Below are positions 1 to 64,000 of a DNA stretch of 64,000 nt, one piece after another. The translations under genes were made by a program, and so were the position numbers. How positions within the stretch are numbered: position 1 is the stretch's first letter; each line of letters opens with the position of its first letter. The DNA is from Escherichia phage RB43, in the sequence record NC_007023.1. One strand, given 5' to 3'. Under the pieces are notes generated by a model. That model had not been told where the DNA came from, did no database searches, and saw only the letters and a list, made by a program, of their open reading frames with translations.

Positions 1-939
1 TTAGTAGTGACTGAACCCTGCGGTTACATCGGTCATCACCTGATAACGACATACACGCATTTTGGCGTTGTCGTAATCTACTGGAATTGCTACCACATCG
101 CGAGGGTTAGCCTTAACGTGGATCACGCGCCCACGTCCACCGCCATAGTGAGGAAGATATGATTTAGCGGCAACATGCAAACCACACGAGCAAGTTTTGG
201 TTTTGTCTTCGTCTACCTGGTTGCGAGGCATTTTGACGATAGCACCAGGGCTGTTATCAAACTTGCCTGTTGCCATGTCTTTATAGTCTTCGCTAACACG
301 TTTCCATGCGTAGAAATCACCATCATCAGCCAGTTCGATATCGTTATGCACCAGGAAGCCATAAAGCTGATACACAGCATCACGGGACGGGTTTTGCATC
401 AGCTTTTCGAAGAAGTTCACCAGGTGTTCATACGGACGTTCATTATACATTTCACGAACGATTCGTTGGGTGATCCCTCCATCGAAAACGACATCTTTAT
501 ACAGCACTTTATGTCCGACGATCTTAATATTGCCTTTGCTGTACACTTTCAGGGCTTGCTTAGTGTTCAGCAATGCGGCTACACCTTCGATATCGCCTTT
601 AGTCAACAGCGCGTGTGCCTTTTCGAAGTTCGGGTGAGTAGAATCAGCAGTCAGGATTTCGCCGTTGATTACCAGAGTAATGAATGATTCAGAACCAATC
701 ATTTTCGAACTCACATCCGTTTTCGGTAGTGCTTTCGATTCTTCCTGCTCATACTTCGCGTGTTGTTCGGTAATAACGCGCCCGATGGTTCGGACGCTTA
801 CACCAAATTGTTTAGCCAGTGCGGTTTTGTTTGCGCTGGTTAGAAAGCCCTCATAGACTGCTTTCTTTTGTACATCATCGAGGATCTTAACAGTTCTCAT
901 TATTTCCACCGTATTAATTTTACCATAATCATCAGTCAT
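1..939 (-). CDS. rIIB: rIIB-like protein (C-terminal 312 codons of the continuous 1049-aa rII ORF)
   Basis: Internal ATG at 939..937 preceded by GGAAGA; HTH-like ALAKQFGVSVRTIGRV near N-term; conserved C-terminal FYAWK/FDNSPG/HPRD motifs; 312 codons to TAA at 3..1, the length I recall for T4 rIIB; no stop separates it from rIIA part. Confidence 0.55.
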   Translation of the reverse strand: MTDDYGKINTVEIMRTVKILDDVQKKAVYEGFLTSANKTALAKQFGVSVRTIGRVITEQHAKYEQEESKALPKTDVSSKMIGSESFITLVINGEILTADSTHPNFEKAHALLTKGDIEGVAALLNTKQALKVYSKGNIKIVGHKVLYKDVVFDGGITQRIVREMYNERPYEHLVNFFEKLMQNPSRDAVYQLYGFLVHNDIELADDGDFYAWKRVSEDYKDMATGKFDNSPGAIVKMPRNQVDEDKTKTCSCGLHVAAKSYLPHYGGGRGRVIHVKANPRDVVAIPVDYDNAKMRVCRYQVMTDVTAGFSHY

Positions 940-3150
940 CGCTTTATCTTCCAGAATATACCGGATTTGATAGCCATCACTGTTTCTCAGGATTCGAGCA
1001 ATTAACGGATTGCGTTTAGCGAAAATCTCATATTGTTCGTCAACGCGTTCAATCATTGCATGTTCCATTTCTTCATGTCGGGCCTGTGCCACACGAATAG
1101 ACGGGTTCTTTGCTTCTGTCGTTTCACCGTCTTCTGTAGTCTGCATCAACACTTTACCATCAAGCGTGTTCAGAATATTGTATCGACGCGCATCATAACG
1201 GTTTTTAACCATGCGATCAAGGCTAATACCCAACTTTTCATATAGCTCTTTAACGGAATCACGGTACTTTTTCGAAACAAAAGCCGGATACCAGTTAGGT
1301 TTCATTTCTTTTGCAGTCTTGCAGAACAATTCAGCAAGGAACGTATCAAGACAAATCATGCTGCTGTCTGGGATCTTATTCCATAACGAATTACGGAGTG
1401 TATACACCACACGAACACCAGAGATTTCCATCACAGTAGCCAGGTTATTCATGATGTTTGACATCGAGAAGTTATTCGACTCACTCAACGAACTGTAATC
1501 ATCAACACCATACAGACGCAATGCGTATGCAGATTCGAGGTTGACAAACTCCGCTTTCGTGAGGAACAAATCTTCTTTGTTCAAATCGCCATTGATCCCG
1601 ACCGTGTAACGGTATGCTGTCGGCGTTTTCGGACGCGGTTCGGAATCTTTATCGATTGTTTCGCGTGTTGCTCTCCAGCGACGGCGATCCTCAGTATACA
1701 CTTCCAGTTCTTCCGTCATTTCACTGGTTTTCAGATAAACGATTTCAGATTCATCATAGTAACCGTTTTTGATGAAGTTCTGTAAATTATCCTGATTTCT
1801 GTTCGGATCGTATTCAATAAAGTTCATACGGTAAGTTTTGTGAAGCATACAGTACCCGATAGCATACGCACGTACAGACTTCGCGTTGTTATCGTTCTGT
1901 AACAGATACAGGTTTCTTTGCTTCCACGGGTGCAGCATACGCGTAATATCCTGGCGGCGCATGGTTTCAGATTTATACGCGTCGTAACGACGACCAGAAC
2001 CTGTGCGCTCAAAACTGCAATCTTTACCGTCATACACGTTCGCCCAGTATCCCCAGATCTGCATACTGGTGACCAGGTCTTTACTATTGAAGTGCATCAC
2101 CAGTTCAGCAAGGGTATTTTTCCCTACTTTAAACTGCTTATCACGGGTAACGAAAGTCTGCAACAGCGTTGGTAAATTTTGATACCAAATAACCTTTTCA
2201 CGCGTCGTTTTCAGTTTAGCAAATTCTGCTGATAGTTCTGAATAATACTGGTCGTTGATTGCTCCGAGTCGATCCATGATAACTTTCTTGGTGATCTTAT
2301 CAAGGCTTAACTCTTCGCGTGACGGCATGAAATCCAGAGAACCCAGCGGAAAATCCAAAATGTACGCATAGCTACTGTTCTGGTAGCAATAAAACAGGGA
2401 TTCTCTGAACATATCCAGGTCAATAGGATAGCAAATGTTACCCATACGCGCATACAAACCGGAATAATGCTTTGACTTATAACTGATGATCCCGCGATTA
2501 TTTGCTTCTGTCGGTTGCCAGTTGATATCCAGTTGAACACCAATAAAGCGAGGACGAATAGTTGTAAACGCTTCGTACACACGAGCGGCTTCACGTTCCC
2601 ATTCTGGGATATCTTCGACGTTAACCGGAACTGTTACCTGAACGCCGTTAGGTTCATCAGTTTCTACAGCATACAGAGGGTCAATGTACGGTTCGCCGTC
2701 TTCATTGAGGTAAGCAGTATAACCGCGCTTCATGCCGTCCTGAATTGATTCTACGGTGAATGTTGAGGTGTAGCAGAACGGTGATTTGCTACCCAGCCCC
2801 AACGCCCCGATCAGGTCGTCGGTGTCGGTTTTGGTTGATTCGAAATAAACGGTGAATACTTCGTTCACCATGTAATCACTCAGGCCAGTACCGTAATCAC
2901 GAACGATGAAACGAGGATCGAGAACAGTCGGTAACTGAACGTCAAAGCGATCCATGTTACCCGCTACGATATGACCATCAATCGCGTTACAAGAAATCTC
3001 ACGAATGATTGCGCGGATCTTGTATTTGTAGATTGTGGATGAAAGGATTTTGAACGCTTTCTTACCTGCTCTCATTCCAAAAGCTCTACGGCTTCCAGAC
3101 TCGATACCTACACGATGAACTGTGCTTGCTTGGCTTTCGCGTAACTTCAT
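940..3150 (-). CDS. rIIA: rIIA-like protein (about 737 codons, reads in frame into rIIB)
   Basis: ORF track 1..3150; N-terminal ATPase-like motifs (NAIDGH, DYGTGLS, GLGSKSPF) resembling T4 rIIA. Confidence 0.7.
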
Positions 3151-3160
3151 TGTTTATATC

Positions 3161-3394
3161 TCACTTGTTGAAAATAATGTTTTCGCATGAATACTTTGTC
3201 GGTTTCTTGTCGATACCGTATTCAAGCGGTGTACACATACGATCCATATAATCGTAAATTTCTTGTTTTCGTTTTTCTTCCTTTTTCATTTCAAGGATAC
3301 CAAAAACGATAGCAGTCACAAAACACATAGCGATAGTTGAAAGAATAACGATAGCTACATATTTTGATGTGTTTGGTGCGCTGTATGGTCTCAT
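3161..3394 (-). CDS. small membrane protein (hypothetical)
   Basis: 77-aa ORF with hydrophobic helix VAIVILSTIAMCFVTAIVFGIL; ATG overlaps upstream stop (ATGA). Confidence 0.4.
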   Translation of the reverse strand: MRPYSAPNTSKYVAIVILSTIAMCFVTAIVFGILEMKKEEKRKQEIYDYMDRMCTPLEYGIDKKPTKYSCENIIFNK

Positions 3395-3933
3395 TGTAAC
3401 ACCTTTGCAAATTCCTGTGAAGTCAGTTTACGGGCAACTAAACGCCCTTTTGTTGATGCTTTATGGCCTACCATATACATCGTTGAAATGTTGCGCTTTC
3501 CTGATTGAATCTCATTATACATCTTTTCAGGCATGGTTGATTGATAAACTTCACCGTTTGATGTTTTCAGGAACATCGCGTAAACATGGTCATCTTTCTT
3601 TTCGATGATTTCTTTTTCACGAACACGAACCTTAGATGATGTTGGTTTAGCACCCAATTCAATAGCCTTTCTTTGCCATGCAGGTCCGTGTCCAGCACCA
3701 TAACCAACAAGGGCATGTGCGATTTCGTGCATAAGAGTATCTAAAATGCACTCGTAGGTATCTTCTTCAACATGTTTCCGGCGTAACTGGATCTCTCTTT
3801 TGGAGTAACTGCAACAACCCAGAGTAGTTTTCAAACGTCCATTAATTTTGAATGACCAATCAGACAAACCATGTTTAGCCATGATGCTTTTGGCCCAAAG
3901 AATAATTTCCATGTCACTACGAGTTTTGAACAT
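3391..3933 (-). CDS. SprT-like zinc metalloprotease domain protein
   Basis: HExxH motif (MHEIAHAL) plus Cys cluster; start MFKTRSD with AGGAGGA 6 nt upstream. Confidence 0.6.
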   Translation of the reverse strand: MFKTRSDMEIILWAKSIMAKHGLSDWSFKINGRLKTTLGCCSYSKREIQLRRKHVEEDTYECILDTLMHEIAHALVGYGAGHGPAWQRKAIELGAKPTSSKVRVREKEIIEKKDDHVYAMFLKTSNGEVYQSTMPEKMYNEIQSGKRNISTMYMVGHKASTKGRLVARKLTSQEFAKVLQ

Positions 3934-4005
3934 TTTACATCCTCCTAATCGGTAGCGGGAGTAATATAACAAAAAAGCCCCTGCATCGCAAGGGCTTAAT
4001 GTAAA

Positions 4006-5296
4006 TTATTTCAATTTCTTCGAAAGTTCTTTCAAATCATTGAGATATTCAATTTTCGGGGTTGTCTCTTCCCAGTATTTCAGTTGCTTGCGCAATTCAT
4101 TTGCTTCATCTTCCAGCTTTTGACGTTCGTCAGTAGTTAGATGATAGGATGTTCATCGCAACCAGTATTTCGGCGTGGTTTTCGCAACCCTTCCATGTTG
4201 ATACGAATTGAACCGCTTCACTACGACTCAAGCCCTTCAACGAGTCAGGAGATTCAATCATCTGGTCGATAAATTCAACCTTAGCCAGCGCCCTTGCAAG
4301 TGCTTCCTTCGCTTCCTGTATGCGTTTTTCGATGCGCTGTTGATAAACCGTCATACGGATATCAACGAAATCTTTCAACAACGTTTCAGGACGTTCATAT
4401 GAATGCAACTTACCATTGAAGATAACGTTGATGTTCGGGTTTGAGTTCTCAATCAATCCAAAATCTTTCAGGATCTTTTCATGGGTAAGCCCGTTGGCAT
4501 ACTCACGTTTAAGGGTTATCTCATAGCGAAAATCTTCTTTCGATAGATCCTTATAGCTTACGATACACCCTTTCTCTTCCAGCTTATCCAGAATCGCAAT
4601 ATATTTCACGCGATCATACTTGACCGGAATCTCAGTGATCACCAGTTTAGTTTTACCCTGGAGTTCGTACTTACCGTACATTGTCCCGTCTACAATGTCA
4701 CCTTTAAATTGTGGATATTTCAGGTCAAGCGTGAAATCTTTCCCGTTCAGGTAACTAACACATCCATTCAGAACCGAAACCGGATCATGTGGTGGAATGT
4801 TTGTCGCGTATCCTTTCGCGATCCCTCTGAACCCGTTAACCAACACCATAGGAATGATTGGCAGATAATAGGCTGGCGGTAGGTGTTCAGGATCTTCATG
4901 CGGGATTGTTAAATCTTCGTCCATGTAGATAGCCTTGAACAGCGGAGACAGCTTACAGTAAATGTAACGAGGTGCGCCAGGCTTCTTAACCAGACGGGAA
5001 CCAAAGAACCCATCACGATCGAAAAGCGGGATATTATTGCACCAGTGCGCCGCCATGAGAGACAACGCTTCTTCAACGGATGTTTCCCCGTGGTGATACC
5101 CGTATATTGCAACACCGCCAGCAATAGATGCTACTTTCTGGAAGCCTGAACCTCCTTTCGCTGCTGAATGCACGAAGAAACGGTGAACGGGTTTGAACCC
5201 GTCTACCAGGTGCGGGATAGCACGAGAATAAATTGTGTAAAGGGCAAACGTAAGCCCTTCAACCTGTACAACGTCTTTAATACTTCTTTCCATCAT
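4006..5296 (-). CDS. 52: DNA topoisomerase II medium (GyrA-like) subunit gp52, reading frame broken near 4133-4152
   Basis: N-term AIPHLVDGFKPVHRF GyrA signature; 388-aa ORF 4130..5296 ends prematurely and a coding-like +1 frame (DERQKLEDEANELRKQ...KKLK) continues to TAA at 4008..4006. Confidence 0.7.
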
Positions 5297-7185
5297 TTCA
5301 CCGAAAATTTATGTTTTCCGTCAACCCAGTCTTTACGCGGATCGGACTCTTCACCGAAACACAGTTCCAGAACGTCTTTGTAATCGTCGCCCAGTACGAT
5401 TGTATCGTATTTTAACTGGTCGCCCAACACGCGATCGTAATCTGATTTACGCAAAGAACCCAGACCTTTGATGTATCGTACCTCTTTCGCTTTGTCGCGG
5501 AAAGGTACAAAATCGTCCATAGAGTAGAACCATTTTTCATCTTTTCCGATTTTAGCAATGATAATCGGTGTACGGATATACCGGATCTTTTTCTTCTCGA
5601 ACAACTCAGGCCAACGACTAAAGAACGCAATCAGTAGGGTGAGAATATCGCCCCCGTCAACGTCCGCATCCACCATGATCCCGATATTGTCGTATGCCAT
5701 TTCGGAAGAGTCGCCTGGATGGAGATTCAGGATCGCCATTAACTCGAATAACTCTTTGTTTTTGAGAATGTCGGTAAAGCTCATTCCCCAGGTGTTCAAC
5801 GGTTTGCCACGTAGCGGAAATGCGCCTTGTGTCTCTTCGTTTCTGCACTCGATAAACTGCCCTACAGCGGAATCACCTTCGGTCAGAAACAAAGTGGTTT
5901 CGACTCCATCGGTATCAATCCCTGATGCGGGAACATGTTTTGCAATCTTCGCCTTTTTCGCTTTCTTTTTCGCTTTCGTAATTGCTGCGGCTTCTGCTGC
6001 TTGCTTGCGAATAAGAGCGGATTCAATGATCGGAGTGATTATTTCAGAAGTATCCATAATCTGCTTCGCGATCTTTTTGTAATTCAATCCGGCGTGATTG
6101 TTGAACTCTCCAGCAGTATTGGTCAGTTTTTCTTTCGTCTGACTGTCAAAAGCTGGTGCATTGAAGTTATGCAAAAACACGACCAAAGTCAAGCATTCTT
6201 TTACACGGGCTTTCGGGATCTCGATAGCGTGTTTCTTCTTGATCATCGGTTCCAGTTCGGCATAGATACCATCAATCATACAATCGACGTGTACGCCACC
6301 GTTTTTTGTGTCCAGACCGTTGACGAATGATTTTTGTTTGAATCCGTCTTCTGTGCTCGCCAGGATGAAACTAATTTTGTTGTTTGTCTGCGTGATTGTG
6401 CTGTCGCCATACATCGCGCCATACATCGCAAACTTATTCGGTAATGTTTCACCGTTGTATGTGAATTTAACCGAAGGGAACGCCACTGCAAGCGCCATAA
6501 GGCGATCTTTGATGACTTCCTTTGTTTCTTCGTCGATGCCATCAACACCGAAGATTGAGAAATCAGGGGTAAACTTAACAGTGGTTCCCTGTTCTTTCGT
6601 CGGGCTTGTACGGTAATCCATGTTCTGTGCGCCGTCAGTACAGTTGATCGTGACTTTGCGCTTACCGTTGGATGTTTCACCGATAAAGATTGAACTGTAA
6701 CAGTTCGTCAGGAAAGAACCTACACCGTTCATCCCCATTGTTACGCGGTTTTCATCATCGAAGTTTGAACCAGATTTTGCCATAGTCCAGGCTGCAACAG
6801 GTTTAGGAACAATTTTCCCTTCTGGTGTTCTCACGTCATCTTGTGGAATACCGCGCCCGTTATCTGAGATTGTCACCAGATTATGATCAATCTTCACTTC
6901 GATTCTGTTCGCGAATTTAAAATCTGTACGGATCGCTTCGTCGATTGAGTTGTCGAGAATTTCATTGATGATTTTCACCAGACCTTCGACATATTCCACT
7001 TTGCGGAATTTACCCATGATGAAGCGTTCGTGTGCTTCGCGGTTCACTGAACCCACATACATGTTAGGACGTTTGCGAATGTGATCGCGGTCACTCAGGC
7101 AGAAAGATTCATCAACCTTTACGCCTTTTGGCGTTTCCGGTACTTTCTGCGGTTCGTCTTCGTCCATTAAGAAATCTAAACTCAT
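5293..7185 (-). CDS. 39: DNA topoisomerase II large (GyrB-like) subunit, gp39 and gp60 equivalents in one ORF
   Basis: GHKL ATPase motifs (ILDNSIDEA, ISDNGRGIP) and Toprim motif (TEGDSA) in one 630-aa protein; ATG at 7185 after AAAGAGGTG. Confidence 0.85.
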   Translation of the reverse strand: MSLDFLMDEDEPQKVPETPKGVKVDESFCLSDRDHIRKRPNMYVGSVNREAHERFIMGKFRKVEYVEGLVKIINEILDNSIDEAIRTDFKFANRIEVKIDHNLVTISDNGRGIPQDDVRTPEGKIVPKPVAAWTMAKSGSNFDDENRVTMGMNGVGSFLTNCYSSIFIGETSNGKRKVTINCTDGAQNMDYRTSPTKEQGTTVKFTPDFSIFGVDGIDEETKEVIKDRLMALAVAFPSVKFTYNGETLPNKFAMYGAMYGDSTITQTNNKISFILASTEDGFKQKSFVNGLDTKNGGVHVDCMIDGIYAELEPMIKKKHAIEIPKARVKECLTLVVFLHNFNAPAFDSQTKEKLTNTAGEFNNHAGLNYKKIAKQIMDTSEIITPIIESALIRKQAAEAAAITKAKKKAKKAKIAKHVPASGIDTDGVETTLFLTEGDSAVGQFIECRNEETQGAFPLRGKPLNTWGMSFTDILKNKELFELMAILNLHPGDSSEMAYDNIGIMVDADVDGGDILTLLIAFFSRWPELFEKKKIRYIRTPIIIAKIGKDEKWFYSMDDFVPFRDKAKEVRYIKGLGSLRKSDYDRVLGDQLKYDTIVLGDDYKDVLELCFGEESDPRKDWVDGKHKFSVK

Positions 7186-7230
7186 ATTCACCTCTTTATT
7201 AGTTCAGTCATTATATAGGGTTCTATGAAA

Positions 7231-7252
7231 AAGAAAACCCCTTTCGGGGTTT
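7231..7252 (-). terminator. rho-independent terminator hairpin
   Basis: Minus strand ACCCCGAAAGGGGT followed by T-run immediately after stop of 7251..7460 gene. Confidence 0.55.
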
Positions 7253-7460
7253 AAGCATCTTTGATTTTTTGAAGAATGGGTATCAGTTCTTCAACTTGCA
7301 TTCGTGTTAACGCGATCTCAAAACCATATTGATTAATTCGCGTGATTTGAGACACCGATTCTGAATCAAATTCAATAACCAGTCCATCACAATACTCTTG
7401 CGGTTGAAACCCATCGGCATATCCGTAATCATCGGGTATGGTTTCGGTTATTTTAGACAT
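7251..7460 (-). CDS. hypothetical protein (69 aa)
   Basis: ORF with ATG (MSKITETIP) 8 nt after AAAAGGTGG. Confidence 0.4.
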   Translation of the reverse strand: MSKITETIPDDYGYADGFQPQEYCDGLVIEFDSESVSQITRINQYGFEIALTRMQVEELIPILQKIKDA

Positions 7461-7614
7461 AGGGAAAACCACCTTTTACCATTTGGGGCTTGTCAACTGT
7501 TCGATGTGCTTCGCCTCCACATTCACAGTCTTTTGGTGCATCACGGGTCGCAATGCTGGACATTTTACTGAATTCTTTTTCGCACTTGGTGCATTTATAG
7601 GTATATGTTGGCAT
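7453..7614 (-). CDS. zinc-ribbon protein (FmdB-like CxxC...CxC)
   Basis: MPTYTYKCTKCEKEF...CECGG; start overlaps upstream stop (TAATG). Confidence 0.45.
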   Translation of the reverse strand: MPTYTYKCTKCEKEFSKMSSIATRDAPKDCECGGEAHRTVDKPQMVKGGFPYV

Positions 7615-8045
7615 TAATAAATCTCTGACAATGGAATAAAACGGATCGGGGTTGCGGCTTTGCTGAAAACACATTGAGTCTTTCCAGCAAACAGGAGATC
7701 AGTTTCATACACCATACAGATATATCCCTGATGCTCCAGAATTTCCCGCTCCCAGCTATCGAACCATTTAGACAACTTCTGCAATGAAGAGAAGCCGAAA
7801 AGATAGCTACGATAATTTTTACCATGTTTTGCAAGGTTACGCATTAAACGTTCGTCGTCATATGGTGGTATGTGGCGTTCATCGGAACAGCTAAAGTTCA
7901 AGCCAAATTCGATTCCATGCATATCAAGATATTCATGCAAATCATCATCGTCCGAAACATAACCGTTATACGGCCCTAACTGTTTGCACCAACCGTCATA
8001 TGACGAAAAGATAGACGCTTTCAATTCAACGCGATAAACCAACAT
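7614..8045 (-). CDS. hypothetical protein (143 aa)
   Basis: ORF with GAGGA 7 nt upstream of ATG. Confidence 0.5.
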   Translation of the reverse strand: MLVYRVELKASIFSSYDGWCKQLGPYNGYVSDDDDLHEYLDMHGIEFGLNFSCSDERHIPPYDDERLMRNLAKHGKNYRSYLFGFSSLQKLSKWFDSWEREILEHQGYICMVYETDLLFAGKTQCVFSKAATPIRFIPLSEIY

Positions 8046-8065
8046 GATTCGATCCTCGTAATTGA

Positions 8066-8734
8066 TTAACTACAAGTAGAGTACCACTTATCTAATTTCT
8101 TATCAAGCAGTTTATTGATCACTTGCGCAATTTCCGTTGTTCCGTGGGTTGTGTTCAGTTCCAGATAGATGACATCCAGAGCACACACGATCGCATCAAC
8201 ACTTTCTTCTACGATATTGCCCCCGCGTTGAGGCTGAACCAGGCATTCGGAAATTTCCCCGACTTCTGCCGATAGGTGATGAACAACATCACTCTTTGTG
8301 CGTTTCTTGACCTGATGTGCAACTTTAAAAAATTTGTCAAGCACAACAGAGGAATTTTCACGCGGGACGATCTCGCCTCCAGCATTTGATTCTACCATCG
8401 TTTTCTCGACAACATTTGATTCTTCCATCATTTTCTTGAATGCACTTGGAGTAATGATATCTTTATCTTCCGGCGCTTCGATTTCGTTCATGGAGACATA
8501 TACAGGATTAAACATTGAATCCATGATATCAACCGTAACCGGACAGGAGACACCCTCAAGATAAACTGAGTTCGGCATGACCATGCAGATTTTACGCGGT
8601 GCGTTGAAGTCCATCGGATTCTTTCGCAACTCTTCATAGACACGACGAACCGGGTCTGTCTGTTTAACCATCTGTACAACTGCGAGAAAAATCGATTTCG
8701 GGGCGTACATGTCGCCTACTTTATACTTGCTCAT
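8066..8734 (-). CDS. hypothetical protein (222 aa)
   Basis: ORF; internal ATG (MSKYKVGD) preceded by AAAGG. Confidence 0.5.
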   Translation of the reverse strand: MSKYKVGDMYAPKSIFLAVVQMVKQTDPVRRVYEELRKNPMDFNAPRKICMVMPNSVYLEGVSCPVTVDIMDSMFNPVYVSMNEIEAPEDKDIITPSAFKKMMEESNVVEKTMVESNAGGEIVPRENSSVVLDKFFKVAHQVKKRTKSDVVHHLSAEVGEISECLVQPQRGGNIVEESVDAIVCALDVIYLELNTTHGTTEIAQVINKLLDKKLDKWYSTCS

Positions 8735-9005
8735 TAACAATACCTTTATAGTAACCAAAAATAAAACAGTTCACGGTCGGACGTTCGCCAGGGAAGTGAA
8801 CACATTGCATGATGCGTTCTGCCATTAAAACATCGTCAAGATAAACACACGTTGTTTCTTCGTTATAATGACTGTCATATGATGTACGCTTAACCATACC
8901 AGGCAAACCAGCAATGTGCATGAATTTAGCGTTGCTGCACGGCTTTCCTGGTTTATCGTCGTAACATAAAACTACATTAGTTTTGCTGTTTTTTGGTCTG
9001 CTCAT
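8721..9005 (-). CDS. hypothetical protein (94 aa)
   Basis: ORF, ATGA overlap with upstream gene stop. Confidence 0.45.
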   Translation of the reverse strand: MSRPKNSKTNVVLCYDDKPGKPCSNAKFMHIAGLPGMVKRTSYDSHYNEETTCVYLDDVLMAERIMQCVHFPGERPTVNCFIFGYYKGIVNEQV

Positions 9006-9592
9006 TTGTTCACCACATCATTATATGTTGTTAAGTTCCATTCATGCACTTCCGGTACTTTGGAATAGTGATCCAGGAAGATTAGCTGTACTTGCATAAC
9101 ACTAGCACGATTCATATTGAACAGGAAGCGTTGAGGGGAAGAAATACACAGGTAATCTTCTGTTGTTCCTCTGCTCGCGGTAAATTCTTTTGTTTCGCCA
9201 CCATCAAATTTTGCATAAACGGTCGTGGAGAAGTACGGCGCATAAAGATTACGTTTTTCATCGTCAGTAATCGCGCTAAAACAGGCGCTGACGAGTTTTC
9301 CGCTACCTTCCCTTGTGATGGTGAAGGTCGTTCCCTTCGTGCGTCCTAAGACGTTCACAACGCGATCTGTGACATCACCGAAAGCATTCGTATAGTTCAC
9401 GGTTTCTACAAACCCATTATCGCGACGTTCCTGCAACATCTTTTCGTGTTGTTCAGCGGCGTCTTTCTCCGCTGCTTGTTCTGCTGCTTGATAAACCAGT
9501 TTATTCGGATCTCTTGATTGCCACGCAAAGAAAAACACTCCAGCGGCTATCAGTCCGAAAATTGTCCATCGTGCGGTTCCTGATAGTTTCAT
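9002..9592 (-). CDS. membrane-anchored hypothetical protein (196 aa)
   Basis: N-terminal TM helix WTIFGLIAAGVFFFAW; AGGAACAG before ATG. Confidence 0.5.
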   Translation of the reverse strand: MKLSGTARWTIFGLIAAGVFFFAWQSRDPNKLVYQAAEQAAEKDAAEQHEKMLQERRDNGFVETVNYTNAFGDVTDRVVNVLGRTKGTTFTITREGSGKLVSACFSAITDDEKRNLYAPYFSTTVYAKFDGGETKEFTASRGTTEDYLCISSPQRFLFNMNRASVMQVQLIFLDHYSKVPEVHEWNLTTYNDVVNK

Positions 9593-9628
9593 TTTCTGTT
9601 CCTGAAATGGGGCCGAAGCCCCCTTAGA

Positions 9629-9958
9629 TTAACGTAAGTATTTGACATACCCAGACGCATCGATGCTGTTTTCTGGGTTGTTGTAGATGTTACCACGAAT
9701 ACCCTTAGCAGGTGCTTTCCAGCCAGCGGCTTTGTAGATATTCCCGTCATTATCCAGGAATCCGGCAACTGAACGCTGGTTGAACATTTCACCAGTTTCT
9801 TTGTTGCGAGTATCCTGCACGATGCGGTGATACTTACGACCTTTCTCCAGAGTGAAAACAGTTTCAAACGGAGAATCCTGGAAACGTGCGTTACGAGCAA
9901 CGAACATCGCGTTCAGGTAAGGTGCTGCGGCGTTAGCGAGAGTTTCAAAAGTATTCAT
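9629..9958 (-). CDS. hypothetical protein (109 aa)
   Basis: ATG (MNTFETL) 7 nt after AAGGAGA; preceded by conserved promoter-leader cassette. Confidence 0.5.
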   Translation of the reverse strand: MNTFETLANAAAPYLNAMFVARNARFQDSPFETVFTLEKGRKYHRIVQDTRNKETGEMFNQRSVAGFLDNDGNIYKAAGWKAPAKGIRGNIYNNPENSIDASGYVKYLR

Positions 9959-9990
9959 GGTAAATCTCCTTAGTTCGTTTCGATGTGTGT

Positions 9991-10019
9991 ACTGTATCAA
10001 AGTCGGTATTTTAAAGCAA
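9991..10019 (-). promoter_or_regulatory. promoter (TTGCTT-N17-TACAGT; -35 region also matches MotA-box TGCTTTA) with conserved leader
   Basis: Read on minus strand; followed by leader GTACACACATCGAAACGAAC shared with three other genes. Confidence 0.45.
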
Positions 10020-10024
10020 GCGTT

Positions 10025-10237
10025 TTATTGATTTTCGAGCAAATAATTTAAATGGGCTTTCAGTGCCGGAAGTTCAGCAATATGATTCTGCTTAACTTTC
10101 TCATACTCTTTACGTTCCCACGGTTCCAGATCAGAAGCCAGTGCTTCATTGCAGTATGCGATCCCACGTTCCGCGTCTTGAACCATTTGGGTCCACTGTT
10201 TTACCGCTTGTTGGTGCATTGAACCGTTAACCATCAT
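10025..10237 (-). CDS. hypothetical protein (about 70 aa)
   Basis: ORF; ATG 8 nt after AGGGGAGGAA. Confidence 0.4.
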   Translation of the reverse strand: MMVNGSMHQQAVKQWTQMVQDAERGIAYCNEALASDLEPWERKEYEKVKQNHIAELPALKAHLNYLLENQ

Positions 10238-10461
10238 AATCATTTCCTCCCCTTGTTTTGATGGGATAACTATATCAAAGCTACCCCGCGAAGTCTTTAG
10301 CAAAAAGTGCTATGAATGCACCCAATTTCCGATCGCTACGATAAAGCAGGTAATGAAAGGTGCATTACAGAAAAAGTAGATCCCGTAATCAAATTCGGGA
10401 AGTTTAAAATTGTGGGCTGCGAGATAAACAAAGTTAGCAAACACCCACAAAGAAAAGACGA

Positions 10462-10686
10462 TCAAGAATTCGAACATAAATCAACCTGTTTTCCCTGATA
10501 CCATTTCGGGAATGTAACCTTTTCAATCAAGATCCGCGCCAGGTTGTAACTGTCACCGAAGAGAAGAACCCCGAACAATGGGTCTTTTTTAATATCACCC
10601 TTACCGACTGTTCTCATATGCCCTTGATGAATCACGGTGTCGCCCACCGTGATATCTTTGATACTGACTTTTGTTACATGATACAT
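10462..10686 (-). CDS. hypothetical protein (74 aa)
   Basis: ORF track only. Confidence 0.3.
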   Translation of the reverse strand: MYHVTKVSIKDITVGDTVIHQGHMRTVGKGDIKKDPLFGVLLFGDSYNLARILIEKVTFPKWYQGKQVDLCSNS

Positions 10687-10835
10687 ACGATAACCTCAGC
10701 GAGTTTAGCAGGTTTTGCTTCTGGTCTGATTTTCAGAGCATCATTTAAATTGTTTTCAACCATCGCTACTGCGTCTTTTTCGTTGAACCCGTTTTTAACC
10801 AGGGCTTTAACTACTTTGGCTTCTAAGTTTTTCAT
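10674..10835 (-). CDS. hypothetical small protein (53 aa)
   Basis: ATG (MKNLEAKVV) directly after conserved leader ...CGAAACGAAACAGACAAAGGAACGCATC. Confidence 0.4.
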   Translation of the reverse strand: MKNLEAKVVKALVKNGFNEKDAVAMVENNLNDALKIRPEAKPAKLAEVIVCIM

Positions 10836-10871
10836 GATGCGTTCCTTTGTCTGTTTCGTTTCGATGTGTGT

Positions 10872-10900
10872 AATATACTGCATATCGAAATTCGGGTCAA
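10872..10900 (-). promoter_or_regulatory. sigma70-like promoter (TTGACC-N17-TATATT) with conserved leader
   Basis: Read on minus strand; followed by TACACACATCGAAACGAAACAG leader. Confidence 0.5.
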
Positions 10901-10908
10901 TACCCAAA

Positions 10909-11394
10909 TCAAAGAAAATCGTATTTTTCTTTTAATTTTTCGTAATACGTACCCCATGCGGCTTCGTCGTTAATGATCTCAGTACCGAACCGATAAGCAC
11001 GTTTTCGCAGTTCGAAACGTTCACGGATACGCTCAACATTGATTTTCACTGATTCCGGCGTGGGTTTCCAGTCTGCACAAAGATGACGATGAAACAAGGA
11101 GTTTAACAACGGACTAAGATCGAAATCTTCATATGTTCCGTCCATGTATTCTTTACCATTACGTGCGAGGTATTCAGCACGTAATGCAGCATGACGATCG
11201 CGAAGGTATCCCAGCTTATTGTAAAAGAAGGTTACGTGTCCAGTTCCCAGCGTATACACAGCAGGTATTTTAGACAGGTTGATTTTTGCCTTACCGGATA
11301 AAACGGCATTGGGAATGCGCGGGAGTTCGCGGAGTTCTGCGATCAGGTGTTCGTTCAGCAGAAGAGAAGGATCGATTGTGTTAATACGTGTCAT
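10909..11394 (-). CDS. denV: pyrimidine dimer DNA glycosylase (endonuclease V)
   Basis: MTRIN... N-terminus and GHVTFFYNKL motif resemble T4 DenV; GGAGG SD. Confidence 0.8.
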   Translation of the reverse strand: MTRINTIDPSLLLNEHLIAELRELPRIPNAVLSGKAKINLSKIPAVYTLGTGHVTFFYNKLGYLRDRHAALRAEYLARNGKEYMDGTYEDFDLSPLLNSLFHRHLCADWKPTPESVKINVERIRERFELRKRAYRFGTEIINDEAAWGTYYEKLKEKYDFL

Positions 11395-11422
11395 AATTGC
11401 CTCCGTTTGTGTATGTGCGTAA

Positions 11423-11460
11423 TATACAAAAAAGCCCCCTGCATTGCAAGAGGCTTCTTT
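11423..11460 (-). terminator. terminator hairpin of the GCCC-TGCA/TGCA-GGGC family with embedded -35 and downstream TATATT
   Basis: Minus strand AAGCCTCTTGCAATGCAGGGGGCTTTTTTGTATATT. Confidence 0.5.
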
Positions 11461-11474
11461 AGCAAAAAGTGCTA

Positions 11475-11771
11475 TTATCTCAATAGTCGTTTACGAATAC
11501 CGCCATCACGGGTTTGGTCGTAAATCGCTTTTGCTTCTACTATTGTCTTTTTCAGTGTATGGCTTTCCCCGTGTCCGGTAAAATAGAACTCAACGAACCC
11601 TTCGTAAAGGTTTACATGGGTCGTCACACCTTCACCACGGAAGTGTTTCACAAACTGGCGCGTATTATACTTAAACCAATCATGGGCTTCCCCGTGTCTG
11701 TATAAGGAGTGGATCACAAATGCACCACCAACACTAATCAGAATAAGGCCAATTACTATAAGAGCGTTCAT
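11475..11771 (-). CDS. membrane protein (98 aa, hypothetical)
   Basis: N-terminal TM helix ALIVIGLILISVGGAFVI. Confidence 0.45.
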   Translation of the reverse strand: MNALIVIGLILISVGGAFVIHSLYRHGEAHDWFKYNTRQFVKHFRGEGVTTHVNLYEGFVEFYFTGHGESHTLKKTIVEAKAIYDQTRDGGIRKRLLR

Positions 11772-11977
11772 TATTTTCCCCTGTTCACAGACTGACGATG
11801 CAGCGCACGGTTGATGCGCGGTGCTTTATATGGTTTTACTTTGTATGGAGTCGGTTCTTCGTATGGAATTCGACTACACAAATCAACACAAGGTGTATTA
11901 ACCCAACGAATAGAATCAATCAGGCAACTTACCAGAGTGCGGCTAATCATAGTACCACCTAATACAGCTATACGCAT
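11771..11977 (-). CDS. hypothetical protein (about 68 aa)
   Basis: ORF 11771..12013 trimmed to ATG after GGGG; weak. Confidence 0.3.
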   Translation of the reverse strand: MRIAVLGGTMISRTLVSCLIDSIRWVNTPCVDLCSRIPYEEPTPYKVKPYKAPRINRALHRQSVNRGK

Positions 11978-11984
11978 AAAACCC

Positions 11985-12128
11985 CCTATCGTGCCGCCAG
12001 AAGACGAAGCCATTCACCCAACCAAACGATCGCCTCGTAAGACAACCATAATCCGATTGATACAATCGAAATCATACCAATAATTGCAAATGCGAATAGA
12101 ACCTTAAACCCTTCTTTCAAATCAAACA
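11985..12128 (-). CDS. small hydrophobic peptide (47 aa)
   Basis: Not in ORF track (<60 aa); AAGAGGA 6 nt before ATG; MFDLKEGFKVLFAFAIIGMISIVSIGLWL... Confidence 0.35.
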
Positions 12129-12167
12129 TAAATTGTCCTCTTTTGTCTCAGTCCCTATAAAATAACA

Positions 12168-12197
12168 AAGCCCCTGCACGAATGCAAGGGCTTTTTA
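12168..12197 (-). terminator. terminator hairpin (same family) with embedded -35 TTGCAT
   Basis: Minus strand AAAAAGCCCTTGCATTCGTGCAGGGGCTTTGTTATTTT after LysM gene stop. Confidence 0.55.
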
Positions 12198-12479
12198 TTA
12201 TAATTCTGTCATTTGGGGAAGTTTCAGAACCATACCAGGAAGAATATGACTGGCATTCTTAACTGTATCTCGATTCAGCTTTGCGATGGTGCGCCAGCGT
12301 TCACCGCATCCATACAGATTATACGCAATAGAATACATTGTATCGCCAGGCTGAACGATGTATTCACCATATTCAGTTGTAATTAAAGCAGGGTTCATTA
12401 CTCGATCGAACATCTGTACTTTTGCTTCATCCAATGTTTTAGCACGTACAGATATACCAGCAAATGTTAATTTGATCAT
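12198..12479 (-). CDS. LysM domain protein
   Basis: YIVQPGDTMYSIAYNLYG...ILPGMVLKLP LysM pattern; GAGGAA SD; ATGA overlap with dexA stop. Confidence 0.6.
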   Translation of the reverse strand: MIKLTFAGISVRAKTLDEAKVQMFDRVMNPALITTEYGEYIVQPGDTMYSIAYNLYGCGERWRTIAKLNRDTVKNASHILPGMVLKLPQMTEL

Positions 12480-13150
12480 CGTTTCCTCGGAAAACTAAGT
12501 TCGTCAGTTTCTTCTTCGGTCGGCGGTTCTTCCAACCCCATTGCATAACGCATAGCATAGATTAGCATCAACGCATCTTTTGCGCAATCGTGAATTGAGT
12601 TGTGCATCACAAAACCATTCAAAATACCTTTACGCAGAGGACAGGTAGAAGCCCCACGGGTTAACAGTCGGTTTTCAATGGCTGTACGCACATCACGGCT
12701 ATTCCAGAACACGGTCGGCATATCATCAAAGATATCAACCTTCCCTGTCATCTTGCGCACCACGTCAACCAGGATACCGCGATCGAACTCAGGGCCACGA
12801 ACATAATCGAGTGATTGCCAACGGCTTACACCATCTGCTTTCAAGTCCTCGAAAAACTGTTTATGCCCTTCGTACAGGTCTATATCATCAGGCGAAGGTT
12901 TCAGAATAACACGGGCTTCTTCGCTTTGCTGTTTCCACCAATCGGATCGTTGATTTGTCTGCAATGCGATCTGGTTGCTTACGCAAATCAAATTTATACT
13001 TTTTACCGGCGGTGACACCAGTTCTTCGAACGTTGGCGGGTTGTGCGGATCATCGATAAACGGAACGTAAGACAGTTCGACGATTTTACCGTTTGGTGAT
13101 GGTCCTACAGTTTCGTAGTCCCATACATAATCAACGTAAAGATGCGTCAT
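12476..13150 (-). CDS. dexA: exonuclease A (DnaQ-like DEDDh 3'-5' exonuclease)
   Basis: DxE motif (VWDYETVG) and H-x4-D (HDCAKD); sits next to dda as in T4. Confidence 0.7.
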   Translation of the reverse strand: MTHLYVDYVWDYETVGPSPNGKIVELSYVPFIDDPHNPPTFEELVSPPVKSINLICVSNQIALQTNQRSDWWKQQSEEARVILKPSPDDIDLYEGHKQFFEDLKADGVSRWQSLDYVRGPEFDRGILVDVVRKMTGKVDIFDDMPTVFWNSRDVRTAIENRLLTRGASTCPLRKGILNGFVMHNSIHDCAKDALMLIYAMRYAMGLEEPPTEEETDELSFPRKR

Positions 13151-13442
13151 GGTGAATCCTTCTATATTCAGTCATGAAGCCAGCCAACGCAAGAGCTACT
13201 TTCGGAGTGATATCAAATTCGCTAATTTCTTCGCCACATAATGATTGCATACCGAACTGACGCAAACCACAGTTGTAGATCGATTGTTCGAGTCGTTTTG
13301 CATTTTCAACGGCTTCCACAAATTCACACAGATAATCATAATCAACATGTAACGGGATTTGTTCGCGGGGGGTCTTTAAAATCAGATCTGCAATCAGGTC
13401 CGCATGAAGACGAGATAATTTCATAGAGATATCAGTTTTCAT
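13131..13442 (-). CDS. hypothetical protein (103 aa)
   Basis: ATG after GGGAAGG; TAATG overlap with upstream gene. Confidence 0.45.
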   Translation of the reverse strand: MKTDISMKLSRLHADLIADLILKTPREQIPLHVDYDYLCEFVEAVENAKRLEQSIYNCGLRQFGMQSLCGEEISEFDITPKVALALAGFMTEYRRIHHDASLR

Positions 13443-13750
13443 TAGAAACCTTCCCAAAGTTCTTTTTTCTCGTATACGTTGCGAGTCATACGGAGGATCG
13501 CAACAACAACGGTGTATTCTTCGTAAGTCAGTTCTATATCTTTAGTGATATCTTTCCATGTTACGCAAGGCCCGTTAGGACTATAGATCCCGATGTTTTT
13601 ATTTGCGTTTCTGATGAACTCCAAACGGCGAATTACTTCATTTAGGTCAGCGCTGGAATACATACCAATCATTCCGCGTCCTTCATCACCAATACGCGCA
13701 ACGCCTCTCAGAATTTCATCAATATCGTTCGCTTTTAAAATAATTTTCAT
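13442..13750 (-). CDS. hypothetical protein (102 aa)
   Basis: Start taken at ATG after hairpin GGGGCTTTTGCCCC and GAGG. Confidence 0.45.
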   Translation of the reverse strand: MKIILKANDIDEILRGVARIGDEGRGMIGMYSSADLNEVIRRLEFIRNANKNIGIYSPNGPCVTWKDITKDIELTYEEYTVVVAILRMTRNVYEKKELWEGF

Positions 13751-13775
13751 AATAACCTCAAAGGGGCAAAAGCCC

Positions 13776-15107
13776 CTATACATAATCAACGGTATAACGT
13801 GCGCGGGTAACGCCCACGTAGATTAATTGTTTACACAGGTCGTAATCAGCGAAAGCGTAAGCATCGCGTGTGTACATGTAAGCATGGTCATACGTGCTTC
13901 CCTGTGCTTTATGGTACGTACAAACAGGAAGAGGCTTAACGTCCTGAAACTTGTTTTTAATCGCCCAGAATGAATGCCACGGGGCTTTATAACCTGTCTG
14001 CTGCTTGATGCGCTTATAGTTGCTCGCGACATAAGCCAGATAGTTCCCCAGACGTTCTTTCATCACCGGATCAACAACAACCTGAATCTGTGCTTCCTGT
14101 TCTTCTTCTAAGGATACCGTTTTCAAAAGGTAATAGTCAATAGAAATTTTCTCGTCGCACTTTTCAGCCTTAATGACTTCGGTTCGCGGGACAATTTCAA
14201 GAACACGAATCTTTTCGTTGTTGTTGTAAATGATCTCGGTGAATATCTGCCCGTTTAAACGCATTTCCTGAACTAACGGTTCCTGCATCACGATCACTTC
14301 ATCGAGAATAAAAGGTTGCGTTGTTTTGTACAGGTGTTTTCGGATCGTTGCGTTCAGTTTGTCTACGTTGTCGTTGGTGTAGGCAAACATACGGTTTTCC
14401 ATCAGGTCATCAGGCGTTTTCACACGACGAAAATACTGTTTCAGGAAGTCTACAGCGTTCGCATGTTGGAATACGCCCATATCCCCGACCGACATCGGTT
14501 TAAGCATCTTACCATCGCGTACAGCGCGTGAAACCTGAATGATTGGGTTTCCTTCTGCCTGTCGCATGATTTTATCAAGACGAATAACGTCAAAGATTTC
14601 TTCATCAAAGAATGGTGATAGTTCGGTTCGTCCATCAGCATTCACCGGACGGATCTGATCTTTGTCACCCAATCCCAGAATAACCGCATGGCTGGGAATA
14701 GTTCGCTTAATGATGCGAAACATTTCGTGATCAACCATCGATACTTCTTCAACAACAAACACACGACATTCAGACAAATCAGGCGCTTTTTTACCGCGTT
14801 GTTGTTCGAATACGCGGATCTCTTCATTAGTCACAGGGCTAATTTTCAAAGCAGAATGAATCGTCGTTGCATCCATACCTGTAGCCGCTGCGAGTACGTT
14901 TTTAGCCTGGTGCGTCGGGGCTGTTAACCACAACCCGCTAATCCCCATACTTTTTAGGGTTTCGAAGATAAACTTCACCAGCGTAGTTTTACCAACACCA
15001 GGGCCACCCGTGATTGTGGTATGCACCTTGTTTTGAATGTTTTTAATTACTCGATCATGACCTTTCTTCTGGTCATCACTCAGATCATCAAATGTTAACT
15101 CGTTCAT
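13776..15107 (-). CDS. dda: Dda DNA helicase (SF1)
   Basis: Walker A GGPGVGKTT; overall colinear with T4 Dda; 443 aa. Confidence 0.9.
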   Translation of the reverse strand: MNELTFDDLSDDQKKGHDRVIKNIQNKVHTTITGGPGVGKTTLVKFIFETLKSMGISGLWLTAPTHQAKNVLAAATGMDATTIHSALKISPVTNEEIRVFEQQRGKKAPDLSECRVFVVEEVSMVDHEMFRIIKRTIPSHAVILGLGDKDQIRPVNADGRTELSPFFDEEIFDVIRLDKIMRQAEGNPIIQVSRAVRDGKMLKPMSVGDMGVFQHANAVDFLKQYFRRVKTPDDLMENRMFAYTNDNVDKLNATIRKHLYKTTQPFILDEVIVMQEPLVQEMRLNGQIFTEIIYNNNEKIRVLEIVPRTEVIKAEKCDEKISIDYYLLKTVSLEEEQEAQIQVVVDPVMKERLGNYLAYVASNYKRIKQQTGYKAPWHSFWAIKNKFQDVKPLPVCTYHKAQGSTYDHAYMYTRDAYAFADYDLCKQLIYVGVTRARYTVDYV

Positions 15108-15391
15108 ACTTTGAGTATTACCCCTTGAATTTTCGAATTCTCAATAAACCAACGCATTTCTTTTTTCTGTTCCTCGGTAGCCGGAAGCATTTCAGTTTTA
15201 CGGAATAAACTAAAACGTGATCCATCAGGCACGTAATCAATTTTTGTTTGATAGCAATTGCGAATGAACTGCAATTTAGCATTTGCTGAGTTCTGATCAA
15301 GGAACAGTTCAGGCGGTTTTCCGTTTTCGATGTAGGGAATAGTAAACCCTTCTTTGTCTTTGGTAACAATAATATAGTATTTGTCAATCAT
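15104..15391 (-). CDS. hypothetical protein (95 aa)
   Basis: ORF translationally coupled (ATGA) on both sides. Confidence 0.5.
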   Translation of the reverse strand: MIDKYYIIVTKDKEGFTIPYIENGKPPELFLDQNSANAKLQFIRNCYQTKIDYVPDGSRFSLFRKTEMLPATEEQKKEMRWFIENSKIQGVILKV

Positions 15392-15573
15392 CTTTCTCGC
15401 CCCTCATATATGACGTAGAATAAACCTATAAACCATAATATTGATACTACAGCCAACAGGGGTTTGTTGTCAACACCGTTTACATGGAAAACGCACCATC
15501 CAAAGAGATACGTTATCACCGCGCATACAATGTATGACATTAAAAATATTATGTAGAGCGCGGTGATATCCAT
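15388..15573 (-). CDS. small membrane protein (61 aa)
   Basis: Two hydrophobic helices. Confidence 0.45.
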   Translation of the reverse strand: MDITALYIIFLMSYIVCAVITYLFGWCVFHVNGVDNKPLLAVVSILWFIGLFYVIYEGRER

Positions 15574-16106
15574 TAGTAGTTGTTAGCCCAACGACGCAGG
15601 TTTTCAGCCTGTTTCAGAGCATACAGCTTATAGATGGTTTCCGCATCCATACCCAGCGCAAGGAACTTGCACATGAAGAAATGCCACTGGTCGATCATTT
15701 CGAACAGGATTTCCAGTTTATCTTCTTCGCTCATTTCAGCGAATACCTGGTTACGCAGTTCCTGATGATTTGCTTTCCACGGCTTCCAGACACCAGAAGC
15801 AGGTTTAACACCGCGAGACATACCACCCAGAGCGGTGTAGAGTTCGCGGGTCTCGTCTGCGATCGCATCATCTTGCAGTTTCAACCAATCCAGAATTTCA
15901 CCACAGGTTTTCAGTCCATCAGGACGCGGAACCCAACTGAGGGTATCAGAAAGGCTTTGCTGTGCATGATCCTGTAGATCCAGCATAGATTGCAGAGGGT
16001 CGCCATTACGTGCCAGCACTTTTTTGTATTCATTATCAACAAATTCCAGATCGGCAGGATTTACCAGGTGCGCACAGGAATTAAAAACAGGAGTTTTATC
16101 AGTCAT
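15573..16106 (-). CDS. 56: dCTP pyrophosphatase gp56-like (MazG-like)
   Basis: Segments CAHL, ELYTALGGMSRG, EILFEMIDQWHF resemble T4 gp56. Confidence 0.7.
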   Translation of the reverse strand: MTDKTPVFNSCAHLVNPADLEFVDNEYKKVLARNGDPLQSMLDLQDHAQQSLSDTLSWVPRPDGLKTCGEILDWLKLQDDAIADETRELYTALGGMSRGVKPASGVWKPWKANHQELRNQVFAEMSEEDKLEILFEMIDQWHFFMCKFLALGMDAETIYKLYALKQAENLRRWANNY

Positions 16107-16600
16107 TTATTTGTCTCTTCATTATGAAAATTGCCGAAAATATCTTTTGCGGCATCATTGTAAGCGGCTTGTGCTTCTTCAACAGTTGCAAACGAACCTA
16201 AATGTTTTCTTTTGCCCTTGTATTGAATACTTGCAGAAAATCGGCTACCGCGAGGGTATACACCAATAGAACCGCTTGTGTTGTTTTTGCGTTTGTTGAT
16301 GTGGTTTGCATTGTTTTCCGCTGTACTTGCAGGACGCAGGTTATCAGGGAAGTCTCCTACATCGACACCTTTGATATGGTCAATCATATCAGGAAGATAC
16401 CCGAAACGCGAGTAAAATATAACACGATGTCGCATATATTTCACGCCTTTTGTTTCTATACGAGTATATCCCTTTTTGGTTTTCGTCCCAGCTTCCATAT
16501 CATTTTTAAGCCAGTAAACCTTTCCGGTATTGTAATCTATTCTAACCTTAGTCAGAAGATCCTTTATACCATCTATTTCTTTTTCGGACTTCGATCCCAT
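16103..16600 (-). CDS. HNH homing endonuclease with AP2-like DNA-binding domain
   Basis: HRVIFYSRFGYLPDMIDHIKGV HNH core and C-terminal GVYPRGSRFSASIQYKGKRKHLGSFATVEEA; overlaps primase 3' end by 28 nt. Confidence 0.7.
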   Translation of the reverse strand: MGSKSEKEIDGIKDLLTKVRIDYNTGKVYWLKNDMEAGTKTKKGYTRIETKGVKYMRHRVIFYSRFGYLPDMIDHIKGVDVGDFPDNLRPASTAENNANHINKRKNNTSGSIGVYPRGSRFSASIQYKGKRKHLGSFATVEEAQAAYNDAAKDIFGNFHNEETNK

Positions 16601-17601
16601 TGGTTGAATCTCAATTTTGCAGTTAAACCGGACACTGTATTTTCTTTCAGATACTTCGCAATGTCTGCTTTTGTAGCACCATCACTTTTAATCATTTCGT
16701 TGATATCTTTCGAAGGCCAGGGGCATTTATCCCATAACACGACCTTTTCTCCAGCATCAATCAATTTTTTTAACCTTGCGGTAGTATCTGGATGATGTCG
16801 TTCATTGTCAAGTACCCAAACACGCATATTTTTATAGGGAACCTCAGACAGTGCTAACTGTCCACCAGTGATCGCACCAGCATTATCAACAAACAAGCTA
16901 TCCAATGGCCCTTCAAGGAAGTAAACAGTTTTCAACGGATCGATGGTATCTTGACCATATATTTTCGTTGACTGTTCACATGCTTTGATAGTCATGTATT
17001 TTGCTGCTGCATTGTCACGCAAAGCACGTCCCTGGAATGATTCGATTTTACCTTTGTTGTCGAAGATAGGAATCACTAAGCGCGGTTCATCCTTCGGCAA
17101 TGGGTATGAATCAGGGTTAACAGAATTAACCAGGTGTTGCCATTGACGCGTAAACCAGAGGCGATCATATTTGTCTTTAGGTATGTGACGACCTGCAACA
17201 TACTTAACGATAGGATGATTTTCAGGTAACGTGTCCAGACGTTCACAGAACTGCAATTCAGGAATGTATTTCTTTTCTTCCTTCGGCGGTTCTGTATGTG
17301 TTGTTTTGGTTTGTTTGCGATCCTTGAACGATTCCATAAGATAATCCCTGTAATCGTCAGGGTAATAATCTTTAAGGAACACAGTAAACGGTCGGTTATA
17401 CCCACAGTTAAAACAACCACAGTTCATGTGATCGCCTTTCTTCGACGGATAGATCCAGAAACGTTTTTTGTGTTTGTCTTTCATGGAGTCGCCACAAATC
17501 GGACAACGGGAATGGATGCTCAATGCACCACCCCGTCGAACGATTTCACTTTGTGGTAATGATCCCATGATACGAGTCGCAAACTCAATATCAAGATACA
17601 T
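16573..17601 (-). CDS. 61: DNA primase gp61
   Basis: Zn finger CPICGD...CFNCGY and primase core; 342 aa. Confidence 0.85.
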   Translation of the reverse strand: MYLDIEFATRIMGSLPQSEIVRRGGALSIHSRCPICGDSMKDKHKKRFWIYPSKKGDHMNCGCFNCGYNRPFTVFLKDYYPDDYRDYLMESFKDRKQTKTTHTEPPKEEKKYIPELQFCERLDTLPENHPIVKYVAGRHIPKDKYDRLWFTRQWQHLVNSVNPDSYPLPKDEPRLVIPIFDNKGKIESFQGRALRDNAAAKYMTIKACEQSTKIYGQDTIDPLKTVYFLEGPLDSLFVDNAGAITGGQLALSEVPYKNMRVWVLDNERHHPDTTARLKKLIDAGEKVVLWDKCPWPSKDINEMIKSDGATKADIAKYLKENTVSGLTAKLRFNQWDRSPKKK

Positions 17602-17751
17602 TTTTACCTCTTTATACCGATTTTAGTAGCTCTTGCTTCGAGCAATCGATCAAGATATGATTTAGCCGCTCCCATATTCGGATGTCTATTGACAAAATCG
17701 CGAGCATTTACAATTCTTTCTTCGATTCGTTTTAGAGGAAGTTTAACAAAC

Positions 17752-18252
17752 TCATTCGGTTGTTTCAACATCTTTCATGATTTTCCGTTTACGTTTGTAC
17801 GGACGAGTAGAACCCAGAACCTTTGGCCCTTTGTTCGTGATCGCGCCAGTGGTGACACCAGAAGCGATATTTTCTACGCTACCGCCTGAATCACCCGCGA
17901 CCATTTCTTCGTTCATGATTTGACGCATTTCCGGCATGTTCAACATGATCAGTTCGTGGTCGGCTTCTGTCAGATTATAACGGCTACGCAACGAATCGTA
18001 CATACTCGTTAAGTTCATGAATCCAGACATATAAGGAACCGCGTTTAAACGGCGCTTGATGTGTCTTACAGAGCGATGGAATGGGGAATATGCTTCCTGT
18101 TCTTCCTTCGTCTTAGGGTTCTTGATTACTTCCCCTTGACCGTCCAGAATACCCAGCTTGTATGCTGTCCATTCAGTCCAGGGCTTTTTCAGTAGGCGAA
18201 TCATTCGCACACTGTAAGTTAAATCCATGTTTTTTACTAATTGGTCGCTCAT
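17752..18252 (-). CDS. hypothetical protein (166 aa)
   Basis: ORF track; basic C-terminal tail. Confidence 0.45.
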   Translation of the reverse strand: MSDQLVKNMDLTYSVRMIRLLKKPWTEWTAYKLGILDGQGEVIKNPKTKEEQEAYSPFHRSVRHIKRRLNAVPYMSGFMNLTSMYDSLRSRYNLTEADHELIMLNMPEMRQIMNEEMVAGDSGGSVENIASGVTTGAITNKGPKVLGSTRPYKRKRKIMKDVETTE

Positions 18253-18257
18253 AGTCT

Positions 18258-19037
18258 TTACTCTATTGTGAAAGTGAAAAGGTTTTGTGCGGGTTCTGGT
18301 TCGTTGAATTCCATACAGACAACTTCACACAAAGGCTTAACGCCTTTCCAATCCTCCAGATAGTACGATGTATCGACTCCGCATCCTGGGTGCATTTCAA
18401 GGCCAGTTTCATCAAGAAACTTTTTACATTTTGATGACGTTGTTGATTCGTTCTGCTGGAAGTATTGAGCACCAGAATAACGAAAGTTAGCCGACATTTG
18501 AGGAATAATGAACGTACCCGCACGGGCAATCTGTGACGCACGTTCAATAACCTTATATTCAAATTCTGCCCCAGTATACTTACCCTTAAAATCGGATGTC
18601 TTTATCTTCCCGAAAGGTGGATTGCTGATCGCCATATCAAACAGAGTATCAAACTCAGTCGTTAACGCGTCTGCATTAATCCAGGTCGCTTCCGGTACGA
18701 TACGCTTACCCAACTTATAGTATGTATGGTTCAACTCAACACAGACGATTTCACGCGGTTTTGCGTACATCATCATATGAATCATCGCGAAGGATAGCCC
18801 ACCGATACCAGCACAGAGATCAACAACACTTCCGCTTGTGCAAGCATCGATCGTGAAATCGCGAGCAAGCCCGATCGGGGTAAAGAATGCCCCTAACTCA
18901 GAATTATTCGTAAAAGCACCTTCATGGAAGTTCTCAATAATGAATAACTTCTCTTCATAGGTTAGTGCTTTGTCAGACTCCACCAGATCCATTATCTGAT
19001 TGTGTTTCTTCGTTTCCGCTTTTGTTAACTTCGCCAT
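18258..19037 (-). CDS. DNA amino-methyltransferase (N6-adenine type)
   Basis: Motif I VVDLCAGIGGLSFA and motif IV NPPFG. Confidence 0.7.
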   Translation of the reverse strand: MAKLTKAETKKHNQIMDLVESDKALTYEEKLFIIENFHEGAFTNNSELGAFFTPIGLARDFTIDACTSGSVVDLCAGIGGLSFAMIHMMMYAKPREIVCVELNHTYYKLGKRIVPEATWINADALTTEFDTLFDMAISNPPFGKIKTSDFKGKYTGAEFEYKVIERASQIARAGTFIIPQMSANFRYSGAQYFQQNESTTSSKCKKFLDETGLEMHPGCGVDTSYYLEDWKGVKPLCEVVCMEFNEPEPAQNLFTFTIE

Positions 19038-19365
19038 TGTTCCAACTATACAATAATGTTGATTCGTTTGGATAGAATTCCCACCCGTCTACATATCCTG
19101 TTTCCCAGTCAGTAGTTTGGTCAAAACCACAGATCCATTCATACACACCAGGCGGCATGTCAACGGAATCAGGAAGCCCGATATCTTCCGCACTGCGTCC
19201 ACATTCAAAGAATGAATCATGTATGTTTGGTCGAGATAATACCGTAACGTAACCTTCGTCGTCAATAGCCACAATCCATTTCGAACTATGAGGACTATCG
19301 AAAACTGGTTCTTCTGCATCAGGGATTGCTTGCATTTCCGCGTTTCCCCAGTCAAAATTGTTCAT
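18973..19365 (-). CDS. acidic hypothetical protein (130 aa)
   Basis: ORF track; overlaps MTase start by 64 nt so one boundary is uncertain. Confidence 0.4.
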   Translation of the reverse strand: MNNFDWGNAEMQAIPDAEEPVFDSPHSSKWIVAIDDEGYVTVLSRPNIHDSFFECGRSAEDIGLPDSVDMPPGVYEWICGFDQTTDWETGYVDGWEFYPNESTLLYSWNNGEVNKSGNEETQSDNGSGGV

Positions 19366-19592
19366 TTCACTAAACCCTCTTTCAAACCTTCTTTGATTGC
19401 TTTAAGAACACCAATGAACGCATCTTTACCGCCCATAGCACCGATGATAAGCATAAGCCCCATTACAAACCCTGCTGCTGCGATCCTGAAAAGGTTCCAT
19501 GCAAACGGGATAGCCATTAAAACCAACCACGGGAACGGGAATCCCATCAGCGCGTTCAGAACAAGTAAGATAAAAGCGATTGCAAGTTTCAT
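19362..19592 (-). CDS. small membrane protein (76 aa)
   Basis: ATG after AAGGAGGA; two TM helices. Confidence 0.5.
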   Translation of the reverse strand: MKLAIAFILLVLNALMGFPFPWLVLMAIPFAWNLFRIAAAGFVMGLMLIIGAMGGKDAFIGVLKAIKEGLKEGLVK

Positions 19593-19656
19593 GATGTCCT
19601 CCTTTTGTTTAATATAAGGTATCACTTTTCACATGTGATTGCAATACCTACAGATA

Positions 19657-19680
19657 CAAAAAAGCCCCGAAAGGGGCTTT
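19657..19680 (-). terminator. rho-independent terminator
   Basis: AAAGCCCCTTTCGGGGCTTTTTT on minus strand. Confidence 0.6.
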
Positions 19681-19684
19681 AATT

Positions 19685-19942
19685 TTATGCTTTGTTGATA
19701 AGATACCGAAGAACGTTTTTCGCCTGAACTTCGTTACAGCACAGTTTGAAATCTGGGTCGATTGGGAGGAAGCTCCAAAGAAACTCAACGCTACCTTCGA
19801 CATCAGCTTTAGCGCTTTTCAGCATTTCAACCAGTAAACCTCTGTTTACTACGCTGTTGACTACTGCATCGAAATAACCGCTGCTGAAATCCAGGTTAGG
19901 ATTCATCACTTCATCGTATGGGTTGTTCAGTAATGCGTTCAT
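19685..19942 (-). CDS. hypothetical protein (85 aa)
   Basis: AAAGGAGA SD. Confidence 0.45.
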   Translation of the reverse strand: MNALLNNPYDEVMNPNLDFSSGYFDAVVNSVVNRGLLVEMLKSAKADVEGSVEFLWSFLPIDPDFKLCCNEVQAKNVLRYLINKA

Positions 19943-20225
19943 GGGTATCTCCTTTTAATCTATCGTTGTCTACGGGAGACATATTATCATACTGACTACC
20001 CGTGTCAACAACTTTTAGATATCGGGAATTTTTTGCGATCCATCGCGTTAAAGCAGGGAAGATACCCGCAACAGCAATCAGCACGAACACCCATGCTGCG
20101 AATTTAATCACCGCCAGCAGAATGAGCGGAGAGAATACCAACCACCAGGACGCGGTAGCCATAAGCCCAACTTGAGCGAGTTTCAAAGCAAGCAGGATCA
20201 GGAAGATGATAGTTAAAGTTTTCAT
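19911..20225 (-). CDS. membrane protein (104 aa)
   Basis: Two TM helices; AAAGGT SD. Confidence 0.45.
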   Translation of the reverse strand: MKTLTIIFLILLALKLAQVGLMATASWWLVFSPLILLAVIKFAAWVFVLIAVAGIFPALTRWIAKNSRYLKVVDTGSQYDNMSPVDNDRLKGDTHERITEQPIR

Positions 20226-20254
20226 AGTTTACCTTTAAGGGGGCTTTCGCCCCG

Positions 20255-21691
20255 TTAGAATTCAATGTTCATAGATTTTGCGGCTTCGGCTAACTTACTT
20301 CTGTTACCCTCTGCCTGTTTTACCATAGCGCCTTGTGCTTCTTCAACTGTTTTCGGCATCTGACGACCTTTATAATCAGATTTAAAGCCGATATCGCTGT
20401 TATCTGTATCCATCCAGCGCTGATTTCCTTTGCGAACTTCAAGTTTGAAATGGTTGAAATGATTCTTATCACCATAACGAGACTTGATTTGCTTAAACAT
20501 TTGCAAGCCCTGTTCGGCTAGTTCATCCGTTTCAATCACCGCTAACATGAAGTCGGCAGTAGCTGGCAAGCCAGCAGATTCCGCAACATCACCCATGCTA
20601 ATATCAGAAGCATCCCACGCGTTACGAGTGGTTTGCGCACCTGTCCACATCACAGCATTAGTTTCTACAGCTAAACCACGAAGTTCTTCGGCAATCGCTT
20701 TAACTAAAATGTAAGTGTTTTCAGCACCACGCACACGGGTTGATGCACAGATCCCCAGGTAATCGACAATAATAACATCGGGAACAAAGTTCTTCTTCAA
20801 TTTAAGCTCTTTAATAAGCGCTTTGAAGTGGTTCGCGTTTGCCCCTGCTGTTGGGTATTGCTTGACGATTAAACGCCCGACCTTGCTTTGTTTAAGGCGT
20901 TCCATGCGGTTTTTATAATCCGCGTACTGTATATTACCGTTATCGATATCGTCCATCGACACATCAAGAAGGTTAGCATCGATACGTTTAGAACAAACGT
21001 GTTCAGCCATTTCCATACTGATATAGAGAACGTTTTTACCCGATTGCAGATAATCAGCAGCAAGAGAACAAAGCCCCAGCGATTTACCAACGTTAACACC
21101 AGCCATAAGGATGTTCAATGTTCCTCGTTCCGCACCGCCTTTTGTAATGGCGTTCAGGATCGGGATATTGAACGGGATTTTCATCGCCTTAGACTGATAA
21201 AGCATCCAGCGCTTTTCGTAGTCTTCGAAGTAATCATGACCGACCGAACTATCGAAGCTAATCGCCAACGCCTCAGCCATGATATCAGGGATAGCCCCAA
21301 CGTCAGGGATTTTATTGTTGCGTTCACCAGCAGGTTTTTCAGCGTTTGCCTGGATCTCGATTGCGCGTGACAAAGCGCGGTACATCGCTTTATCTTTGCA
21401 GTACGTTTCTGTTTCCTTCATCAACCAATCCAAATCTTCCGGCGCATTCTTCATGCTGCGGATCATCTTCTTGGTGTCTTCGTATACTACATCACTCAGG
21501 CTCTTTTTCTCAAGCGCAACTTCCAACGCAGTTTGTGAAGGAATGCTGTTGAATTCCTGAACGTGCTTATCCATTAAATCATAAAGGACTTGCGCGTTAC
21601 CTTCGAAGTAGTCGCGTTTTAAATGGGGCCATGCCTGAACAAAATACGTTCCGTTAAAAACCAGATTTGAAAATATTGTTTCGACGATCAT
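20255..21691 (-). CDS. 41: replicative DNA helicase gp41 (DnaB-like)
   Basis: Walker A GVNVGKS and long colinear similarity to T4 gp41. Confidence 0.9.
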   Translation of the reverse strand: MIVETIFSNLVFNGTYFVQAWPHLKRDYFEGNAQVLYDLMDKHVQEFNSIPSQTALEVALEKKSLSDVVYEDTKKMIRSMKNAPEDLDWLMKETETYCKDKAMYRALSRAIEIQANAEKPAGERNNKIPDVGAIPDIMAEALAISFDSSVGHDYFEDYEKRWMLYQSKAMKIPFNIPILNAITKGGAERGTLNILMAGVNVGKSLGLCSLAADYLQSGKNVLYISMEMAEHVCSKRIDANLLDVSMDDIDNGNIQYADYKNRMERLKQSKVGRLIVKQYPTAGANANHFKALIKELKLKKNFVPDVIIVDYLGICASTRVRGAENTYILVKAIAEELRGLAVETNAVMWTGAQTTRNAWDASDISMGDVAESAGLPATADFMLAVIETDELAEQGLQMFKQIKSRYGDKNHFNHFKLEVRKGNQRWMDTDNSDIGFKSDYKGRQMPKTVEEAQGAMVKQAEGNRSKLAEAAKSMNIEF

Positions 21692-21700
21692 TATTACCTC

Positions 21701-22006
21701 TTAAACCAGATTGGCGAACATTTGAAAGAAATTGTACAGCTTTACTTTCAACGCCGCCCATAAGGTCTTTTCAGGCTTTGGGAGATTTGGCTTTATTTGT
21801 GCATAGATTGCGTCGTGAACCAACGGGATCAATGCTTCTTTATCGTCGTCAGGTGTACTGAATTCAACTTTCAGACCGTTGTCCCAATAAACCTTATGGA
21901 TGTACACCAAATGAGGAACATCGTGTTCATCGTTGATCAGCAATTCCTGAATAACATCTTGCATTGCTTCATCAAGAATCTTTTTTGTTTTCTGTTCAAT
22001 TTCCAT
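21701..22006 (-). CDS. hypothetical protein (101 aa; occupies gp40 position)
   Basis: Position between uvsX and 41. Confidence 0.4.
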   Translation of the reverse strand: MEIEQKTKKILDEAMQDVIQELLINDEHDVPHLVYIHKVYWDNGLKVEFSTPDDDKEALIPLVHDAIYAQIKPNLPKPEKTLWAALKVKLYNFFQMFANLV

Positions 22007-22043
22007 AATTCACCTTTTGGAAGGGGGCTTATGCCCCCTAATA

Positions 22044-23204
22044 TTACATGATCGGTTCTTCGTCTTGATCGATTCCGATATCATCAGGGATATCGTCATC
22101 TAAATCAATTTTATTTGATTCAGGTTCATCAGTCGAATAAAGATCTTCAAGTGCTGCACCGTCCGTGATTTCCTTATCTGGAATACGGTACTTATCCTGA
22201 ATTGCATCGAGGAAAGGTTGATGTGTAAACAGAGGTCGCCAGAACTCGATAGAGTTGGTTTCTGATTCACGCCATTTCTTTTCTTCAAGTTCCAGTTCAC
22301 CCGTTTCAGTGTTCAGGAACGCACGACCGCGCCAACCTTTTGTTGGAGTCTGAACAAAGTTCATTTCCATCGCAAGATCCAGAAGACCAGAATACATACT
22401 GATACCGCCCTCATAGGTAACATGCAGCGGGAATTTTGATTTTTCTTTCACGAAACGAGATTTCTCGATATTCATGATGAAGTCATACCCGACCACTTCG
22501 GTTCCCTCTTTCACCTGCTGTTTACCCAGAATGATCGCGGTGTCTGCTGAATACATCAGACCAGTACCACCAGAAATGACCTTCTTACTGTACATTTCCT
22601 GTGTATCGTAGGTGTGACAGATACAGACCATCGGAATATCCAGATCAGCCAGGTAAGGCGTTACCATACGGAACATACCTTTAAGGGCTTTAGCTCGCGT
22701 CATATCCTGCTTATCGTTGTCTGAAAGCGCATCAGCCAGTTCTTTTTTACTTGCTGTGTTGCCTACTGAGTCAACGAAGATAATTACCTTATCGCCGCGT
22801 TCAAGAGCGTCAAGCTGGCTTACGACATCGTTTCGCAGTTGTTCAACAGTAGTGATACGAGTATACACCACACGGTCAGGATCAACGCCCATTGATTTCA
22901 GGTAAGACTTCGTTACGCCTTTTTCTGAATCGTAGAACAAACAGACCGCATCCTCATTAGCTTTGAGGTACGCAGAAACCGTCACCAAACCCAGATTCGA
23001 TTTAAAGTGTTTTGACGGGCCAGCAAACAGAGTCAAGCCGGAAGTCAGACCACCATCGAACGCACCAGAAAGTGCGAGGTTGAGGATCGGTACACGAGTA
23101 CGAGTTTTGGTAATGTTATTGAAAACATCGCTTTCAGATAAAATTGCAGCAGATTGGCTATTCGAGTTTTTAATCAGTTTTTTCAGTAGTGCTTTATTTG
23201 ACAT
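22044..23204 (-). CDS. uvsX: UvsX recombinase (RecA-like)
   Basis: LFAGPSKHFKSN Walker A region; colinear with T4 UvsX. Confidence 0.9.
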   Translation of the reverse strand: MSNKALLKKLIKNSNSQSAAILSESDVFNNITKTRTRVPILNLALSGAFDGGLTSGLTLFAGPSKHFKSNLGLVTVSAYLKANEDAVCLFYDSEKGVTKSYLKSMGVDPDRVVYTRITTVEQLRNDVVSQLDALERGDKVIIFVDSVGNTASKKELADALSDNDKQDMTRAKALKGMFRMVTPYLADLDIPMVCICHTYDTQEMYSKKVISGGTGLMYSADTAIILGKQQVKEGTEVVGYDFIMNIEKSRFVKEKSKFPLHVTYEGGISMYSGLLDLAMEMNFVQTPTKGWRGRAFLNTETGELELEEKKWRESETNSIEFWRPLFTHQPFLDAIQDKYRIPDKEITDGAALEDLYSTDEPESNKIDLDDDIPDDIGIDQDEEPIM

Positions 23205-23283
23205 TTATTTTTCCGGTTTATATACACGCATAATATAATCCTCACAAGTTTATATAAAAGGGGCATTTCTGCCCCATCAGGTC

Positions 23284-25989
23284 TTACCAGTCATCACCAA
23301 ACAATGTGTTCAGGGATGCGCGTTTTTCGTAGTCAATTTTACATGCTTCCGTGATGTTTTTCAACGGACTAATCACATGTTTTTCAAATAATCCGTTGTA
23401 GTCTACCCATTTGAGAATATCACTTTCAATCTCATTTGGTAAACGACTACCGGATTGCCATGCAATGCAATCAGATTGCCACGGATTTTTATCACGTAAA
23501 GGCAGAACCATAACCTTTTCACCTTCCATAATCTGCGTGATTCCTTGAATCCCGCGAGTAAGACGGTTGAAGAACAGAACACCTTTGATGTGGTTCGGAG
23601 TTCCTTTAATTGGATGCCCCGTACCATCATTGTATTTCGTGATATTATTAGCAGATGATACACCAGCAATCTCTCGATAGTCAAGCGCCTTATACTCTTC
23701 TTCAAACACTTTGAAAGATTCGTGTAATGACTCTTCACCTTCTTGCAGAATGCGACGGATCGCTTCCTTTAAGAATACTTTAACTGCTGTTGGTGTACTG
23801 CTTCGCTGGGTTTCCATTCCCATGATTTTCAGCTTAGGCTTTTCATAGCGGGTTCCTTCGGAGTCCCACACGTTAGCCGCATAGCGTTTTTTCGCAGTCC
23901 AGAAACTACCCAATCCTTTCGATCCCAGAGGTGGCCCAGAAATGATTTCGCGATCCATAAACATCAAGTGTTCGACGTTGTTCATGTACTCGCATAGTTC
24001 GCGATAGCCCTTATCAATGATAGGTTCCATGCGCTCACGACTGAACTTATCCAGGAAATCAACCCAATGGTTGTTATCTCTGAACTTACTTTCACCACCA
24101 ACTTTCTCGATCACGTTATCCATACACACGTAAATTGAATCCGTGTCACAGTAACGCACGTATGCGTAATCGGTAGTGTTGCACAACTGGTTCAGGTATT
24201 CGTTAACTTTACGCTCAATCCACTGAATAGCCAACTGCCCGAACATGGTGATCGCGCTGGCGTTTCGGATATCAAAGTATCTGAAATGCTCGTTACCCAA
24301 CGCACCATAAAGGGAGTTGATACTGATTTTACGGTTAAGCTGTGCGGTGTTGGCCTGTGCGATCTTCTTCTCACAAACTTTCTTCACTGCTTTGAGCATT
24401 TGCTTAGTTAACGTTTTCAGTACCGCTTTCGATTCATCACTGAAATCAGAATAGAAATCGAAATCAGGATCGATCATTTGGTTGTGCGCGTCTGTCAGGT
24501 GTTCGAGTTCATGCTTGATTAATTCAAGATTTCGCTCACCTGCCATCATTCGTTTTTTCCACATCTTACGCTGATCAAATACTTTCTTGATCTCGACGGG
24601 GATCACGCCTTTAATGTCACGCCTGAACATCCACCCGTTAGGAGAGCAGCTAAATTCATCGCTAGGACGTGGAGCGGTCTTATTGATATATTCATCCAAA
24701 GGACGCACCGCGAAGCTGTTAGCGATTGTCTCAGGGCTTATATTCACCTGTCTGATGATAGACGGATACAGGCTGGTTAAGTCGAACGATACAATGTATT
24801 TGTATGGAGCGACAACCGGATCTTTAACATATGCGCCGTCATACGGGGTTTTCGTATGTCGTTTGTTTTCTGGTATCGCAATCTTATCTTCACGCAACGA
24901 GTTGTATATAATAGCGTCCCACGTTTTCAACGGAGACATAACCCCAGGGAAGTTAATTTTTGCGTAGTACGCAACAGACAGAACCAGTTCAATAAAGTTA
25001 CGCTTACCGTCGATATCAAGTACGCGAATAACATCAACGATGTTGTACGTGATGTACGTCTGGTGATCCTTCTGACGCAGTTCAGACAGAGAACCTTCGT
25101 AATCAACTTTGTTTTTGCCTGTTTCGTACTCAGCGATCGCGCCCAGAGAGTAAGACGGTTGCGGGGTGAAACTGAACTTTTTATAAAGATCCATCCCATC
25201 CATTTGAGACACGCCATAAATTTCGTATCCCAACTGTTCGTTTCCGTACTGGTCTGTTGTCGTCTTCGCTGTTACCTTACCGAACGGGCTAAAATGACGA
25301 ACCACGTTTTGCCCGAAAATGTTCAGGTAACGTGTGATGATGTAAGCGATATCGAATTTGTTCGAGTTCCAACCAGTAACAATTACTGGGGTTCTTTCTT
25401 TCCAATCCTTGATGTATGCAGACATCAAAGATTTTTCAGTCTGGAATGCACGATAAACGATTTTCTTCAAATCCTCTTCGCTGATTTCCTTTTCAGTATC
25501 AACTTTAGAGGCTACCCATTCATCTAAACCACCTTCAACTAGGTCATACACAAAGAACTTATCTTCAACACTATCATAGTGTGTGATTGCGTCGATTGCG
25601 TATTTTGCTTCGCGTGGATCGGGGAACTCAGGCGCTGTAACTTCGATATCGAGCGAGGCAATGCGAATACGTTCGCGGTTATATTCGATCTCATTTCGAT
25701 AGGTGTCGGAAATGTACGCCAACCTGAAATCGTCCATACCCAGCGCTTCCATACCAACATCTTTCATGCGCTGCATCCAGTTTTTAGCATCCTTGATGCA
25801 ATCAAACTTTTTCTTTATGCAGGTTTTGCCATAGATATCTTTATACGGCGAGTCAGTACCCGCCATAGCGTGTTGAAACAACGTAGGTTCATACTTTGTT
25901 TTACGAACTTGTTCGCGTCCGTCTGCGTCGATGAAGCGCTCATAGATATGATCGCCCATTTGTTCGACTGATAGATAAAATTCATTCAT
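23284..25989 (-). CDS. 43: DNA polymerase gp43 (family B)
   Basis: 901 aa; exo motifs and polymerase motifs (SLYPSII, YCDTDS) colinear with T4 gp43. Confidence 0.95.
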   Translation of the reverse strand: MNEFYLSVEQMGDHIYERFIDADGREQVRKTKYEPTLFQHAMAGTDSPYKDIYGKTCIKKKFDCIKDAKNWMQRMKDVGMEALGMDDFRLAYISDTYRNEIEYNRERIRIASLDIEVTAPEFPDPREAKYAIDAITHYDSVEDKFFVYDLVEGGLDEWVASKVDTEKEISEEDLKKIVYRAFQTEKSLMSAYIKDWKERTPVIVTGWNSNKFDIAYIITRYLNIFGQNVVRHFSPFGKVTAKTTTDQYGNEQLGYEIYGVSQMDGMDLYKKFSFTPQPSYSLGAIAEYETGKNKVDYEGSLSELRQKDHQTYITYNIVDVIRVLDIDGKRNFIELVLSVAYYAKINFPGVMSPLKTWDAIIYNSLREDKIAIPENKRHTKTPYDGAYVKDPVVAPYKYIVSFDLTSLYPSIIRQVNISPETIANSFAVRPLDEYINKTAPRPSDEFSCSPNGWMFRRDIKGVIPVEIKKVFDQRKMWKKRMMAGERNLELIKHELEHLTDAHNQMIDPDFDFYSDFSDESKAVLKTLTKQMLKAVKKVCEKKIAQANTAQLNRKISINSLYGALGNEHFRYFDIRNASAITMFGQLAIQWIERKVNEYLNQLCNTTDYAYVRYCDTDSIYVCMDNVIEKVGGESKFRDNNHWVDFLDKFSRERMEPIIDKGYRELCEYMNNVEHLMFMDREIISGPPLGSKGLGSFWTAKKRYAANVWDSEGTRYEKPKLKIMGMETQRSSTPTAVKVFLKEAIRRILQEGEESLHESFKVFEEEYKALDYREIAGVSSANNITKYNDGTGHPIKGTPNHIKGVLFFNRLTRGIQGITQIMEGEKVMVLPLRDKNPWQSDCIAWQSGSRLPNEIESDILKWVDYNGLFEKHVISPLKNITEACKIDYEKRASLNTLFGDDW

Positions 25990-26302
25990 TACGTTTTTCT
26001 TTCTCCGCGTTTAATCGTATCAGAAATGATACACCAGCCAGCTTGATCAGATCAAGTGAACGCTGTGCAGAATCACGAAGGGGTTTATGTTCTTCAATCG
26101 AACTCAACTGATTTACCAGCAGTGTATATTCATTCATGATACGTTTATAGAAATTGGGGAAGTAGTCCTGTGCGTAATTATAGGTACGCAGATCAGAGAG
26201 ATTGCAAGTCAGAGACAGATCGATTTCGTCGCGGTGCAGACGGATAATCAAATGGTCGTCTGTTTTGAGAGATTTAAGAATTTCTTCAATACTAATTTTC
26301 AT
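25982..26302 (-). CDS. hypothetical protein (106 aa)
   Basis: ORF between regA and 43. Confidence 0.45.
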   Translation of the reverse strand: MKISIEEILKSLKTDDHLIIRLHRDEIDLSLTCNLSDLRTYNYAQDYFPNFYKRIMNEYTLLVNQLSSIEEHKPLRDSAQRSLDLIKLAGVSFLIRLNAEKEKRNE

Positions 26303-26330
26303 AATTTAGTCCTCATAATTGGTGTACAAC

Positions 26331-26369
26331 CAATATAACAAAGCCCTTGCAGAAATGCAAGGGCTTTTT
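26331..26369 (-). terminator. terminator hairpin (same family) with embedded -35 TTGCAT and downstream TATATT
   Basis: Minus strand AAAAAGCCCTTGCATTTCTGCAAGGGCTTTGTTATATTG. Confidence 0.55.
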
Positions 26370-26371
26370 GA

Positions 26372-26740
26372 TTAATGTCCGATCCGGTACTTGTATTTCA
26401 AAGTCCATTCGGCTTTTTGTGCGTGGGTCAGTACGCGGAAGTTGTTTTCTTCGGAGAATTTCAGATCAGGTGTAAGGATCTTAATCATCCCCCACTCTTC
26501 CAGAAGTCTCGCAATGTTGTTGCGGCGCAATTCGTCGTCTTCGGTCATATCAACCTGGCGACCATCCAGTTTCAACAGTTCTTTGAAGTGCGTAATGAAA
26601 TAGCGCCCTTGCTTCTGTAGAATATGGCACGATTGCCACAACATTTTCTTTTTGTTATTTGCGATCCCGATACGGGTCAGCGTTTCGCGAATTTTTAAAA
26701 AACTGTCGTCGCTGGACAGCTTGATTTCGAGCATGTTCAT
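26372..26740 (-). CDS. regA: translational repressor RegA
   Basis: 122 aa; ETLTRIGIANNK..LWQSCHILQK..DGRQV colinear with T4 RegA. Confidence 0.85.
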   Translation of the reverse strand: MNMLEIKLSSDDSFLKIRETLTRIGIANNKKKMLWQSCHILQKQGRYFITHFKELLKLDGRQVDMTEDDELRRNNIARLLEEWGMIKILTPDLKFSEENNFRVLTHAQKAEWTLKYKYRIGH

Positions 26741-26743
26741 ATA

Positions 26744-27316
26744 TCACCATTTCTTTATTAATTGTTCAACCTTTTTCTGGTCAGTTTTATTTTTCACAAC
26801 AACAGCCAACACAGATAAAGCAACTTTCATATTTTTACGCTTCCACTCAGAAAGTTTATCCAACGATTTGAGTTCTTCGTAATACTCCATTGCTATACGT
26901 GTATTTACACCATACCGTTTTTGGAGAACATACAAGATAACTTTCATTTCGTTATCTTCGGTGAGTTTAGCCCACGCCCCGAATCGCTTACCTTTGCGCA
27001 CGGTATGCAAATAATAATTAAAGTGCGCCTGGTCAGGTAGACCGGAACCAATCATATTCATTGTGTATGCAGGGATCAGCGTGTCGATGTGCTGGCTCAT
27101 TGCATTGTCAATAAAATACTTGTCATAGGTATCGAGTCCGGCAATTACCAGAGGTTTCTTGCCGTCATTCAACTCTTCCAGGATCATGAACAAGGTGTTT
27201 TCCTTGTCCTTCCCGTAACCTTTTACAAGTTCTTCGATCTTGTCCCAATCTTTAGAACGCCAGGCCGCTTCATGTTCGTTCAATTCATCTTCATCGAGAA
27301 AAGCAGCCAGTGACAT
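26744..27316 (-). CDS. 62: clamp loader small subunit gp62
   Basis: Position and similarity (NEHEAAWRSKDW, MNMIGSGLPDQAHFNY). Confidence 0.8.
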   Translation of the reverse strand: MSLAAFLDEDELNEHEAAWRSKDWDKIEELVKGYGKDKENTLFMILEELNDGKKPLVIAGLDTYDKYFIDNAMSQHIDTLIPAYTMNMIGSGLPDQAHFNYYLHTVRKGKRFGAWAKLTEDNEMKVILYVLQKRYGVNTRIAMEYYEELKSLDKLSEWKRKNMKVALSVLAVVVKNKTDQKKVEQLIKKW

Positions 27317-27318
27317 AA

Positions 27319-28317
27319 TCAGCCCTCCCAGGCTAGGGTAAGCATTAAACCCATGAACAGGTATTGCAGGTGAATTTCTTTGTTAATCGCCAGCCCGTAC
27401 TGTGCGTTGTTTTCGCCTACTGCCTGAATCAAAGCAACTTTAGATTCGTTGGTAACAATCGGGTAAACCGCGTCCAGCAATTTAGCAAGGAACGTTTCAT
27501 ACTCAGGCGCATACTTAATCGCTTCGGATCGCAGCGCTTTGAAGTTTTTCGTTTTAAGCGCCTCAATCACTGGTGTGATGTCCGAACCTACGATCTCACT
27601 GAGAATACCAGCATCGATTTTACCGCGCTTAGAATAGAACCCAAGAGCTTTTACGATGGATCGTGCATCAGGGTAGTGTTTCTTAACGAACGCAGCGATA
27701 ACCTGTTGGTCATACTCGATTCCTTCGATTTCCAGAATACCAAAGCAACGTTTAATCATTTGCTTCATCAGATCAATACGTTCTTCTTTAGAAGGAGAAC
27801 CGAATTTAATCGGAGGACAGCGAGACAACAGCGCCGGATGAATACCGTTAATGTTGTTAGCACTAACAATAACCGTTACGTTTTTGCTGTATGCTTCGAT
27901 AAAGCTACGCATGTGCTTCTGTGCTTCTGCCATACCAGGTCGATCGAATTCGTCAATAAGGATGATTTTACCGCCTTTCTTCTGAGTCATTGAGGATGCA
28001 AAGCGATCCAAATCAGAACGGATAAAGTTGACACCACAATCGGAACCGTTAACAAACATCACTTCTGCATCAACTTCCGCACCCAGAACCAGCGCAAGTG
28101 TGGTTTTACCAGTACCAGGGGAATCAGAAACCAGTGTCATGTTGTCGATGCGACCAGACTTGATAAACCCACGCATAATTTCTTTATCAGCAGCAGGAAG
28201 AATACATTCATCAATCGTGGTCGGTCGGTAGCGTTGATCCCATGCGAATTCATCAGGAGATTGGGAAATTTTGCCGTATTTGGTTTCGATCAGTTGTACG
28301 TTTTCACTAAGTTCCAT
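27319..28317 (-). CDS. 44: clamp loader ATPase gp44 (AAA+)
   Basis: Walker A SPGTGKTT, DEFD Walker B, SRC motif. Confidence 0.9.
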   Translation of the reverse strand: MELSENVQLIETKYGKISQSPDEFAWDQRYRPTTIDECILPAADKEIMRGFIKSGRIDNMTLVSDSPGTGKTTLALVLGAEVDAEVMFVNGSDCGVNFIRSDLDRFASSMTQKKGGKIILIDEFDRPGMAEAQKHMRSFIEAYSKNVTVIVSANNINGIHPALLSRCPPIKFGSPSKEERIDLMKQMIKRCFGILEIEGIEYDQQVIAAFVKKHYPDARSIVKALGFYSKRGKIDAGILSEIVGSDITPVIEALKTKNFKALRSEAIKYAPEYETFLAKLLDAVYPIVTNESKVALIQAVGENNAQYGLAINKEIHLQYLFMGLMLTLAWEG

Positions 28318-28340
28318 AATATTACCTTCAATTTATTATC

Positions 28341-28359
28341 AAAAAGGGGCCGAAGCCCC
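28341..28359 (-). terminator. rho-independent terminator
   Basis: GGGGCTTCGGCCCC followed by TTTTT on minus strand. Confidence 0.6.
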
Positions 28360-28371
28360 ATTCATACTATC

Positions 28372-29035
28372 TTACTTGAACTGGCTGGTTGCTTCAAGTA
28401 CAACCACGTAGGCAACGCCATTTTCGGAAGAGAATTTTGCAGCGCCCTGTGCGGAGATCAACTTTGTAATCGCTGTTGATGAACTGCATGTTGTCAATTT
28501 TCATATCGAAATTGAAAACGTTGTCACCTTCATACTCACCAACTTCAACAGAGAATGTTGATTGGCTTTCTTTACTTTTCGCGGTGATTACCAGTTTGCC
28601 GTTGATTGGTTCAACAGACAGGTCGGTCAGTTTCATCATGCGTGATGCTTTGATCAGCTTTTCGAAATCGTTAGCGCTAATCTGGAAAATCAGATCCGCT
28701 ACAGGCATTTGCAGACGCTTTTTAGGTTTGACGATAGTCGTCGGATCACATGAACGCTCAACGATTTTCATTTTCTCTCCGCGAATAACGATTTCGCCAG
28801 TGGACAGATCGTGTTTTACGTCAGCATCAGTACCAACAACGTTCATCATGTTCAGGAATGAGTTCAGATCGTAGATACCTACATCTTCGTCGATTACATC
28901 GGGAATTTCGGCTTCCGCATAAACCACGCTGTTAATAGATTTCGTCATAATGAACGAACCTTTGGTCAGCATAATAGACGGGTTGATCTGGGAGAAGTTT
29001 TTCAGGATATCAATTGTTTGTTTTGAGAATTTCAT
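28372..29035 (-). CDS. 45: sliding clamp gp45, C-terminal frame broken at homopolymer 28445-28447
   Basis: N-term MKFSKQTIDILKNF as T4 gp45; listed ORF ends in non-homologous tail RCKILFRKWRCLRGCT, while +1 frame gives GAAKFSSENGVAYVVVLEATSQFK ending TAA 28374..28372. Confidence 0.8.
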
Positions 29036-29055
29036 ATTCAACCTATAGTATTCAA

Positions 29056-29340
29056 TTAGGCAAAAGTGCCGTTAATCAGAGTTGCTACTACATTATCAGC
29101 AGCGTTATCGAGTAATTTCTTGCTTTCGGATTCGTTGACTTTATTACCCGCTTCGCGAGCGTCCAGAACTAATCCACGGTGTACAGCTAAAACTGCTTCA
29201 TCGACACGTTTATAATGCTCGAAGCGTTCAGCTTGAGGCATAGCAGAAAACATCGCCTTTACTTGTCCAGGCACTTTACCTACCCATGCTTTACGAACAT
29301 TGTTCAGGTGTGCAACATATACATTTTGTTCTAAATTCAT
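29056..29340 (-). CDS. hypothetical protein (94 aa)
   Basis: ORF track. Confidence 0.45.
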   Translation of the reverse strand: MNLEQNVYVAHLNNVRKAWVGKVPGQVKAMFSAMPQAERFEHYKRVDEAVLAVHRGLVLDAREAGNKVNESESKKLLDNAADNVVATLINGTFA

Positions 29341-29387
29341 AATTACCTCAAACTTTCAGAATTGGGGGCTTTCGCCCCCGTTAAGCA

Positions 29388-30368
29388 TTACAGATCCAGC
29401 AGTTTATCCAGGTCGTCATCACCGGAAGTGTTATCCAGATCAAACGGAGTATCGTCTTCTGGTACAGAACCACCAACATTCAGTTGATTGACACCGCCAG
29501 ATTCTTTAACACTACCGGACTGATTGCCATTATCGAAGTTTTTCAGATCCGCGTCAAATGAGTTTAACTCGCTATCCAAATCAGCACCAGCGCTTGAACC
29601 AGCACCCATTGCAGCACCGCCACCGAATACTTTGGTGAACTTCGCGGTCAGTTCAGCAGTAGGCTTAAACTGATCAGGTGCGGTAATAGGACGGAGGTCG
29701 CTCATACCTTCGAAAATCGCTTTCTGAACTGCTTCATCGTCGATACCTTTAATCGGGCCAGGTACACCGAATGTGCTGTCGTCATAGTTAGGCCAGTCGC
29801 CTACTTTCTTCGCTTTCAGGGTGAAGTTAGCACCAGCGAACGGACAGGTTACAGCAATACCAGGTTCATCCAGATCAGGGTTGCCAGCGATGGTTGCGGT
29901 GATTTTATCCATAATCTTCTTACCGAAGCGGAATTTAAACACTTTACCTTCGTTTTCTGGATTGCCTGGATCTTTAATTACCAGAATGTTAGCCCAGAAT
30001 GATTGTTTACGTCCGATTTGCCCCAACAGTTTATCGGCTTCACCGCCTTTGTTGGCTTTTGCTTTTTCGAACAGGTCGTTATCAGTAATATACTGACATA
30101 CAGGACAACCATCATAATCACCGTGAGTAGACGGGCAATTTTCGATATACCACTGATTCTGTTTTTTGAATGAATGGTTGACGATACGGACGAATGCTAA
30201 TTCATCATCGGAGCGGTTAGGCAGGAAACGAATCACTGCGGAACCGTTTTTCTGTGCATCCAGAGTTAATTTCCACTCTTTTTCGTCTTTCTGAAAACCG
30301 GAGGAACCTTTCAGGGCTGCAACTTGTTCTTGAAGTTTAGTTGGATCTTGACGTTTGAAAAAGGACAT
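29388..30368 (-). CDS. 32: single-stranded DNA-binding protein gp32
   Basis: EWKLTLDAQKNGSAVIRFLP, zinc ligands, acidic C-terminal tail; colinear with T4 gp32. Confidence 0.9.
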   Translation of the reverse strand: MSFFKRQDPTKLQEQVAALKGSSGFQKDEKEWKLTLDAQKNGSAVIRFLPNRSDDELAFVRIVNHSFKKQNQWYIENCPSTHGDYDGCPVCQYITDNDLFEKAKANKGGEADKLLGQIGRKQSFWANILVIKDPGNPENEGKVFKFRFGKKIMDKITATIAGNPDLDEPGIAVTCPFAGANFTLKAKKVGDWPNYDDSTFGVPGPIKGIDDEAVQKAIFEGMSDLRPITAPDQFKPTAELTAKFTKVFGGGAAMGAGSSAGADLDSELNSFDADLKNFDNGNQSGSVKESGGVNQLNVGGSVPEDDTPFDLDNTSGDDDLDKLLDL

Positions 30369-30371
30369 ATA

Positions 30372-31037
30372 TTATTTCTCGTTTAGTTTAATTAAGGTTT
30401 GTTTCATTAAGTTTCGGTATTTTACGATTTCTTCGTTACTGATTTCAACTAATTTTCTGTACGCGTTTAGTTTTTTGCTAAATTCATTCCAGACGAAATC
30501 TGTAGCAATTTCATCGTGTTTATTTATGATGTCTAAAAACGAATCGAGGATCAAGAAAGATTCGTAAGAAATCACCCCTGATTGAACGAGTTTACTGATA
30601 TAAGAAGTGGACGATTTAACGCTATACTGAAACACCGTTGATAGGGGTATACCTTTCATGCGGGAAAATTCATACAGGTTTTTTACATCTTCCACGAAAA
30701 TATTATCAATTCGTCGCAACTTACCAATGTATTGACGATAAAACACGATCGTATCTTCGTCTACATCCCCAACCCAAAAGTCGGGGTTAGCCACCATATT
30801 GCAGAGTAGTATAAGGTAAATCTCCTTGAAAGTAAACCTTTCGGCTAACTTTGTGAAAAAATACCTATCTTTTCTCTTTTGGAACGCTTGTTCAGTGATC
30901 TTTATTTCCCATTTGTACTTGATCGCGTCATACCTTCCCGCAAAGTGATTTTTCATCACCAGATACAGTTTGTATACCGCAATCGGTTTCAAACGGGAAT
31001 TAGCGTCTGAACTTCCAAACGGGGTTTTAAATTTCAC
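30372..31037 (-). CDS. 59: helicase loader gp59
   Basis: AVYKLYLVMKNHFAGRYD..FFTKLAERF colinear with T4 gp59. Confidence 0.85.
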   Translation of the reverse strand: MKFKTPFGSSDANSRLKPIAVYKLYLVMKNHFAGRYDAIKYKWEIKITEQAFQKRKDRYFFTKLAERFTFKEIYLILLCNMVANPDFWVGDVDEDTIVFYRQYIGKLRRIDNIFVEDVKNLYEFSRMKGIPLSTVFQYSVKSSTSYISKLVQSGVISYESFLILDSFLDIINKHDEIATDFVWNEFSKKLNAYRKLVEISNEEIVKYRNLMKQTLIKLNEK

Positions 31038-31285
31038 ATGAAATCATCCAGAGTTTGCGTTGTTGTGTGGTCTTTAGCCACAGAAGGACGCAACAAATTA
31101 TTTTTGATTGCTTCATCGCTAATCTTGTCAATGATAGCTTTCGGAACAGTTTTATTCAACATGGAATAGTCGATACTATTTTCATCCATCCACTGTAACG
31201 TTGCTTCCATGTAGGTTGCCCCTTCTGAGGCAACCAGATTTTCGATGTACAAGCCTACTTCGGTTTTATTTCCGATTTCGCTCAT
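31034..31285 (-). CDS. 33: late transcription co-activator gp33
   Basis: 83 aa; C-terminal IIDKISDEAIKNNLLRPSV resembles T4 gp33; position upstream of 59. Confidence 0.65.
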   Translation of the reverse strand: MSEIGNKTEVGLYIENLVASEGATYMEATLQWMDENSIDYSMLNKTVPKAIIDKISDEAIKNNLLRPSVAKDHTTTQTLDDFM

Positions 31286-31286
31286 T

Positions 31287-31550
31287 TTACGCCTTATCGA
31301 TCACATCGTAAAGTTCGATCAGTTCGTTGTTTTGTTCTTCGAACTCGGTACGCGCCTGGTTGTGATACAGGTTGAACAGCTTGCTAAACGTTTTACCGTC
31401 GATGCCGTAGTCAGTTTTCGCTTTGGATTTGATATCTTTCAGCGTACCCTGATGAATTTCGATCTGGGTTTTGACGTTGGAAGCATCTTTGATCATGTCT
31501 TTGATTGCTTTGGCAATATCAGGGTTTTCTTGCAGTAATTCTACACTCAT
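31287..31550 (-). CDS. dsbA: dsDNA-binding protein DsbA
   Basis: YGIDGKTFSKLFNLYH..ELIELYDVI resembles T4 DsbA; position between rnh and 33. Confidence 0.6.
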   Translation of the reverse strand: MSVELLQENPDIAKAIKDMIKDASNVKTQIEIHQGTLKDIKSKAKTDYGIDGKTFSKLFNLYHNQARTEFEEQNNELIELYDVIDKA

Positions 31551-31559
31551 TTTGTTACC

Positions 31560-32495
31560 TCAAAAATCACTTAATTTTTCATACATACGGACAAGTTTGT
31601 TTTCCATGAAGTATTTCTCCATTTTGGCCTTGTTGCCCGTTTTCGGATTATTGTACGCTTTTTCAATTTCATCTGCAACATCTTTTGGAATAAAATCGAA
31701 ATCTCGTAGTTCTTCGTTTTCTCTGTACCGTGCGGCCCATTCAGGGGTCATGTGTACAGTTGGGTCGTCGGCTTCAAGCCACAATTCAAGTTCGTTCGCA
31801 CGAATTTGCGGTGCTCGTTCACCTTCCACTTTCGTAACAATATAGTCGTTTCTCATTTTAATACAAGCGATACTATCTTTTTTATCGCCCTTAATGATCT
31901 TCATACGTAAATCATTACGAGGTGTACCATACTTCGGCGTAACCCATTTCTTCTGGGTAGGCGACCATTGTCGAACACCTTGATATTTTTGCAGTGCCGT
32001 AAAGTCGCTATCTGCTGATACAATCAGGACTCGCTTACCTTGCGCTACTGCGTTTTTTGTAACGACACCTATAATATCATCGGCTTCTGCGAAGTCAACC
32101 CTCAAGCCTTTGTACGGAAGATTTTCGCGGATCTCGTCGTAAGTCGGGTGAAGGAAACCGTTCAAAAAATCCCAGTCCCATTCAGATTCCGCGTGTTCCA
32201 TTTGTCGTTTCTTTTTGTAGTACCAGGCTTTACTTCTTCGCCAATACTTGTTATCATCAAAGGCTAAGACAATTTCTGGATACTCACCTTTGAATTTAAC
32301 CACGTTGTACCGGATTGTGTCAAGAACAATGTGACGAATAATTTGTTGATTGATGTCTTTCTGGTCTTTCGGCTTGAAGTTGTTCATCAACGTCGCTACC
32401 GAAAGGTTCGATATATCTACACACATCACATCAACAGGATCGTCGTCATTACTCATAAGACTGTTCAGATTGAACATGCTTGCAAATGAAGACAT
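31560..32495 (-). CDS. rnh: RNase H (5'-3' exonuclease, FEN-like)
   Basis: 311 aa colinear with T4 RNase H (ADDIIGV, SADSDF, GDKKDSIA). Confidence 0.85.
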   Translation of the reverse strand: MSSFASMFNLNSLMSNDDDPVDVMCVDISNLSVATLMNNFKPKDQKDINQQIIRHIVLDTIRYNVVKFKGEYPEIVLAFDDNKYWRRSKAWYYKKKRQMEHAESEWDWDFLNGFLHPTYDEIRENLPYKGLRVDFAEADDIIGVVTKNAVAQGKRVLIVSADSDFTALQKYQGVRQWSPTQKKWVTPKYGTPRNDLRMKIIKGDKKDSIACIKMRNDYIVTKVEGERAPQIRANELELWLEADDPTVHMTPEWAARYRENEELRDFDFIPKDVADEIEKAYNNPKTGNKAKMEKYFMENKLVRMYEKLSDF

Positions 32496-32525
32496 ATCAA
32501 TACCTCTTGTTGTTGAATGGTGATG

Positions 32526-32553
32526 ATTATAGTGATCACTTTTTCAAAGTCAA
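32526..32553 (-). promoter_or_regulatory. sigma70-like promoter (TTGACT-N16-TATAAT) for rnh operon
   Basis: Read on minus strand upstream of rnh SD AGAGGT. Confidence 0.5.
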
Positions 32554-32572
32554 TAGATCACTTCAAGATTCT

Positions 32573-32711
32573 GAGCGAAGCGAAGGACACGAACGTAGTG
32601 AGTGTCTAACTACAGAACTACACTTTTAAATTTTTATATTTTATATATAGAGAAAAATGTAGTTTTTGGTATGTTTTTTAACCAATATTACCTATCCGTT
32701 TCGCTTCGCTC
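32573..32711. repeat. 12-bp perfect inverted repeat pair (GAGCGAAGCGAA / TTCGCTTCGCTC) flanking 115-bp AT-rich core
   Basis: Arms at 32573-32584 and 32700-32711; extra CGCTTCG copy at 32719-32725. Confidence 0.7.
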
Positions 32712-32762
32712 ACGGAAACGCTTCGCGTTGTTTTTATTAAATAATATAGATTGGAAGTAGGT

Positions 32763-32791
32763 TTGAAACCCGTAATTCCATCAGCTATAAT
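32763..32791 (+). promoter_or_regulatory. sigma70-like promoter (TTGAAA-N17-TATAAT) for gene 55
   Basis: Near-consensus hexamers 26 nt upstream of gp55 ATG. Confidence 0.55.
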
Positions 32792-32816
32792 GAATGTATT
32801 CAATTTGGAGAATATA

Positions 32817-33332
32817 ATGACTACTAAGATTTATGCAGATAATGATAAGCTGTATCCGGTAATGTGTAAGTGGAAACAGCAGATCCGTGAAACTGGTGAT
32901 CGCAAAATGCCTGATGAACTGGGTATTGCAATCATGAACATCGCTCATGGTTTAGCCCGTCGATACAACTTCAACCGTTATTCCGAAGATTGGAAAATGG
33001 ATATGATCGATGATGGTATTTCCGCTACGATTTCCGGTTTACATAATTTTGATGAAACCAAATATACAAACGTTTATGGGTATATCAACAAGGCTTGCTG
33101 GCAAGCGTTTGTAACCCGCATTCTTTACGAGAAGAAAGAGAACGCGAAAAAATACAAATACTTCCTGGAACACGTTTACGATAGTGACGATACTGATATG
33201 ACCGCGATAGCTGATGAAACTTTCATTCAGGATATCCATGATAAACTTAATCAGTACGAAGAGTCTGCGAAAAAACCTAAAGATAAAATCGAGGTTGTGG
33301 ACGAATCGCCAACTTTGGAAATGTTTCTATGA
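32817..33332 (+). CDS. 55: late sigma factor gp55
   Basis: ATG after GGAG; GLHNFDETKYTN and DETFIQDI colinear with T4 gp55. Confidence 0.85.
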   Translation: MTTKIYADNDKLYPVMCKWKQQIRETGDRKMPDELGIAIMNIAHGLARRYNFNRYSEDWKMDMIDDGISATISGLHNFDETKYTNVYGYINKACWQAFVTRILYEKKENAKKYKYFLEHVYDSDDTDMTAIADETFIQDIHDKLNQYEESAKKPKDKIEVVDESPTLEMFL

Positions 33333-33556
33333 AAATTAAAATTGACCTGAACAAAATTTTAGCAGATGCTGACAACGAAATTGATCTGCTTCCTTACCTT
33401 GTGAAATTAGAGTTGCAGAACGTAGGTGTTCCCGTTATCATCGACCCTACTGATGTACGAGATCCAGACTTCGCTATAGAAAGTGGACGTTTGGACTATG
33501 TAATAAATGCCGATACAATGATCATGGAGATCACTTACTATGAACAAGCAGCATGA
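33329..33556 (+). CDS. hypothetical protein (75 aa)
   Basis: ORF track; ATGA coupling. Confidence 0.45.
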   Translation: MKIKIDLNKILADADNEIDLLPYLVKLELQNVGVPVIIDPTDVRDPDFAIESGRLDYVINADTMIMEITYYEQAA

Positions 33557-33887
33557 AGTATTAGACGAAGTGGCGCACGAGAAAACAGCAACAGAACTTC
33601 GTGAAGAAGAACTGGAATCCCTGAAAGGTACGCGTGTTGAACAGGAAGCGCTACGCAAAGCACAGAAGTATATGCGTAAGAACCGCGCTGAATGGAAACG
33701 ACTTCACAACCACGCTGAAAATGCCCTGTTTGATGGTAACAAAGCACAGTATGTGTACGCTATCAAAAAGATGCGTGATATGCTCAAACAACCATACAAC
33801 GATGAACTGATTGAAACGATGTGGATCACTTCAAATCAACAGCTTAAAGATCTGTTCGTCATGGCTTCTGAAAAATACGGTAAATAA
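33540..33887 (+). CDS. hypothetical protein (115 aa)
   Basis: ORF track. Confidence 0.5.
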   Translation: MNKQHEVLDEVAHEKTATELREEELESLKGTRVEQEALRKAQKYMRKNRAEWKRLHNHAENALFDGNKAQYVYAIKKMRDMLKQPYNDELIETMWITSNQQLKDLFVMASEKYGK

Positions 33888-33906
33888 ACCCCTTCGGGGG
33901 TTTTTG
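33887..33906 (+). terminator. rho-independent terminator
   Basis: AAACCCCTTCGGGGGTTTTT. Confidence 0.6.
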
Positions 33907-33914
33907 AGGTTCTT

Positions 33915-34934
33915 ATGAATTATGTTTTAATTGGTGATACACATGCAGGACTTCGCCAGGATAACCCCTGGAACGAAGAAAACCTGTATGCGGTATTCAA
34001 ACAGATTGTAGAATATTGCAAAGAAAACGGGATCACTCGCGGTTTCCATGCTGGCGATTTCTTTGATGTTCGAAAAGCAACCACACAGACAACGATGAAC
34101 TTCGTTCGTGAAAAGCTGGTTCCTCTTCTGATTGAGGCGGGGATCACGCTGGATGTTCTGGTCGGCAACCACGATTGCCAGTTTAAAGACCGTATACGCC
34201 CCAACGCGCCACGCGAGATATTAAGTCAATACGAATGTTTCAATGTCATTGATGAACCGACTACGGTTGATTTAGGCAACGGGAATTCGATCGACCTGAT
34301 ACCGTGGATCTGTCAGGAAAACAGTCACAGGATTTTCGAGTTTATCAAACAGTCAAAATCGAATTACTGCCTGGGACACTTCGAACTGTCTGGTTATTAT
34401 TTCTACAAGAACAGCAAAGCCGATCATGGGCTAGAACCTGATTTCTTGAAGAAGTACGAGCGCGTTTATTCTGGACACTATCACCACGCTAACGAGGGTG
34501 ATAACGTGTTTTACATTGGTACGCCTCTGACTATGAGCGCGAACGATGAAGACGAAACACGGGGTTTCTATGAATTTACTGGTTCCCCTGAACTAACGTT
34601 CATTGCAAATCCAGTTTGCCACCATCGCCGGATCATGTATCCTTCACAAAAGGATGTCGATTTAGAACAGTTCCGTAATTGTTCTGTACGTCTGATTGTC
34701 AGTGAAGTTGACAGCGGTCTTGCCAAGTTCCAAACCAAGATCGAAGAAATTGCACATGAAATCAGCATCATCGACAAAATCCAGACTGATTCGAACGTCG
34801 ATACAGATTTTGAGATCAAGACCGTTCGTGGCCTGATCGGGGAATACATCGCTAACATGCAAATAAGCGACGACGAAAAAGAAGACGTTAACAAGCTGAT
34901 AAGTGAACTTTACGCGGAGGTGTCAAGTGCATGA
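33915..34934 (+). CDS. 47: recombination endonuclease subunit gp47 (Mre11-like)
   Basis: Phosphoesterase motifs GDTHAG, GDFFD, GNHD. Confidence 0.9.
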   Translation: MNYVLIGDTHAGLRQDNPWNEENLYAVFKQIVEYCKENGITRGFHAGDFFDVRKATTQTTMNFVREKLVPLLIEAGITLDVLVGNHDCQFKDRIRPNAPREILSQYECFNVIDEPTTVDLGNGNSIDLIPWICQENSHRIFEFIKQSKSNYCLGHFELSGYYFYKNSKADHGLEPDFLKKYERVYSGHYHHANEGDNVFYIGTPLTMSANDEDETRGFYEFTGSPELTFIANPVCHHRRIMYPSQKDVDLEQFRNCSVRLIVSEVDSGLAKFQTKIEEIAHEISIIDKIQTDSNVDTDFEIKTVRGLIGEYIANMQISDDEKEDVNKLISELYAEVSSA

Positions 34935-35202
34935 ACGATATGAAAAATATTTTGGGGAAACCCCATTATATTTGCCACTGCTTACAACGTTCGGTATTGA
35001 CCATATTGTAAGCAAAAGCGATGATAGTGTATGCTTGACGTTCGTTAAAGATAACTGGCATTCTTCAAGAACGTTTTCTATCCTGATGCTTGATGCGTTA
35101 GACGATGATACATTGTCATACGCTCTTGAGGTCGAACTCGTTAATATGGTTGCAGAACTTAGTGAAGGTATTTTAAGTGAAACTAAACTTCAAAAAAATT
35201 AA
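34931..35202 (+). CDS. small protein (gp46.1 position), frame uncertain
   Basis: ATG 34931 overlaps gp47 stop (ATGA) but stops after 26 codons; 99-aa ORF 34903..35202 lies in -1 frame. Confidence 0.3.
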
Positions 35203-36880
35203 GTATCAGAATATTCTGTCGGTCGGGAATACCCCGATCGAACTCGAATTCGATACTGCAAAGAAAACCCTGATTACGGGTAAAAATGGTGGTGGTAAAT
35301 CCACACTGATCGAAGCGTTGACGTATGCTCTTTTTGGTAAGTCATTTCGTGATCTAAAAGTCGGGCAACTGGTAAACAGTGTCAACAAAAAGAAATGCCT
35401 TGTTGAACTCGAAATTGAATATGGCAAAGACTCGTACAAAATTGTACGTGGACAGAAGCCGAAGGTATTCGAGATCTGGAAAAACGGCGATAAGTTAGCA
35501 GAAGATTCGGCATCGGGTGATTATCAATCTCAGCTTGAATCCATGCTCAATATTAACCTGGTTGGATTCAAACAGGTAATCGTGTTGGGTACTGCTGGTT
35601 ATACTCCATTCATGGAACTGAGAACACCGGATCGCCGTAAACTGGTTGAAGACCTGTTGTCGCTATCGGTTATCAGTGAAATGGATAAGCTGAACAAATC
35701 ATATGTTCGTGGTGTTAATCAGCAGTTGGATACCCTGTCTATGCAGGTGAACCACATCCAGCAGCAGATCGCTACACACCAGCGCTTCATTGATGAACAG
35801 CGAGCTAAAGCGAACCAGAACAACGCACGATACAAAGAGATCTACGATAGTCACGTTGAAACCGCGAAGAACATCAAAGCACAGCTTATGCAGTTGCAAG
35901 CGGAGATCGCAGAAACGGTGATCACTGGTGCAGACCGAACGGAAGATATAAACAAACTCCGTGATGGTTATACGCGCCTCTCTATGACTGTAGAACAGTT
36001 TAAAAAGCTGGAAGTGATGTATCAGAAAGGTGGTGAGTGTCCGGCCTGTAAACAGGCGATTAAGCCCACTCCTGAACGCATGGAAGAGATCGCCAACAAT
36101 ATCAAAGCTGGTACACAACGATTAACGCTGATCAAAACCAAACAGGACGAGTTGCAAGGCATTATGAACGAGTTGCTTCAACAGCAACGCGCACTGAATG
36201 CTATGAAAACGAAATACGAAGCCCTGAAAGGTACTTTACAAAACGAAGTCGCCAACGCTAAACGCGCACAAGCTATTATGGAACAGGCAAGCGCGGAAGT
36301 CGTTATTGACGAAGAACCCGTTAAGCAGTTGCAGCAACAAGAAACAGAACTGAATGATAAACGTCAAGGATACGTGAAAGAAAAATATATCCGTGGTATC
36401 GTTACGGATATGTTAAAAGATTCAGGTGTGAAAGCCAGTATCGTAAAACGATATATTCCGTACTTCAATAAACAGATTGCGTATTATCTGAATCTGTTGG
36501 GTGCTGATTATCAATTTACACTGGATGATGAATTCAACGAATCGATCAAATCTCTGGGACGCGATGATTTTAGTTACGCATCATTCAGCCAGGGTGAACG
36601 CGCACGAATCAACCTATCAATTCTGTTTACATGGCGCGATGTAACAAGTAAAGTCTCCGGCGTGGATCTGTCTCTGCTGGTACTTGATGAAGTGTTTGAT
36701 GGGCCACTTGATAAAGAGGGTTCATTTGCGATTAAATCACTTCTGGATTCTGTCGATGGTAACGTTATTGTCATCAGTCATCAGGATCTTGATCCGCAAG
36801 ATTTCGATCGACACATCATCATGTCTAAGGTTGGACGGTTCACAAAACCATCAATCAAAGATATGGCGGTATCATGTTAG
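35177..36880 (+). CDS. 46: recombination ATPase gp46 (Rad50/SbcC-like)
   Basis: Walker A GKNGGGKST, coiled coil, CxxC hook (CPAC), signature FSQGE, Walker B LLVLDE. Confidence 0.9.
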   Translation: MKLNFKKIKYQNILSVGNTPIELEFDTAKKTLITGKNGGGKSTLIEALTYALFGKSFRDLKVGQLVNSVNKKKCLVELEIEYGKDSYKIVRGQKPKVFEIWKNGDKLAEDSASGDYQSQLESMLNINLVGFKQVIVLGTAGYTPFMELRTPDRRKLVEDLLSLSVISEMDKLNKSYVRGVNQQLDTLSMQVNHIQQQIATHQRFIDEQRAKANQNNARYKEIYDSHVETAKNIKAQLMQLQAEIAETVITGADRTEDINKLRDGYTRLSMTVEQFKKLEVMYQKGGECPACKQAIKPTPERMEEIANNIKAGTQRLTLIKTKQDELQGIMNELLQQQRALNAMKTKYEALKGTLQNEVANAKRAQAIMEQASAEVVIDEEPVKQLQQQETELNDKRQGYVKEKYIRGIVTDMLKDSGVKASIVKRYIPYFNKQIAYYLNLLGADYQFTLDDEFNESIKSLGRDDFSYASFSQGERARINLSILFTWRDVTSKVSGVDLSLLVLDEVFDGPLDKEGSFAIKSLLDSVDGNVIVISHQDLDPQDFDRHIIMSKVGRFTKPSIKDMAVSC

Positions 36881-37065
36881 AACGTGAGTTCGATTTAAAG
36901 ACCTCTCCCGAAGTGGATAGGTATTATCTACACAACGAACTGTTGGAAGAAAAACACGTTGTTACTATGGAAGATGTCAAAGAAGCCTTTAAAGACAATC
37001 AGTTAGAGCTAACGCGAATACTGAATAACAAATCGTCTGTATGGTTTCTTGAAAAAATCTATTGA
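36874..37065 (+). CDS. hypothetical protein (63 aa)
   Basis: ORF track; overlaps gp46 end. Confidence 0.4.
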   Translation: MLEREFDLKTSPEVDRYYLHNELLEEKHVVTMEDVKEAFKDNQLELTRILNNKSSVWFLEKIY

Positions 37066-37091
37066 CACCTGAACATAAATACCTTAAAGTT

Positions 37092-37125
37092 GCCCGTGTA
37101 CTGAGTTGCACGGGCTTTTATTTTG
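37092..37125 (+). terminator. rho-independent terminator
   Basis: GCCCGTGTACTGAGTTGCACGGGC followed by TTTTATTTT. Confidence 0.55.
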
Positions 37126-37136
37126 AGGAACGGAAA

Positions 37137-37850
37137 ATGATTAACGAAAAAATGACACATCGCGAAGCGTTGGAAATCTTAGGGGCTACTGGTACTGAAT
37201 CCAAAGCCGAAATGTCCAAACTCTTCAAACGTGCTTCTCTGCGTAATCACCCCGATCGTGGTGGTAGCACAGAACTCATGCAAAAAATTAACCAGGCATA
37301 TGACGTAGTAACGAGAACAAACAGTTCTGGCGAAACTATGATGGATATGCGAGCGCGTCACGCAGCGAATAAAAAAGCGTGGGAAGAAAAACTGGATGCG
37401 TATTTTGTTGTTGCTAAGAACTATTTCAGCACGAAATTTAACGCACAGGAATTCGCTGAATACTTCACCAAATACACCGGACAACCGACGACCTTCACAC
37501 AGGAAGTCAAGAAAGATACAATTTCCGTATCTGCTGTGTTCCGTTTCACTTCTGGTGATGCTCACTTTGATTTCGCTTTCTACTGCAAGCCGGAAGAAGG
37601 TAAAGGTTTGATGTCTCCTGATGCAAGCGCATTGGGTAGTGTTTCTGTCAATACTCTGGTATTGGTTGGAACCAAAAAACATAAAATGGCAAGCCGTGAA
37701 TATCAATGGGGCAAAAACCCAGATAAGATCACACCAGAAAGCCTGTTCCCGTCCAAGAAACTTGCATCAATTTTCAGCCCGACACAAAAGAACCTCAAGT
37801 TCAAACGTGCTGACTATATGACTTCTTTCCGCAAGCACTTAGACGCATAA
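37137..37850 (+). CDS. J-domain (DnaJ-like) protein
   Basis: ATG after GAGGAA; EALEILG...KLFKRASLRNHPDRGGS with HPD tripeptide. Confidence 0.65.
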   Translation: MINEKMTHREALEILGATGTESKAEMSKLFKRASLRNHPDRGGSTELMQKINQAYDVVTRTNSSGETMMDMRARHAANKKAWEEKLDAYFVVAKNYFSTKFNAQEFAEYFTKYTGQPTTFTQEVKKDTISVSAVFRFTSGDAHFDFAFYCKPEEGKGLMSPDASALGSVSVNTLVLVGTKKHKMASREYQWGKNPDKITPESLFPSKKLASIFSPTQKNLKFKRADYMTSFRKHLDA

Positions 37851-37913
37851 ATTAGCGGTAATGATATCTATGTTCCTGTAGGCGACCTGAAAGTTCGTTT
37901 CTATCGTCATGTA

Positions 37914-38834
37914 ATGATGCGTAAAGGTGCGTATGTGTTTAGTGCGGTATACGACCCAGCGGTAAGTAAATTCCGTTCTGCTGCAAACCTTCGCGGTACT
38001 ATGTTTGAAGACGAAGACGGCGCATGTTTGGATATGATTATCGACACTTTCAAAGAAATGCAGAAAGCAAAACCGAACGTTAACGGTATTGTCGGTATCA
38101 TTGACAAGATGAACGCAGAATTCGCAGCGGGACACCGTTCAGCATCTTTCGTCAAACGTATGGCACAGCAAGCAGCAGCACCGAAGCCGGAAGAAAAGCC
38201 GAAACGCACTGTTAACCGTATCAGCAAAGATGATTATTTCAACGCATTGAAACAAGCGGGTGCAACATTCCGTAGCAACTACGGTGAGTTTGATAACGGC
38301 GCTGGATTGACTTTCCACTTCAAACGCGAGATCAGCAACCGTAAAGGCTTCTGGAGTTTCAGCAGTTTTAATTTCATGCACTCTGGTCAACGTCATGTTG
38401 AATGGTTGAAAGATATCGACATTGACGAAGACAGCAAAGGTGCAAGTATCGGTCTGATGGTTGATACTCTGAAACAGTTGCGTGGTGTTGCTGATTGGTA
38501 TACTGCAAGAAAGATCCTGGAAGCGATGCGCGACAACTTCAAAGCTGGTAAGTTCTCCGCACCACACGTTAAGAAAGAAGCCGAACAGAAACGCACTGAG
38601 GCGCAAGCTAAGGACGAGTTAGGCGCACAGCCTACCAAACCCCAGGAAGCAAAGAAAGAAGCCCCAGCAGTTGATAAGGCTCATGAGGCGCAAATGGCTA
38701 AAGAGAAAGCACAGATGAATGCAACCATTCGTTCTATGCTCTCCGCTCTGGTTAAAGCTGGACGCAAAGACACGCCGGAAGAAATTAAAAAAGCAGTTGA
38801 TGAAGCAATCGCTCTCTGGCGCTTGAAACACTAA
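37914..38834 (+). CDS. hypothetical Lys/Ala/Glu-rich protein (306 aa)
   Basis: ORF track; same frame as J-domain gene, separated by single TAA and 63 open nt; no clear SD. Confidence 0.45.
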   Translation: MMRKGAYVFSAVYDPAVSKFRSAANLRGTMFEDEDGACLDMIIDTFKEMQKAKPNVNGIVGIIDKMNAEFAAGHRSASFVKRMAQQAAAPKPEEKPKRTVNRISKDDYFNALKQAGATFRSNYGEFDNGAGLTFHFKREISNRKGFWSFSSFNFMHSGQRHVEWLKDIDIDEDSKGASIGLMVDTLKQLRGVADWYTARKILEAMRDNFKAGKFSAPHVKKEAEQKRTEAQAKDELGAQPTKPQEAKKEAPAVDKAHEAQMAKEKAQMNATIRSMLSALVKAGRKDTPEEIKKAVDEAIALWRLKH

Positions 38835-38850
38835 CTGATTGTGTTATACT

Positions 38851-38880
38851 GGGAACTGTTGAAAAGCAGTTCCCTTTTTT
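38851..38880 (+). terminator. rho-independent terminator
   Basis: GGGAACTGTTGAAAAGCAGTTCCC followed by TTTTTT. Confidence 0.6.
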
Positions 38881-38894
38881 ATGAGGAAAATACT

Positions 38895-39221
38895 ATGAGT
38901 TGTCCAACATGGGCGCATTTTGAAAATTTGAAAGAAGGTACGCAGAAACGCGTGTATATCAATCTGGGTTGGATTCCTCCAAGTGATTTTGAATTATCCG
39001 TAATTCTGGTCAATGCCAGCAAAGAGATCAACGAAACTTTCGAATGGGAAAGACTTACTTTGCCTGTTCATCCAGGGTTCTTTATGTCCCGTGAAAAGTT
39101 CGAAGAAATGAAACGAGCGGTAGAATGTATCAATGGGTTTACTACGCCATCTCTACGTATGCACTACCGGAACCTATTCACCCTGAAAAAAGCATGGGAA
39201 ATCGCGGAGGTTGAATTATGA
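38895..39221 (+). CDS. hypothetical protein (108 aa)
   Basis: ATG after GAGGAAAA, downstream of terminator. Confidence 0.45.
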   Translation: MSCPTWAHFENLKEGTQKRVYINLGWIPPSDFELSVILVNASKEINETFEWERLTLPVHPGFFMSREKFEEMKRAVECINGFTTPSLRMHYRNLFTLKKAWEIAEVEL

Positions 39222-39499
39222 TTATTCAGGTATCCGTACAGGGTAACACTCTGACAGTAACCAATTCCATTATGACCGCTATGGCTGCATGTCGTGATCA
39301 TGTATTGACAACGCCGCCTGTGACTGAAATTTTGGAAATTGATATATGGCACGGTGGTGTAATTTCTGGATCTTATGGATTCACACCACTGGAAGAAAAT
39401 TTAAACACAATGGAAGAATGGTTATATGGGAAATTGTACACCAATGAAACTACCAAAGCATACGACGCTGTTAACTCGCGAAAAACTACATTCTGTTGA
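39218..39499 (+). CDS. hypothetical protein (93 aa)
   Basis: ORF track. Confidence 0.4.
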   Translation: MIIQVSVQGNTLTVTNSIMTAMAACRDHVLTTPPVTEILEIDIWHGGVISGSYGFTPLEENLNTMEEWLYGKLYTNETTKAYDAVNSRKTTFC

Positions 39500-39701
39500 A
39501 TGGAGTCCCTTAGACGTGATGATCTTTGATATCGAATCACGGATCATCAATGCTCGTATGAACGGATTAGGAATCTTTTCTGTTGAATTCGAAAAGATTC
39601 GCGGTTATAATGCTGAATGTAAAAACAAGTTACGCGTCATGGTGGAAGCAATGGGCTACATCGTGGATATTGAAGACAATAAAATGTGGATCGGATTATG
39701 A
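39426..39701 (+). CDS. hypothetical protein (start uncertain)
   Basis: ORF track; stop overlaps frd ATG (ATGA). Confidence 0.35.
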   Translation: MGNCTPMKLPKHTTLLTREKLHSVEWSPLDVMIFDIESRIINARMNGLGIFSVEFEKIRGYNAECKNKLRVMVEAMGYIVDIEDNKMWIGL

Positions 39702-40279
39702 GCAAAGTAAAAGCAGTTTTCGCAGTCGGTAATGACGCATATGACGAAGATTTTGCGTTTGGCTACCAGCAGGGTTTACCGTGGGGACACTGCAAAGAGG
39801 ATTTGCAGAACTTCAAAGCAGAAACCGCAAATAGTGTCCTGATCATGGGTGCAAACACTTTTACTTCTCTGCCTGGTAAATTGCCAGGGAGAGTTCATTG
39901 CGTTCTGTCTGCATCCGGTCAACGTTTGGTAACGAAGAACGGGAATACCGCTGATTACATTATTCACTGTGGCGGGTTGTCTGCTGCAATCGACGTGATG
40001 AAAGCAACGCATCCAGATAGTGATGTGTGTATCATTGGTGGTAAGGGGTTGCTTCTGGAAGCAATCAATAATACACTGGTTGATGAATTAGTCATAACTC
40101 ACGTTTATGGACATCGTGTGTATAATGCACCAGCGTTTAAACGTGATGTTTCGTTTAGCGTCAAAGAATTCTATGATGCAGTCTTGAAGTACGGATATTG
40201 TGATTTTGAAACTATCCATATTCACGACAACGAACGCGTTGCAAAACTCGTAATTGATCGATATACGAAAAAGGCATGA
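39698..40279 (+). CDS. frd: dihydrofolate reductase
   Basis: GLPWGHCKEDLQNFKAET and IMGANTF DHFR motifs. Confidence 0.85.
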   Translation: MSKVKAVFAVGNDAYDEDFAFGYQQGLPWGHCKEDLQNFKAETANSVLIMGANTFTSLPGKLPGRVHCVLSASGQRLVTKNGNTADYIIHCGGLSAAIDVMKATHPDSDVCIIGGKGLLLEAINNTLVDELVITHVYGHRVYNAPAFKRDVSFSVKEFYDAVLKYGYCDFETIHIHDNERVAKLVIDRYTKKA

Positions 40280-40280
40280 A

Positions 40281-41138
40281 ATGAAACAGTATCTTGATAT
40301 TATCAGGTTGGTTCTGGCAAATGGTGTTGAATCAACCGACCGCACTGGTGTAGGTACTATCCGTATCTTTGGTGCGCAAACCCGCTGGAACCTCGCAGAA
40401 GGTTTCCCAGCAACGACCAGCAAACAGCTATTCTTCAAACCGTGTAAGCATGAATTGCAATGGTTCCTGTCCGGTTCTACTAACGTTGATGAACTACGTG
40501 AAATGACCTGGGGAATAGGAAGCGATAAACGCACTATTTGGGACGATAACTACGAAAATCAGGCTAAATCGCTGGGATACTCTCATGGTTATCTGGGGCC
40601 AATCTACGGTCATCAATGGCGTTCGTTCGGTGGTGATTTGTATGGAAATCACAGCGTTGACCAGATTGCTCGGATCGTCAACGAACTGAAAACCACACCA
40701 GACGATCGCGGGATCATCGTTTCCGCATGGAACCCTGTTGATCTGGATAAAATGGCATTGCGTCCGTGTCACTGTTTCTTCCAGTTCGTCGTAATCAACG
40801 GTAAACTGTCTCTACAGTGGTATCAGCGTTCGGTTGATGTCTTCTTAGGGTTGCCGTTCAATATCGCCTCCTACGCTCTCCTGACGCATATTATCGCTGA
40901 TATTTGCGGGTACGAAGTAGGTGATCTGGTTTGGACAGGTGGTGATGTCCATATCTACAAAAACGCAATCGAGCAAGCGAAAGAACTATTGAAGCCGGAA
41001 CGTGAACCGTTACCGCTTCCGACCCTCTACATGCCGAAGGTAAATAGCTTACTTGATTTGGATCAAGAATTCTTTGACTCCATCCATTTGAAAGATTATA
41101 ATCATCACGGCTCGCTAAAAGCAGCTATGGCAGTATAA
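40281..41138 (+). CDS. td: thymidylate synthase
   Basis: Canonical ThyA motifs (DRTGVGT, ALRPCHCFFQF, YQRSVDVFLGLPFNIASYALL); uninterrupted. Confidence 0.9.
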   Translation: MKQYLDIIRLVLANGVESTDRTGVGTIRIFGAQTRWNLAEGFPATTSKQLFFKPCKHELQWFLSGSTNVDELREMTWGIGSDKRTIWDDNYENQAKSLGYSHGYLGPIYGHQWRSFGGDLYGNHSVDQIARIVNELKTTPDDRGIIVSAWNPVDLDKMALRPCHCFFQFVVINGKLSLQWYQRSVDVFLGLPFNIASYALLTHIIADICGYEVGDLVWTGGDVHIYKNAIEQAKELLKPEREPLPLPTLYMPKVNSLLDLDQEFFDSIHLKDYNHHGSLKAAMAV

Positions 41139-41140
41139 AC

Positions 41141-41164
41141 AAAAGGGGCGAAAGCCCCTTTCTT
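41141..41164 (+). terminator. terminator-like hairpin
   Basis: AAAAGGGGCGAAAGCCCCTTTCTT. Confidence 0.5.
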
Positions 41165-41178
41165 AACAAGGTAAGATA

Positions 41179-43434
41179 ATGAGTGAAATTAAGACAGTAA
41201 TTAAATCTTCTGGTGTAAGTCAGCCGTTCGAAAAAGAAAAACTGTTTAAAGTCCTGAATTGGGCCAGTGTTGGAAAGAATATTGATGTTAACGCATTCCT
41301 TGAAAGTGTCGTTGACCTGCTTCGTGATGGTATGACTACCAAACAGATCCAGGGCGTAGCTATCAAATATGCAGCGGATCGTATTTCCGTAAAAGAACCA
41401 GATTGGCAGTATGTAGCGGCGAACCTCGAAATGTTCGCACTTCGTAAAACCGTTTACGGGCAATTCGACCCGATTCCATTTTACGAACACATCACTAAAC
41501 TGGTTGATGCTGGGAAGTACGACAAAGAAATCTTAACCAAATGGACTAAAGCGGATATCGAATATTTCGAAGAGAATATTAAGCACGATAAAGATTTTGA
41601 ATTCTCTTACGCTGGCGTACAGCAGTTGATCGGGAAATATCTGTTGCAGGATCGCACCAACGGTGACATCTACGAAACACCGCAATATGCGTTTATGCTG
41701 ATTGCTATGTGTCTGCATCAGGACGAACCGCGAACCCTGAGCGCATTTAATCATGTTGTCGATTTCTACAACGCAATTTCGGATCGTAAGCTGTCGTTAC
41801 CTACGCCTATTATGGCTGGTGTGCGTACTCCTACGCGTCAGTTTTCCAGTTGCGTAGTGATTGAATCAGGTGATTCACTGGGTTCTCTGAATGCTGTAAC
41901 CTCTGCGATCGTGAAGTATATTTCACAACGCGCGGGTATCGGTGTTAATGCTGGACACATTCGCGCAATGGGTTCTAAAATCCGTGGTGGTGAAGCAGTA
42001 CATACAGGCGTGATCCCGTTCTGGAAACATATTCAGACAGCGGTTAAATCCTGTTCACAAGGTGGCGTTCGTGGTGGTGCTGCAACGTTGTATTATCCGA
42101 TCTGGCATTTGGAAGTTGAAAACCTGCTGGTTCTGAAAAACAACAAAGGTGTTGAGAATAACCGTATTCGTCACCTGGATTATGGCGTTCAGCTTAACGA
42201 TTTGATGTATAAGCGTTTAATCAATAACGATTACATCACACTGTTCAGCCCTGACGTTGCAAATGATCGCCTGTATGATGCTTTCTATCAAGCTGATCAG
42301 ACTGAGTTCGAAGAACTCTATACCAGTTTGGAAAAAGACCCAACGGTACGCAAGAAACGCATTAAAGCAGCAGACTTATTCCAGTTGCTTGTTCAGGAAC
42401 GCGCACAGACCGGACGCAAATATATTTTCAACAGTCATCACGTCAACCAGCAGGGCAGTTTCTCCGTTCCTGTTCGTATGTCGAACCTTTGCTGTGAAAT
42501 TGCGATCCCAACGTCACCTCTGGATGATGACGACAAGTTAGCAGGTGAAATCGGACTGTGTACGCTTATGGCTATCGTTCTCGATAACGCTGATGTAAGC
42601 GAATTCCCAGCCCTTACACGTATTGCAGTACGCGCACTGGATAACCTGTTGGATTACCAGAACTACCCTGTTGCGGCGGCTCTGAAAGCTAAACAGCGTC
42701 GTTCTCTGGGCGTTGGTATCACCAACTATGCTTCGTGGTTGGCAAGTAACTATTGCGACTACTCAGAAGCATACGCCGGAAACGTTCATGAACTGATGGA
42801 AGCGTTTCAATATAACCTGTTGGTTGCCTCTATGGAACTGGCGAAAGAACGCGGTGCATGTGGACTGTTCCATGAAACAAAATATGCACAAGGGCTGTTA
42901 CCGATCGATTGGTACTGCAAAACCGTGGATGAACTCGCGTTACCTGTGTATAATTGCGATTGGGAATGGTTGCGCGGCGAAATCAAAAAATATGGCTTGC
43001 GTAACTCAACTCTTTCCGCTTTAATGCCATGTGAGAGTAGTTCTCAAGTAAGCAACTCAACAAACGGGATTGAACCGCCTCGCGGTCCTGTGAGTGTGAA
43101 ATCTTCGAAAGAAGGTTCATTCAACCAGGTAGTACCGAACCAGAACGATCAGATTGATTTCTATGATTATCTCTGGACAATGGCAAAACGCGGTAATAAA
43201 GGTTATCTGTCTCATGTTGCTGTTATGCAGAAGTTTGTTGATCAAGCGATCTCTGCAAACACCAACTATGATCCGGCTAACTTCCCAGATGGTAAAGTGA
43301 AATCTGAAACCATCATTGATGACCTGCTTTATGCGAACTACTACGGCGTGAAAACTCTGTATTATCACAACACCCGCGACGGTGCAGGTGAAGACGAAGC
43401 AGAAGCCGATGATTGCGTAGGCTGTAAGATTTGA
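41179..43434 (+). CDS. nrdA: ribonucleotide reductase large subunit
   Basis: 751 aa; ATP-cone N-term; class Ia catalytic motifs. Confidence 0.95.
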   Translation: MSEIKTVIKSSGVSQPFEKEKLFKVLNWASVGKNIDVNAFLESVVDLLRDGMTTKQIQGVAIKYAADRISVKEPDWQYVAANLEMFALRKTVYGQFDPIPFYEHITKLVDAGKYDKEILTKWTKADIEYFEENIKHDKDFEFSYAGVQQLIGKYLLQDRTNGDIYETPQYAFMLIAMCLHQDEPRTLSAFNHVVDFYNAISDRKLSLPTPIMAGVRTPTRQFSSCVVIESGDSLGSLNAVTSAIVKYISQRAGIGVNAGHIRAMGSKIRGGEAVHTGVIPFWKHIQTAVKSCSQGGVRGGAATLYYPIWHLEVENLLVLKNNKGVENNRIRHLDYGVQLNDLMYKRLINNDYITLFSPDVANDRLYDAFYQADQTEFEELYTSLEKDPTVRKKRIKAADLFQLLVQERAQTGRKYIFNSHHVNQQGSFSVPVRMSNLCCEIAIPTSPLDDDDKLAGEIGLCTLMAIVLDNADVSEFPALTRIAVRALDNLLDYQNYPVAAALKAKQRRSLGVGITNYASWLASNYCDYSEAYAGNVHELMEAFQYNLLVASMELAKERGACGLFHETKYAQGLLPIDWYCKTVDELALPVYNCDWEWLRGEIKKYGLRNSTLSALMPCESSSQVSNSTNGIEPPRGPVSVKSSKEGSFNQVVPNQNDQIDFYDYLWTMAKRGNKGYLSHVAVMQKFVDQAISANTNYDPANFPDGKVKSETIIDDLLYANYYGVKTLYYHNTRDGAGEDEAEADDCVGCKI

Positions 43435-43438
43435 TAAT

Positions 43439-43457
43439 GCCCCTTCGGGGGCTTTTT
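43439..43457 (+). terminator. terminator-like hairpin
   Basis: GCCCCTTCGGGGGCTTTTT. Confidence 0.55.
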
Positions 43458-43470
43458 ATAAGGTAAACTC

Positions 43471-44646
43471 ATGTTAACAGTAATGAACACAAACCCCGAT
43501 CACAAACACTTAGAACAGCCAATGTTCTTCGGTGAAGATACTGGGGTTGCCCGATATGAAGAACAAAAACATCGCGTATTCGAAACTTTGACTGAAAAAC
43601 AACTGTCATTCTTCTGGCGACCGGAAGAAGTGGATCTGTCGATCGACCGTATGCAGTATGCAAAAATGCCGGAACACGAGAAAATCATTTTTGATTCTAA
43701 CCTGCAATATCAAACCCTGTTAGATACCATTCAGGGACGTGGCCCTAACCTGGCGTTTCTCCCGATTGCCTCTGATGTTTCAATGGAAACGTGGATCGAA
43801 ACATGGGCTTTCAGTGAAACAATTCATAGCCGCAGTTATACACACATTCAGCGTAACTTGCATATCGACCCGGCTAAAGAGTTCGACAAAATCCTTCGTA
43901 ACGAAGCGATTATGAAACGTTCGGCTTCAATGACAAAATATTACGATGACCTGATCGCAGAATGTCATGAACTGAAAAACATCGTTCTCAAGATCGAAAT
44001 GATGACATCCCACGGATACCCAGACGAATCGATCGCTGAATACGAACAGAAACGCAAAGAGCAAATGCGCAAATGTAAGGTTGCTCTTTATCTGTGTATG
44101 CACGCTGTCAACGCTCTGGAAGCGATTCGTTTCTATGTCTCGTTTACCTTTACGTTCAACTTTGCCGAACAGGGCAAGATGGAAGGTAACGCAAAGATCA
44201 TGCGTCTGATTGCCCGTGATGAAGCACTTCATCAGAAAGGTACTCAAAGCAAGATCCGACTCTGGCAGATGGGTAAAGATGACCCAGAAATGGCAGAAAT
44301 CGCGTATCAGTACGAAGAAGAAGCAACACAGATTTTCCTCGAAGTTTACGAGCAGGAAAAAGAATGGGCTGAACACTTATTCAGTATTGGTGATGTTGAC
44401 GGCGTGACACTGAAAAGTACAATCGCCTATATCGAACACTTAACCGACCAACGTATGCGAGCGGTTGGGTTACAGTCTCCGTTTAAACCGAGTCCTAACC
44501 CGTATCCGTGGATGAACAAATGGTTGAAGTCTGACAACGTTCAGGTAGCCCCGCAAGAGGTTGAAGTAAGTTCTTACCTGGTTGGCAACCTCAACACCGA
44601 GATCAGCGACGAAGCCTATGCAAAATGGCGACAAAAATACGCGTAA
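43471..44646 (+). CDS. nrdB: ribonucleotide reductase small subunit
   Basis: QLSFFWRPEEVD, WAFSETIHSRSYTHI, YLVGNL C-term; close to E. coli NrdB; uninterrupted. Confidence 0.95.
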   Translation: MLTVMNTNPDHKHLEQPMFFGEDTGVARYEEQKHRVFETLTEKQLSFFWRPEEVDLSIDRMQYAKMPEHEKIIFDSNLQYQTLLDTIQGRGPNLAFLPIASDVSMETWIETWAFSETIHSRSYTHIQRNLHIDPAKEFDKILRNEAIMKRSASMTKYYDDLIAECHELKNIVLKIEMMTSHGYPDESIAEYEQKRKEQMRKCKVALYLCMHAVNALEAIRFYVSFTFTFNFAEQGKMEGNAKIMRLIARDEALHQKGTQSKIRLWQMGKDDPEMAEIAYQYEEEATQIFLEVYEQEKEWAEHLFSIGDVDGVTLKSTIAYIEHLTDQRMRAVGLQSPFKPSPNPYPWMNKWLKSDNVQVAPQEVEVSSYLVGNLNTEISDEAYAKWRQKYA

Positions 44647-44655
44647 GGACATAAC

Positions 44656-45213
44656 ATGATTGATGCGATTCCCGTTTATACGGGAGTCCATCACAATCTA
44701 TACGCATACCTGGCGGGTTGTGTTGATTGTGATGGATGGATTAGTGAAAAAGGAAAGAATGGTTATCTGGTTGGGCTTACACAGCATATTCAACTATGGG
44801 ATGATATGGTTAGCATTCAATCTGATTTGATTAACGATGGTGTTGATGCAAAATTATATGAAAGAACCAGTAGAACAGGATTAGGTAATACGTTGATGTG
44901 CAACCTAATTATTCAAAAATCATCGGATCTCTTGATTCTGTTACCGAGAATCATTCCATACCTTCGATTTAAAAAGCAAAAAGCAGTTGACGCATATTTT
45001 AATTTGTGTAAACATTCAGATCTTAATGCAAGTTCATCCGATAATGATATGAAAGGAAGTAAACGAAAGTATTGGAAGCCGGAAGAAATATCCGAACTAA
45101 TTCGTTTACATTCGGAGGGTTACAACAACCCAGCGATAGGGATTAAAATGAATCGTTCTACCGATTCAATAAGTCATAAGTTGCATCGGTTGGGTATCAT
45201 GAGAAACGAATGA
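44656..45213 (+). CDS. LAGLIDADG-family homing endonuclease-like protein
   Basis: YLAGCVDCDGWIS matches LAGLIDADG motif; C-terminal HTH-like segment. Confidence 0.6.
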   Translation: MIDAIPVYTGVHHNLYAYLAGCVDCDGWISEKGKNGYLVGLTQHIQLWDDMVSIQSDLINDGVDAKLYERTSRTGLGNTLMCNLIIQKSSDLLILLPRIIPYLRFKKQKAVDAYFNLCKHSDLNASSSDNDMKGSKRKYWKPEEISELIRLHSEGYNNPAIGIKMNRSTDSISHKLHRLGIMRNE

Positions 45214-45620
45214 TGGAATCGAAAGTTTATAGAATGTCTCTTGACAAATGCGGTCGAATAGACCGCAGTTTTATCAAGTGTGGTGAGTTAAGAAATTGCG
45301 TTTACTGTATTGAAATCGACGGCGTGATCGTGTATGTTGGTAAAGCAAAAGACATGTGGAAGCGATTAGATACGTACAGGAATTCAAAATACTGGAGGGA
45401 AGCAAACCCCAGCAACATTTTGAAAACCGCACGTCTGGAAATGGCAATCAAAAAACGTAAGCGTGTGAATCTCATTGTGACAACACACGATGAAGAGACA
45501 TATCATGATTATGAAATCAACATGATCCGAAAAATCAATCCTGAATGGAACAAACAGCATTATGACAAAGCTAACAAAAAACCAGAAAACACTCTTCAAC
45601 CAATTGATGAAGCTGTGTAA
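45210..45620 (+). CDS. GIY-YIG nuclease domain protein
   Basis: CVYCIEIDGVIVYVGKAKD...R...E GIY-YIG pattern; ATGA overlap with preceding gene. Confidence 0.6.
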   Translation: MMESKVYRMSLDKCGRIDRSFIKCGELRNCVYCIEIDGVIVYVGKAKDMWKRLDTYRNSKYWREANPSNILKTARLEMAIKKRKRVNLIVTTHDEETYHDYEINMIRKINPEWNKQHYDKANKKPENTLQPIDEAV

Positions 45621-46719
45621 CGAAACCGAATGCTTTTACTTTATTGATCAAAAAACCGTAATGCAGACCCACGTTCGCATTTTCAACTATCGTATGGCGA
45701 GTTATTCCGATTGGTTGAAACCTGGTGCGCTGGAATGTCGCGGCATTATGTTTGCAATGGATGGGGATACCCCCGTAAAACTCGTCAGCCGTCCTATGGA
45801 GAAGTTTTTCAACTACGCCGAGGTAAAGGCATGGGAAGCACTTAAAGAGGCTCCTGTGACGATTGGCGACACCGTAGTTGATGTGATGATTAAGGAAGAT
45901 GGTTCCCTGATCTCTACATTCTGTGATTCCGGCTATCTGGGCGTTAAGTCAAAAGCGTCTGTACAGTCTGAACAGGCTATGGACGCAATGAGCGTGATCC
46001 AAACTAACCGCGCATTGTTCGAACGCCTTACAGAACTGGTTCGCGATGGATTCACCGTCAACATGGAATACGTCGCACCAACTAACCGTATTGTAATTGG
46101 TTATCAAGACCCTGCTGTTGTGATTCTGAACATTCGCAACAACGATACAGGTGAATACGTACCGTATCAGGATATTTTTGCTGATGCTGTGTTGCGTCCT
46201 TACCTGGTTGAACGTGAGAAAATCGAAATCACCGATCTGGATGCGTTTATTGCAGATGCGTACACGAAAGAAGGTTTCGAGGGATACGTAATCAAGACGA
46301 ACAAAGGTTTTGTGAAAGCAAAAACAAACTGGTACGTGAATCTTCACCGCACGAAGGATAGCATCACCAATAACAAAGATTTGTTCTTAAATATTGTTGA
46401 TAACACAGTTGATGACCTGAAACAATTATTCCTGGATGATACATATTCACTCAAGAAAATTGATGCGTTTGAAACTATGTTCCTCGATAGTCTGAATCGC
46501 CTGTCTGCAAAAGCATTCAAGGCGATTGAAGATACTAAAGGATTGTCCCGTAAGGATTACGCAATCAAACTGAGTTCGGATTTAACCCCAGATGGGCGCA
46601 TTATCTTTGGCCCGATGATGCGATATTTCGATGATACCGATAAACAAAAATTGGTTGATAACATCGTTTCTCTGATGGTTAAAAATTACGAACAGTTCAT
46701 ACCGGAAGAGTATAAATGA
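45562..46719 (+). CDS. rnlA: RNA ligase 1
   Basis: ALECRGIMF, KEDGSL (ligase lysine), APTNRIV, EGYVIK colinear with T4 RnlA. Confidence 0.85.
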   Translation: MTKLTKNQKTLFNQLMKLCNETECFYFIDQKTVMQTHVRIFNYRMASYSDWLKPGALECRGIMFAMDGDTPVKLVSRPMEKFFNYAEVKAWEALKEAPVTIGDTVVDVMIKEDGSLISTFCDSGYLGVKSKASVQSEQAMDAMSVIQTNRALFERLTELVRDGFTVNMEYVAPTNRIVIGYQDPAVVILNIRNNDTGEYVPYQDIFADAVLRPYLVEREKIEITDLDAFIADAYTKEGFEGYVIKTNKGFVKAKTNWYVNLHRTKDSITNNKDLFLNIVDNTVDDLKQLFLDDTYSLKKIDAFETMFLDSLNRLSAKAFKAIEDTKGLSRKDYAIKLSSDLTPDGRIIFGPMMRYFDDTDKQKLVDNIVSLMVKNYEQFIPEEYK

Positions 46720-47042
46720 ACATACCAGCTTTACCAAAGTTAAGTTCTTTGGTATGGCCTGTGATTGTGGGGCTATCTTTGATAGCCCTTTTTTATATTG
46801 CAGTCGATACCAAAATAGAAAACAGACAATTGTCTAATGATATCAAAGCATTACAAGCTGATATCAAGAAAGTCAAAGAGACAAACAACACCAACACAGT
46901 GATATACGTAGAGCAAAAGGCGAAGGATCAGCAACTGGTGAAAGATGCGGGACGTAAAGATCTGTTATTCAAAAAGCCAGGACTGATTGAAATCAAGATC
47001 AACAAATCATTCGAAGAGTATATGGAGGAATTCGATAAATGA
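46716..47042 (+). CDS. i-spanin-like protein
   Basis: N-terminal TM then coiled coil; upstream of lipoprotein gene. Confidence 0.5.
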   Translation: MNIPALPKLSSLVWPVIVGLSLIALFYIAVDTKIENRQLSNDIKALQADIKKVKETNNTNTVIYVEQKAKDQQLVKDAGRKDLLFKKPGLIEIKINKSFEEYMEEFDK

Positions 47043-47365
47043 AAATCTCCGTGTTAGTCCTTATCATCGGCGCTCTGTTGGTTGGGTGTGCTGAAAAGCC
47101 CCCAGAAAAGGTTTTACCGACCTTACCTGCTAAAGTGAATCCGGTTGATGTTAAATGGAAAGTGATCGCAGAAGTACGGGAAATCGACGGGAAGAAATAT
47201 CTCGTTATGCCGTTTGACGGAAACCCATATGTTGCGCTATCATATCCAGACTCATTGGTTTTTCGTAGCTGGATGAATGATGTCAAGCGACAGAAAGATC
47301 AAACCGATAATATCCTATGTACAGTGGGATACCCAGAAAAATGTAAGTTGAGAAATTTAAAATGA
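47039..47365 (+). CDS. o-spanin-like lipoprotein
   Basis: Signal peptide with lipobox LLVGC. Confidence 0.5.
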   Translation: MKISVLVLIIGALLVGCAEKPPEKVLPTLPAKVNPVDVKWKVIAEVREIDGKKYLVMPFDGNPYVALSYPDSLVFRSWMNDVKRQKDQTDNILCTVGYPEKCKLRNLK

Positions 47366-48249
47366 ATCTGATTATTACTGTAGGCGTACCAGGTAGCGGT
47401 AAAACTACTTGGGCGAAAGAGAAAGCGCGTGAAATGGGGAACACGTTGACTGTTTCCCGTGATGACATCCGTCGAACCCTTTACTGTGCTGGCGGCGATC
47501 TCACAGGATACCGCTTCACCGAAGAGAAAGAAAACCTGGTCACTAAGTTACAGGCAGACATCGTGTTAAACGCTCTTGCTTCTGGTAAGAATGTGATTGT
47601 GCATAACACGCACCTGAAAAAAGGCGACCATGTTTACTGGAAAGAAATCGCGAAGTATACGAAAGTAGATTTTCACATCGAATGGATGGATGCTGATATC
47701 GTTGAACTTCTGAAACGCAACCATAAACGCGGTGTAAATGCTTTACCTGTTTCCCGCTTATGGGAAATGTTCGAACAGTACCGTAAATTACGCGGTTGGG
47801 TTCCGGCTATGCAGTTTGCAGATCCGAGCAAACCGAAATGCGTTATCTTTGATGTTGACGGTACTCTGACCAAAGTCGGACAGCGTAGCCCGTATGACTT
47901 CACGAAGGTAATCGACGATCCTGCTAACCCTCCGGTTCAGGAACTGTTCAGGATGTATAAAGCCGCTGGTTATGCCTGTGTTGTTGTATCGGGGCGTGAA
48001 GGTACGGAACAATGCGCACATGATACCAAAGCAAGCCTTACTGCGTATGATGTTGACCTGAGTGATGGTATTTTCATGCGTGAAGAAGGTGATCATCGTC
48101 ACGATTTTTACGTAAAAGAGCAAATACTTGTTGAAAAGATTCTCGATAAGTATTATCCTGTTCTTGCAGTGGACGACCGAGACACCCCAGTAGGGATGTG
48201 GAGAATGAACGGAATTCCGTGCTTCCAGGTTGATTACGGCGACTTTTAA
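47362..48249 (+). CDS. pseT: polynucleotide kinase/3'-phosphatase
   Basis: Walker A GVPGSGKTT; phosphatase DVDGTL; colinear with T4 Pnkp. Confidence 0.9.
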   Translation: MNLIITVGVPGSGKTTWAKEKAREMGNTLTVSRDDIRRTLYCAGGDLTGYRFTEEKENLVTKLQADIVLNALASGKNVIVHNTHLKKGDHVYWKEIAKYTKVDFHIEWMDADIVELLKRNHKRGVNALPVSRLWEMFEQYRKLRGWVPAMQFADPSKPKCVIFDVDGTLTKVGQRSPYDFTKVIDDPANPPVQELFRMYKAAGYACVVVSGREGTEQCAHDTKASLTAYDVDLSDGIFMREEGDHRHDFYVKEQILVEKILDKYYPVLAVDDRDTPVGMWRMNGIPCFQVDYGDF

Positions 48250-48256
48250 AAAACAG

Positions 48257-48285
48257 TTGACAGTGAGTGCGGGTATGATAAGATA
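48257..48285 (+). promoter_or_regulatory. sigma70-like promoter (TTGACA-N16-TAAGAT)
   Basis: Upstream of SD AAAAGGAG and ATG 48310. Confidence 0.4.
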
Positions 48286-48309
48286 CTCGCACACAAAAGG
48301 AGATATATT

Positions 48310-48574
48310 ATGATCGAACGTGAAAATGTAAATGTTATGGTTGAACTGGGTGATCGTGTTAAAGTTGACAATCCTGTAGATTTGCAACTAAATTAACCAG
48401 TTAGGCCAACGTCTTGTTGATCGGCTTCCTGCTGGTTATAATGTGAAACTTGTCCGTGACGGTCAGTTCTCCTTCCTGTTGGGGATCATTAGTCAACGTG
48501 GTATCGTTGAACAACAGTTCGGAATCCAATGGAATCCGGTATCTAAATTTGTTACTTGGGCTGGTGTCCTATGA
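48310..48574 (+). CDS. small protein, frame broken at AAA run near 48390
   Basis: ATG ORF stops after 28 codons; +1 frame continues 60 codons and ends TGA overlapping next ATG (ATGA). Confidence 0.3.
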
Positions 48575-48840
48575 ATGAAACAAAAAATCCGAGTGATATA
48601 GTTGAGGTTCATGAAGCATGGATTCTCACTGATAAAGATAAGGTTCGGTATGGCTGTCTGTTCGGTTTAGTGTGTTTAGACCCAGAAGTAGACATAATGA
48701 CTAGCCCGATTGTATCTTATAGTCATCCAGCGAACACGGAATTTGTTGAAGTGATTACGCGATCTGGTAGCACGTATCGCGTAGTAAATCCAGATTCTGA
48801 TTTCATGAAGCAGTTATTAACCGTGATGGATGACAAATGA
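48571..48840 (+). CDS. hypothetical protein (89 aa)
   Basis: ATG 48571 (MNETKNPSDI). Confidence 0.45.
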   Translation: MNETKNPSDIVEVHEAWILTDKDKVRYGCLFGLVCLDPEVDIMTSPIVSYSHPANTEFVEVITRSGSTYRVVNPDSDFMKQLLTVMDDK

Positions 48841-49037
48841 AAAATGTTATCGTAGCGGCAGTGATAATGTGCATCATATCCATTATACTTGTTATAATGA
48901 GCACACCAAACAAACCGACTTCTAAGATAACACCATATCAGTCGAGCAAGACAGAAGAAAGCTCTTGCTCGATGCCAATGTGTGAATCGTTGGGTGGTCA
49001 TGATGCAATTGCTTTACAAGTTATGTTTGGAGATTAA
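48837..49037 (+). CDS. small membrane protein (66 aa)
   Basis: TM helix VIVAAVIMCIISIILVIM. Confidence 0.45.
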   Translation: MKNVIVAAVIMCIISIILVIMSTPNKPTSKITPYQSSKTEESSCSMPMCESLGGHDAIALQVMFGD

Positions 49038-49562
49038 ATGAAATTACTTCATATGATCCGCGCCATAAAGCAAAGTCAGGGTTCTCGATGTATATCGAAC
49101 CGTGTAGGCGCTGTTATTGTAATGAATGGGCGTGTGGTTTCACAGGGTACGAATAATACGGTTGATTCTGATTGTCGATGCGCCGATCATAACAATCATA
49201 TGCTGAATGATGAAGGTAAGTTGAAAGCAATTCATCGACCAGAACATTCAGCATGGTCGAACGATAACGAAATTCACGCTGAAATGAAAGCGTTGCTAAG
49301 TGCTCATACTAATGGTATCATGCTTAATAACGCAGAGTTATACACAACCGCTTCACCGTGTCCGAACTGTGCAAAACACATCGAATGGTATGTTGCGATT
49401 GGTGCAATAACTTCTGTATATTTCCTCGATAAATACGATCGTGGTAATGATGAATGGATTTCGCGTTTGCAAAAATATGGTTGCAAAGTGGAACAAATTA
49501 AACGGGAAAAGTTGGAACCTCATATCAACTTTTCTAATGTAGTGTTTAACAACAATGAGTAA
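49038..49562 (+). CDS. cd: dCMP deaminase
   Basis: Zinc-binding HAEMKAL and PCPNCA motifs. Confidence 0.85.
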   Translation: MKLLHMIRAIKQSQGSRCISNRVGAVIVMNGRVVSQGTNNTVDSDCRCADHNNHMLNDEGKLKAIHRPEHSAWSNDNEIHAEMKALLSAHTNGIMLNNAELYTTASPCPNCAKHIEWYVAIGAITSVYFLDKYDRGNDEWISRLQKYGCKVEQIKREKLEPHINFSNVVFNNNE

Positions 49563-49566
49563 CAAA

Positions 49567-49911
49567 ATGTCTGAACTGAAAGTAAAAGCATCTTTTGAAT
49601 ATGTGATTATCGAAACTGTCGCGCGTCCTGCTGGTTCCGAAATCGTTTCAGAATCTGGATTCCTTATTGGAATTCGTCAGCAAGGCGAAGAACCGATTTC
49701 TGGTAAAATCGTTTCTGTAGGGCCGGATGTACCGGAAGAAAAAGCAAAAGAACTGTTGGGTAAAATGGTTCCTCTTCCGAAAGGTCATATGGCAAATGTT
49801 CCTGATCCAGATTTGGTGAAGGGTGTTATTAGCGCGGAAGATGCACGTACCAAAGAAGTAAAATACGTTTCCGCACATTATAAAGCTGTTCAAGCAATTT
49901 ACGAGATCTAA
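49567..49911 (+). CDS. 31: co-chaperonin gp31 (GroES-like)
   Basis: MSELKVKASFEYVIIE...VSVGPDVPEE resembles T4 gp31; follows cd as in T4. Confidence 0.7.
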   Translation: MSELKVKASFEYVIIETVARPAGSEIVSESGFLIGIRQQGEEPISGKIVSVGPDVPEEKAKELLGKMVPLPKGHMANVPDPDLVKGVISAEDARTKEVKYVSAHYKAVQAIYEI

Positions 49912-49913
49912 TC

Positions 49914-50165
49914 ATGGCTAAATCTATTCAAGCAATTATCGCTGATACTGTCAGCAAGTCTAAAAAACTGTTTGACAAAGGCGATATCCTGGAAGCCCCC
50001 GCGCGTATTGACGTGATGACAGCAATGATCATCGATGCGCATCAGGGTAAACTTAAATCCCGTGCCGATGAAGTCATGGCATACATCGTCCAGTTCGAAG
50101 ACGTATGTAAGTATGCGAAAGGTGTAGATCCGCTGGTACAAGAAATTTACCGTAAGCAGTTCTAA
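49914..50165 (+). CDS. hypothetical protein (83 aa)
   Basis: ORF track. Confidence 0.45.
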   Translation: MAKSIQAIIADTVSKSKKLFDKGDILEAPARIDVMTAMIIDAHQGKLKSRADEVMAYIVQFEDVCKYAKGVDPLVQEIYRKQF

Positions 50166-50171
50166 AAATTT

Positions 50172-50248
50172 GGCCCTTTAGCTCAATTGGTAGAGCGAAC
50201 CCCTCATAAGGGTGTGGTTTCCGGTTCGAGTCACGGAAGGGGCCACCA
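50172..50248 (+). tRNA. tRNA with CAU anticodon (Met, or Ile2 if lysidine-modified)
   Basis: Cloverleaf by hand: acceptor GGCCCTT/AGGGGCC, D-arm GCTC-AATTGGTA-GAGC, anticodon loop CTCATAA, T-loop TTCGAGT, 3' ACCA; T-stem carries one extra base. Confidence 0.6.
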
Positions 50249-50407
50249 AATTAGGGTGCTGGCGCAATGCCGTTAAATGGTTCCGAATATGCAACCGTAT
50301 CTTATGGGATCGGCTCTGTTGGTATCGGGTAATAGGTTCCCTGGAATGCAGGGTGAAGTAAAGAAACTCCCAGCCCACAAATTAAATTAAACTTAAAGAG
50401 AAATGAA

Positions 50408-50836
50408 ATGAATACATCTGGTCTGATTACCCTGTTTAAACTGGCTCCGAAAATGCGTGATATTCTTGTGCATCCTCATGGACACTATAACGAAGAACTC
50501 ATGCGACTATTTCAAGAAGAAATTCCTGATTTTGAACGCGTGTTTGGTGATGCGCTTACCGCATATTCTACACAGGGTTATCTTGCAGCACCGTTAGTAA
50601 ACAACCCCGAAGAATATCGACGGACTTATTTCAACTGGCAGATTATTACACTGATTAAGCGTAGCGGCATTACCCCGACAAACTACAAGCTTTTAACAGT
50701 TGACGCGTCGAAATTTTTGATCCAATATATGATCACGGGTGGATTCAAAAACGAACTCGTACCAGTTGATAATGATGCGTTGCTGGAAGAATTCGACGAC
50801 GCAAAACATTTAATCGATGCAATGAAATCTATGTGA
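50408..50836 (+). CDS. hypothetical protein (142 aa)
   Basis: ORF track; AAAGAGAAA before ATG. Confidence 0.5.
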   Translation: MNTSGLITLFKLAPKMRDILVHPHGHYNEELMRLFQEEIPDFERVFGDALTAYSTQGYLAAPLVNNPEEYRRTYFNWQIITLIKRSGITPTNYKLLTVDASKFLIQYMITGGFKNELVPVDNDALLEEFDDAKHLIDAMKSM

Positions 50837-50843
50837 GGTTTAT

Positions 50844-51125
50844 ATGCAGTTTCGTGAAAAGATGCTATATCATCCAGACGGACATTTTGAGCAAGTATTT
50901 GTTCCGATGTCTCCGGTTAAATTCAAAGAACCCTACGGCGTTACTTTTAAAGAGTGGAAATCAAACCTCCATAAAGACGACTACCGGAAGAAATTCAAAT
51001 TTAATGAATGCTACGTTGAAGATGATCCCTATGATCAGGACGTGTGCGGGGAAACAAACCCAATCATTGAACGAACACCGGAAGAACTTTACGAATCTGT
51101 AATAACCGCAGCATACGAAATTTAA
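50844..51125 (+). CDS. hypothetical protein (93 aa)
   Basis: ORF track. Confidence 0.5.
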   Translation: MQFREKMLYHPDGHFEQVFVPMSPVKFKEPYGVTFKEWKSNLHKDDYRKKFKFNECYVEDDPYDQDVCGETNPIIERTPEELYESVITAAYEI

Positions 51126-51166
51126 TCAACAGGCTATCTTCGGATAGCCTTTTTTCTGGAGAAACT

Positions 51167-51733
51167 ATGCGCTATTTAAAATACGCAAGCTGGATCTTAC
51201 TGGTTCCGGTAGACATTATCACAGGTGTTCTTGCTATCCTGTTAGCCCCCTTTGTGGTTCCGTTCTATGATGAAAAAGTAGGACATCTGCCTAAAGGGTT
51301 CCGATGGATGGAAACCTATGATAACCCGATTGATGGTGACGGTGGACACATCGAACGCTGGAAAGATATTCGCAAATGGGGCGCTGTCGGTGTCTATGCT
51401 CAACGTGTGGCGTGGCTATGGCGTAACAAGGCGTATAACTTCGCGTATCATGTGTTGGGGCGTGAGTCTATATCACACACCTACTGGAAAGGAAACAAAC
51501 TGGTAGACAGCAGTTCAAGCGATCCTAAACATCATGGCTTCCTGGTGATGTGGAACGAATCTGCGTGGGGTGTATTCGGTTTCGTGCCGTGGCTACGTAT
51601 CCATAACATTCAATTCTGTCTGCGTGTCTATTGCGGGTGGAAACTGAAATCGGAAGTAAACAACCCAGACAACAAAGACCGTGTGATGCTGGCATTCCAC
51701 ATCAACCCGTTCCGGTTCTATAAAATCAAGTAA
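51167..51733 (+). CDS. membrane protein (188 aa)
   Basis: N-terminal TM helices. Confidence 0.5.
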   Translation: MRYLKYASWILLVPVDIITGVLAILLAPFVVPFYDEKVGHLPKGFRWMETYDNPIDGDGGHIERWKDIRKWGAVGVYAQRVAWLWRNKAYNFAYHVLGRESISHTYWKGNKLVDSSSSDPKHHGFLVMWNESAWGVFGFVPWLRIHNIQFCLRVYCGWKLKSEVNNPDNKDRVMLAFHINPFRFYKIK

Positions 51734-51742
51734 AGGTAATAT

Positions 51743-52105
51743 ATGAAAGCGTATCAAATTTTAGAAGGTTTACATACTGGTACTATCTATCTGGAAGAAG
51801 GAAACGATGTTCGGATCGTAGTATCAAAAACTCTCGAAGTGGATTCAGTGATCGGAAAATCTCGCGTTGTACCATTCGCAAAACGTGAAGTTGATATTGA
51901 GTTTCAACCGACTGTTAAAGTTGAAGGTGGACAGCACCTAAACGTGAATGTGCTACGTCGCGAAACCCTGGAAGATGCTGTGAAACATCCTGAGAAGTAC
52001 CCACAGTTAACGATCCGCGTTTCAGGTTATGCAGTTCGCTTTAATGCACTGACTCCAGAACAACAGCGCGACGTTATCGCCAGAACCTTTACGGAAAGCA
52101 TGTAA
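51743..52105 (+). CDS. grcA: autonomous glycyl radical cofactor (GrcA/YfiD-like)
   Basis: C-terminal 70 aa nearly identical to E. coli GrcA as I recall it, including glycyl-radical signature RVSGYAV. Confidence 0.8.
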
Positions 52106-52329
52106 TGTCTATTGAAGATATCAAGGGGTATAAACCCCATACTGATGAAAAAATTACGATCGTGAATCGTATCAAAGCAGCAGAAAATGAACTGGGTGCT
52201 ATCCTGGATGATCTTGATAAACGATATTCAGGTGATTACGCCTGTTCAGATCTGGAATCACACACAGAAAAAGAACTTGATGAAATGCTCGAACGTACAC
52301 ATCAAATTCAATGGCAAAAGACCGACTGA
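52105..52329 (+). CDS. hypothetical protein (74 aa)
   Basis: ORF track; ATGA coupling to grcA-like gene. Confidence 0.45.
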   Translation: MSIEDIKGYKPHTDEKITIVNRIKAAENELGAILDDLDKRYSGDYACSDLESHTEKELDEMLERTHQIQWQKTD

Positions 52330-52392
52330 AAGAAGCCTCTATGTGGGCGTGTCGTGCGGTGTTCCAGCCAGAAGAAAACTATTAAAATCAAG

Positions 52393-52419
52393 CCGTTGCC
52401 GAAAGGTGACGGCTTTTTT
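52393..52419 (+). terminator. rho-independent terminator
   Basis: GCCGTTGCCGAAAGGTGACGGC followed by TTTTTT. Confidence 0.55.
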
Positions 52420-52485
52420 CGTTTATATCGAAAATAATGCTTGCGTTGAATCCGGCTTTCTTGTATCTTTAACCACGTAGGCAAG

Positions 52486-52543
52486 ACAACTTAACTTTGA
52501 GGATGACATTATGAACAACTTAACTTTGAGGATGACATTATGA
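52486..52543 (+). repeat. perfect tandem duplication of 29 bp containing SD and ATG
   Basis: ACAACTTAACTTTGAGGATGACATTATGA at 52486-52514 and 52515-52543. Confidence 0.85.
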
Positions 52544-52828
52544 AAACTTACAACATGAAAGACCTGGTTGCTTCAAAACTCGTCGTGAAGCCCGTGCGTA
52601 TGTTCTGGCGGCTGGTAAAAATACCTCTGCTGTAATCGACCTGGGTACTGATAAAGAGGTTGGTGCTCGTTGGGCCGCTGTTGTGGTTATCGCTGTCCCT
52701 GTTACCCCTGCTAAAACTCTGGTTCTGGGTGCTCGCAATAGCGAAACTTTGAACACCAGCACTTGCAATAACAGAGGAGTTCATAGTGTCAAAGTGTTCA
52801 AACGTCGCAGCATTGGTGCGAGGGCTTA
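52511..52828 (+). CDS. internal-protein-like gene (MKTY N-terminus), frame broken
   Basis: ATG 52540 gives MKTYNMKDLVASK... but stops after 31 codons; 94-codon frame without start runs 52536-52828 and ends TAA overlapping next ATG. Confidence 0.3.
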
Positions 52829-53038
52829 ATGATGGTAAATTTCAAAGCAGGTGATCTTATTTCACCAAAGAACCGAGAATGCATTAAAGAGTTCCCATAT
52901 TGGGAAAATCTGGAGATTGTATCTTTCTGCTCTGATTTGTGTGAAGCGGTAGTACGTCAAAAGGATGGTTGGATGTGTAATCATTTTAACCTCGACCCAG
53001 AATTTGGTGAAGAGTTCGAAGTTGTTGGGAGTGTATGA
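52829..53038 (+). CDS. hypothetical protein (69 aa)
   Basis: ORF track; TAATG coupling. Confidence 0.45.
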   Translation: MMVNFKAGDLISPKNRECIKEFPYWENLEIVSFCSDLCEAVVRQKDGWMCNHFNLDPEFGEEFEVVGSV

Positions 53039-53039
53039 A

Positions 53040-53162
53040 ATGAGCAAAACCAAAGAATTAGAACAGAAAGTATTGGGGTTCATGAGTAACAGCGAAGATC
53101 GCTATGCGAAACACCTCATTGTTGAACTGATCACCGAGTACGCCGCCGTGACAAAGAGATAA
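53040..53162 (+). CDS. hypothetical small protein (40 aa)
   Basis: ATG 1 nt after upstream TGA. Confidence 0.3.
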   Translation: MSKTKELEQKVLGFMSNSEDRYAKHLIVELITEYAAVTKR

Positions 53163-53240
53163 AGATCTGAAAGATGAAAAGCGTGTGGTTCGCGAGGTTG
53201 TTGTAGAACCAGTTGAATACAACTTTGGCCCTGGTGGTGC

Positions 53241-53471
53241 ATGATGCGATATGGTAAAAAAGACTATGTTCTTATAGTCGGTCAGCAATACGTAAAGCGT
53301 GATTTCTTCGGCGAACTGTTCCTTTCGAACAATCCTGAATTGATGTACTCATTCGAAACGGAAGAAGACGCGTATATTGCTAAGAACAACAGCAGAAATG
53401 CAGATATTCGTAACTTTGCTCGCGTATACGAGCGCAACACTTTAATAACTTACGAGGCATGTGATCAATGA
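53241..53471 (+). CDS. hypothetical protein (76 aa)
   Basis: ORF track. Confidence 0.45.
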   Translation: MMRYGKKDYVLIVGQQYVKRDFFGELFLSNNPELMYSFETEEDAYIAKNNSRNADIRNFARVYERNTLITYEACDQ

Positions 53472-53698
53472 AATACGTTTTAGAATATTGCGAACATGAG
53501 TTCACCGAAGACATGATGAACAAAATGCGGGTGTATAACCAAAATATTACCAGCATCACCCCTGTTACAGCTTGTCGTGAATTCGTGGGTTATTCGTTTA
53601 CGATTTACACAAATTCAGAAGATGACGCAACCGCATATCTGAAAAGCATTAATGCAATCTTCGACAAATTCGAAAAAGTATGGAAGGTAGGTTACTAA
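53468..53698 (+). CDS. hypothetical protein (76 aa)
   Basis: ORF track; ATGA coupling. Confidence 0.45.
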   Translation: MKYVLEYCEHEFTEDMMNKMRVYNQNITSITPVTACREFVGYSFTIYTNSEDDATAYLKSINAIFDKFEKVWKVGY

Positions 53699-53859
53699 TG
53701 AATTTTATCAACGCAGCATACAAGAAATTTTCGACGCGCTGGAAGCCTGGAAGACACGCACAGACGTTTCTATCACTTCGGCATCCAACGGTACTACATA
53801 CGACCGTTACGACCCTTCTCGTGGCTTACACAAGCCGTATGAGACTAAGGAATCAAAAT
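53698..53859 (+). CDS. small protein, frame broken near T-run 53703-53706
   Basis: ATG overlaps upstream TAA; coding-like -1 frame (QEIFDALEAWKTRTDVSITSASNGTTYDRYDPSRGLHKPYETKESK) ends TGA overlapping next ATG. Confidence 0.3.
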
Positions 53860-54154
53860 GAAGTATTACGGGTTTAAAACGAGTCATTACGGTAAAGCGT
53901 ACCGAACTGATAACATCGATCGCAAACGTCCGTATTATGATTCTCTGGTACGTGCAGGTCGTAAACGTGCTCGCCAGGAAGGGAAGAAGGAAGGAGAAGA
54001 CCGTGGTTGATAATTCAGATCTGAATGAAGCACTTCGTTCTATTACTGCGAATACTAAACCGAAAAAGAGAACAGGAGAAATCATCTTTTTATGTGTATG
54101 GTATTTTGTGTTTAGCTTTGTTGTTGGCGCTGCATTTGCGAAATGGTTCTTATA
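53859..54154 (+). CDS. small basic protein with C-terminal TM, possibly frame-broken near 54005
   Basis: MKYYGFKTSHYGK... 50 codons, then +1 frame encodes hydrophobic tail IIFLCVWYFVFSFVVGAAFAKWFL. Confidence 0.3.
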
Positions 54155-54595
54155 ATGGATATCGGATCAGGTAGTCAATACCCATCATGCGCATTGAGCA
54201 ACTTTGCACCGCATCCGTTTACATTCGACGGGGTAGAATGTGCATCAATGGAGGGCTTTTTACAAAGTCTGAAATTTAGCAATCCAGATATGCAAGCGCA
54301 TGTGTGTACTCTGGTCGGTAAAGCCGCGAAGTTCAAAGGCAAAAAGAAAAAATGGTGGACAACTCAAACCCTGTATTGGAAGGGTATTCCGATACATCGT
54401 GAATCCGAAGCCTATCAGATCCTTATCGAAAACGCGTACAATGCGTTGTTCCTGAATGAAGGGTTTCGCCGTGCGCTGAAAGCAACCGGAAAAAGTACCT
54501 TGACTCATTCAATGGGAAAGAATAAGATGAATGAAACGGTGCTCACTGAACGTGAGTTTGTGCGAAATTTAACCCGACTAAGGGATCTGTTATGA
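54155..54595 (+). CDS. NADAR (YbiA/DUF1768-like) domain protein
   Basis: N-terminal LSNFAPHPFTFDGVECASMEGFLQSLKF matches NADAR core pattern SNF..P....DG......E..FQ..KF. Confidence 0.55.
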   Translation: MDIGSGSQYPSCALSNFAPHPFTFDGVECASMEGFLQSLKFSNPDMQAHVCTLVGKAAKFKGKKKKWWTTQTLYWKGIPIHRESEAYQILIENAYNALFLNEGFRRALKATGKSTLTHSMGKNKMNETVLTEREFVRNLTRLRDLL

Positions 54596-54857
54596 GTGAA
54601 AAAGAAAGAGTAGAATGCGTGTTCCTGTTCAAAGGCGCGATTAATCCATTAGCGTTACTGTATGCACAACATGCATTACGTTCAACGTTGATTCAGAGTG
54701 TTATCTATAAAGGCAGGTGTGTATTATGTTACCATCGGCGCAAATAACATGGTTGTTATTGAATCCTATGTTAAGGAATGCGCATCAAACGGCGTTGTCT
54801 TTGATAAAGTCGATTTTGATGCTGGGGTAGATGCTGTTTATATGTATAAGGGTTGAT
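54592..54857 (+). CDS. small protein, frame broken near 54700
   Basis: ATG overlaps NADAR stop; two consecutive frames each coding-like. Confidence 0.3.
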
Positions 54858-55055
54858 ATGAGTTACGTAGTTTATTTTGATTGTTCGGATCTCGATCCGT
54901 TCGTTCTTCAACAGGCAAAGAAATATCATCAAGATGTCGTTGGCATTGGTGTAACAAATGATGATATGTTGTGCATCGAATTTGAATATTATCGGACATT
55001 TGAGCGTGAACAATTCCTGGGTGAATTGAATGCATTCAAAAGTACCCTTTCTTGA
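54858..55055 (+). CDS. hypothetical protein (65 aa)
   Basis: ATG (MSYVVYFD) after TGATATG. Confidence 0.4.
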   Translation: MSYVVYFDCSDLDPFVLQQAKKYHQDVVGIGVTNDDMLCIEFEYYRTFEREQFLGELNAFKSTLS

Positions 55056-55073
55056 TCGTTATGAGGTTATATC

Positions 55074-55586
55074 TTGACAGAACTTGATGAACTCATTGAC
55101 AGTTTACGAATAGATTTCGAAGCTGGTAAGTGTTTCTGGGCTAAGAAGATAACCAAAAAGACTGTTGTTGGAGAAGAAGCGGGTTCCGTCCGTCCCGATG
55201 GTTATTGTAGAATCCGGTTCAAAGGAAAATATTACTACCGTCATCGAGTCATCTTTTATGCACGGAATAGGTTTCTTCCTGACGTTGTTGACCACATAAA
55301 AGAGGTTGACAATGGCGACGGTGTAGGTAATATTCAGGCAGCAACTCATCAACAGAATATGATGAAACAAAATATCAATTCGTTGAATAAATCTGGTTGC
55401 CCTGGTGTATCATGGGATACACAAAGAAACAAATGGCTTTCCACTATTAAAAAGGATGGAAAGAATATCTATATAGGTCGGTTTGCGTCTTATGATGACG
55501 CGGTTACTGCCCGAATTAACAAAGAAAAAGAACTATTTGGAAACTTTTATAATGAGCACAAACGCAAAGCCTGTAATTCTGACTGA
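55074..55586 (+). CDS. HNH homing endonuclease with AP2-like domain (paralogue of 16103..16600)
   Basis: YYRHRVIFYARNRFLPDVVDHIKEVD and GVSWDTQRNKWLSTIKKDGKNIYIGRFASYDDA. Confidence 0.7.
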   Translation: MTELDELIDSLRIDFEAGKCFWAKKITKKTVVGEEAGSVRPDGYCRIRFKGKYYYRHRVIFYARNRFLPDVVDHIKEVDNGDGVGNIQAATHQQNMMKQNINSLNKSGCPGVSWDTQRNKWLSTIKKDGKNIYIGRFASYDDAVTARINKEKELFGNFYNEHKRKACNSD

Positions 55587-56181
55587 TATTGACGGGATCG
55601 CCGTAAAATGGCAGTCGGGGTTGCCGTTCTTTTTGTCTAAACACAATATGCCTACTGATATTGCTCTGGACATGGTCACCGATGAAAGATTTCGTGATAT
55701 GACCGAAATATTCGGGTGTGATCACCAACTGGCTAAAATCCTGATGGAAGAATATAACAACAGTTCGTTTATTCGCTATCTAAGCGCGTATGACGATGCG
55801 TTAGTTGTGATCAACCGTCTGAAAGCCAAATATGATTTCGTCGCTGTCACGGCGCTGGGAACCACTCCTACGGCAAGTCTGAACCGTATTGCAAACCTGA
55901 ACACATTGTTCCCGTCTGCATTTCGTGAAGTGATGGTCGTCGGGCATGGTGAAACAAAAACACATCGTTACCTGGAAGCGAAAGCCAAATACGGATCGCG
56001 GTTGGTTTGCTTTGTTGATGACCTTGCGGTAAACTTAAACGAGTGTCATAACGTTATCAGTCAGTTGCCGTTATTTCACATGTTGCGTGGTGAACGTGAA
56101 CAACCAAATGTTCCGCACAGTATCGTAAAATCATGGTTTGAAATTGAAGAGAAATTAGATGATCTTATCAATATTGAATGA
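55552..56181 (+). CDS. HAD-superfamily hydrolase (possible 5'(3')-deoxyribonucleotidase)
   Basis: Motif I ILTDIDGI, motif IV CFVDDL; start overlaps HNH gene 3' end. Confidence 0.5.
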   Translation: MSTNAKPVILTDIDGIAVKWQSGLPFFLSKHNMPTDIALDMVTDERFRDMTEIFGCDHQLAKILMEEYNNSSFIRYLSAYDDALVVINRLKAKYDFVAVTALGTTPTASLNRIANLNTLFPSAFREVMVVGHGETKTHRYLEAKAKYGSRLVCFVDDLAVNLNECHNVISQLPLFHMLRGEREQPNVPHSIVKSWFEIEEKLDDLINIE

Positions 56182-57682
56182 ACTTGCATCGACTCTGAAA
56201 ACCTCAGAGAAGGAAGCAATTTTAAAACGTAATGCAAACAACCTATTGTTGAAAGAGATTTTCCGAATTACGTACACAAAACAGATTATGTTCTATGTGC
56301 GTAAGTTTCCCCAGGTGGACGGCAAACCAGGAACAACCCCGCTATCAAATGCAATCGCGGACCTGATGTCCGATTTAGCATCGCGGAAGTATACAGGTAA
56401 TGCAGCCCGCGATCGCCTGATGGATATTGTGTCATCAGTAAACGAGAACGATCGCGAAGTGTTGCGCCGTATCATTAACCGCGATCTTGAATGTGGTGCG
56501 GGTACAACTCTGCCAAACCGCGTATGGAAGAAACTTATTCCAGAACAGCCTCAATGCCTCGCTACGCCGTTTAGTGAAAAAGCCTTAAAACGTATTCGCT
56601 TCCCTGCTTACTCTCAGCTTAAAGCCGATGGTGCGCGTTGTATGTCGGATCTGTTAGAAGACCAGATTCGCAAAGCAACCCGCGCTGGAAATGAGTATAC
56701 AGGTTTGGTTGATCTGGATAAGGATTTGAAAAAGATCCGCGAATATCTGGGTTATGATGTTGTGCTGGATGGAGAATTGATTTATGTCCCTACTGAAAAA
56801 GCTGTTATCGAACCTGCAAGCGGGATTCCTTTTAGTCTTGCTGGGTTTATGGATGATGACGACGATGATATTTCTGGTCTTGTGGCAGATGTTCGACGGG
56901 AAACTACCGAGAACGAAACACTGGAAGAAGCGAAACGCGAAGAGGGCAACGGGATTGTAAACAAATCCCTGAAAGGCACTATTAGCGACGAAGAACAGCG
57001 CAACATTGTATATGTTGTCTGGGACATCATACCGTATGAAGTTTATTATGGCGATGCTCCGAGTGTTCAACCGTATTGCGATCGTTTGTCTATCCTGGAT
57101 GGTGCTCTGGCTGGTTCTGGGGTATCGTGTGTTAAGTTAATCCCTTCTCGCGTTGTGTATAACATTGCAGAAGCAAAACTGGATTACAACAACTATCGAA
57201 ATGACGGTAAAGAGGGTTCTATCCTGAAAAATACCGATTTCGTCTGGAAGGATTCACGCGTTGCGGACCAGGTTAAGTTGAAGAACAAAACCCCGATTGA
57301 ACTACGGATCATCGACGTATACGCGCATACCAAAGAACCCCATAAAGTAGGTGGTTTTGTGGTTGAAGACTTATCAGGCGAAGCCAGGACAAACACAGGT
57401 TCCGGTCTGACTGATACAGACTACCGCTATGATGAAGATGGTATTACGCGTGTGTATATCCCGTTAGAAGAACGCGGAGAACTGGATCGCGAATACATCA
57501 TGGCGAACAAAGATGACTATATCGGCGCTATCGTCGAAATGGAAGTTGACGGACTCCAGAAGTCTAAGACGCGTAAGAAGGGCGAACCTGAATACAGTTT
57601 CTTCTTACCAATCATCAAGAAGATTCGACGCGACAAGACCGAACCGGATGACATTCACGTTATCTTTGCAGATTTGTTTTAA
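56159..57682 (+). CDS. 30: ATP-dependent DNA ligase
   Basis: MILSILNELAS N-term, KADGAR adenylation motif, colinear with T4 ligase. Confidence 0.9.
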   Translation: MILSILNELASTLKTSEKEAILKRNANNLLLKEIFRITYTKQIMFYVRKFPQVDGKPGTTPLSNAIADLMSDLASRKYTGNAARDRLMDIVSSVNENDREVLRRIINRDLECGAGTTLPNRVWKKLIPEQPQCLATPFSEKALKRIRFPAYSQLKADGARCMSDLLEDQIRKATRAGNEYTGLVDLDKDLKKIREYLGYDVVLDGELIYVPTEKAVIEPASGIPFSLAGFMDDDDDDISGLVADVRRETTENETLEEAKREEGNGIVNKSLKGTISDEEQRNIVYVVWDIIPYEVYYGDAPSVQPYCDRLSILDGALAGSGVSCVKLIPSRVVYNIAEAKLDYNNYRNDGKEGSILKNTDFVWKDSRVADQVKLKNKTPIELRIIDVYAHTKEPHKVGGFVVEDLSGEARTNTGSGLTDTDYRYDEDGITRVYIPLEERGELDREYIMANKDDYIGAIVEMEVDGLQKSKTRKKGEPEYSFFLPIIKKIRRDKTEPDDIHVIFADLF

Positions 57683-57700
57683 ATAGCACTTTTTGTTAAA

Positions 57701-57737
57701 GAAGCCCCTTGCGTAAGTGAGGGGCTTTTGTTATTGT
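57701..57737 (+). terminator. terminator hairpin (GCCCCTTGCG...GGGGC) with embedded -35 TTGCGT and -10 TATTGT 17 bp later
   Basis: GAAGCCCCTTGCGTAAGTGAGGGGCTTTTGTTATTGT. Confidence 0.55.
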
Positions 57738-57774
57738 ACACACATCGAAACGAAACAGACAAAAGGAACATCCC

Positions 57775-58044
57775 ATGAACATCAATAAAGAACTCGAAGG
57801 CAAAGTAATCAACCTGGCAGACCGTGCGCGGTTTGAAAAGCTGGCTAATGGTGGTGAATCTCTGGGTGATGCAGTAGCATTATTCGAAAGACTTCGTGTT
57901 AAACGTGTTGTAGATGGCTGGGTTATCGCTCTCCCTGTTGCAGACGAAGACAAAGCGGTTTACGATCCTGTTGCCGATTCATGGGATATTGAAATCTGTC
58001 TGGTTAATATTGAAGTAGAACTTTGCTTCGAGGAAGAAAAATAA
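57775..58044 (+). CDS. hypothetical protein (89 aa)
   Basis: ATG preceded by conserved leader ACACACATCGAAACGAAACAGACAAAAGGAACATCCC. Confidence 0.5.
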   Translation: MNINKELEGKVINLADRARFEKLANGGESLGDAVALFERLRVKRVVDGWVIALPVADEDKAVYDPVADSWDIEICLVNIEVELCFEEEK

Positions 58045-58057
58045 TTAATTAAACCAC

Positions 58058-58086
58058 TTGCACATCGCGAGGGGTTTTGATACATT
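58058..58086 (+). promoter_or_regulatory. sigma70-like promoter (TTGCAC-N17-TACATT) with conserved leader
   Basis: Followed by CCATATCGAAACGAAAGGAG leader and ATG 58116. Confidence 0.5.
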
Positions 58087-58115
58087 ACCCATATCGAAAC
58101 GAAAGGAGAAACATC

Positions 58116-58295
58116 ATGAAAGTTATGCACACTGCGAACCAACTTCAAAACGGCAACTACGCGATCCACGATGCTATCGGTGCGCTGGTTGGGGTTTATC
58201 TTCCTGGTAGCAAATACCTTGAAGTTAGTGGGAATACCTTTACTGATGTTGAAAACATCGAAGCAGCAATGGAAATCATTGGTGAACTGAAATGA
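58116..58295 (+). CDS. hypothetical protein (59 aa)
   Basis: ATG 7 nt after AAAGGAGAA. Confidence 0.45.
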   Translation: MKVMHTANQLQNGNYAIHDAIGALVGVYLPGSKYLEVSGNTFTDVENIEAAMEIIGELK

Positions 58296-58483
58296 GCAAG
58301 AAACTCGAAACATGGGAAACCATCAGCGAAGATCCGAATCTTCGTTGGTGTTGTGCGAAAACTGGTTTTGATGCTGCATGGGGTGCTACTCCAGAACAGG
58401 CGCGAGAAAACTGGGAACATCAGCAAATGTTCTTTGCGCATAAAACCCCATTCAATTATGACGGGAGTCACATAGCAGCATGA
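58292..58483 (+). CDS. hypothetical protein (63 aa)
   Basis: ORF track; ATGA coupling. Confidence 0.4.
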   Translation: MSKKLETWETISEDPNLRWCCAKTGFDAAWGATPEQARENWEHQQMFFAHKTPFNYDGSHIAA

Positions 58484-58788
58484 AAGAGCTAAATCTATCA
58501 AAAGAAGAAGTTGAAAAGCGGATTGCCGAAGGACTTGAAGTGATCAAGTCTATCGACTGGGGAAAAGTGATTGATTCAATGCCTGATATCCCTGATACGA
58601 TTTGCCTTAATTGTGGGCGATCCGTAATGGTTGGAAAGTGCTGTGATAATCAGAATATCGTTATCATGGAAAGGAAAGAAGTTTCACCGGAAGTGTGGGA
58701 TCAGATTCAAGAAATCATCAAAAACCCACCAAAACCGACGAAACGTTTACGCGAACTTATGAGCAGGACACCACGTTATGAAAAATGA
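58480..58788 (+). CDS. hypothetical Cys-cluster protein (102 aa)
   Basis: CLNCGRSVMVGKCC. Confidence 0.45.
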   Translation: MKELNLSKEEVEKRIAEGLEVIKSIDWGKVIDSMPDIPDTICLNCGRSVMVGKCCDNQNIVIMERKEVSPEVWDQIQEIIKNPPKPTKRLRELMSRTPRYEK

Positions 58789-59155
58789 ACCAAGCAAAAC
58801 TGTGCGCCTTATCCGTTGGGAAGGTAACGAACTCCGTTATGAAGACGGCGATCGTGAATTCGTTCATGAAATGCTGGCGCACAATCTGGGATTGAAAAAC
58901 GCTAACCTGGTGCAGATGCAGCAGACAGCAGATCCCGACACATGGCAATGTGTTATTGTCGAACTGAACCCTAACAAGGAATACACAGAAGATGAACTCT
59001 TTGTGCTTGTTCAGGACGTTCCAGCGCGTCAGAAATGCTTTATGATCGACATGCCACGGGAAAACTATGAGAACATCAAGAAAGCCCGTCAGAAGCCCAT
59101 ACACAACGTATTTGATTTGTTTATGGGCTATCATGAGGAACCGGAAACGGCCTAA
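58778..59155 (+). CDS. hypothetical protein (125 aa)
   Basis: ORF track. Confidence 0.45.
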   Translation: MKNEPSKTVRLIRWEGNELRYEDGDREFVHEMLAHNLGLKNANLVQMQQTADPDTWQCVIVELNPNKEYTEDELFVLVQDVPARQKCFMIDMPRENYENIKKARQKPIHNVFDLFMGYHEEPETA

Positions 59156-60255
59156 GCCTCGCTTGTTTTGCTGTCGTCGTTAGTCGATGCCGCCACCTGT
59201 ACACATTCTAATGTTTGCAGGTGGAAATCTTTTGATACGTCACGAATACATTCAACAATCAAATATTTTCCCGCGTATTCGTCGCCTAATACTTCAATTA
59301 ATGCCCCCACTTTTACATCCATTCGACCTTGATTAATATCAAACTTAATCCGTTTTTCATAGCTGGACAGCAACTGACATTTAACCGCCTGGAATGGCTG
59401 GCCTTGTTTGTCTGGGTTCTGAAAGTTGGTATCATATACCGCGTTTCGGTTCATGGTGATCCACGCGTTCTCTATGTCTGTACTTGCGAGGATATCGCTA
59501 TACAGCTTTTTATCTGTCATTGAGAAGCTAAAGAAACTTGCATCACCTAATAATGTGGTGTTATCCTTATACGTAATGTATTCGCCTTTGGTAAACACCA
59601 GCGAATCACCTAAAAACGGGTTGCTCACGTTATACTTGTAAGCCTTGATCGGGGTTTGTGCAAGGATCTCCGTATTACTTTTCATAAAGATACCGGAACC
59701 ATCTTCCCACAAATAACAGAAGTCGGACGAATCAACGCTCTGACCATTATCCCTGATGTAATCAAACACGGTTTCATATGTCCCGCTTAAACATGCCGGA
59801 GGTATACGCACGTTTGATGCGTCAATCGTTGGGGTGATCAGTTTCTTATCGTTGTATAGTGCCGTCATGCACTCTGTAATCGTCTGTACGGCGTTATTAC
59901 TGAATGAACGGGAAAACTTACGACGAAACACCGTATGCACCGGAGAAAGGTTTAGGCGCAATATAGAGCGGTTCATATCATCCGTTTCTACGTTCGAATA
60001 CAGAACACCATAGTAATGCTGTTCCAACGTCTGATTATACTGGAAGGATACCTGTATGATCGGTTTCTCTGTCAACTGATAGATTAACTGGTTATCATAT
60101 ATCTGCATCAATGTTTCAGAAGTCCCGTTGATTATGGTCTTCTCACTCATTGAGACAAGGGCAGGTAGCAATTCAAGATAGACGTTATCAGCAAACTTTT
60201 CATATGTTGGATATAATTTAACCGATACGACACGGTTTATAACTTTATTGGACAT
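59152..60255 (-). CDS. baseplate hub-like structural protein (possible gp27 homologue)
   Basis: 367 aa, GGAGGA SD, divergent from gp28/29/48/54-like genes; similarity to T4 gp27 is a weak recollection. Confidence 0.4.
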   Translation of the reverse strand: MSNKVINRVVSVKLYPTYEKFADNVYLELLPALVSMSEKTIINGTSETLMQIYDNQLIYQLTEKPIIQVSFQYNQTLEQHYYGVLYSNVETDDMNRSILRLNLSPVHTVFRRKFSRSFSNNAVQTITECMTALYNDKKLITPTIDASNVRIPPACLSGTYETVFDYIRDNGQSVDSSDFCYLWEDGSGIFMKSNTEILAQTPIKAYKYNVSNPFLGDSLVFTKGEYITYKDNTTLLGDASFFSFSMTDKKLYSDILASTDIENAWITMNRNAVYDTNFQNPDKQGQPFQAVKCQLLSSYEKRIKFDINQGRMDVKVGALIEVLGDEYAGKYLIVECIRDVSKDFHLQTLECVQVAASTNDDSKTSEA

Positions 60256-60315
60256 TAGACATCCTCCCTTTATTCTATTTACTAAATAGTAAATATCGGG
60301 ATACTTGAGGCGATT

Positions 60316-60891
60316 ATGAAAAGAAAGAACACACTTGATAAATTTATGGTTACTCGTTTAAACATCAAGAACAGCAAGAACAAAACTGTTACCTTGCCTA
60401 CTGGTGAAGAAGTCACGATCCCGCGTCTGGGTTATCGTCATTTCACCCAGATTAAAGCAATGAAAGACCCTATGCAGTTACTTGATTATATCATCAACGA
60501 GATTAAACCACGCGATCTAACAGCAGCAGAAACCGAATTCCTTTTGATTCATTTGCACTATCATAACGATGATAAAGCAATGGAAGCATTGAAAGAGATC
60601 GGCATTAATCTTGATGATATGAAAATCAGTGAGGCTAAGTATGAATACACTTTCGATAACATCAAATTGGTATTCAATAAACCGACCCTGATGCTGGATG
60701 AACTTTCATTACTAATTAAAGAAGCATACGACAACGGGCAACCGATCGAGCTTACGGACGAAAACCGGATTCAATTAATTAACAGCCTGTATCGTTATGA
60801 ATATGACGAGGTAAAACGTGGCGTACTCCAGGAAGTATATATTGTGCATGAGGGGAAAACCATCAAAGGGCTTAACATCATCGGTGAATGA
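60316..60891 (+). CDS. baseplate hub subunit gp28-like (position-based)
   Basis: 191 aa immediately upstream of gp29-like gene. Confidence 0.35.
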   Translation: MKRKNTLDKFMVTRLNIKNSKNKTVTLPTGEEVTIPRLGYRHFTQIKAMKDPMQLLDYIINEIKPRDLTAAETEFLLIHLHYHNDDKAMEALKEIGINLDDMKISEAKYEYTFDNIKLVFNKPTLMLDELSLLIKEAYDNGQPIELTDENRIQLINSLYRYEYDEVKRGVLQEVYIVHEGKTIKGLNIIGE

Positions 60892-62625
60892 TAATGGCTA
60901 AAAACCCATATTACAGCGACGAACAACGTCGCAGGATGCAAAATCCACAACAGCCACAACCCACCGTTCGTAAGATTAACGCAACGTTGGATAAGGCTTC
61001 AATGAACGAATTGAAGGACATCAACAATAACACTCTTGAAACCGCGCTGAATACGCTGGATATCAAAGAGGGTATGAAGTCCTTTGAAGATAGATTTAAA
61101 GACAAATTTGCAGGGTTTAAAGAGCAATTCGAACAGGATCAGGAACCTCTTGCAGAACAGTTACCTGATTTTGTCGGCCCCGCACGACCTGCATCACTGA
61201 CAGACAACAGCACAACCACTGTTGACAATTCCGTTAGTGTAAGAAACCATCCGTTTAGCAAGCTGGAAGAACATACAGGCACTATTGCAGAAGCGATAAC
61301 ATCGTTTATCGCTCTTGCAAGCAAGAAGCCGGAACCAGCACCTGAACCGGAACCCGTGCCGGAAGAAGAACCAGAAGTTGATAAGACGAAGAAGAAAATT
61401 CGTGATAAAGACAAAGACGAGAAGAAATTCAGTAAACGTGTATTAGCATTGCTTGATTCAATCAAAAACAATACATCAGGGATACTGTCTCGCTTTATTG
61501 GTTATTCACTCGAAGCACTGGCTAAATTCGCTAAGTGGACATTGATTATTGGTAGCATTGTATTCGCGATCGACGTTCTGGCTAAGGTTGTTCAGAAGTG
61601 GTTCCAGGATATTCTAAGCGAGGGTGAAGCCTCGAAAGAATTGTTCGGATCATATTTCAAGAACATCAAAACACTTGCTGAAAAAATCAATGATGGTCTG
61701 GAAAACTTCGATATGAGCAATCTGGGCGACTCACTGAAAAATCTCTTTTTGGAACCGTTCAAAGTTCTGGGTGATACGATTAAAACCGCTATCACTGAGG
61801 GTATCGGTAATCTGATTTACGCACTGGGTGAATATACCGGATCGGAAACCATTACTGATGCAGGGCGCGGAATGAAAGTATCTGCGTTGCGTGATAAACA
61901 GAAATATGGTTTAGAGATTGATCAGGATGACCTGATTATGCTCAAAGAGCAAGAAATTCAGGATCAGAAAGATAAGATTGTTGAAGCCCGTTCTCAACTT
62001 ACGGATCAGGTTAAAGCGACACAGGGCGCGTTCTCCTATAGTTTCGGGAAGCAGACAGACGCACAGAAAGCATTGTCTAAGCAACTCGAAGAAATGCGCG
62101 ATCGTGTTTCTCTGGAAGAACAGATCACGAAGGAGAAAGAAAAGGAACTCCAGATGCTGAAAGACAACCCTACTCTGTTAAAAGAGCAGGTGCAGAAGGA
62201 GAACACCGAGAACCGGAAACGTGTTGATGATTCTAAGCAGATCGAAGCAGCACAGCAGACAAGCTAAACCAAAAGCCGAAAGCGAGTTTGATCGAGGTGA
62301 AGAAATTTTGGGTAAAGACGATATCACCGCGAAAGATAAAGAGTTGATGGATAAGATCATGGAATCTCTTGAAGAGAAAAATGCTACCCAAAAACTCGAC
62401 GAAGACGATCGCGAAAAATATCGTGCGATGCTGGAACAATGGCAGAACAAGATTGCAGTAGTACCGGAAAGCAGCGCACCAATTGACAAGCAACCGGAAC
62501 CTGTGAGAGCACCAGTTGATGCAGTTGCTTCTAACAACGTCCAGGTAAACCAAAAAACAGTTAATAACATGGTACAACATTCAGTACAACGCACTGAACG
62601 TAAGCCATTGATTGCATTAGCATAA
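60888..62625 (+). CDS. 29: baseplate hub / tail-length protein gp29-like, frame broken near 62259-62267
   Basis: 459-aa ORF 60888..62267 plus +1 frame continuation to TAA 62623-62625 totals about 579 aa; coiled coil and hydrophobic segment; precedes gp48/gp54. Confidence 0.55.
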
Positions 62626-62636
62626 GGGAAATTTAC

Positions 62637-63722
62637 ATGAAAATCAAAGTATTACAAGACACTGTGCAATCATTTGCTGAAATAAAAAATGCTGGCATCC
62701 CCTCTGGGGGTGCTACAACCACGAAAAACGCATTGAGTCAACCTATTGTAACAGCGGAATTTCCTTCCCAACGTGCAGCAGGTATTGATAACGCGTACAA
62801 CGCATCAAGCCTGTATAATAACGGCTTGCTGTTTACTGCATATGATTTCACTGGTGGTCTTGCACCAGGTAGCAAAGATAACTATCGTTCATTACGTCAA
62901 GCAGCACAGAACGCAAAACAGATATTAAGCGCTAACACAGGTAATGTTCGATATAAACAGGTTTTGAATACCCGTACTATGGGTACATTGAACCCGATTT
63001 GTCAAATACTTTTACCTCGAAGCCTTAACGACAACGAAGTAAACAGCCACCGTTACCAGGATGCAACCGATAGTATCGTTGCTAAAGGTTTGTCCCGTGC
63101 GGTGTCTAACGTTATCTGGGGTGCTGTAGAATCGGTTTCTGGTGGTATTCTGGCAGACCGTAGGGAAGCGATCGATATTGGTACGAAAGCAGCGTTTCAA
63201 GGCTCCGATAAACGTACAAAGATGTATTACAATACATTCGTAATCGAAAGCCGTTATGATCTGCTTGAACTGATTAAAATCTATTACCTGTTTACTGTTC
63301 TGGGTTATGGTACTACGTCAGGTGGTACACCTGCTGAACTGGCTGGCCTTGTTAAAACGGCGTATAACAATACAGCGTCTAAAGTGGCTAACGTGTTTGC
63401 ACCATCCAGCAACCAGACAACAGCAAGCGATTTCAATGACAGTATCGGTGATCAGATTGTTGACTTCGTATCGAACGTTGAGGTTATTAAATCGCCTCCA
63501 GTATGGTTTATTCGTGATTTCCAGACAGGTGACAGTCTACGCTTCCCGCATTCTACATTCGGGCCAGCAGGTATTACCAGCGTTCGTTTCGGGCGTACTA
63601 TGGATAATATCGTAAATACATTAAGAGAGTCACCCAATACACCGATATCCGTTGAAATCGAAATTCAGTTTATGGAATTGATCGACATGCGTCAAGATTC
63701 TATTTTCGATGTTCAATACTAG
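62637..63722 (+). CDS. 48: baseplate tail-tube junction protein gp48-like
   Basis: 361 aa, AAGGGAA SD; size and position as T4 gp48. Confidence 0.55.
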   Translation: MKIKVLQDTVQSFAEIKNAGIPSGGATTTKNALSQPIVTAEFPSQRAAGIDNAYNASSLYNNGLLFTAYDFTGGLAPGSKDNYRSLRQAAQNAKQILSANTGNVRYKQVLNTRTMGTLNPICQILLPRSLNDNEVNSHRYQDATDSIVAKGLSRAVSNVIWGAVESVSGGILADRREAIDIGTKAAFQGSDKRTKMYYNTFVIESRYDLLELIKIYYLFTVLGYGTTSGGTPAELAGLVKTAYNNTASKVANVFAPSSNQTTASDFNDSIGDQIVDFVSNVEVIKSPPVWFIRDFQTGDSLRFPHSTFGPAGITSVRFGRTMDNIVNTLRESPNTPISVEIEIQFMELIDMRQDSIFDVQY

Positions 63723-63730
63723 GGGGAATA

Positions 63731-64000
63731 ATGTTTTATAGCGTAGATGAATTCTTATCTGGAATGGCAAACAAAGATTTTCAACGCAGCAACTTGTTTA
63801 GCGTTGTGTTCGCCACGAGTCCAGCATCACGCATTCTTGATAGCACGATCGGAAGTATTCGAGATACGTTGATTGACGGCACAATGAGTTCAATCAACGC
63901 GAACAACCCGAACGAGTTCATGAACGCTATCACAGGGGGTGTAAGCAAATTATTCAGCTATACAGTTGATAAAGCGATTATGTCCCTCAACAAAACAGGA
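63731..64000 (+). CDS. 54: baseplate protein gp54-like (5' partial, continues beyond window)
   Basis: ATG after AGGGGG; ORF open to window end. Confidence 0.5.
   Translation, partial: MFYSVDEFLSGMANKDFQRSNLFSVVFATSPASRILDSTIGSIRDTLIDGTMSSINANNPNEFMNAITGGVSKLFSYTVDKAIMSLNKTG

Follow-up and report, generated by a model that had tools for sequence, protein, structure and literature searches.

We have found that Escherichia phage RB43 carries a gene whose product most probably acts as a spare part for the pyruvate formate-lyase (PFL) of its host. The gene occupies positions 51743..52105 of the window, by which we mean the whole stretch of 64,000 nucleotides of record NC_007023.1 that was analysed, and we put at roughly 85% the probability that it encodes a Vs.6/Y06I-type spare part, a GrcA/YfiD-type autonomous glycyl radical cofactor acting on cleaved PflB. 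That the window holds a phage-encoded cofactor of the GrcA type had been proposed in an initial annotation made from the sequence alone, and the proposal stands, since homology to GrcA extends over residues 18-120 and the protein is 75% identical, over 100% of its length, to the product of T4 vs.6 (Y06I), which is equally long (120 aa). The RB43 protein has a mass of 13.6 kDa. Its reading frame is preceded by a Shine-Dalgarno sequence that ends 6 nt before the ATG, and in Citrobacter phage Miller a ribosome binding site is annotated at the equivalent position. The gene and its parts are laid out as follows, with the E. coli residue numbers GrcA Gly102 and PflB Gly734 taken from PMC12338860.

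51743..52105, plus strand: grcA-like coding sequence, ortholog of T4 vs.6/Y06I, from ATG to TAA in the list of open reading frames (120 aa plus stop)
51733..51737, plus strand: Shine-Dalgarno sequence AAGGT (AAGG/AGGT), read from the sequence, overlapping the stop codon of the upstream gene
51743..51922, plus strand: N-terminal half, residues 1-60, phage-type, fast-evolving and distantly GrcA-like
51923..52102, plus strand: glycyl radical domain at the C-terminus (residues 61-120), which would stand in for the cleaved C-terminus of PFL
52016..52036, plus strand: RVSGYAV glycyl radical motif, residues 92-98, from the sequence and the alignment
52025-52027, plus strand: codon of Gly95, the radical glycine, equivalent to GrcA Gly102 and PflB Gly734

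The likeness to the host protein is concentrated in the C-terminal domain. E. coli GrcA/YfiD is identical to the last 60 residues of the RB43 protein at 58 positions, with an identical RVSGYAV loop, and the RVSGYAV columns are invariant in an alignment of the RB43, T4, E. coli and T5 proteins. Near-identity had been claimed for the C-terminal ~70 aa; this is correct for about 60 residues and overstated for 70, over which some 62 match (~62/70, counted by eye on the alignments). The resemblance is nevertheless far larger than a short generic motif, to which the initial annotation had allowed that it might be limited. Residues 61-120 also align without gaps with residues 700-759 of PflB (PDB 1h16, 2pfl), 48 of the 60 being identical (80%, counted by eye), the Gly734 loop included. 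Unlike PflB, the RB43 protein stands alone, having neither the catalytic barrel nor the Cys418/Cys419 pair, and GrcA, not PflB, is its nearer relative by protein and DNA alike. Searches of structures and profiles gave the same picture: the best PDB match by phmmer is E. coli GrcA (6owr, E = 1.2e-41, residues 19-120 against 25-127) and the next is PflB (residues 690-759, E = 2.6e-26), while the Pfam Gly_radical model (PF01228) matches residues 60-101 with E = 2.8e-18 and 66.8 bits, the gathering score being 22.2 bits. It is in keeping with a GrcA-type protein that the RB43 product is small, carries its Gly_radical domain C-terminally, has the radical loop and is nearly identical to the PflB tail.

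The N-terminal half is another matter. As had been noted, it differs from that of GrcA: the first 60 residues are weakly similar, with a weak alignment to GrcA residues 25-67, so that the RB43 protein, which is 7 residues shorter and strongly diverged in this half, has an overall identity to E. coli GrcA of 64%. The RB43 gene differs from E. coli grcA also in being phage-borne and in lacking the host's regulatory context. The NCBIfam equivalog model for GrcA, TIGR04365, aligns with residues 18-120 (E = 3.4e-45) and scores 153.4 bits, which is below its curated cutoff of 170 bits. E. coli GrcA scores 233.9 bits against the same model; T4 Y06I, however, which is a validated spare part, scores 151.1 bits and falls short as well, and we therefore take the low score of the RB43 protein to reflect a phage-type N-terminus and not a loss of function. 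All 121 positions of the PHROGs phage profile phrog_1209 are covered by residues 1-120 of the protein (E = 2.1e-59), and the RB43, T4 and T5 proteins alike begin with MKAYQ. We also note that a second profile, phrog_21327, matches residues 27-120 with E = 2.7e-29; its 760 profile positions equal the full length of PFL, which suggests that some phages may encode a complete PFL-like enzyme.

The gene belongs to a family that is widespread in phages and that was already known. The T4 protein begins with the same MKAYQILEG and shares 57 of the 60 C-terminal residues with that of RB43, compared with 33 of the 60 residues (55%) in the N-terminal half. T5.056 of phage T5 and the GrcA-like proteins of other Demerecviridae have the same architecture, the MKAYQ start and a C-terminal domain identical to that of RB43 at 50 of 60 positions, but they come from a different phage family, carry insertions and deletions in the N-terminal half and have an overall identity of 55-59%. 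Homologs were found by tblastn in 1,586 of 50,697 phage records, including T4 (75%) and T5 (55%), and the majority of these records are of Escherichia, Salmonella, Klebsiella and Shigella phages. Closer to RB43, the gene is kept in 72 related genomes across a 2-kb region, which is 100% identical in two records of RB43, a Pseudotevenvirus, and 97-98% identical to that of the Citrobacter phages Miller, Xman, CfP1 and IME-CF2. The Citrobacter phages have the gene annotated as 'glycyl radical cofactor', 'grcA' or 'pyruvate formate lyase', whereas the RB43 records label it 'protein of unknown function' and could take the grcA/vs.6 annotation. T4 has only one such gene, vs.6, located between denV and regB, and its product matches the ~14-kDa T4 protein named Y06I in the literature. 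According to PMC8683613, which cites Wagner et al. 2001, Y06I of T4 and YfiD of E. coli are the only two experimentally validated spare parts, and the PFL-activating enzyme (PFL-AE) installs a glycyl radical on both, each of which binds PFL cleaved by O2 and restores its activity; the spare-part role of Y06I and YfiD is also described in PMC13450708. In addition, a 2006 comparison of five T4-like genomes that included RB43 reported a Gly_radical match for vs.6 in 6 of the 6 genomes compared (PMC1524935). Since both the activity of the T4 protein and this match had been published, the RB43 finding is a correct re-discovery of a known gene, whose family, T4 prototype and biochemical activity date in print from 2001, and the standing of a noteworthy discovery that the initial annotation had given it does not survive.

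The mechanism that we favour is one in which the protein would be made from a compact unit of early-region genes in an infected enterobacterial host, under anaerobic or microaerobic conditions. Once O2 has cut the backbone of host PflB at Gly734, which bears the glycyl radical, the phage protein would supply its C-terminal domain of 60 residues as a substitute for the PflB tail that was lost. Its Gly95 would receive a radical through PflA (PFL-AE), the activase of the host, and the phage protein would hand this radical to Cys419 of PflB. The payoff would be that fermentative production of acetyl-CoA, ATP and formate continues during infection, and formate would probably bring a further payoff as the reductant of NrdD, the class III ribonucleotide reductase that RB43 itself encodes. 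To judge from an identity to Y06I of 75% overall and of 95% in the C-terminal domain, the RB43 protein would, like its T4 ortholog, be activated by PFL-AE and restore PFL that has been cleaved. Because YfiD attaches to cleaved PFL through its N-terminal half, and this half of the RB43 protein is very unlike that of the host, binding or activation could nonetheless differ in RB43. We infer a physiological benefit of the RB43 gene to the phage; the literature searched contained no in vivo phenotype or benefit for any phage grcA.

The history of the gene can be read in part from its rates of change. Over the C-terminal 60 codons RB43 and E. coli grcA have 82.8% nucleotide identity, with a dS of ~1.4 and a dN of 0.022, and RB43 and T4 have 80.6%, with a dS of 2.25 and a dN of 0.030. 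The dN/dS of this domain is thus ~0.01-0.02 across saturated synonymous divergence, and purifying selection on it is extreme; strong constraint of this kind is expected of a part that has to fit both an enzyme and an activase of the host. The N-terminal half, by comparison, has 61.7% nucleotide identity between RB43 and T4, with a dS of 1.75 and a dN of 0.38, and evolves more than 10 times faster than the C-terminal domain. The codons of the gene had been described as phage-like, which is true of the whole gene, whose GC3 of 0.35 lies within the range of its neighbours (0.29-0.53), and of codons 1-60 (0.25), but not of codons 61-120, whose GC3 of 0.45 is like the 0.43 of E. coli grcA. This break inside the gene may come from constraint or may be an old host signature; recent transfer does not explain it, because no close bacterial DNA match was found. 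When the C-terminal half of the RB43 gene was aligned by blastn with the grcA loci of E. coli and of 80 other bacterial species, the best of the 80 reached 82.4%, below the 82.8% of E. coli, and recent capture from another enterobacterial host was rejected as a source of this half. Gene conversion from pflB or tdcE was rejected likewise, in that a distant blastn search hits a single place, grcA, in each E. coli genome. With 82.8% nucleotide identity, a high dS and none of the 80 other species closer, the proposal that the gene is host-derived and not recently acquired is supported.

We also note that T4 vs.6 has a different appearance. Its 3' half (5181..5360 of the NC_000866.4 extract) has 97-98% DNA identity to E. 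coli grcA (1504..1683 of the extract) with a dS of 0.10, and identity between the two genes leaps from ~50% to 97-100% exactly where the domain starts with EGGQHL. From the sequences, this 3' half of T4 vs.6 looks like the result of a recent gene conversion from host to phage. RB43 grcA is without a host-identical tract such as that in T4 vs.6, its 3' half having 83% DNA identity. The contrast between the two phages would illustrate both gene conversion between host and phage and the extreme purifying selection on a part that fits a host enzyme.

A direct role in the maintenance of a phage anaerobic ribonucleotide reductase had also been suggested, and this part of the initial annotation we set aside. 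RB43 does encode such an enzyme together with its activase: NrdD, a protein of 707 aa with the C-terminal motif RRTCGYLG, lies at 154742..156865 of HE981739.1 and NrdG, 57% identical to T4 NrdG, at 160991..161482, both far from grcA in the genome. (In HE981739.1 only NrdG of the two bears a functional product name.) The glycyl radical domain of NrdD resembles GrcA in having a C-terminal radical-bearing glycine that is cleaved by O2, and it is conceivable that the RB43 protein is a spare domain for NrdD, activated by phage NrdG. Cleavage by O2 is common to all glycyl radical enzymes, spare parts for enzymes other than PFL are speculated on in PMC8683613, and a role in nucleotide metabolism was guessed in the 2006 paper on T4-like genomes (PMC1524935). 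The two domains nevertheless depend on different activases and have no detectable sequence similarity; a BLASTP comparison of GrcA with RB43 NrdD gave a best E of 8.5, for an alignment away from the RRTCGYLG glycyl site. NrdD, moreover, has a Zn-binding region at its C-terminus and RB43 GrcA has none. The C-terminal domain of the RB43 protein is 97% identical to GrcA and 80% identical to PflB, and is therefore shaped for the PFL barrel, and demonstrated spare parts serve formate lyases only (PMC13450708). Because of these three points, the missing similarity to NrdD, the closeness to GrcA and PflB and the range of demonstrated spare parts, direct rescue of NrdD is unsupported, and we consider it very improbable. 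An indirect connection is easier to defend: most class III ribonucleotide reductases that have been characterized draw their reducing equivalents from formate, and the literature discusses a formate site in T4 NrdD (PMC4493059), from which we infer that a link from PFL through formate to NrdD is plausible.

Other readings keep PFL as the partner or dispense with a partner altogether. The protein might titrate host PFL-AE, or give its radical to intact, non-activated PFL, and so shift fermentation independently of oxygen damage. GrcA restores formate production to full-length PflB G734A in vivo (PMC12338860, Table 1), so that backbone cleavage is not required for it to work, and the N-terminal half, unlike the host's, is conserved among phages, as seen in the match of phrog_1209 to all 120 residues and in the MKAYQ start of T4, RB43 and T5. 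An effect of this kind would, however, be the same chemistry in a variant form and not another chemistry, no sequence feature points to inhibition, and the T4 ortholog is described in PMC8683613 as a true rescue part in vitro; we regard such a modulator or decoy as unlikely. There is almost nothing, in our judgement, to recommend the idea that the gene is a piece of host grcA that was captured and hitch-hikes without a role in infection. The gene does sit in a variable region of small accessory reading frames, at a genome location unlike that of T4 vs.6 and beside a vs.4 homolog that is frameshifted in RB43. Its own reading frame, on the other hand, is intact and has a Shine-Dalgarno sequence, it has been kept in the 72 related genomes and the 1,586 phage records, and the low dN/dS of the C-terminal domain is a signature of selection by which the hitch-hiking reading is effectively refuted.

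If the RB43 protein is a spare part for PFL, as we favour, it is possible, though we hold it doubtful, that it does more than passive repair by keeping PFL making the formate of NrdD and that, in a related process, phage copies are periodically brought back into line with host grcA. A supply of formate for the phage class III ribonucleotide reductase under fluctuating oxygen could then be the selective value of the gene, and the conserved phage-type N-terminal half could engage PFL or PFL-AE otherwise than host GrcA does. The periodic re-synchronisation, an idea prompted by the ~98% DNA identity of the T4 3' half to E. coli grcA, may proceed by recombination, with RB43 representing a lineage without a recent event.

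As judged from the annotation of the near-identical phage Miller, grcA of RB43 belongs to an extended run of early-type genes on the plus strand, with cd and gp31 on one side and the DNA ligase gene gp30 on the other. This differs from the denV-regB location of vs.6 in T4. Three genes form a compact unit here with grcA in the middle, where it is preceded by a DUF7338 gene, whose stop codon is 9 nt upstream of the grcA ATG, and followed by a homolog of T4 vs.4. The unit and its flanks are made up, besides grcA, of the following.

51131..51150, plus strand: terminator-like hairpin with T-run, preceding the three-gene unit (hairpin scan)
51167..51733, plus strand: DUF7338 gene, 188 aa, with a hydrophobic N-terminus (PF24027, 4.9e-65; phrog_2143)
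52105..52329, plus strand: vs.4 homolog, 74 aa (Pfam Acb2_Tad1_hairpin, 6e-8), its start overlapping the grcA stop (TAATG)
52390..52415, plus strand: terminator-like hairpin (stem of 11 bp) with T-run, following the three-gene unit (hairpin scan)

In phage Miller a terminator is annotated at the position equivalent to 51131..51150. A consensus scan gave no sigma-70-type promoter just upstream of the unit, and the regional count of such promoters was below the shuffled expectation. The downstream reading frame has 58% identity to T4 Vs.4 over 50 aa (E = 4e-15), and T4 Vs.4, which we take to be the anti-CBASS sponge protein Acb2, likewise matches the Pfam model Acb2_Tad1_hairpin. Because a vs.4 homolog lies downstream of grcA in RB43 and the two genes are linked in T4, the linkage between vs.6 and vs.4 has survived relocation. 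Synteny with the vs.8-vs.7-vs.6-vs.5 block of T4 was considered and rejected, the flanking reading frames in RB43 being without similarity to vs.8 and vs.5; apart from grcA itself, the vs.4 homolog is all that the two loci have in common.

Some smaller features of this region may be recorded. The DUF7338 gene has a GC3 of 0.53, the highest of the neighbouring genes. Compared with Citrobacter phage Miller, the vs.4 homolog of RB43 has a 1-nt deletion near 52311 (one T, caaTtggc) that shortens the product from 93 aa to 74 aa, and its conserved C-terminus, KDRLKEASMWACRAVFQPEENY, can be read in another frame in RB43; the stretch is 100% identical in two RB43 records, and the vs.4 homolog is probably a pseudogene in this phage. 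Further downstream, a tandem duplication of 29 nt at 52488..52545, in which cttaactttgaggatgacattatgaa occurs twice and which is not found in phage Miller, leaves the next reading frame, whose ATG is at 52540, with two copies of its ribosome-binding site and start codon.

Follow-up and report, generated by a model that had tools for sequence, protein, structure and literature searches.

The window examined here is a stretch of 64,000 nucleotides from Escherichia phage RB43 (record NC_007023.1). The locus of interest comprises a small, basic early gene of the phrog_7596 family (52540-52829, plus strand) together with the leader which precedes it. In megablast searches, positions 52300-53100 of the window match the RB43 records (Pseudotevenvirus) at 99.9% identity. 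The next-best matches are the Citrobacter phages Miller, CfP1 and Xman at 96.1%, and many T4-type phages of Klebsiella, Enterobacter and Cronobacter are matched further down. According to the Miller annotation, the locus is flanked by the genes of a gp31-like co-chaperonin and a gp30-like DNA ligase. Its surroundings form a run of small rightward accessory genes whose content varies between relatives, and this part of coliphage RB43 is a plastic, accessory-gene region.

A glycyl-radical cofactor gene (GrcA-like, 120 aa) lies at 51743-52105 and matches Pfam Gly_radical (E 3e-18). Just 5′ of the locus, a homologue of the anti-CBASS sponge Acb2/Vs.4 occupies 52105-52386 (Pfam PF24729, E 6e-8). 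In both RB43 records this homologue is cut to 74 aa, against 93 aa for the Miller gene, and the cause is a one-nucleotide deletion (CAATGG versus CAATTGG, T at 52312). Because it is common to both RB43 records the frameshift is probably real, and RB43 may do without a full-length Acb2.

The transcription unit which includes the Acb2/Vs.4 homologue ends at an intrinsic terminator (52390-52421, plus strand) composed of an 11-bp stem, a GAAA loop and a T run. The terminator scan places the stem at 52390-52415, followed by TTTTTCGTTT. This element is conserved in Miller, RB16, Lw1, the Klebsiella phage CPRSA (Slopekvirus) and two UViGs. It is followed by a sigma-70-like early promoter candidate (52441-52469, plus strand) with a -35 hexamer TTGCGT (52441-52446), a 17-nt spacer and a -10 hexamer TATCTT (52464-52469). 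These hexamers were read by eye and lie below the threshold of the promoter scan. In the alignment, CPRSA has at this place another sequence that is closer to the consensus, TTGACT-17-TATAGT. The T4 late-promoter consensus TATAAATA occurs 0 times in the 64-kb window against 2.6 expected by chance, which is uninformative for the locus. It is missing from the window although baseplate genes are present (gp27-, gp28-, gp48- and gp54-like, ~59-64 kb), and the late promoters of RB43 may follow a variant of this motif.

The terminator and the putative promoter would together constitute a cassette of the PeSL type. PeSLs combine an early promoter with a stem-loop and flank ORFans in the hyperplastic regions of T4-type phages (Arbiol et al. 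2010, PMC2839356). The likeness lies in the terminator hairpin directly before the sigma-70-like candidate, in the small orphan gene and in the variable region. In addition, the gene is ~99% identical between two genera while the promoter segment is different, as expected from cassette shuffling. However, PeSLs were defined in RB49 and phi1, where GGGG...CCCC stems are often found, whereas the RB43 stem is GCCGTTGCC/GGTGACGGC. Furthermore, the 801-nt segment that contains the locus and its cassette is not repeated in positions 25,000-179,836 of the other RB43 record (RB43-GVA) or in the whole window, and the duplication described below lies downstream of the cassette and not at a PeSL crossover. 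An indication of ‘2 places in record’ for the RB43 match is probably an off-diagonal self-match of the tandem repeat, since no second locus was found.

The coding sequence of the small gene is ~99% identical across genera, as seen when RB43 and Miller are compared with CPRSA (1712-2006, aligned to window 52540-52829). The promoter and the leader upstream of the same gene are replaced in CPRSA relative to RB43 and Miller. This combination of coding identity and a replaced upstream segment fits a recent horizontal exchange of the gene cassette. The CPRSA record also has a +C frameshift of its own (GCTGTACATCG) which splits the gene into two annotated CDSs.

Between the candidate promoter and the gene, a 29-bp unit, ACAACTTAACTTTGAGGATGACATTATGA, is present in two identical head-to-tail copies, 52486-52514 and 52515-52543 (both plus strand). 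Tandem Repeats Finder (TRF) reports a period of 29, 2.3 copies and a score of 123. The first-pass annotation had described a perfect tandem repeat, and indeed no mismatch is found over 52486-52543. No further copy of the unit exists in the 64-kb window when up to 5 mismatches are allowed. A perfect head-to-tail repeat of 29 bp is far beyond chance.

The duplicated stretch contains a Shine-Dalgarno sequence, an ATG and one more base. In each copy GAGGA is separated by a 7-nt spacer from the ATG: the first has its Shine-Dalgarno sequence at 52499-52503 and its ATG at 52511-52513, the second at 52528-52532 and 52540-52542. The two ATGs are 29 nt apart and hence lie in different frames, as had been noticed from the first reading. 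Copy 2 is the initiation region used by the gene, given that the RB43-GVA CDS is annotated from its ATG and that relatives use the homologous ATG. Copy 1 is an extra initiation region specific to RB43. The duplication also creates a 10-codon upstream ORF (52511-52543, plus strand; MNNLTLRMTL and a stop) which the first reading had missed and which may be translated. Its TGA (52541-52543) overlaps the ATG at 52540 as ATGA. At its other end, the 96-codon gene meets the next small gene (69 aa, phrog_20662, 52829-53038, plus strand), annotated in RB43-GVA and Miller, through a TAATG stop/start overlap.

The small gene and the missing base

In the window the gene appears split into a 31-codon ORF and an open frame at 52536-52829. 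Translation from the ATG at 52540 yields MKTYNMKDLVASKLVVKPVRMFWRLVKIPLL, which begins MKTYNMKDLVASK, ends in LL and stops after 31 codons (52540-52635); this early stop had been reported correctly. The third frame stays open from 52536 until the stop codon 52827-52829 and overlaps there with the next ATG (52829). Here the first-pass annotation was right about the open frame and about its TAA overlapping the following start. However, it had counted 94 codons at 52536-52828, while the frame has 97 codons and its stop is found at 52827-52829 instead of 52826-52828.

A one-base deficit separates the two frames. The window reads TT at 52568-52569 (plus strand), whereas TTT is found at this site in RB43-GVA, Miller, a CfP1-type contig, RB16, Lw1, CPRSA and two UViGs (IMG/VR). 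In the alignment, CTGGTTGC of the window stands where RB43-GVA, Miller and CPRSA all have CTGGTTTGC. The deficit falls in the TTT run at codon 10. Restoring the T produces an intact 96-codon gene from the second ATG, and the same gene is annotated in RB43-GVA and Miller. Homopolymers in 52570-52600 had already come under suspicion: a T is indeed lost from such a run, but the lesion lies just upstream of this interval, at 52568-52569.

The restored protein has 96 aa and a pI of 10.5. With the frame-restored sequence of RB43-GVA, the match to phrog_7596 extends over the full length (E 3e-59, residues 1-96 against positions 1-96 of a 96-position profile). The search for homologues combined two word-indexed runs with an exhaustive profile search of 1.84 billion representatives. 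The homologues include 29 clusters of proteins of 93-102 aa, 63-98% identical, to which the exhaustive profile search added only about a dozen more short relatives. Together the searches yielded only ~46 clusters; their members are short relatives encoded in phage genomes or uncultured contigs, and the size range of the phrog_7596-type family is 52-134 aa. The gene neighbourhoods of distant members gave no clue to function. Four further matches were spurious and concerned repeat proteins such as beta-propellers. Neither Pfam nor NCBIfam contains a match for the protein, the PHROGs that it matches are all families of unknown function, and structure searches in the PDB and BFVD returned no match.

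The conserved core of the family begins at F12 with F-x-T-R-x-x-A-R, followed by D-x-G and G-x-R-W. After the core come a variable linker and a basic C-terminal segment resembling a beta-hairpin. The better AlphaFold model has a pLDDT of 67, with ~80 for the N-terminal domain, and shows a beta-alpha-beta-beta mini-domain. The adjacency to the Acb2/Vs.4 homologue allows a host-interaction role for this protein.

Is the frame break a property of the phage or of the record? An alignment of 38.6 kb of the window with RB43-GVA shows 12 single-base indels but only 2 substitutions. Ten of these 12 indels are a T or an A missing from the window. With Miller as outgroup, RB43-GVA has the ancestral state at every site for which the local alignment permits the comparison (10 of 11 sites). 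The indel sites in the window are 28458, 48393-48395, 52568, 53139, 53160, 53719, 54712, 55051-55052 and 62260. Seven of the 12 indels fall within 52568-55052, and this clustering suggests that the assembly is weak there. The indels interrupt several ORFs, including several small ones, which RB43-GVA has in intact form. The indel at 28458 splits the sliding-clamp gene (gp45-like), and the one at 62260 splits a gene of 576 aa that takes the place of gene 29 in T4; both identities derive from the Miller annotation and from position. T4 cannot do without its genes 45 and 29, and a viable plaque-forming phage should therefore not carry these two frameshifts.

An indel to substitution ratio of 12:2, one-sided, is the signature of base-calling error. 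The missing T at 52568-52569 belongs to these 12 one-sided indels; most likely it reflects an erroneous base call in the record and would thus have no biological meaning. We consider it unlikely that the T was truly lost and that the gene is a fresh pseudogene with a 31-aa product, dispensable in the laboratory. The gene does have a plastic neighbourhood of small accessory genes, the CPRSA record has its 1-nt insertion in this very gene, and the neighbouring Acb2 homologue, frameshifted in both RB43 records, attests that real frameshifts occur here. Nevertheless, the excess of indels over substitutions, their derived state on the window side and the breakage of the gp45-like and gene-29-position genes all fit base-calling error better. 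Programmed -1 ribosomal frameshifting or transcriptional slippage across the break is next to negligible as an explanation: a -1 shift within 52540-52635 would bring the two frames together, but RB43-GVA and all relatives have a single frame, the difference is simply one base, and no X XXY YYZ heptamer can be read in 52540-52635.

The apparent gene without a start is consequently best read as an artefact of the record, the intact 96-aa gene being already annotated in RB43-GVA and in relatives. Users of the window record should prefer RB43-GVA or re-polish the sequence in view of the further indels, which affect the gp45-like and gene-29-position genes among others.

Origin and effect of the tandem duplication

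The window and RB43-GVA (HE858210.2) carry the duplication in identical form. A search with 52470-52575 matches 171 phage records, of which the two from RB43 are the only ones to cover both copies collinearly, and the duplication is found in none of Miller, CfP1, Xman, RB16, Lw1 and CPRSA. In the alignment, Miller, RB16, Lw1, CPRSA and two UViGs have a single copy with otherwise near-identical flanks. About 29 other records cover the 52470-52575 query as two overlapping pieces spanning 78 nt, and therefore also have a single copy. The 30-nt junction sequence has 0 exact matches in IMG/VR and 0 in JGI metagenome contigs, while the single-copy version of the junction has 5 matches in IMG/VR. These records indicate that the duplication is real and confined to RB43. 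Since the copies show no divergence from each other, it is also recent. A recent rearrangement of the initiation region had been proposed in the first-pass annotation together with a comparison with relatives, and both are answered by these data: all non-RB43 relatives have one copy, the closest ones included, and the RB43 lineage has two.

Spontaneous short tandem duplications arising by slippage or unequal exchange are classic in the rII and lysozyme frameshift genetics of T4. The RB43 repeat resembles them in being perfectly head-to-tail, tens of bases long and lineage-specific, with undiverged copies. It differs in two respects. The microhomology at the junction amounts to only 1 nt, and the mechanism of duplication is for this reason not evident from the sequence. 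In addition, the repeat covers the untranslated leader and the start codon and does not fall inside a reading frame, so that the duplication itself leaves the gene intact. Slippage between ACAACTTA and AAAACTTA was considered as an origin and rejected, as their spacing is 28 nt and not 29.

We propose that two separate changes affected the locus. In the RB43 lineage, a 29-bp stretch with a Shine-Dalgarno sequence and an ATG was copied head to tail. The downstream copy still starts the 96-aa gene normally. The upstream copy would start the 10-codon mini-ORF, which crosses the second ribosome-binding site and ends at the ATGA overlap. Given this layout, ribosomes could reach the gene by two routes: by initiating at the second site itself, or by termination-reinitiation after use of the mini-ORF. 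Separately, one T of the TTT run at codon 10 would have been lost from the record, and the gene would for this reason look out of frame.

Overlapping stop/start junctions (ATGA, TAATG) are common between early genes of T4-type phages. Like translationally coupled ORFs, the 10-codon ORF has a TGA which overlaps the ATG of the gene, and the stop of the gene in turn overlaps the next ATG. In contrast to coupled upstream ORFs, the 10-codon ORF is an accidental by-product of the duplication and is not conserved. The Shine-Dalgarno heptamer UUUGAGG (52496-52502 and 52525-52531) is exactly complementary to CUUCAAA at 52571-52577, in codons 11-13. This 7-bp pairing is weak and is predicted whether the leader has one copy or two.

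The duplication is most likely a recent product of replication slippage or unequal exchange, and its effect would be neutral or mildly expression-modifying. An adaptive role, in which the added Shine-Dalgarno sequence and start codon and the coupled leader ORF change and probably raise translation of the early gene, seems improbable. One route to such an effect would be a second Shine-Dalgarno sequence that the downstream CUUCAAA cannot sequester, given that UUUGAGG can pair with this segment and that only one copy is pairable at a time. The ATGA overlap has the geometry which supports termination-reinitiation, and the duplication has been kept in two laboratory lines. Yet about one third of such duplications would give a TGA overlap by chance, and the two lines share one isolate, so that retention says nothing on selection. 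Moreover, no other relative has the duplication, and the predicted leader RNAs, with one or with two copies, are not more stable than shuffled sequence (z = +0.84 and +0.96). The more specific proposal that the duplication was selected, retuning expression of the early protein whose gene directly follows the Acb2 homologue (itself truncated in RB43), with the protein as a possible host-takeover or counter-defence factor, appears less probable still.

It is very unlikely that the 29-bp duplication is an assembly artefact. Mis-joined reads can yield short perfect tandem repeats and, if RB43-GVA was assembled along a reference, a false duplication might in principle have been carried over. However, RB43-GVA was propagated for ~20 years in Geneva on K-12, apart from the Toulouse stock (PMC3157838), and its record does not copy the assembly of the window, since the two differ at 14 positions in 38.6 kb. 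The duplication is nevertheless present both there and in the gfp-derived record HE981739.1, which matches the whole 106-nt query collinearly in one piece. RB43-GVA also corrects the 12 other indels, which argues that reads drove its consensus.

Internal-protein resemblance and nature of the locus

The internal proteins of T4 carry the capsid-targeting sequence (CTS) MKTYQEFIAE. Residues 4 and 7 are its main targeting determinants, residues 8 and 10 govern processing, and the prohead protease gp21 cleaves after L/I-x-E (PMC9026906). From the MKTY start, the first-pass annotation had suggested an injected internal protein. This suggestion is not supported: the agreement is confined to residues 1-4, and the protein has neither an L/I-x-E site nor a match to an internal-protein family.

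The restored protein starts MKTYNMKDLV and is identical to the CTS at 4 of 10 residues. Residue 4 (Y) agrees, and positions 7, 8 and 10 are K, D and V, not F, I and E. No L/I-x-E cleavage site is found in the 96-aa protein or in any of 31 close family members, and the few distant members which contain the motif have it far from the N-terminus. The N-terminal lead before F12 differs within the family: it can be MKTY, MKRSY, MKAY or MKTTY, it can be absent, or it can be 50 aa long. No internal-protein family is found among the PHROG matches.

The wider window also helps to calibrate the resemblance. MK is the commonest start among ORFs preceded by a Shine-Dalgarno sequence (28 of 151). MK-x-Y starts are also present on an ORF at 40281, at the position of the homologue of td (thymidylate synthase), and on the glycyl-radical cofactor gene. 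The first ten residues of the GrcA-like protein resemble the T4 CTS at least as much as those of the 96-aa protein do, which makes MKTY a weak cue. Overall, the MKTY resemblance would appear to be a chance match of four residues.

That the gene encodes a capsid-targeted, injected protein like IPI, IPII or IPIII of T4 is thus highly doubtful. The 96-aa protein has in common with these its MKTY start, its small size and basic character (pI 10.5) and a place in a plastic region of a T4-type genome, and it adjoins the homologue of the counter-defence gene Acb2. It differs in having no sequence or fold similarity to them, as seen in the PHROG, PDB and BFVD searches, in the mismatch of CTS residues 5-10, and in an N-terminus that is variable or even absent in relatives. 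L/I-x-E is lacking from the protein and its close family, and MK-x-Y starts occur on enzymes in the same window. Furthermore, the gene lies outside an IP-type locus, between the gp31-like and gp30-like genes. An early promoter alone is no argument against an internal protein, since the IP loci of T-even phages are likewise associated with early promoters (PMC2839356).

Taken together, the locus probably consists of an ordinary small early gene, a 29-bp duplication of the RB43 lineage and one base missing from the record, and does not encode a T4-type internal protein. It combines a real but ordinary, lineage-specific duplication of an initiation region with a probable sequencing error that mimics a broken gene. 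Nothing suggests that the duplication is more than a neutral lineage marker, and its use would be at most to separate RB43 from Miller- and CfP1-type phages. It offers a small natural example of how the copying of an initiation region may create a coupled leader ORF.

Follow-up and report, generated by a model that had tools for sequence, protein, structure and literature searches.

The gene and its neighbours

We analysed a stretch of 64,000 nt from the genome of Escherichia phage RB43 (NC_007023.1; the window), a Pseudotevenvirus of the Straboviridae. The gene of interest, here called adfN, opens with an ATG at 54155-54157 and closes with a TGA at 54593-54595, and its translation begins with MDIGSGSQYPSCALSNFAPHPFTFDGVECASMEGFLQSLKF (Table 1). 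The first-pass annotation, made from the letters alone, had placed an ORF with a NADAR core motif at this site; its coordinates are exact, and the quoted motif occurs verbatim at the N-terminus. A second in-frame ATG lies upstream, at 54143. As M1, I3, and G4 of the RB43 protein are invariant in an alignment of 30 homologues, and as the record of RB43-GVA annotates the identical start (CDS 53758..54198, CCK73940.1, product ‘protein of unknown function’), the start at 54155 is preferred. The ORF is intact and has the same sequence in both RB43 records, to which the surrounding 4.7 kb are 99.9% identical. At its start, the ATG overlaps the stop codon of the upstream ORF (TAATG), and at its end, the stop codon overlaps the start of the next ORF (ATGA), an arrangement typical of translationally coupled phage accessory genes.

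adfN is part of a packed run of mostly overlapping small ORFs on the plus strand, for which ‘accessory small-gene region’ was an apt description. As in T4, the run precedes a homologue of gene 30.2 and the DNA ligase gene, which places adfN at the expected position in the 30.x cluster. RB43 differs from T4 by three extra ORFs inserted between the homologues of 30.3 and 30.2, one of which is of the AP2/HNH endonuclease type. This 170-aa ORF, with an AP2-domain match under the cut-off, is probably a mobile endonuclease insertion; in the related phage Miller, an ‘HNH homing endonuclease’ is annotated inside the matched 4.7-kb region. We also considered an Alt-like ADP-ribosyltransferase gene beside the ligase, as present in T4, but RB43 has baseplate and tail genes there instead. 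A Pfam scan of the neighbouring ORFs from 51.7 to 63.7 kb, except for a few small ones at about 52.5-53.2, 53.7-54.0, and 58.1-58.5 kb, gave no ART or DarT match. Two kb upstream of adfN, an Acb2/Tad1 hairpin domain marks the product of a 74-aa ORF as a probable cyclic-nucleotide sponge directed against CBASS or Thoeris, which would make this ORF a second counter-defence gene.

Table 1. Features in the window, in order of position; residue numbers refer to the RB43 protein.
Feature	Position	Strand	Observation
120-aa ORF	51743..52105	+	C-terminal glycyl-radical motif RVSGY; PF01228 (Gly_radical), E 2.8e-18
74-aa ORF	52105..52329	+	PF24729 ‘Acb2/Tad1 hairpin domain’, E 6e-8, 33.2 bits (cut-off 27)
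Terminator-like hairpin	52390-52415		
Perfect 29-bp tandem duplication	52486..52543		acaacttaactttgaggatgacattatga, twice; just past the preceding hairpin
adfN	54155..54595 (incl. stop codon)	+	Gene 30.3 orthologue; 146-aa minimal protein with predicted NADAR fold
Glu33 codon (GAG)	54251..54253	+	Counterpart of T4 E36, YbiA E47, PnNADAR E43, E. coli C7 NADAR E88 (distal-ribose contact)
Lys40 codon (AAA)	54272..54274	+	Counterpart of T4 K43, YbiA K54, PnNADAR K50, E. coli C7 K95 (phosphate and adenine contact)
Lys-rich loop K56-W68	54320..54358	+	KAAKFKGKKKKWW; A-x-x-x-G-[KR] motif and Trp67
His118 codon (CAT)	54506..54508	+	‘Phage NADAR’ histidine in the last-strand motif L-T-H-S-M-G
C-terminal alpha-helix, residues 132-145	54548..54589	+	Predicted helix, pLDDT 92-94
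Gene directly downstream of adfN	54592..54856	+	Two ORFs of 51 and 52 aa
170-aa ORF	55074..55586	+	Weak AP2-domain match, E 8.6e-4, under cut-off; between 30.3 and 30.2 homologues
30.2 homologue	55567..56157		48% identity
DNA ligase	56159..57682		39% identity
Repeated element (~100 bp)	57682..57790		
Terminator-like hairpin after ligase	57700-57729		Strong; within the repeated element
102-aa ORF	58480..58788	+	Marginal TacA1-like antitoxin match, PF08681, E 4.8e-4, 20.5 bits (cut-off 21)

Positions 401-64000 of the window were compared with positions 1-63603 of RB43-GVA, revealing 23 differences, of which 21 are single-base indels (e.g., at 53139, 53160, 53719, 55051-55052, and 62260) and 2 are substitutions; none lies within adfN. 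Such a predominance of indels points to miscalled bases in one RB43 sequence or the other. The one-base indels affect the calling of small ORFs near adfN. An extra G at 54712 relative to RB43-GVA splits the gene directly downstream of adfN. Its intact 87-aa product recurs with 99% identity or more in 101 related phage records, and the split therefore stems from a sequencing error or from a frameshift specific to the stock. Further away, the indel at 62260 breaks up a CDS of 576 aa, leaving ORFs of 459 and 134 aa. No Pfam match was obtained for this CDS; its baseplate and tail neighbours make a gp29-like baseplate hub gene a possibility.

Orthology to T4 gene 30.3

The RB43 protein matched the Pfam family PF08010 (Phage_30_3, ‘Bacteriophage protein GP30.3’) over profile positions 2-138 of 138 with 189.8 bits (E 2.5e-56; curated cut-off 36 bits), and PHROG 652 with an E-value of 2e-52. 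A BLASTP alignment with T4 gp30.3 covered the whole length and reached the last residue of both proteins (42% identity, E 1e-35), which are similar in size (146 aa in RB43 and 152 aa in T4). By tblastn, 1,506 phage records contain a match, which spans 80% or more of the length in 1,501. Most of these phages are T4-like and infect Escherichia, Klebsiella, Shigella, Aeromonas, Acinetobacter, and Vibrio. Protein identity is at least 90% in 171 related phage records. A search of 1.84 billion proteins further returned 1,167 representatives of 50%-identity clusters (E ≤ 1e-3). The PF08010 score and the numbers of phage records and cluster representatives lie far above chance, confirming adfN as a real gene. 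Judged by these alignments, it is the orthologue of T4 gene 30.3 (AdfN), a counter-defence gene that has already been characterised.

Some metagenomic relatives (P0249, P0291, P0277, P0298, and P0306) comprise two or three tandem gp30.3 domains, or fusions with Lgt, BspA-type leucine-rich repeats, or an FtsW-like membrane region. As a clue to function, these proteins were set aside: the partner domains are uninformative, and the architectures may in part be gene-calling artefacts.

A predicted NADAR fold

Direct searches with NADAR profiles gave little. The Pfam profile PF08719 (NADAR) did not match the RB43 protein at E ≤ 1, and TIGR02464 matched residues 11-49 only, with 17.7 bits (E 0.0033), far under its cut-off of 73.7 bits. 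Searches of PDB sequences with the RB43 protein alone, or with a shallow family profile, returned nothing relevant. Among the PADLOC models, the sole match to the RB43 protein was a marginal one to the candidate family PDC-M42C (E 0.0049), and T4 gp30.3 matched none of them.

Comparisons between profiles and between structures were more informative. An alignment of a 42-sequence gp30.3 profile with a 28-sequence YbiA/NADAR profile by hhalign reached a probability of 98.1% (E 1.4e-13, 136 columns), and an HMM of the 42 diverse gp30.3 sequences found YbiA (2b3w) as its top match among PDB sequences (E 0.0094). Seven of the 42 family members show sub-threshold matches to PF08719, and some YbiA-like proteins match both PF08010 and PF08719, which argues that the two families grade into each other. 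An AlphaFold2 model of the RB43 protein (mean pLDDT 87.3, pTM 0.84) displays the helical core and flanking small beta-hairpins of the YbiA fold, and when it was applied to Foldseek, the three solved NADAR structures formed the top three matches. Together, these results support a NADAR fold for the modelled protein. The first-pass annotation had regarded the lack of a NADAR profile hit, or the loss of catalytic residues, as speaking against its proposal. Taken literally, PF08719 is indeed blank and TIGR02464 weak, but profile–profile and fold comparisons identify a NADAR, and the catalytic residues E33 and K40 are kept, as is the phage-type H118.

Catalytic and ligand-binding residues

Glu33 and Lys40, each conserved in 40 of the 42 gp30.3 family members, are seven residues apart as in T4. 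The ADP-ribose-binding residues E33, K40, G62/K63, and W67 fall in the columns of PnNADAR E43, K50, G78/R79, and W89, a register obtained by hhalign to YbiA and then from YbiA to 8bau, i.e., by sequence alignment and not by superposed coordinates. Within the Lys-rich loop, A58-K59-x-x-G62-K63...W67 aligns with A-K75-x-x-G78-R79...W89 of PnNADAR, in which G78/R79 and W89 contact the pyrophosphate (Schuller et al. 2023). G62 occurs in 40 and W67 in 41 of the 42 family members, and position 59 is Lys or Arg in 37. This loop is the weakest part of the RB43 model (pLDDT 53 for residues 61-70). Position 118 is a His in 40/42 members and invariant in two of the alignments. The phage NADAR histidine defines the family and replaces the Glu of the YbiA family and the Asp of the DarG1 family; in the hhalign alignment, however, H118 lies one residue past YbiA E124, next to a gap and facing H125, so that its structural equivalence to the Glu is putative. 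The C-terminal helix is intact in RB43, as the alignment extends to the final residue of T4 gp30.3.

In these respects, T4 AdfN resembles the RB43 protein closely: both belong to PF08010 and share the catalytic Glu and Lys, the phage-type His, the C-terminal helix, and a minimal core free of extensions. The loop sets them apart, as T4 AdfN has Gln and Ala where RB43 has Lys59 and Trp67. Bacterial NADARs are more distant. DarG1, i.e., the BC4488-type NADARs linked to DarT1 (E. coli C7; Geobacter lovleyi, PDB 8BAT), carries a catalytic Asp in the last strand, whereas RB43 has His118. The 219-aa protein of 8BAT has an N-terminal helix/sheet extension, which is missing from the 146-aa core of RB43, and the two share about 16% identity in the structural alignment. 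Furthermore, DarG1 is encoded with DarT1, while the RB43 gene has no DarT match in the neighbouring ORFs scanned. Compared to E. coli YbiA (PDB 2B3W), the Glu-His and the ND.YWG segment give way in RB43 to a shorter T-H-S-x-G motif; the two proteins also differ in their matches to PF08719 and TIGR02464, of which the RB43 protein shows none to the former directly and a far sub-cut-off one to the latter, and in biological role.

Function in light of the T4 orthologue

De Souza and Aravind, as cited in later work, classed gp30.3 proteins as phage NADARs. NADARs hydrolyse guanine-ADPr and serve as DarT1 antitoxins (Schuller et al. 2023). In a 2024 study, T4 gp30.3 removed G-ADPr but not T-ADPr in vitro and did not rescue uninfected cells from DarT1 toxicity. 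Johannesman et al. (bioRxiv 2024; Nat Commun 2025) renamed the protein AdfN, for anti-DarT factor NADAR, and showed that it has a NADAR fold and acts as a DNA ADP-ribosylglycohydrolase specific for guanine. Without adfN, T4 and T2 become sensitive to DarTG1 by a factor of about 10^4, RB69 is rescued on DarTG1 by ectopic AdfN, and purified T4 AdfN strips ADP-ribose from DarT1-modified DNA (Johannesman et al., Nat Commun 2025). E36A, K43A, and an RB69-type C-terminal truncation each impair T4 AdfN (Johannesman et al., Nat Commun 2025), and mutagenesis has also been reported for the E88/K95 counterparts of the E. coli C7 NADAR (Schuller et al. 2023). The RB69 allele itself has a frameshift by which the last 15 residues are lost, and T4 AdfN truncated in this way is less active (Johannesman et al.). 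In the table of a 2026 study, C-ADPr is reversed only by enzymes of the NADAR family and the YbiA type, and phage NADAR is absent from this group.

The first-pass annotation had proposed a NADAR that reverses DarT-type guanine ADP-ribosylation as phage counter-defence. This activity has been demonstrated for the T4 orthologue, and the full-length similarity, the retained catalytic residues, and the predicted fold suggest that it applies to RB43 as well; we infer both the enzymatic activity and the anti-DarTG1 phenotype from T4 by orthology. The idea was hence right but not new, as the gp30.3 family and its function are already published. Its range, given as ‘DarTG-like systems’, holds for DarTG1, which modifies guanine, and not for DarTG2, which modifies thymine and is outside the activity of T4 AdfN (Johannesman et al., Nat Commun 2025). 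Our literature search found no paper naming both RB43 and DarTG.

The RB43 protein is most likely a stand-alone minimal NADAR-fold hydrolase that counters DarTG1 as T4 AdfN does. In a host carrying DarTG1, DarT1 would ADP-ribosylate guanines in the RB43 DNA and thereby block replication. AdfN made during infection, probably by coupled translation within the string of overlapping small genes up to the ligase terminator, would cleave the N-glycosidic bond of guanine N2-ADP-ribose. In the active site, Glu33 and His118 would flank the distal ribose, while Lys40, Gly62/Lys63, and Trp67 would keep the diphosphate and the adenine in place. The unmodified, replicable template would be restored and replication could go on, so that AdfN may in effect be a phage-borne ‘orphan antitoxin’. 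Against an active AdfN in RB43 speak the identity of only 42%, the missing direct match to the Pfam NADAR profile, and the marginal PADLOC match. In addition, T4 AdfN is fully effective only in a T-even infection, for which a T-even factor is suspected (Johannesman et al., Nat Commun 2025), and activity in a Pseudotevenvirus setting is therefore not to be assumed. A gene that most of the roughly 1,500 related phage records list as ‘hypothetical protein’ can be labelled with confidence as an anti-DarTG1 DNA de-ADP-ribosylase.

By tblastn, and in agreement with the literature, homologues of gp42 (the dCMP hydroxymethylase of T4), beta-glucosyltransferase, and AdfA are missing from the RB43 genome, and the sole match to gp42 is the 285-aa thymidylate synthase of RB43 (24.5% identity). 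The 2024 preprint had tied the context dependence of T4 AdfN to hydroxymethylated DNA (Johannesman et al., bioRxiv 2024), and an AdfN adapted to hydroxymethylcytosine would make the copy in RB43 surprising. We dropped this idea, as T4-GT7, whose DNA is fully unmodified, remains dependent on AdfN (Johannesman et al., Nat Commun 2025), which argues that DNA modification is irrelevant to AdfN. An adfN gene in a T4-like phage devoid of cytosine-hydroxymethylation genes fits this published independence. Other phage-encoded guanine-specific anti-DarTG1 NADARs, AdfN(Bas32) and AdfN(Bas60) of T5-like phages and Vequintavirinae, belong to other, independently acquired NADAR branches and, differing from T4 AdfN, neutralise DarT1 without phage infection, according to the published account.

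Alternative functions

Four other explanations were weighed, all of which we consider less likely than an AdfN-type role against DarTG1. The RB43 protein might be an active guanine-ADPr hydrolase whose target is another ART or substrate, such as ADP-ribosylated RNA or the products of pierisin/ScARP- or YarT-like toxins. In its favour, T4 AdfN also reverses ADP-ribosylation of guanosine on RNA, NADARs of all families hydrolyse the G-ADPr made by ScARP, a YarT-YbiA toxin-antitoxin pair exists, and the specificity of NADARs in vivo differs from their activity in vitro. However, the sole phenotype found in T4 is the loss of DarTG1 resistance by about four logs, and our search of the literature found no documented RNA-targeting, guanine-specific anti-phage ART; we regard such a target as unlikely. 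Still less probable is the hydrolysis of soluble ADP-ribose-derived molecules, like immune signals or by-products of NAD+ cleavage or RNA repair, instead of macromolecular adducts. Soluble ADPr derivatives have been proposed as the main targets of phage NADAR domains in general (Iyer et al. 2022), and the Acb2/Tad1 hairpin-domain gene, encoding the domain of cyclic-nucleotide signal sponges, lies in the same gene string. Yet DNA adducts are the substrate of the T4 orthologue in vitro as well as in infected cells, and no gp30.3-type protein is known to have a soluble one.

The frameshifted allele of RB69 raises the question of whether the RB43 copy could be a conserved but weakened or inactive relic, and several genes neighbouring adfN do contain one-base indels. 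We consider this very improbable, as the ORF is undisrupted in both RB43 sequences and its product aligns with T4 AdfN in full, including the final residue, all key residues are kept, and closely related copies recur in the 171 phage records mentioned above. Lowest of all we rate a YbiA-like housekeeping N-glycosidase acting on reactive intermediates of the riboflavin pathway, for which there is hardly any room: the TIGR02464 score is far below the cut-off, the Glu that defines YbiA is not conserved, the motif contains His118, the ND.YWG segment is absent, and adfN is located among accessory phage genes and not metabolic ones.

Lys59 and Trp67

With regard to the AdfN-type role, RB43 adfN opens no new question, and the only forward-looking point is the difference from T4 at positions 59 and 67. 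Position 59 is Lys in RB43, in 33 of the 42 family members, and in RB49 and phages of Acinetobacter, Proteus, and Pseudomonas, and Arg in four more of the 42; Gln is found in T4 and a Gaprivervirus. Trp67, replaced by Ala in T4 and the Gaprivervirus, is also missing from the proteins of RB49 and of the Acinetobacter and Proteus phages. K59 aligns with PnNADAR K75 and with K115 of the E. coli C7 NADAR, which is dispensable for catalysis and essential for the neutralisation of DarT1 in cells (Schuller et al. 2023). From K59 and W67, in a loop modelled at pLDDT 53, it is conceivable, albeit rather doubtful, that the RB43-type protein represents the ancestral, self-sufficient form of AdfN. If the two residues govern the recognition of the DNA substrate in vivo, this could explain both the T-even dependence of T4 AdfN and its failure as an antitoxin; the RB43 protein would then neutralise DarT1 alone and protect unrelated phages. 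K59 and W67 offer a cheap, testable handle on the dependence of T4 AdfN on the phage context.

Other features of the region

The 120-aa ORF directly upstream of the hairpin-domain gene looks like a GrcA/YfiD-type ‘spare part’ protein, and T4 Y06I is comparable to it. Downstream of the ligase gene, the antitoxin match of the 102-aa ORF falls just under the cut-off. A scan for sigma-70 promoters found 9 sites compared to 13.3 +/- 3.8 in shuffled sequence, and we claim no promoter. Relatives of the repeated element behind the ligase, about seven in number and 75-97% identical, are spread over both strands of the RB43 genome; the element resembles the ‘PeSL’ promoter/stem-loop cassettes known from RB43-like phages. 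Finally, the 29-bp tandem duplication doubles a Shine-Dalgarno sequence together with an ATG, and its first copy opens a mini-ORF of 10 codons, the stop codon of which overlaps the second ATG.

Follow-up and report, generated by a model that had tools for sequence, protein, structure and literature searches.

The window analysed here, 64,000 nt of the Escherichia phage RB43 genome (NC_007023.1), contains two short intergenic segments in succession behind the DNA ligase gene: one separates the ligase stop codon from RB43ORF096w, and the other separates RB43ORF096w from RB43ORF097w. We refer to them as cassette 1 and cassette 2 (Table 1). The window matches RB43 at 100% identity and shares its numbering with Nolan et al. 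2006 (PMC1524935); Additional files 3 and 6 of that paper give Pe:57694 (57694-57744, score 23.7), Pe:58043 (58043-58093, score 25.1) and Pe:10033 as predicted early promoters, and a terminator (57704-57725) labelled '30-->RB43ORF096w' inside the first of these promoters. The RB43 cassettes coincide in coordinates with these published promoters and terminator; the overlap of promoter and terminator receives no comment in the available text of that paper, which also concludes that expression of novel ORFs accompanies that of the early genes. Since the published promoter model stops at the start site, the leader shared by the two cassettes lies outside it.

Table 1. Features of the two cassettes and of the two minus-strand copies in the window.
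Feature	Position	Strand	Basis or remark
Cassette 1, extent	57680 (TAA) to 57775 (ATG)	+	stop codon to next start
T1-type 21-nt repeat aaATAGCACtttTTGtTAAAg	57681-57701	+	16/17 defined positions of TLS consensus aaATAGCACnnnTTGnTAAAA
AT-rich stretch, cassette 1	57690-57703	+	sequence
Intrinsic terminator hairpin	57700-57729	+	13 pairs; TransTerm 57704-57725 (Nolan 2006, Additional file 6)
-35 TTGCGT, cassette 1	57709-57714	+	within published Pe:57694
Extended -10 TGT-TATTGT, cassette 1	57729-57737 (TATTGT 57732-57737)	+	sequence
Leader ATCGAAACGAAACAGACAAAAGGAACATCCC, 31 nt, cassette 1	57744-57774	+	geometry; 51-nt Nolan promoter model ends at 57744
Shine-Dalgarno GGA, cassette 1	57765-57767	+	sequence
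RB43ORF096w, 89 aa, PHROG 7207	57775-58044	+	ATG at 57775
Cassette 2, extent	58042 (TAA) to 58116 (ATG)	+	stop codon to next start
AT-rich stretch, cassette 2	58040-58053	+	sequence
Decayed hairpin CCACTTGC-ACATC-GCGAGGGG, then TTTT	58054-58078	+	A/G mismatch weakens RB43 copy
Predicted promoter, cassette 2	58058-58086	+	published Pe:58043
-35 TTGCAC, cassette 2	58058-58063	+	17-nt spacer to -10
Extended -10 TGA-TACATT, cassette 2	58078-58086 (TACATT 58081-58086)	+	sequence
Leader ATCGAAACGAAAGGAGAAACATC, 23 nt, cassette 2	58093-58115	+	predicted start A at 58093
Shine-Dalgarno GGAG, cassette 2	58105-58108	+	sequence
RB43ORF097w, 59 aa, PHROG 14120	58116-58295	+	ATG at 58116
Minus-strand copy, ATG 9958	9958-10019	-	published Pe:10033
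Minus-strand copy, ATG 10835	10835-10900	-	absent from 2006 promoter list

Architecture of the two cassettes

Cassette 1 begins inside the ligase stop codon, the first two bases of its 21-nt repeat being the end of the TAA. The repeat contains an inverted repeat (TAGCA-N5-TGTTA) and spans approximately -63 to -43, where an UP element would lie. The hairpin after ligase is bordered by A-rich and T-rich runs; it has six G-C among its 13 pairs, a GCCCC/GGGGC core and a GTAA loop followed by a T-tract, and it folds with -22.4 kcal/mol (z = -4.4 against shuffled sequences). Its stem shows compensatory changes among paralogues and orthologues (GCCCC/GGGGC versus ACCCC/GGGGT, with GCCTC/GAGGC in a Slopekvirus and GGGG.../...CCCC in PcCB7V), as seen in individual pairwise comparisons of copies that vary in stem register and length. 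The -35 hexamer TTGCGT is placed in the 5' arm and loop of this hairpin, 17 nt separate it from TATTGT, and the TG of the extended -10 is the end of the terminator T-tract. ACACAC lies between TATTGT and the leader, and transcription is predicted to start at the A at 57744, which is preceded by a C. The leader contains two U in 31 nt and is unstructured (MFE -1.2 kcal/mol, z = +1.1). A homology search found homologues of RB43ORF096w in T4-like phages only.

In cassette 2, ACCCAT stands between TACATT and the leader. Its hairpin folds with -11 kcal/mol (z = -2.3) and has five pairs called, so that it qualifies only weakly as a terminator in RB43; it is intact in the phages Miller (CCCCTTGC/GCAAGGGG) and CfP1, and absent in Banach. 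With a decayed hairpin in RB43 and none in Banach, the unit does not always include termination. A TTG at 58077 would, as an alternative start of RB43ORF097w, cause the leader to be translated, and is unlikely to be used since GGAG lies 7 nt ahead of the ATG.

Both leaders fold no better than shuffled sequences, and when 57600-58200 was scanned permissively against Rfam, the best matches reached 12-22 bits, against gathering thresholds of 42-80. A structured cis-regulatory RNA was rejected on these grounds. The first-pass annotation of this DNA had transcribed both cassettes correctly, save for the AC that follows TACATT in the second. Its description of the module as boxes plus leader stands, and has to be extended by the hairpin that carries the -35 in cassette 1, the TG of the extended -10, the 21-nt repeat of cassette 1, the predicted start C(-1)A(+1)TCGAAAC and the U-poor, unstructured character of the leader.

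Recurrence of the unit in RB43 and in other phages

Two further copies lie on the minus strand of the window. One consists of TTGCTT (10019-10014), N17, TGA-TACAGT, ACACAC, A(+1) at 9984 and the leader ATCGAAACGAACTAAGGAGATTTACC, and stands before an ORF of PHROG 5014 (DUF7717). The other consists of TTGACC (10900-10895), N17, TATATT, ACACAC, A(+1) at 10865 and the leader ATCGAAACGAAACAGACAAAGGAACGCATC; 21-mer, terminator hairpin and TG are all missing from it, so that TGn precedes the -10 in three of the four copies. Three of the four sites were already published as predicted early promoters. The 10900(-) copy is missing from that list, as is another RB43 copy, at 10313(-).

The 11-mer ATCGAAACGAA has four exact matches in the window (57744+, 58093+, 9984- and 10865-), where 0.14 are expected, and the composite pattern TTGNNN-N17-TANNNT-N6-ATCGAAAC returns the same four, with 0.00 expected (100 shuffles). 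The hexamers themselves are weak, each -35/-10 pair matching the E. coli consensus TTGACA/TATAAT at 7 of 12 positions. A generic sigma-70 scan called neither promoter, so the hexamers carry no weight by themselves; the 12-mer with up to two mismatches was found 21 times against 13.5 expected, which is not above chance. The signal is therefore the fixed geometry together with the conserved leader. Across RB43, nhmmer detected at least nine leader-bearing copies, seven further cassettes at E < 1e-4 and a weaker one at E = 0.007, some 17 cassettes in all, placed ahead of small unrelated ORFs. The four ORFs in the window belong to four PHROGs (7207, 14120, 5014 and 9411), no significant match resulted when the 16 cassette-driven ORFs recovered from RB43 were compared with one another by BLASTP (all against all), and a Pfam search of such ORFs gave no informative match. 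Paralogy of the downstream ORFs was rejected on the BLASTP result and the differing PHROGs. Two earlier proposals, that the four sites are one module and that the ORFs behind them are unrelated, are thus borne out by the shared geometry and by these comparisons. The further proposal, that the four genes are likely co-regulated, is not supported in the sense of a special four-gene set, given at least nine leaders, about 17 cassettes and the 43 early promoters that Nolan et al. 2006 predicted in RB43 (PMC1524935).

Both RB43 leaders are identical in Banach (genome 84% identical), where the spacer of promoter 2 is wholly different and the ORF096w homologue has visibly diverged; it matches at approximately 61-62% amino acid identity in related Cronobacter and Enterobacter phages. 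In Miller and CfP1, two Citrobacter phages, the interval from ligase to the ORF096w homologue additionally holds an 84-aa ORF and a second leader cassette. Relative to RB43, the junction falls between ...AAAAGGAAC and AT(C/A)CCATG, where the shared leader reaches its 3' end; this placement indicates that a gene was gained or lost at the cassette. Exact identity at the RB43-Miller junction is limited to about 7 nt, at the Shine-Dalgarno sequence; the event, either an insertion or a deletion, may not have been simple homologous recombination. In relatives, the ORF that follows the 10865(-) copy stands behind a version with the full 21-mer and hairpin, and the upstream half of this copy is therefore mosaic.

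Near-identical units are also found outside the T4-like phages: T1-like siphoviruses have many of them in each genome, and they occur in rV5-like myoviruses (Vequintavirinae) as well, including a Pectobacterium phage whose leader is identical to that of RB43 over about 26 nt. In one case a homologous ORF, the frd.1-like gene common to RB43 and Klebsiella Weberviruses, is colinear with the unit. The cassette was not found in any of 5,426 complete E. coli genomes, and among 185,579 species-representative genomes the 22-nt leader was found on a single 178-kb contig, which looks like a contaminating RB43-like phage. A host origin of the cassette was rejected on these two scans. Because of the Miller/CfP1 indel, the mosaic upstream halves and the occurrence in T1-like and rV5-like phages, a portable unit spreading by recombination explains the sharing at least as well as common regulation. 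Co-regulation of the four genes is plausible in the sense of membership of the early class only.

The repeat at the start of cassette 1 matches the 21-nt intergenic direct repeats (aaATAGCACnnnTTGnTAAAA) described in 2024 in phage TLS, and also in T1, Rtp and Rogue1 (PMC11447400). Literature searches with the 21-mer and leader strings returned this paper only, and the presence of the T1-like repeat in cassette 1 appears to be a new result. A search for published TSS or RNA-seq data on RB43, Pseudotevenvirus, Slopekvirus or T1-like phages returned none. RB43 has five copies of the 21-mer; cassette 2 and both minus-strand leader copies are without it. A scan of IMG/VR for the exact 18-mer identified more than 120 loci. 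Among 165 distinct T1-type 18-mer copies in IMG/VR, 113 have a [TC]AnnnT box at exactly +38; 44 of the 46 strict ATCGA[AC]A[AC] cores stand at exactly +50 (background 0.6%), the other two at 61 nt, and TGn precedes the -10 in 25 of the 46. As in T1-like phages, the cassette 1 copy is intergenic, oriented with transcription and immediately behind a stop codon; further downstream, the T1-like copies agree with it in the position of the -10 and in the CATCGAAACGAA start, and their leader resembles its own. In T1-like phages, however, the distance from the start of the repeat is 50 nt to the predicted transcription start and about 76 nt to the ATG, with no -35 hexamer, whereas in cassette 1 ATAGCAC begins 61 nt ahead of the predicted transcription start. 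The repeat is therefore 11 nt further upstream in RB43, and the extra 11 nt fall inside the hairpin, creating a -35 at 17 bp; the distance to the ATG is 92 nt because of these 11 nt and the longer RB43 leader. The RB43 copy at 10313(-) departs from the T1 geometry only by being one nt longer.

The T1 protein ST23, which is weakly Cro-like at a score below the Pfam cut-off, was considered as a shared regulator acting on the 21-mer and rejected, as it has no RB43 homologue; it stays a lead for T1 only.

Interpretation and alternative explanations

Because the predicted terminator lies inside the predicted early promoter, we interpret both sites as composite PeSL-type (promoter-early stem-loop) cassettes of this T4-like phage, each filling the gap from one stop codon to the following start codon; we put the probability of this reading at roughly 0.8. 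The intrinsic terminator hairpin would stop transcription arriving from upstream, strongly after ligase and in decayed form before RB43ORF097w. A host sigma-70 early promoter would be nested in the hairpin, with its -35 (TTGCNN) in the 5' arm or loop, and the terminator T-tract would supply the TG of the extended -10. Initiation is predicted at the A of C-A-TCGAAAC, which would give a purine-rich, U-poor, unstructured leader of 23-31 nt ending in a Shine-Dalgarno sequence. The small accessory ORF behind it would be shielded from upstream read-through, and its early expression would rely on host RNA polymerase in unmodified form. Initiation and promoter escape are probably helped by the conserved first bases, and ribosome loading probably by the unstructured, A/C-rich leader. 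Promoter activity, start site, early timing and these leader roles are what we infer from the arrangement described above. Since the unit (approximately 60-95 nt) recurs through the genome, it also marks points at which ORFs are gained, lost or swapped, and it circulates among unrelated virulent phages of enterobacteria.

A terminator that overlaps the -35 and the spacer could interfere with the promoter, or could be the only real function of the segment. The latter is taken up by an explanation without any promoter, in which terminators or read-through attenuators are followed by a conserved translation-initiation leader, and TTGNNN/TANNNT are incidental to the hairpin and T-tract. It would account for the weak hexamers (7/12) and for the layout of cassette 1, whose -35 belongs to the hairpin and whose -10 is formed by the AT-rich terminator tail. 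We consider it improbable, however, since promoter elements persist where the hairpin does not: the hairpin-less 10900(-) copy retains TTGACC-N17-TATATT-N6-ATCGAAAC, and the hairpin-less Banach retains TTGCTT-N17-TACATT-N6-A before ORF097w. Moreover, those 113 of the 165 T1-like copies have the -10 at a fixed place and Y(-1)R(+1) is conserved, a promoter HMM trained on phages puts cassette 2 sixth and cassette 1 eighth among the 40 of 43 RB43 sites listed, and an efficient terminator after ligase would leave five downstream ORFs deprived of a promoter. The repeat could also be the trace of a recent duplication or gene conversion in RB43, with a shared leader that has no function. Several RB43 copies are indeed nearly identical over about 33 nt, and two (57683+ and HE858210 95025-) over about 95 nt; but start and leader are kept in three lineages with unrelated spacers, discriminators and ORFs, and the leader is absent from host genomes, which makes this origin very hard to credit.

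Two explanations would make the conserved sequence a binding site. The leader could be a cis-acting RNA operator, AUCGAAACGAAAC..., bound by a phage or host factor (translational repressor, endoribonuclease guide, Hfq, CsrA or S1), and, acting after transcription on the leader-bearing subset, it would create a real regulon as the first-pass annotation proposed. Conservation of the leader exceeds the needs of a generic unstructured leader (about 26 nt shared with the Pectobacterium phage), 118 T1-like copies have a clear position-specific consensus, and only nine of the roughly 17 RB43 cassettes bear the leader. Yet it has no secondary structure and matches no Rfam family at gathering score, the motif occurs in three phage lineages without an obvious common regulator, and no candidate binding protein was found. 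Conservation moreover peaks from -1 to +11, directly at the start, where the T7 promoters A1 and A3 are also similar, and this points to RNA polymerase rather than to an RNA-binding factor; among the 118 copies, C(-1) is present in 79% and A(+1) in 88%, and thymine (U in RNA) makes up 1-10% at +4 to +17 against 21-24% in flanking columns. We regard an RNA operator as unlikely. Slightly less likely still is that a dimeric DNA-binding protein recognises TAGCA-N5-TGYTA in the 21-nt repeat, ATAGCAC-N3-TTGNTAAA, and that the repeat thus serves as its operator or activator site, which would turn cassette 1 from a constitutive early promoter into a regulated one. The inverted repeat has a variable centre (TTT, GAA and AAA classes in TLS and T1), in T1-like phages, where no -35 exists at that point, its position is fixed with the centre at -42, its shift in RB43 and Slopekvirus is exactly 11 bp, one helical turn, and the TLS authors suggest 'stoperator' or enhancer-binding roles (PMC11447400). 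On the other hand, only five RB43 sites have the repeat, and cassette 2 and both minus-strand leader copies do without it; the T4-like form has a normal -35 at 17 bp, so its promoter need not depend on the 21-mer. The right half-site is degraded in Miller and CfP1 (TGTTA to TGTTT), the Cro-like T1 regulator ST23 lacks an RB43 homologue, and the T/C alternation in the right arm equally fits an AT-rich, UP-like element.

Beyond the PeSL-type reading of the two sites, the RB43 cassette may be a member of a cross-family 'plug-and-play' module, with the T1-like 21-nt repeat as the upstream half of its promoter and the T4-like form derived from, or convertible with, the T1-like form; we hold this wider proposal at about even odds. 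The module would be exchanged, sometimes with its ORF, among virulent enterobacterial Straboviridae, Drexlerviridae and Vequintavirinae. The T1-like promoter would comprise the fixed -10 box, the C(-1)A(+1)TCGAAAC start and the U-poor leader, and conversion between the two forms would occur by an 11-bp (one helical turn) spacer-hairpin insertion adding the -35 and a full terminator. If true, this gives a concrete answer to the role of the T1-like 21-nt repeat, the question posed in the TLS paper (PMC11447400), links that repeat to the PeSL concept, so far described within T4-like phages only, and makes T1-like early transcript starts predictable. As far as RB43 itself is concerned, most of this is confirmation; predictions of 2006 already covered the promoters and one terminator. 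The cassette would also be a compact natural part for phage engineering, joining in less than 100 nt a terminator, a promoter, a leader and an initial transcribed sequence that likely favours promoter escape.

Comparison with PeSLs and with phage promoters

PeSLs are described for RB49/phi1, nt-1/KVP40 and PST/T4 in the available text of Arbiol 2010 (PMC2839356) and Comeau 2014 (PMC4122927), according to which those of RB49 and phi1 are experimentally strong promoters, effective terminators and flank indels; mini-circle formation and promoter and terminator activity are demonstrated there for these two phages only. The RB43 units resemble PeSLs in having an AT-rich upstream stretch, a sigma-70-type early promoter (-35 and -10 at 17-nt spacing, both with TG at -15/-14), a stable stem-loop between or over the -35 and -10, and a Shine-Dalgarno sequence at the 3' end. 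They likewise occur genome-wide in many copies ahead of small ORFs and ORFans, and bound indels between close relatives. They differ in their consensus, TTGC(A/G)T-N17-TG-n-TATATT as against the near-perfect TTGACA/TATAAT of PeSLs, and in a conserved transcribed leader, C-A(+1)TCGAAACGAA..., of which the available PeSL texts make no mention. Unlike PeSLs, some RB43 copies begin with the T1-type 21-mer, and the unit is common to non-T4-like phages. For RB43, the available text of Arbiol 2010 (PMC2839356) refers only to 'PeSL-like sequences' near gene 43.

A T4 middle promoter is defined by a TGCTTtA box (MotA) centred at -30, 11-13 bp from the -10, together with a motA gene. TGCTTTA occurs only in the 10019(-) copy, 15 nt from the -10, and the available text of Nolan et al. 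2006 (PMC1524935) reports MotA in T4, RB69 and 44RR only, not in RB43. A MotA-dependent middle promoter was rejected on this spacing and on the reported absence of motA.

The predicted start motif C(-1)A(+1)TCGAAAC, common to the RB43 cassettes, is the head of a leader reading ATCGAAACGAAA from +1 to +12. T7 A1, a mapped promoter of E. coli RNA polymerase with the start CA(+1)TCGAGAGGG, also begins with CA(+1)TCGA; its annotated start, CA(+1)TCGAGAGGGACACGGCGAA, is without U from +3 to +20, and that of T7 A3 is CA(+1)TGAAACGACAG. RB43 resembles both in CA(+1)TCGAAACGAAACAGAC, U-free from +3 to +26. A1 and A3 differ from the RB43 units in their near-consensus -35 boxes, in having no embedded terminator and in not being repeated ahead of many ORFs. 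The similarity between RB43 and T7, confined to about 12 nt at the start, may reflect convergence.

Structure of the two cassettes downstream of DNA ligase

The sequence around the two cassettes is 100% identical to RB43, a T4-like Pseudotevenvirus, over 3.2 kb, and window numbering coincides with that of the RB43 sequence of Nolan et al. 2006 (PMC1524935). The two promoter-leader cassettes that the first-pass annotation placed before ORF096w (cassette 1) and ORF097w (cassette 2) are real, and their transcription was exact apart from two bases (AC) missing from the second copy. The string ATCGAAACGAA has four exact matches in the window (0.14 expected). As had been claimed, four sites share one module, the composite TTG-N20-TANNNT-N6-ATCGAAAC, against 0.00 expected; the remaining two are the minus-strand copies (10019-9977 and 10900-10858). 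The early promoters predicted by Nolan et al. (Additional file 3) include Pe:57694 (57694-57744, +, score 23.7), Pe:58043 (58043-58093, +, score 25.1) and Pe:10033 (9983-10033, -), and their TransTerm terminators (Additional file 6) include one at 57704-57725, "30-->RB43ORF096w". Since the positions coincide exactly, both promoters and the terminator overlapping the first are already published predictions.

Features of the cassette locus and related terminators (window coordinates)
Feature	Position	Strand	Description
DNA ligase ORF	56159-57682		507 aa; T4 gp30-like by annotation in relatives; upstream of cassette 1
Cassette 1	TTGCGT 57709-57714; TATTGT 57732-57737; leader 57744-57774; ATG 57775	+	TTGCGT-N17-TATTGT-ACACAC-ATCGAAACGAAACAGACAAAAGGAACATCCC-ATG; from sequence
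Cassette 1 intrinsic terminator hairpin	57700-57729	+	13 pairs, -22.4 kcal/mol, z = -4.4
Cassette 2	TTGCAC 58058-58063; TACATT 58081-58086; leader 58093-58115; ATG 58116	+	TTGCAC-N17-TACATT-ACCCAT-ATCGAAACGAAAGGAGAAACATC-ATG; from sequence
TransTerm terminators	3977-3995; 11434-11454; 12170-12191; 26343-26364; 57704-57725		Inside predicted early promoters

The hexamers alone are weak (7/12 consensus positions for the -35/-10 pair of each cassette), and a generic sigma-70 scan called neither promoter. A strong intrinsic terminator hairpin, not noticed in the first pass, contains the -35 of cassette 1, and the T-tract of this hairpin continues into the -10. Both promoters have an extended -10, with TG at -15/-14 (TGT-TATTGT and TGA-TACATT), and this TG is the end of the terminator T-tract. 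Cassette 2 is built in the same way. A mismatch interrupts its stem, CCACTTGC/GCGAGGGG, in RB43 (-11 kcal/mol); phage Miller has a perfect stem, and phage Banach has none. Allowing for a 6-nt discriminator places the predicted start on the A of C-A-TCGAAAC (57744 and 58093), which is also the final position of the 51-nt promoter model of Nolan et al. Both leaders are purine-rich, with two U each in 31 and 23 nt, and are unstructured, folding no better than shuffles; an Rfam search matched no family.

Cassette 1 opens at the ligase stop codon with aaATAGCACTTTTTGTTAAAG (57681-57701). The stretch 57680-57701, TAAATAGCACTTTTTGTTAAAG, has stops in all three frames (TAA 57680, TAG 57684, TAA 57697), which would shut any upstream reading frame after recombination, but may be no more than a by-product of AT-richness. 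Upstream of the ligase, a 170-aa ORF (55074-55586, +) has an AP2-like C-terminal region, and its Miller counterpart carries the annotation of an HNH homing endonuclease with an AP2/ERF domain; the variable region thus has a mobile endonuclease beside it. In Cronobacter phage Banach, gp175 (L130 2367-2585) is annotated from a GTG within the promoter, which brings the conserved leader into the reading frame as VVHYPYRNERRNI. The window ORF list has the same artefactual ORF (58077-58295, TTG start at 58077), whose start is likely ATG 58116, behind GGAG.

Copies in RB43 and comparison with relatives

The leader occurs at nine sites in the complete RB43 genome (HE858210), always with a TANNNT box before it and a Shine-Dalgarno and ATG after it. 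A profile built from these copies identified eight more hairpin-plus-promoter cassettes without the full leader (seven at E < 1e-4, one at E = 0.007), and each one compared matches an early promoter from the 2006 predictions. The ORFs that follow the cassettes are small and, as the first-pass annotation held, unrelated: BLASTP among them gave nothing significant, and the four in the window belong to PHROGs 7207, 14120, 5014 and 9411, none of which has a known function. The idea of a special four-gene set, however, gives way to a generic phage early promoter/terminator unit with at least nine leader-bearing copies. Early co-expression of the cassette ORFs is plausible.

The Citrobacter phages Miller and CfP1 are 93-98% identical to RB43 at this locus, where their order is ligase, cassette, an extra 84-aa ORF, a bidirectional terminator with a second promoter/leader cassette, and the ORF096w homologue. 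RB43 matches their first cassette up to ...AAAAGGAAC and their second from AT(C/A)CCATG on, which places the junction at the 3' end of the shared leader; the exact identity there is short. On this comparison, the cassette appears to be a site of gene gain or loss. In CfP1 (L128 2766-3089 versus window 58116-58483), a short deletion of the stop/start overlap has joined the homologue of ORF097w (59 aa) in frame to that of the following ORF (63 aa), giving a single 107-aa ORF (...AAMEIIGE|DPNLRWCC...).

In Banach (84% identical genome), both leaders are identical to those of RB43, which points to constraint on the leader; the ORF096w homologue has visibly diverged (matches at ~61-62% amino-acid identity in related Cronobacter and Enterobacter phages), and the promoter 2 spacer is entirely different. 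In other relatives, the 10865(-) ORF is preceded by a complete cassette with hairpin and 21-mer, the T1-type 21-nt repeat; the upstream half differs in RB43, and the unit is therefore mosaic. Among the four leader copies of the window, the one here (10858-10900, -) has the best -35 (TTGACC-N17-TATATT); it lacks terminator hairpin, 21-mer and TG, and is not among the 43 early promoters as listed in 2006. The 9.9-12.2 kb interval holds at least five such units.

Distribution across phage families

A 95-nt query (57683-57777) matched 1176 places in 342 phage records, including T4-like genera and also Drexlerviridae of ~44-52 kb such as Webervirus "Call" and Veterinaerplatzvirus, the latter family at 74-77% identity over ~86 nt. 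The 18-mer ATAGCACTTTTTGYTAAA occurs at more than 120 IMG/VR loci, mostly on ~50-kb contigs, with up to five copies per 12 kb. Exactly this element is described in the T1-like phage TLS (PMC11447400, 2024) as 18 intergenic 21-nt repeats, aaATAGCACnnnTTGnTAAAA, ~76 nt upstream of start codons and also in T1, Rtp and Rogue1; its function is listed there among the open questions for T1-like phages. A literature text search for the 21-mer and leader sequences found them printed in that paper only.

A [TC]AnnnT box lies exactly 38 nt after the 18-mer start in 113 of 165 distinct IMG/VR copies, and the strict ATCGA[AC]A[AC] core starts at exactly +50 in 44/46 and at +61 in 2/46 (background 0.6%). 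The T1-like consensus is aaATAGCACTTTTTGtTAAAAc-N-G.tATaaT-N6-cAtcgaaAcgaA-N4-gga, with the ATG most often at ~+25 to +27, C(-1) in 79%, A(+1) in 88%, and thymine (U in RNA) in 1-10% at +4 to +17. T1 itself has ~17 oriented copies of this layout before early-region genes. The TTGYTA of the repeat is 22 nt from the -10 in T1-like phages, which have no -35 at the normal place; the distance is 33 nt in RB43 and Slopekvirus, where a TTGCNN -35 is found at 17 nt. RB43 also has a copy of nearly T1 geometry, one nucleotide longer, at 10230-10313 (-): ATAGCACTTTTTGCTAAAGA-N19-TATAGT-TATCCC-ATCAAAACAAGGGGAGG-ATG. This fifth cassette, between the two minus-strand copies, has no -35 at 17 bp and is missing from the 2006 promoter list as published.

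The frd.1-like ORF of RB43 (HE858210 94664-95030, -; DUF5417 family; outside the window) is colinear, together with its cassette, with a Webervirus-like contig (69% nucleotide identity in the ORF). Its amino-acid identity is 66-72% to the T1-like Klebsiella Weberviruses versus 47% to T4 frd.1, and what separates the two cassettes is an insertion of 11 nt within the hairpin, which creates the -35. The closeness of the ORF to Weberviruses and the common cassette indicate, at the level of sequence, that a promoter-plus-gene unit moved between phage families. In the Vequintavirinae, Pectobacterium phage PcCB7V has the long leader, ATCGAAACGAAACAGACAAAAGGAAC, behind a hairpin-embedded TTGACT and TGc-TATTCT, and Salmonella phage SSBI34 has a similar form.

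The unit was absent from the E. coli genomes searched and, apart from one phage-like contig, from the species-representative bacterial genomes searched; the cassette is not host-derived. The contig (NZ_JBHSCL010000010.1, 178,077 bp, the size of an RB43-like genome) belongs to a "Flagellimonas marina" assembly and has two cassettes identical, over the stretches compared, to RB43-like IMG/VR contigs of ~179 and 144 kb, probably because an enterobacterial phage contaminated this assembly of a marine member of the Flavobacteriia.

Predicted function and comparison with known elements

We predict that the cassette stops incoming transcription, which would then restart from a promoter for the host polymerase lying within the terminator, and that start region and leader would suit high expression. 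The RB43 start resembles the mapped starts of the T7 early promoters A1 (CA(+1)TCGAGAGGG..., U-free from +3 to +20) and A3 (CA(+1)TGAAACGACAG), and this likeness argues for the predicted start site and for the first bases having a role in initiation or escape. The unstructured A/C-rich leader may have a role in ribosome loading.

The 21-mer contains an inverted repeat, TAGCA-N5-TGYTA, whose centre is at -42 in T1-like phages and at -53 in RB43, a shift of one helical turn; it may serve as an UP-like element or as a site for protein binding. T1 ST23 (NC_005833, 35979-36460), annotated "transcriptional regulator" and weakly Cro-like (below the Pfam cut-off), adjoins a divergent copy of the palindrome (TAGCA-N5-TGCTA) and is therefore a candidate for the protein that binds the repeat in such phages. 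Because RB43 has no ST23 homologue and most of its cassette copies lack the 21-mer, the repeat is not essential to them.

The elements at these coordinates are thus known from the 2006 predictions (PMC1524935), and their kind is known from the promoter-early stem-loops (PeSLs) of T4-type phages. In the published accounts of PeSLs, which mention RB43 only in passing, these run from stop codon to start codon with an AT-rich stretch, a sigma-70-type early promoter, a stem-loop between or over the promoter boxes, and a Shine-Dalgarno; many copies precede ORFans, promoter and terminator activity have been shown experimentally, and a role in indels is described. By their sequence features, the RB43 cassettes fit this definition. 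To it, our results add a transcribed leader that is conserved and belongs to the repeat, a link between the RB43 cassette and the T1-like 21-nt repeat, and the presence of the unit in three phage lineages, a cross-family distribution apparently not reported before.
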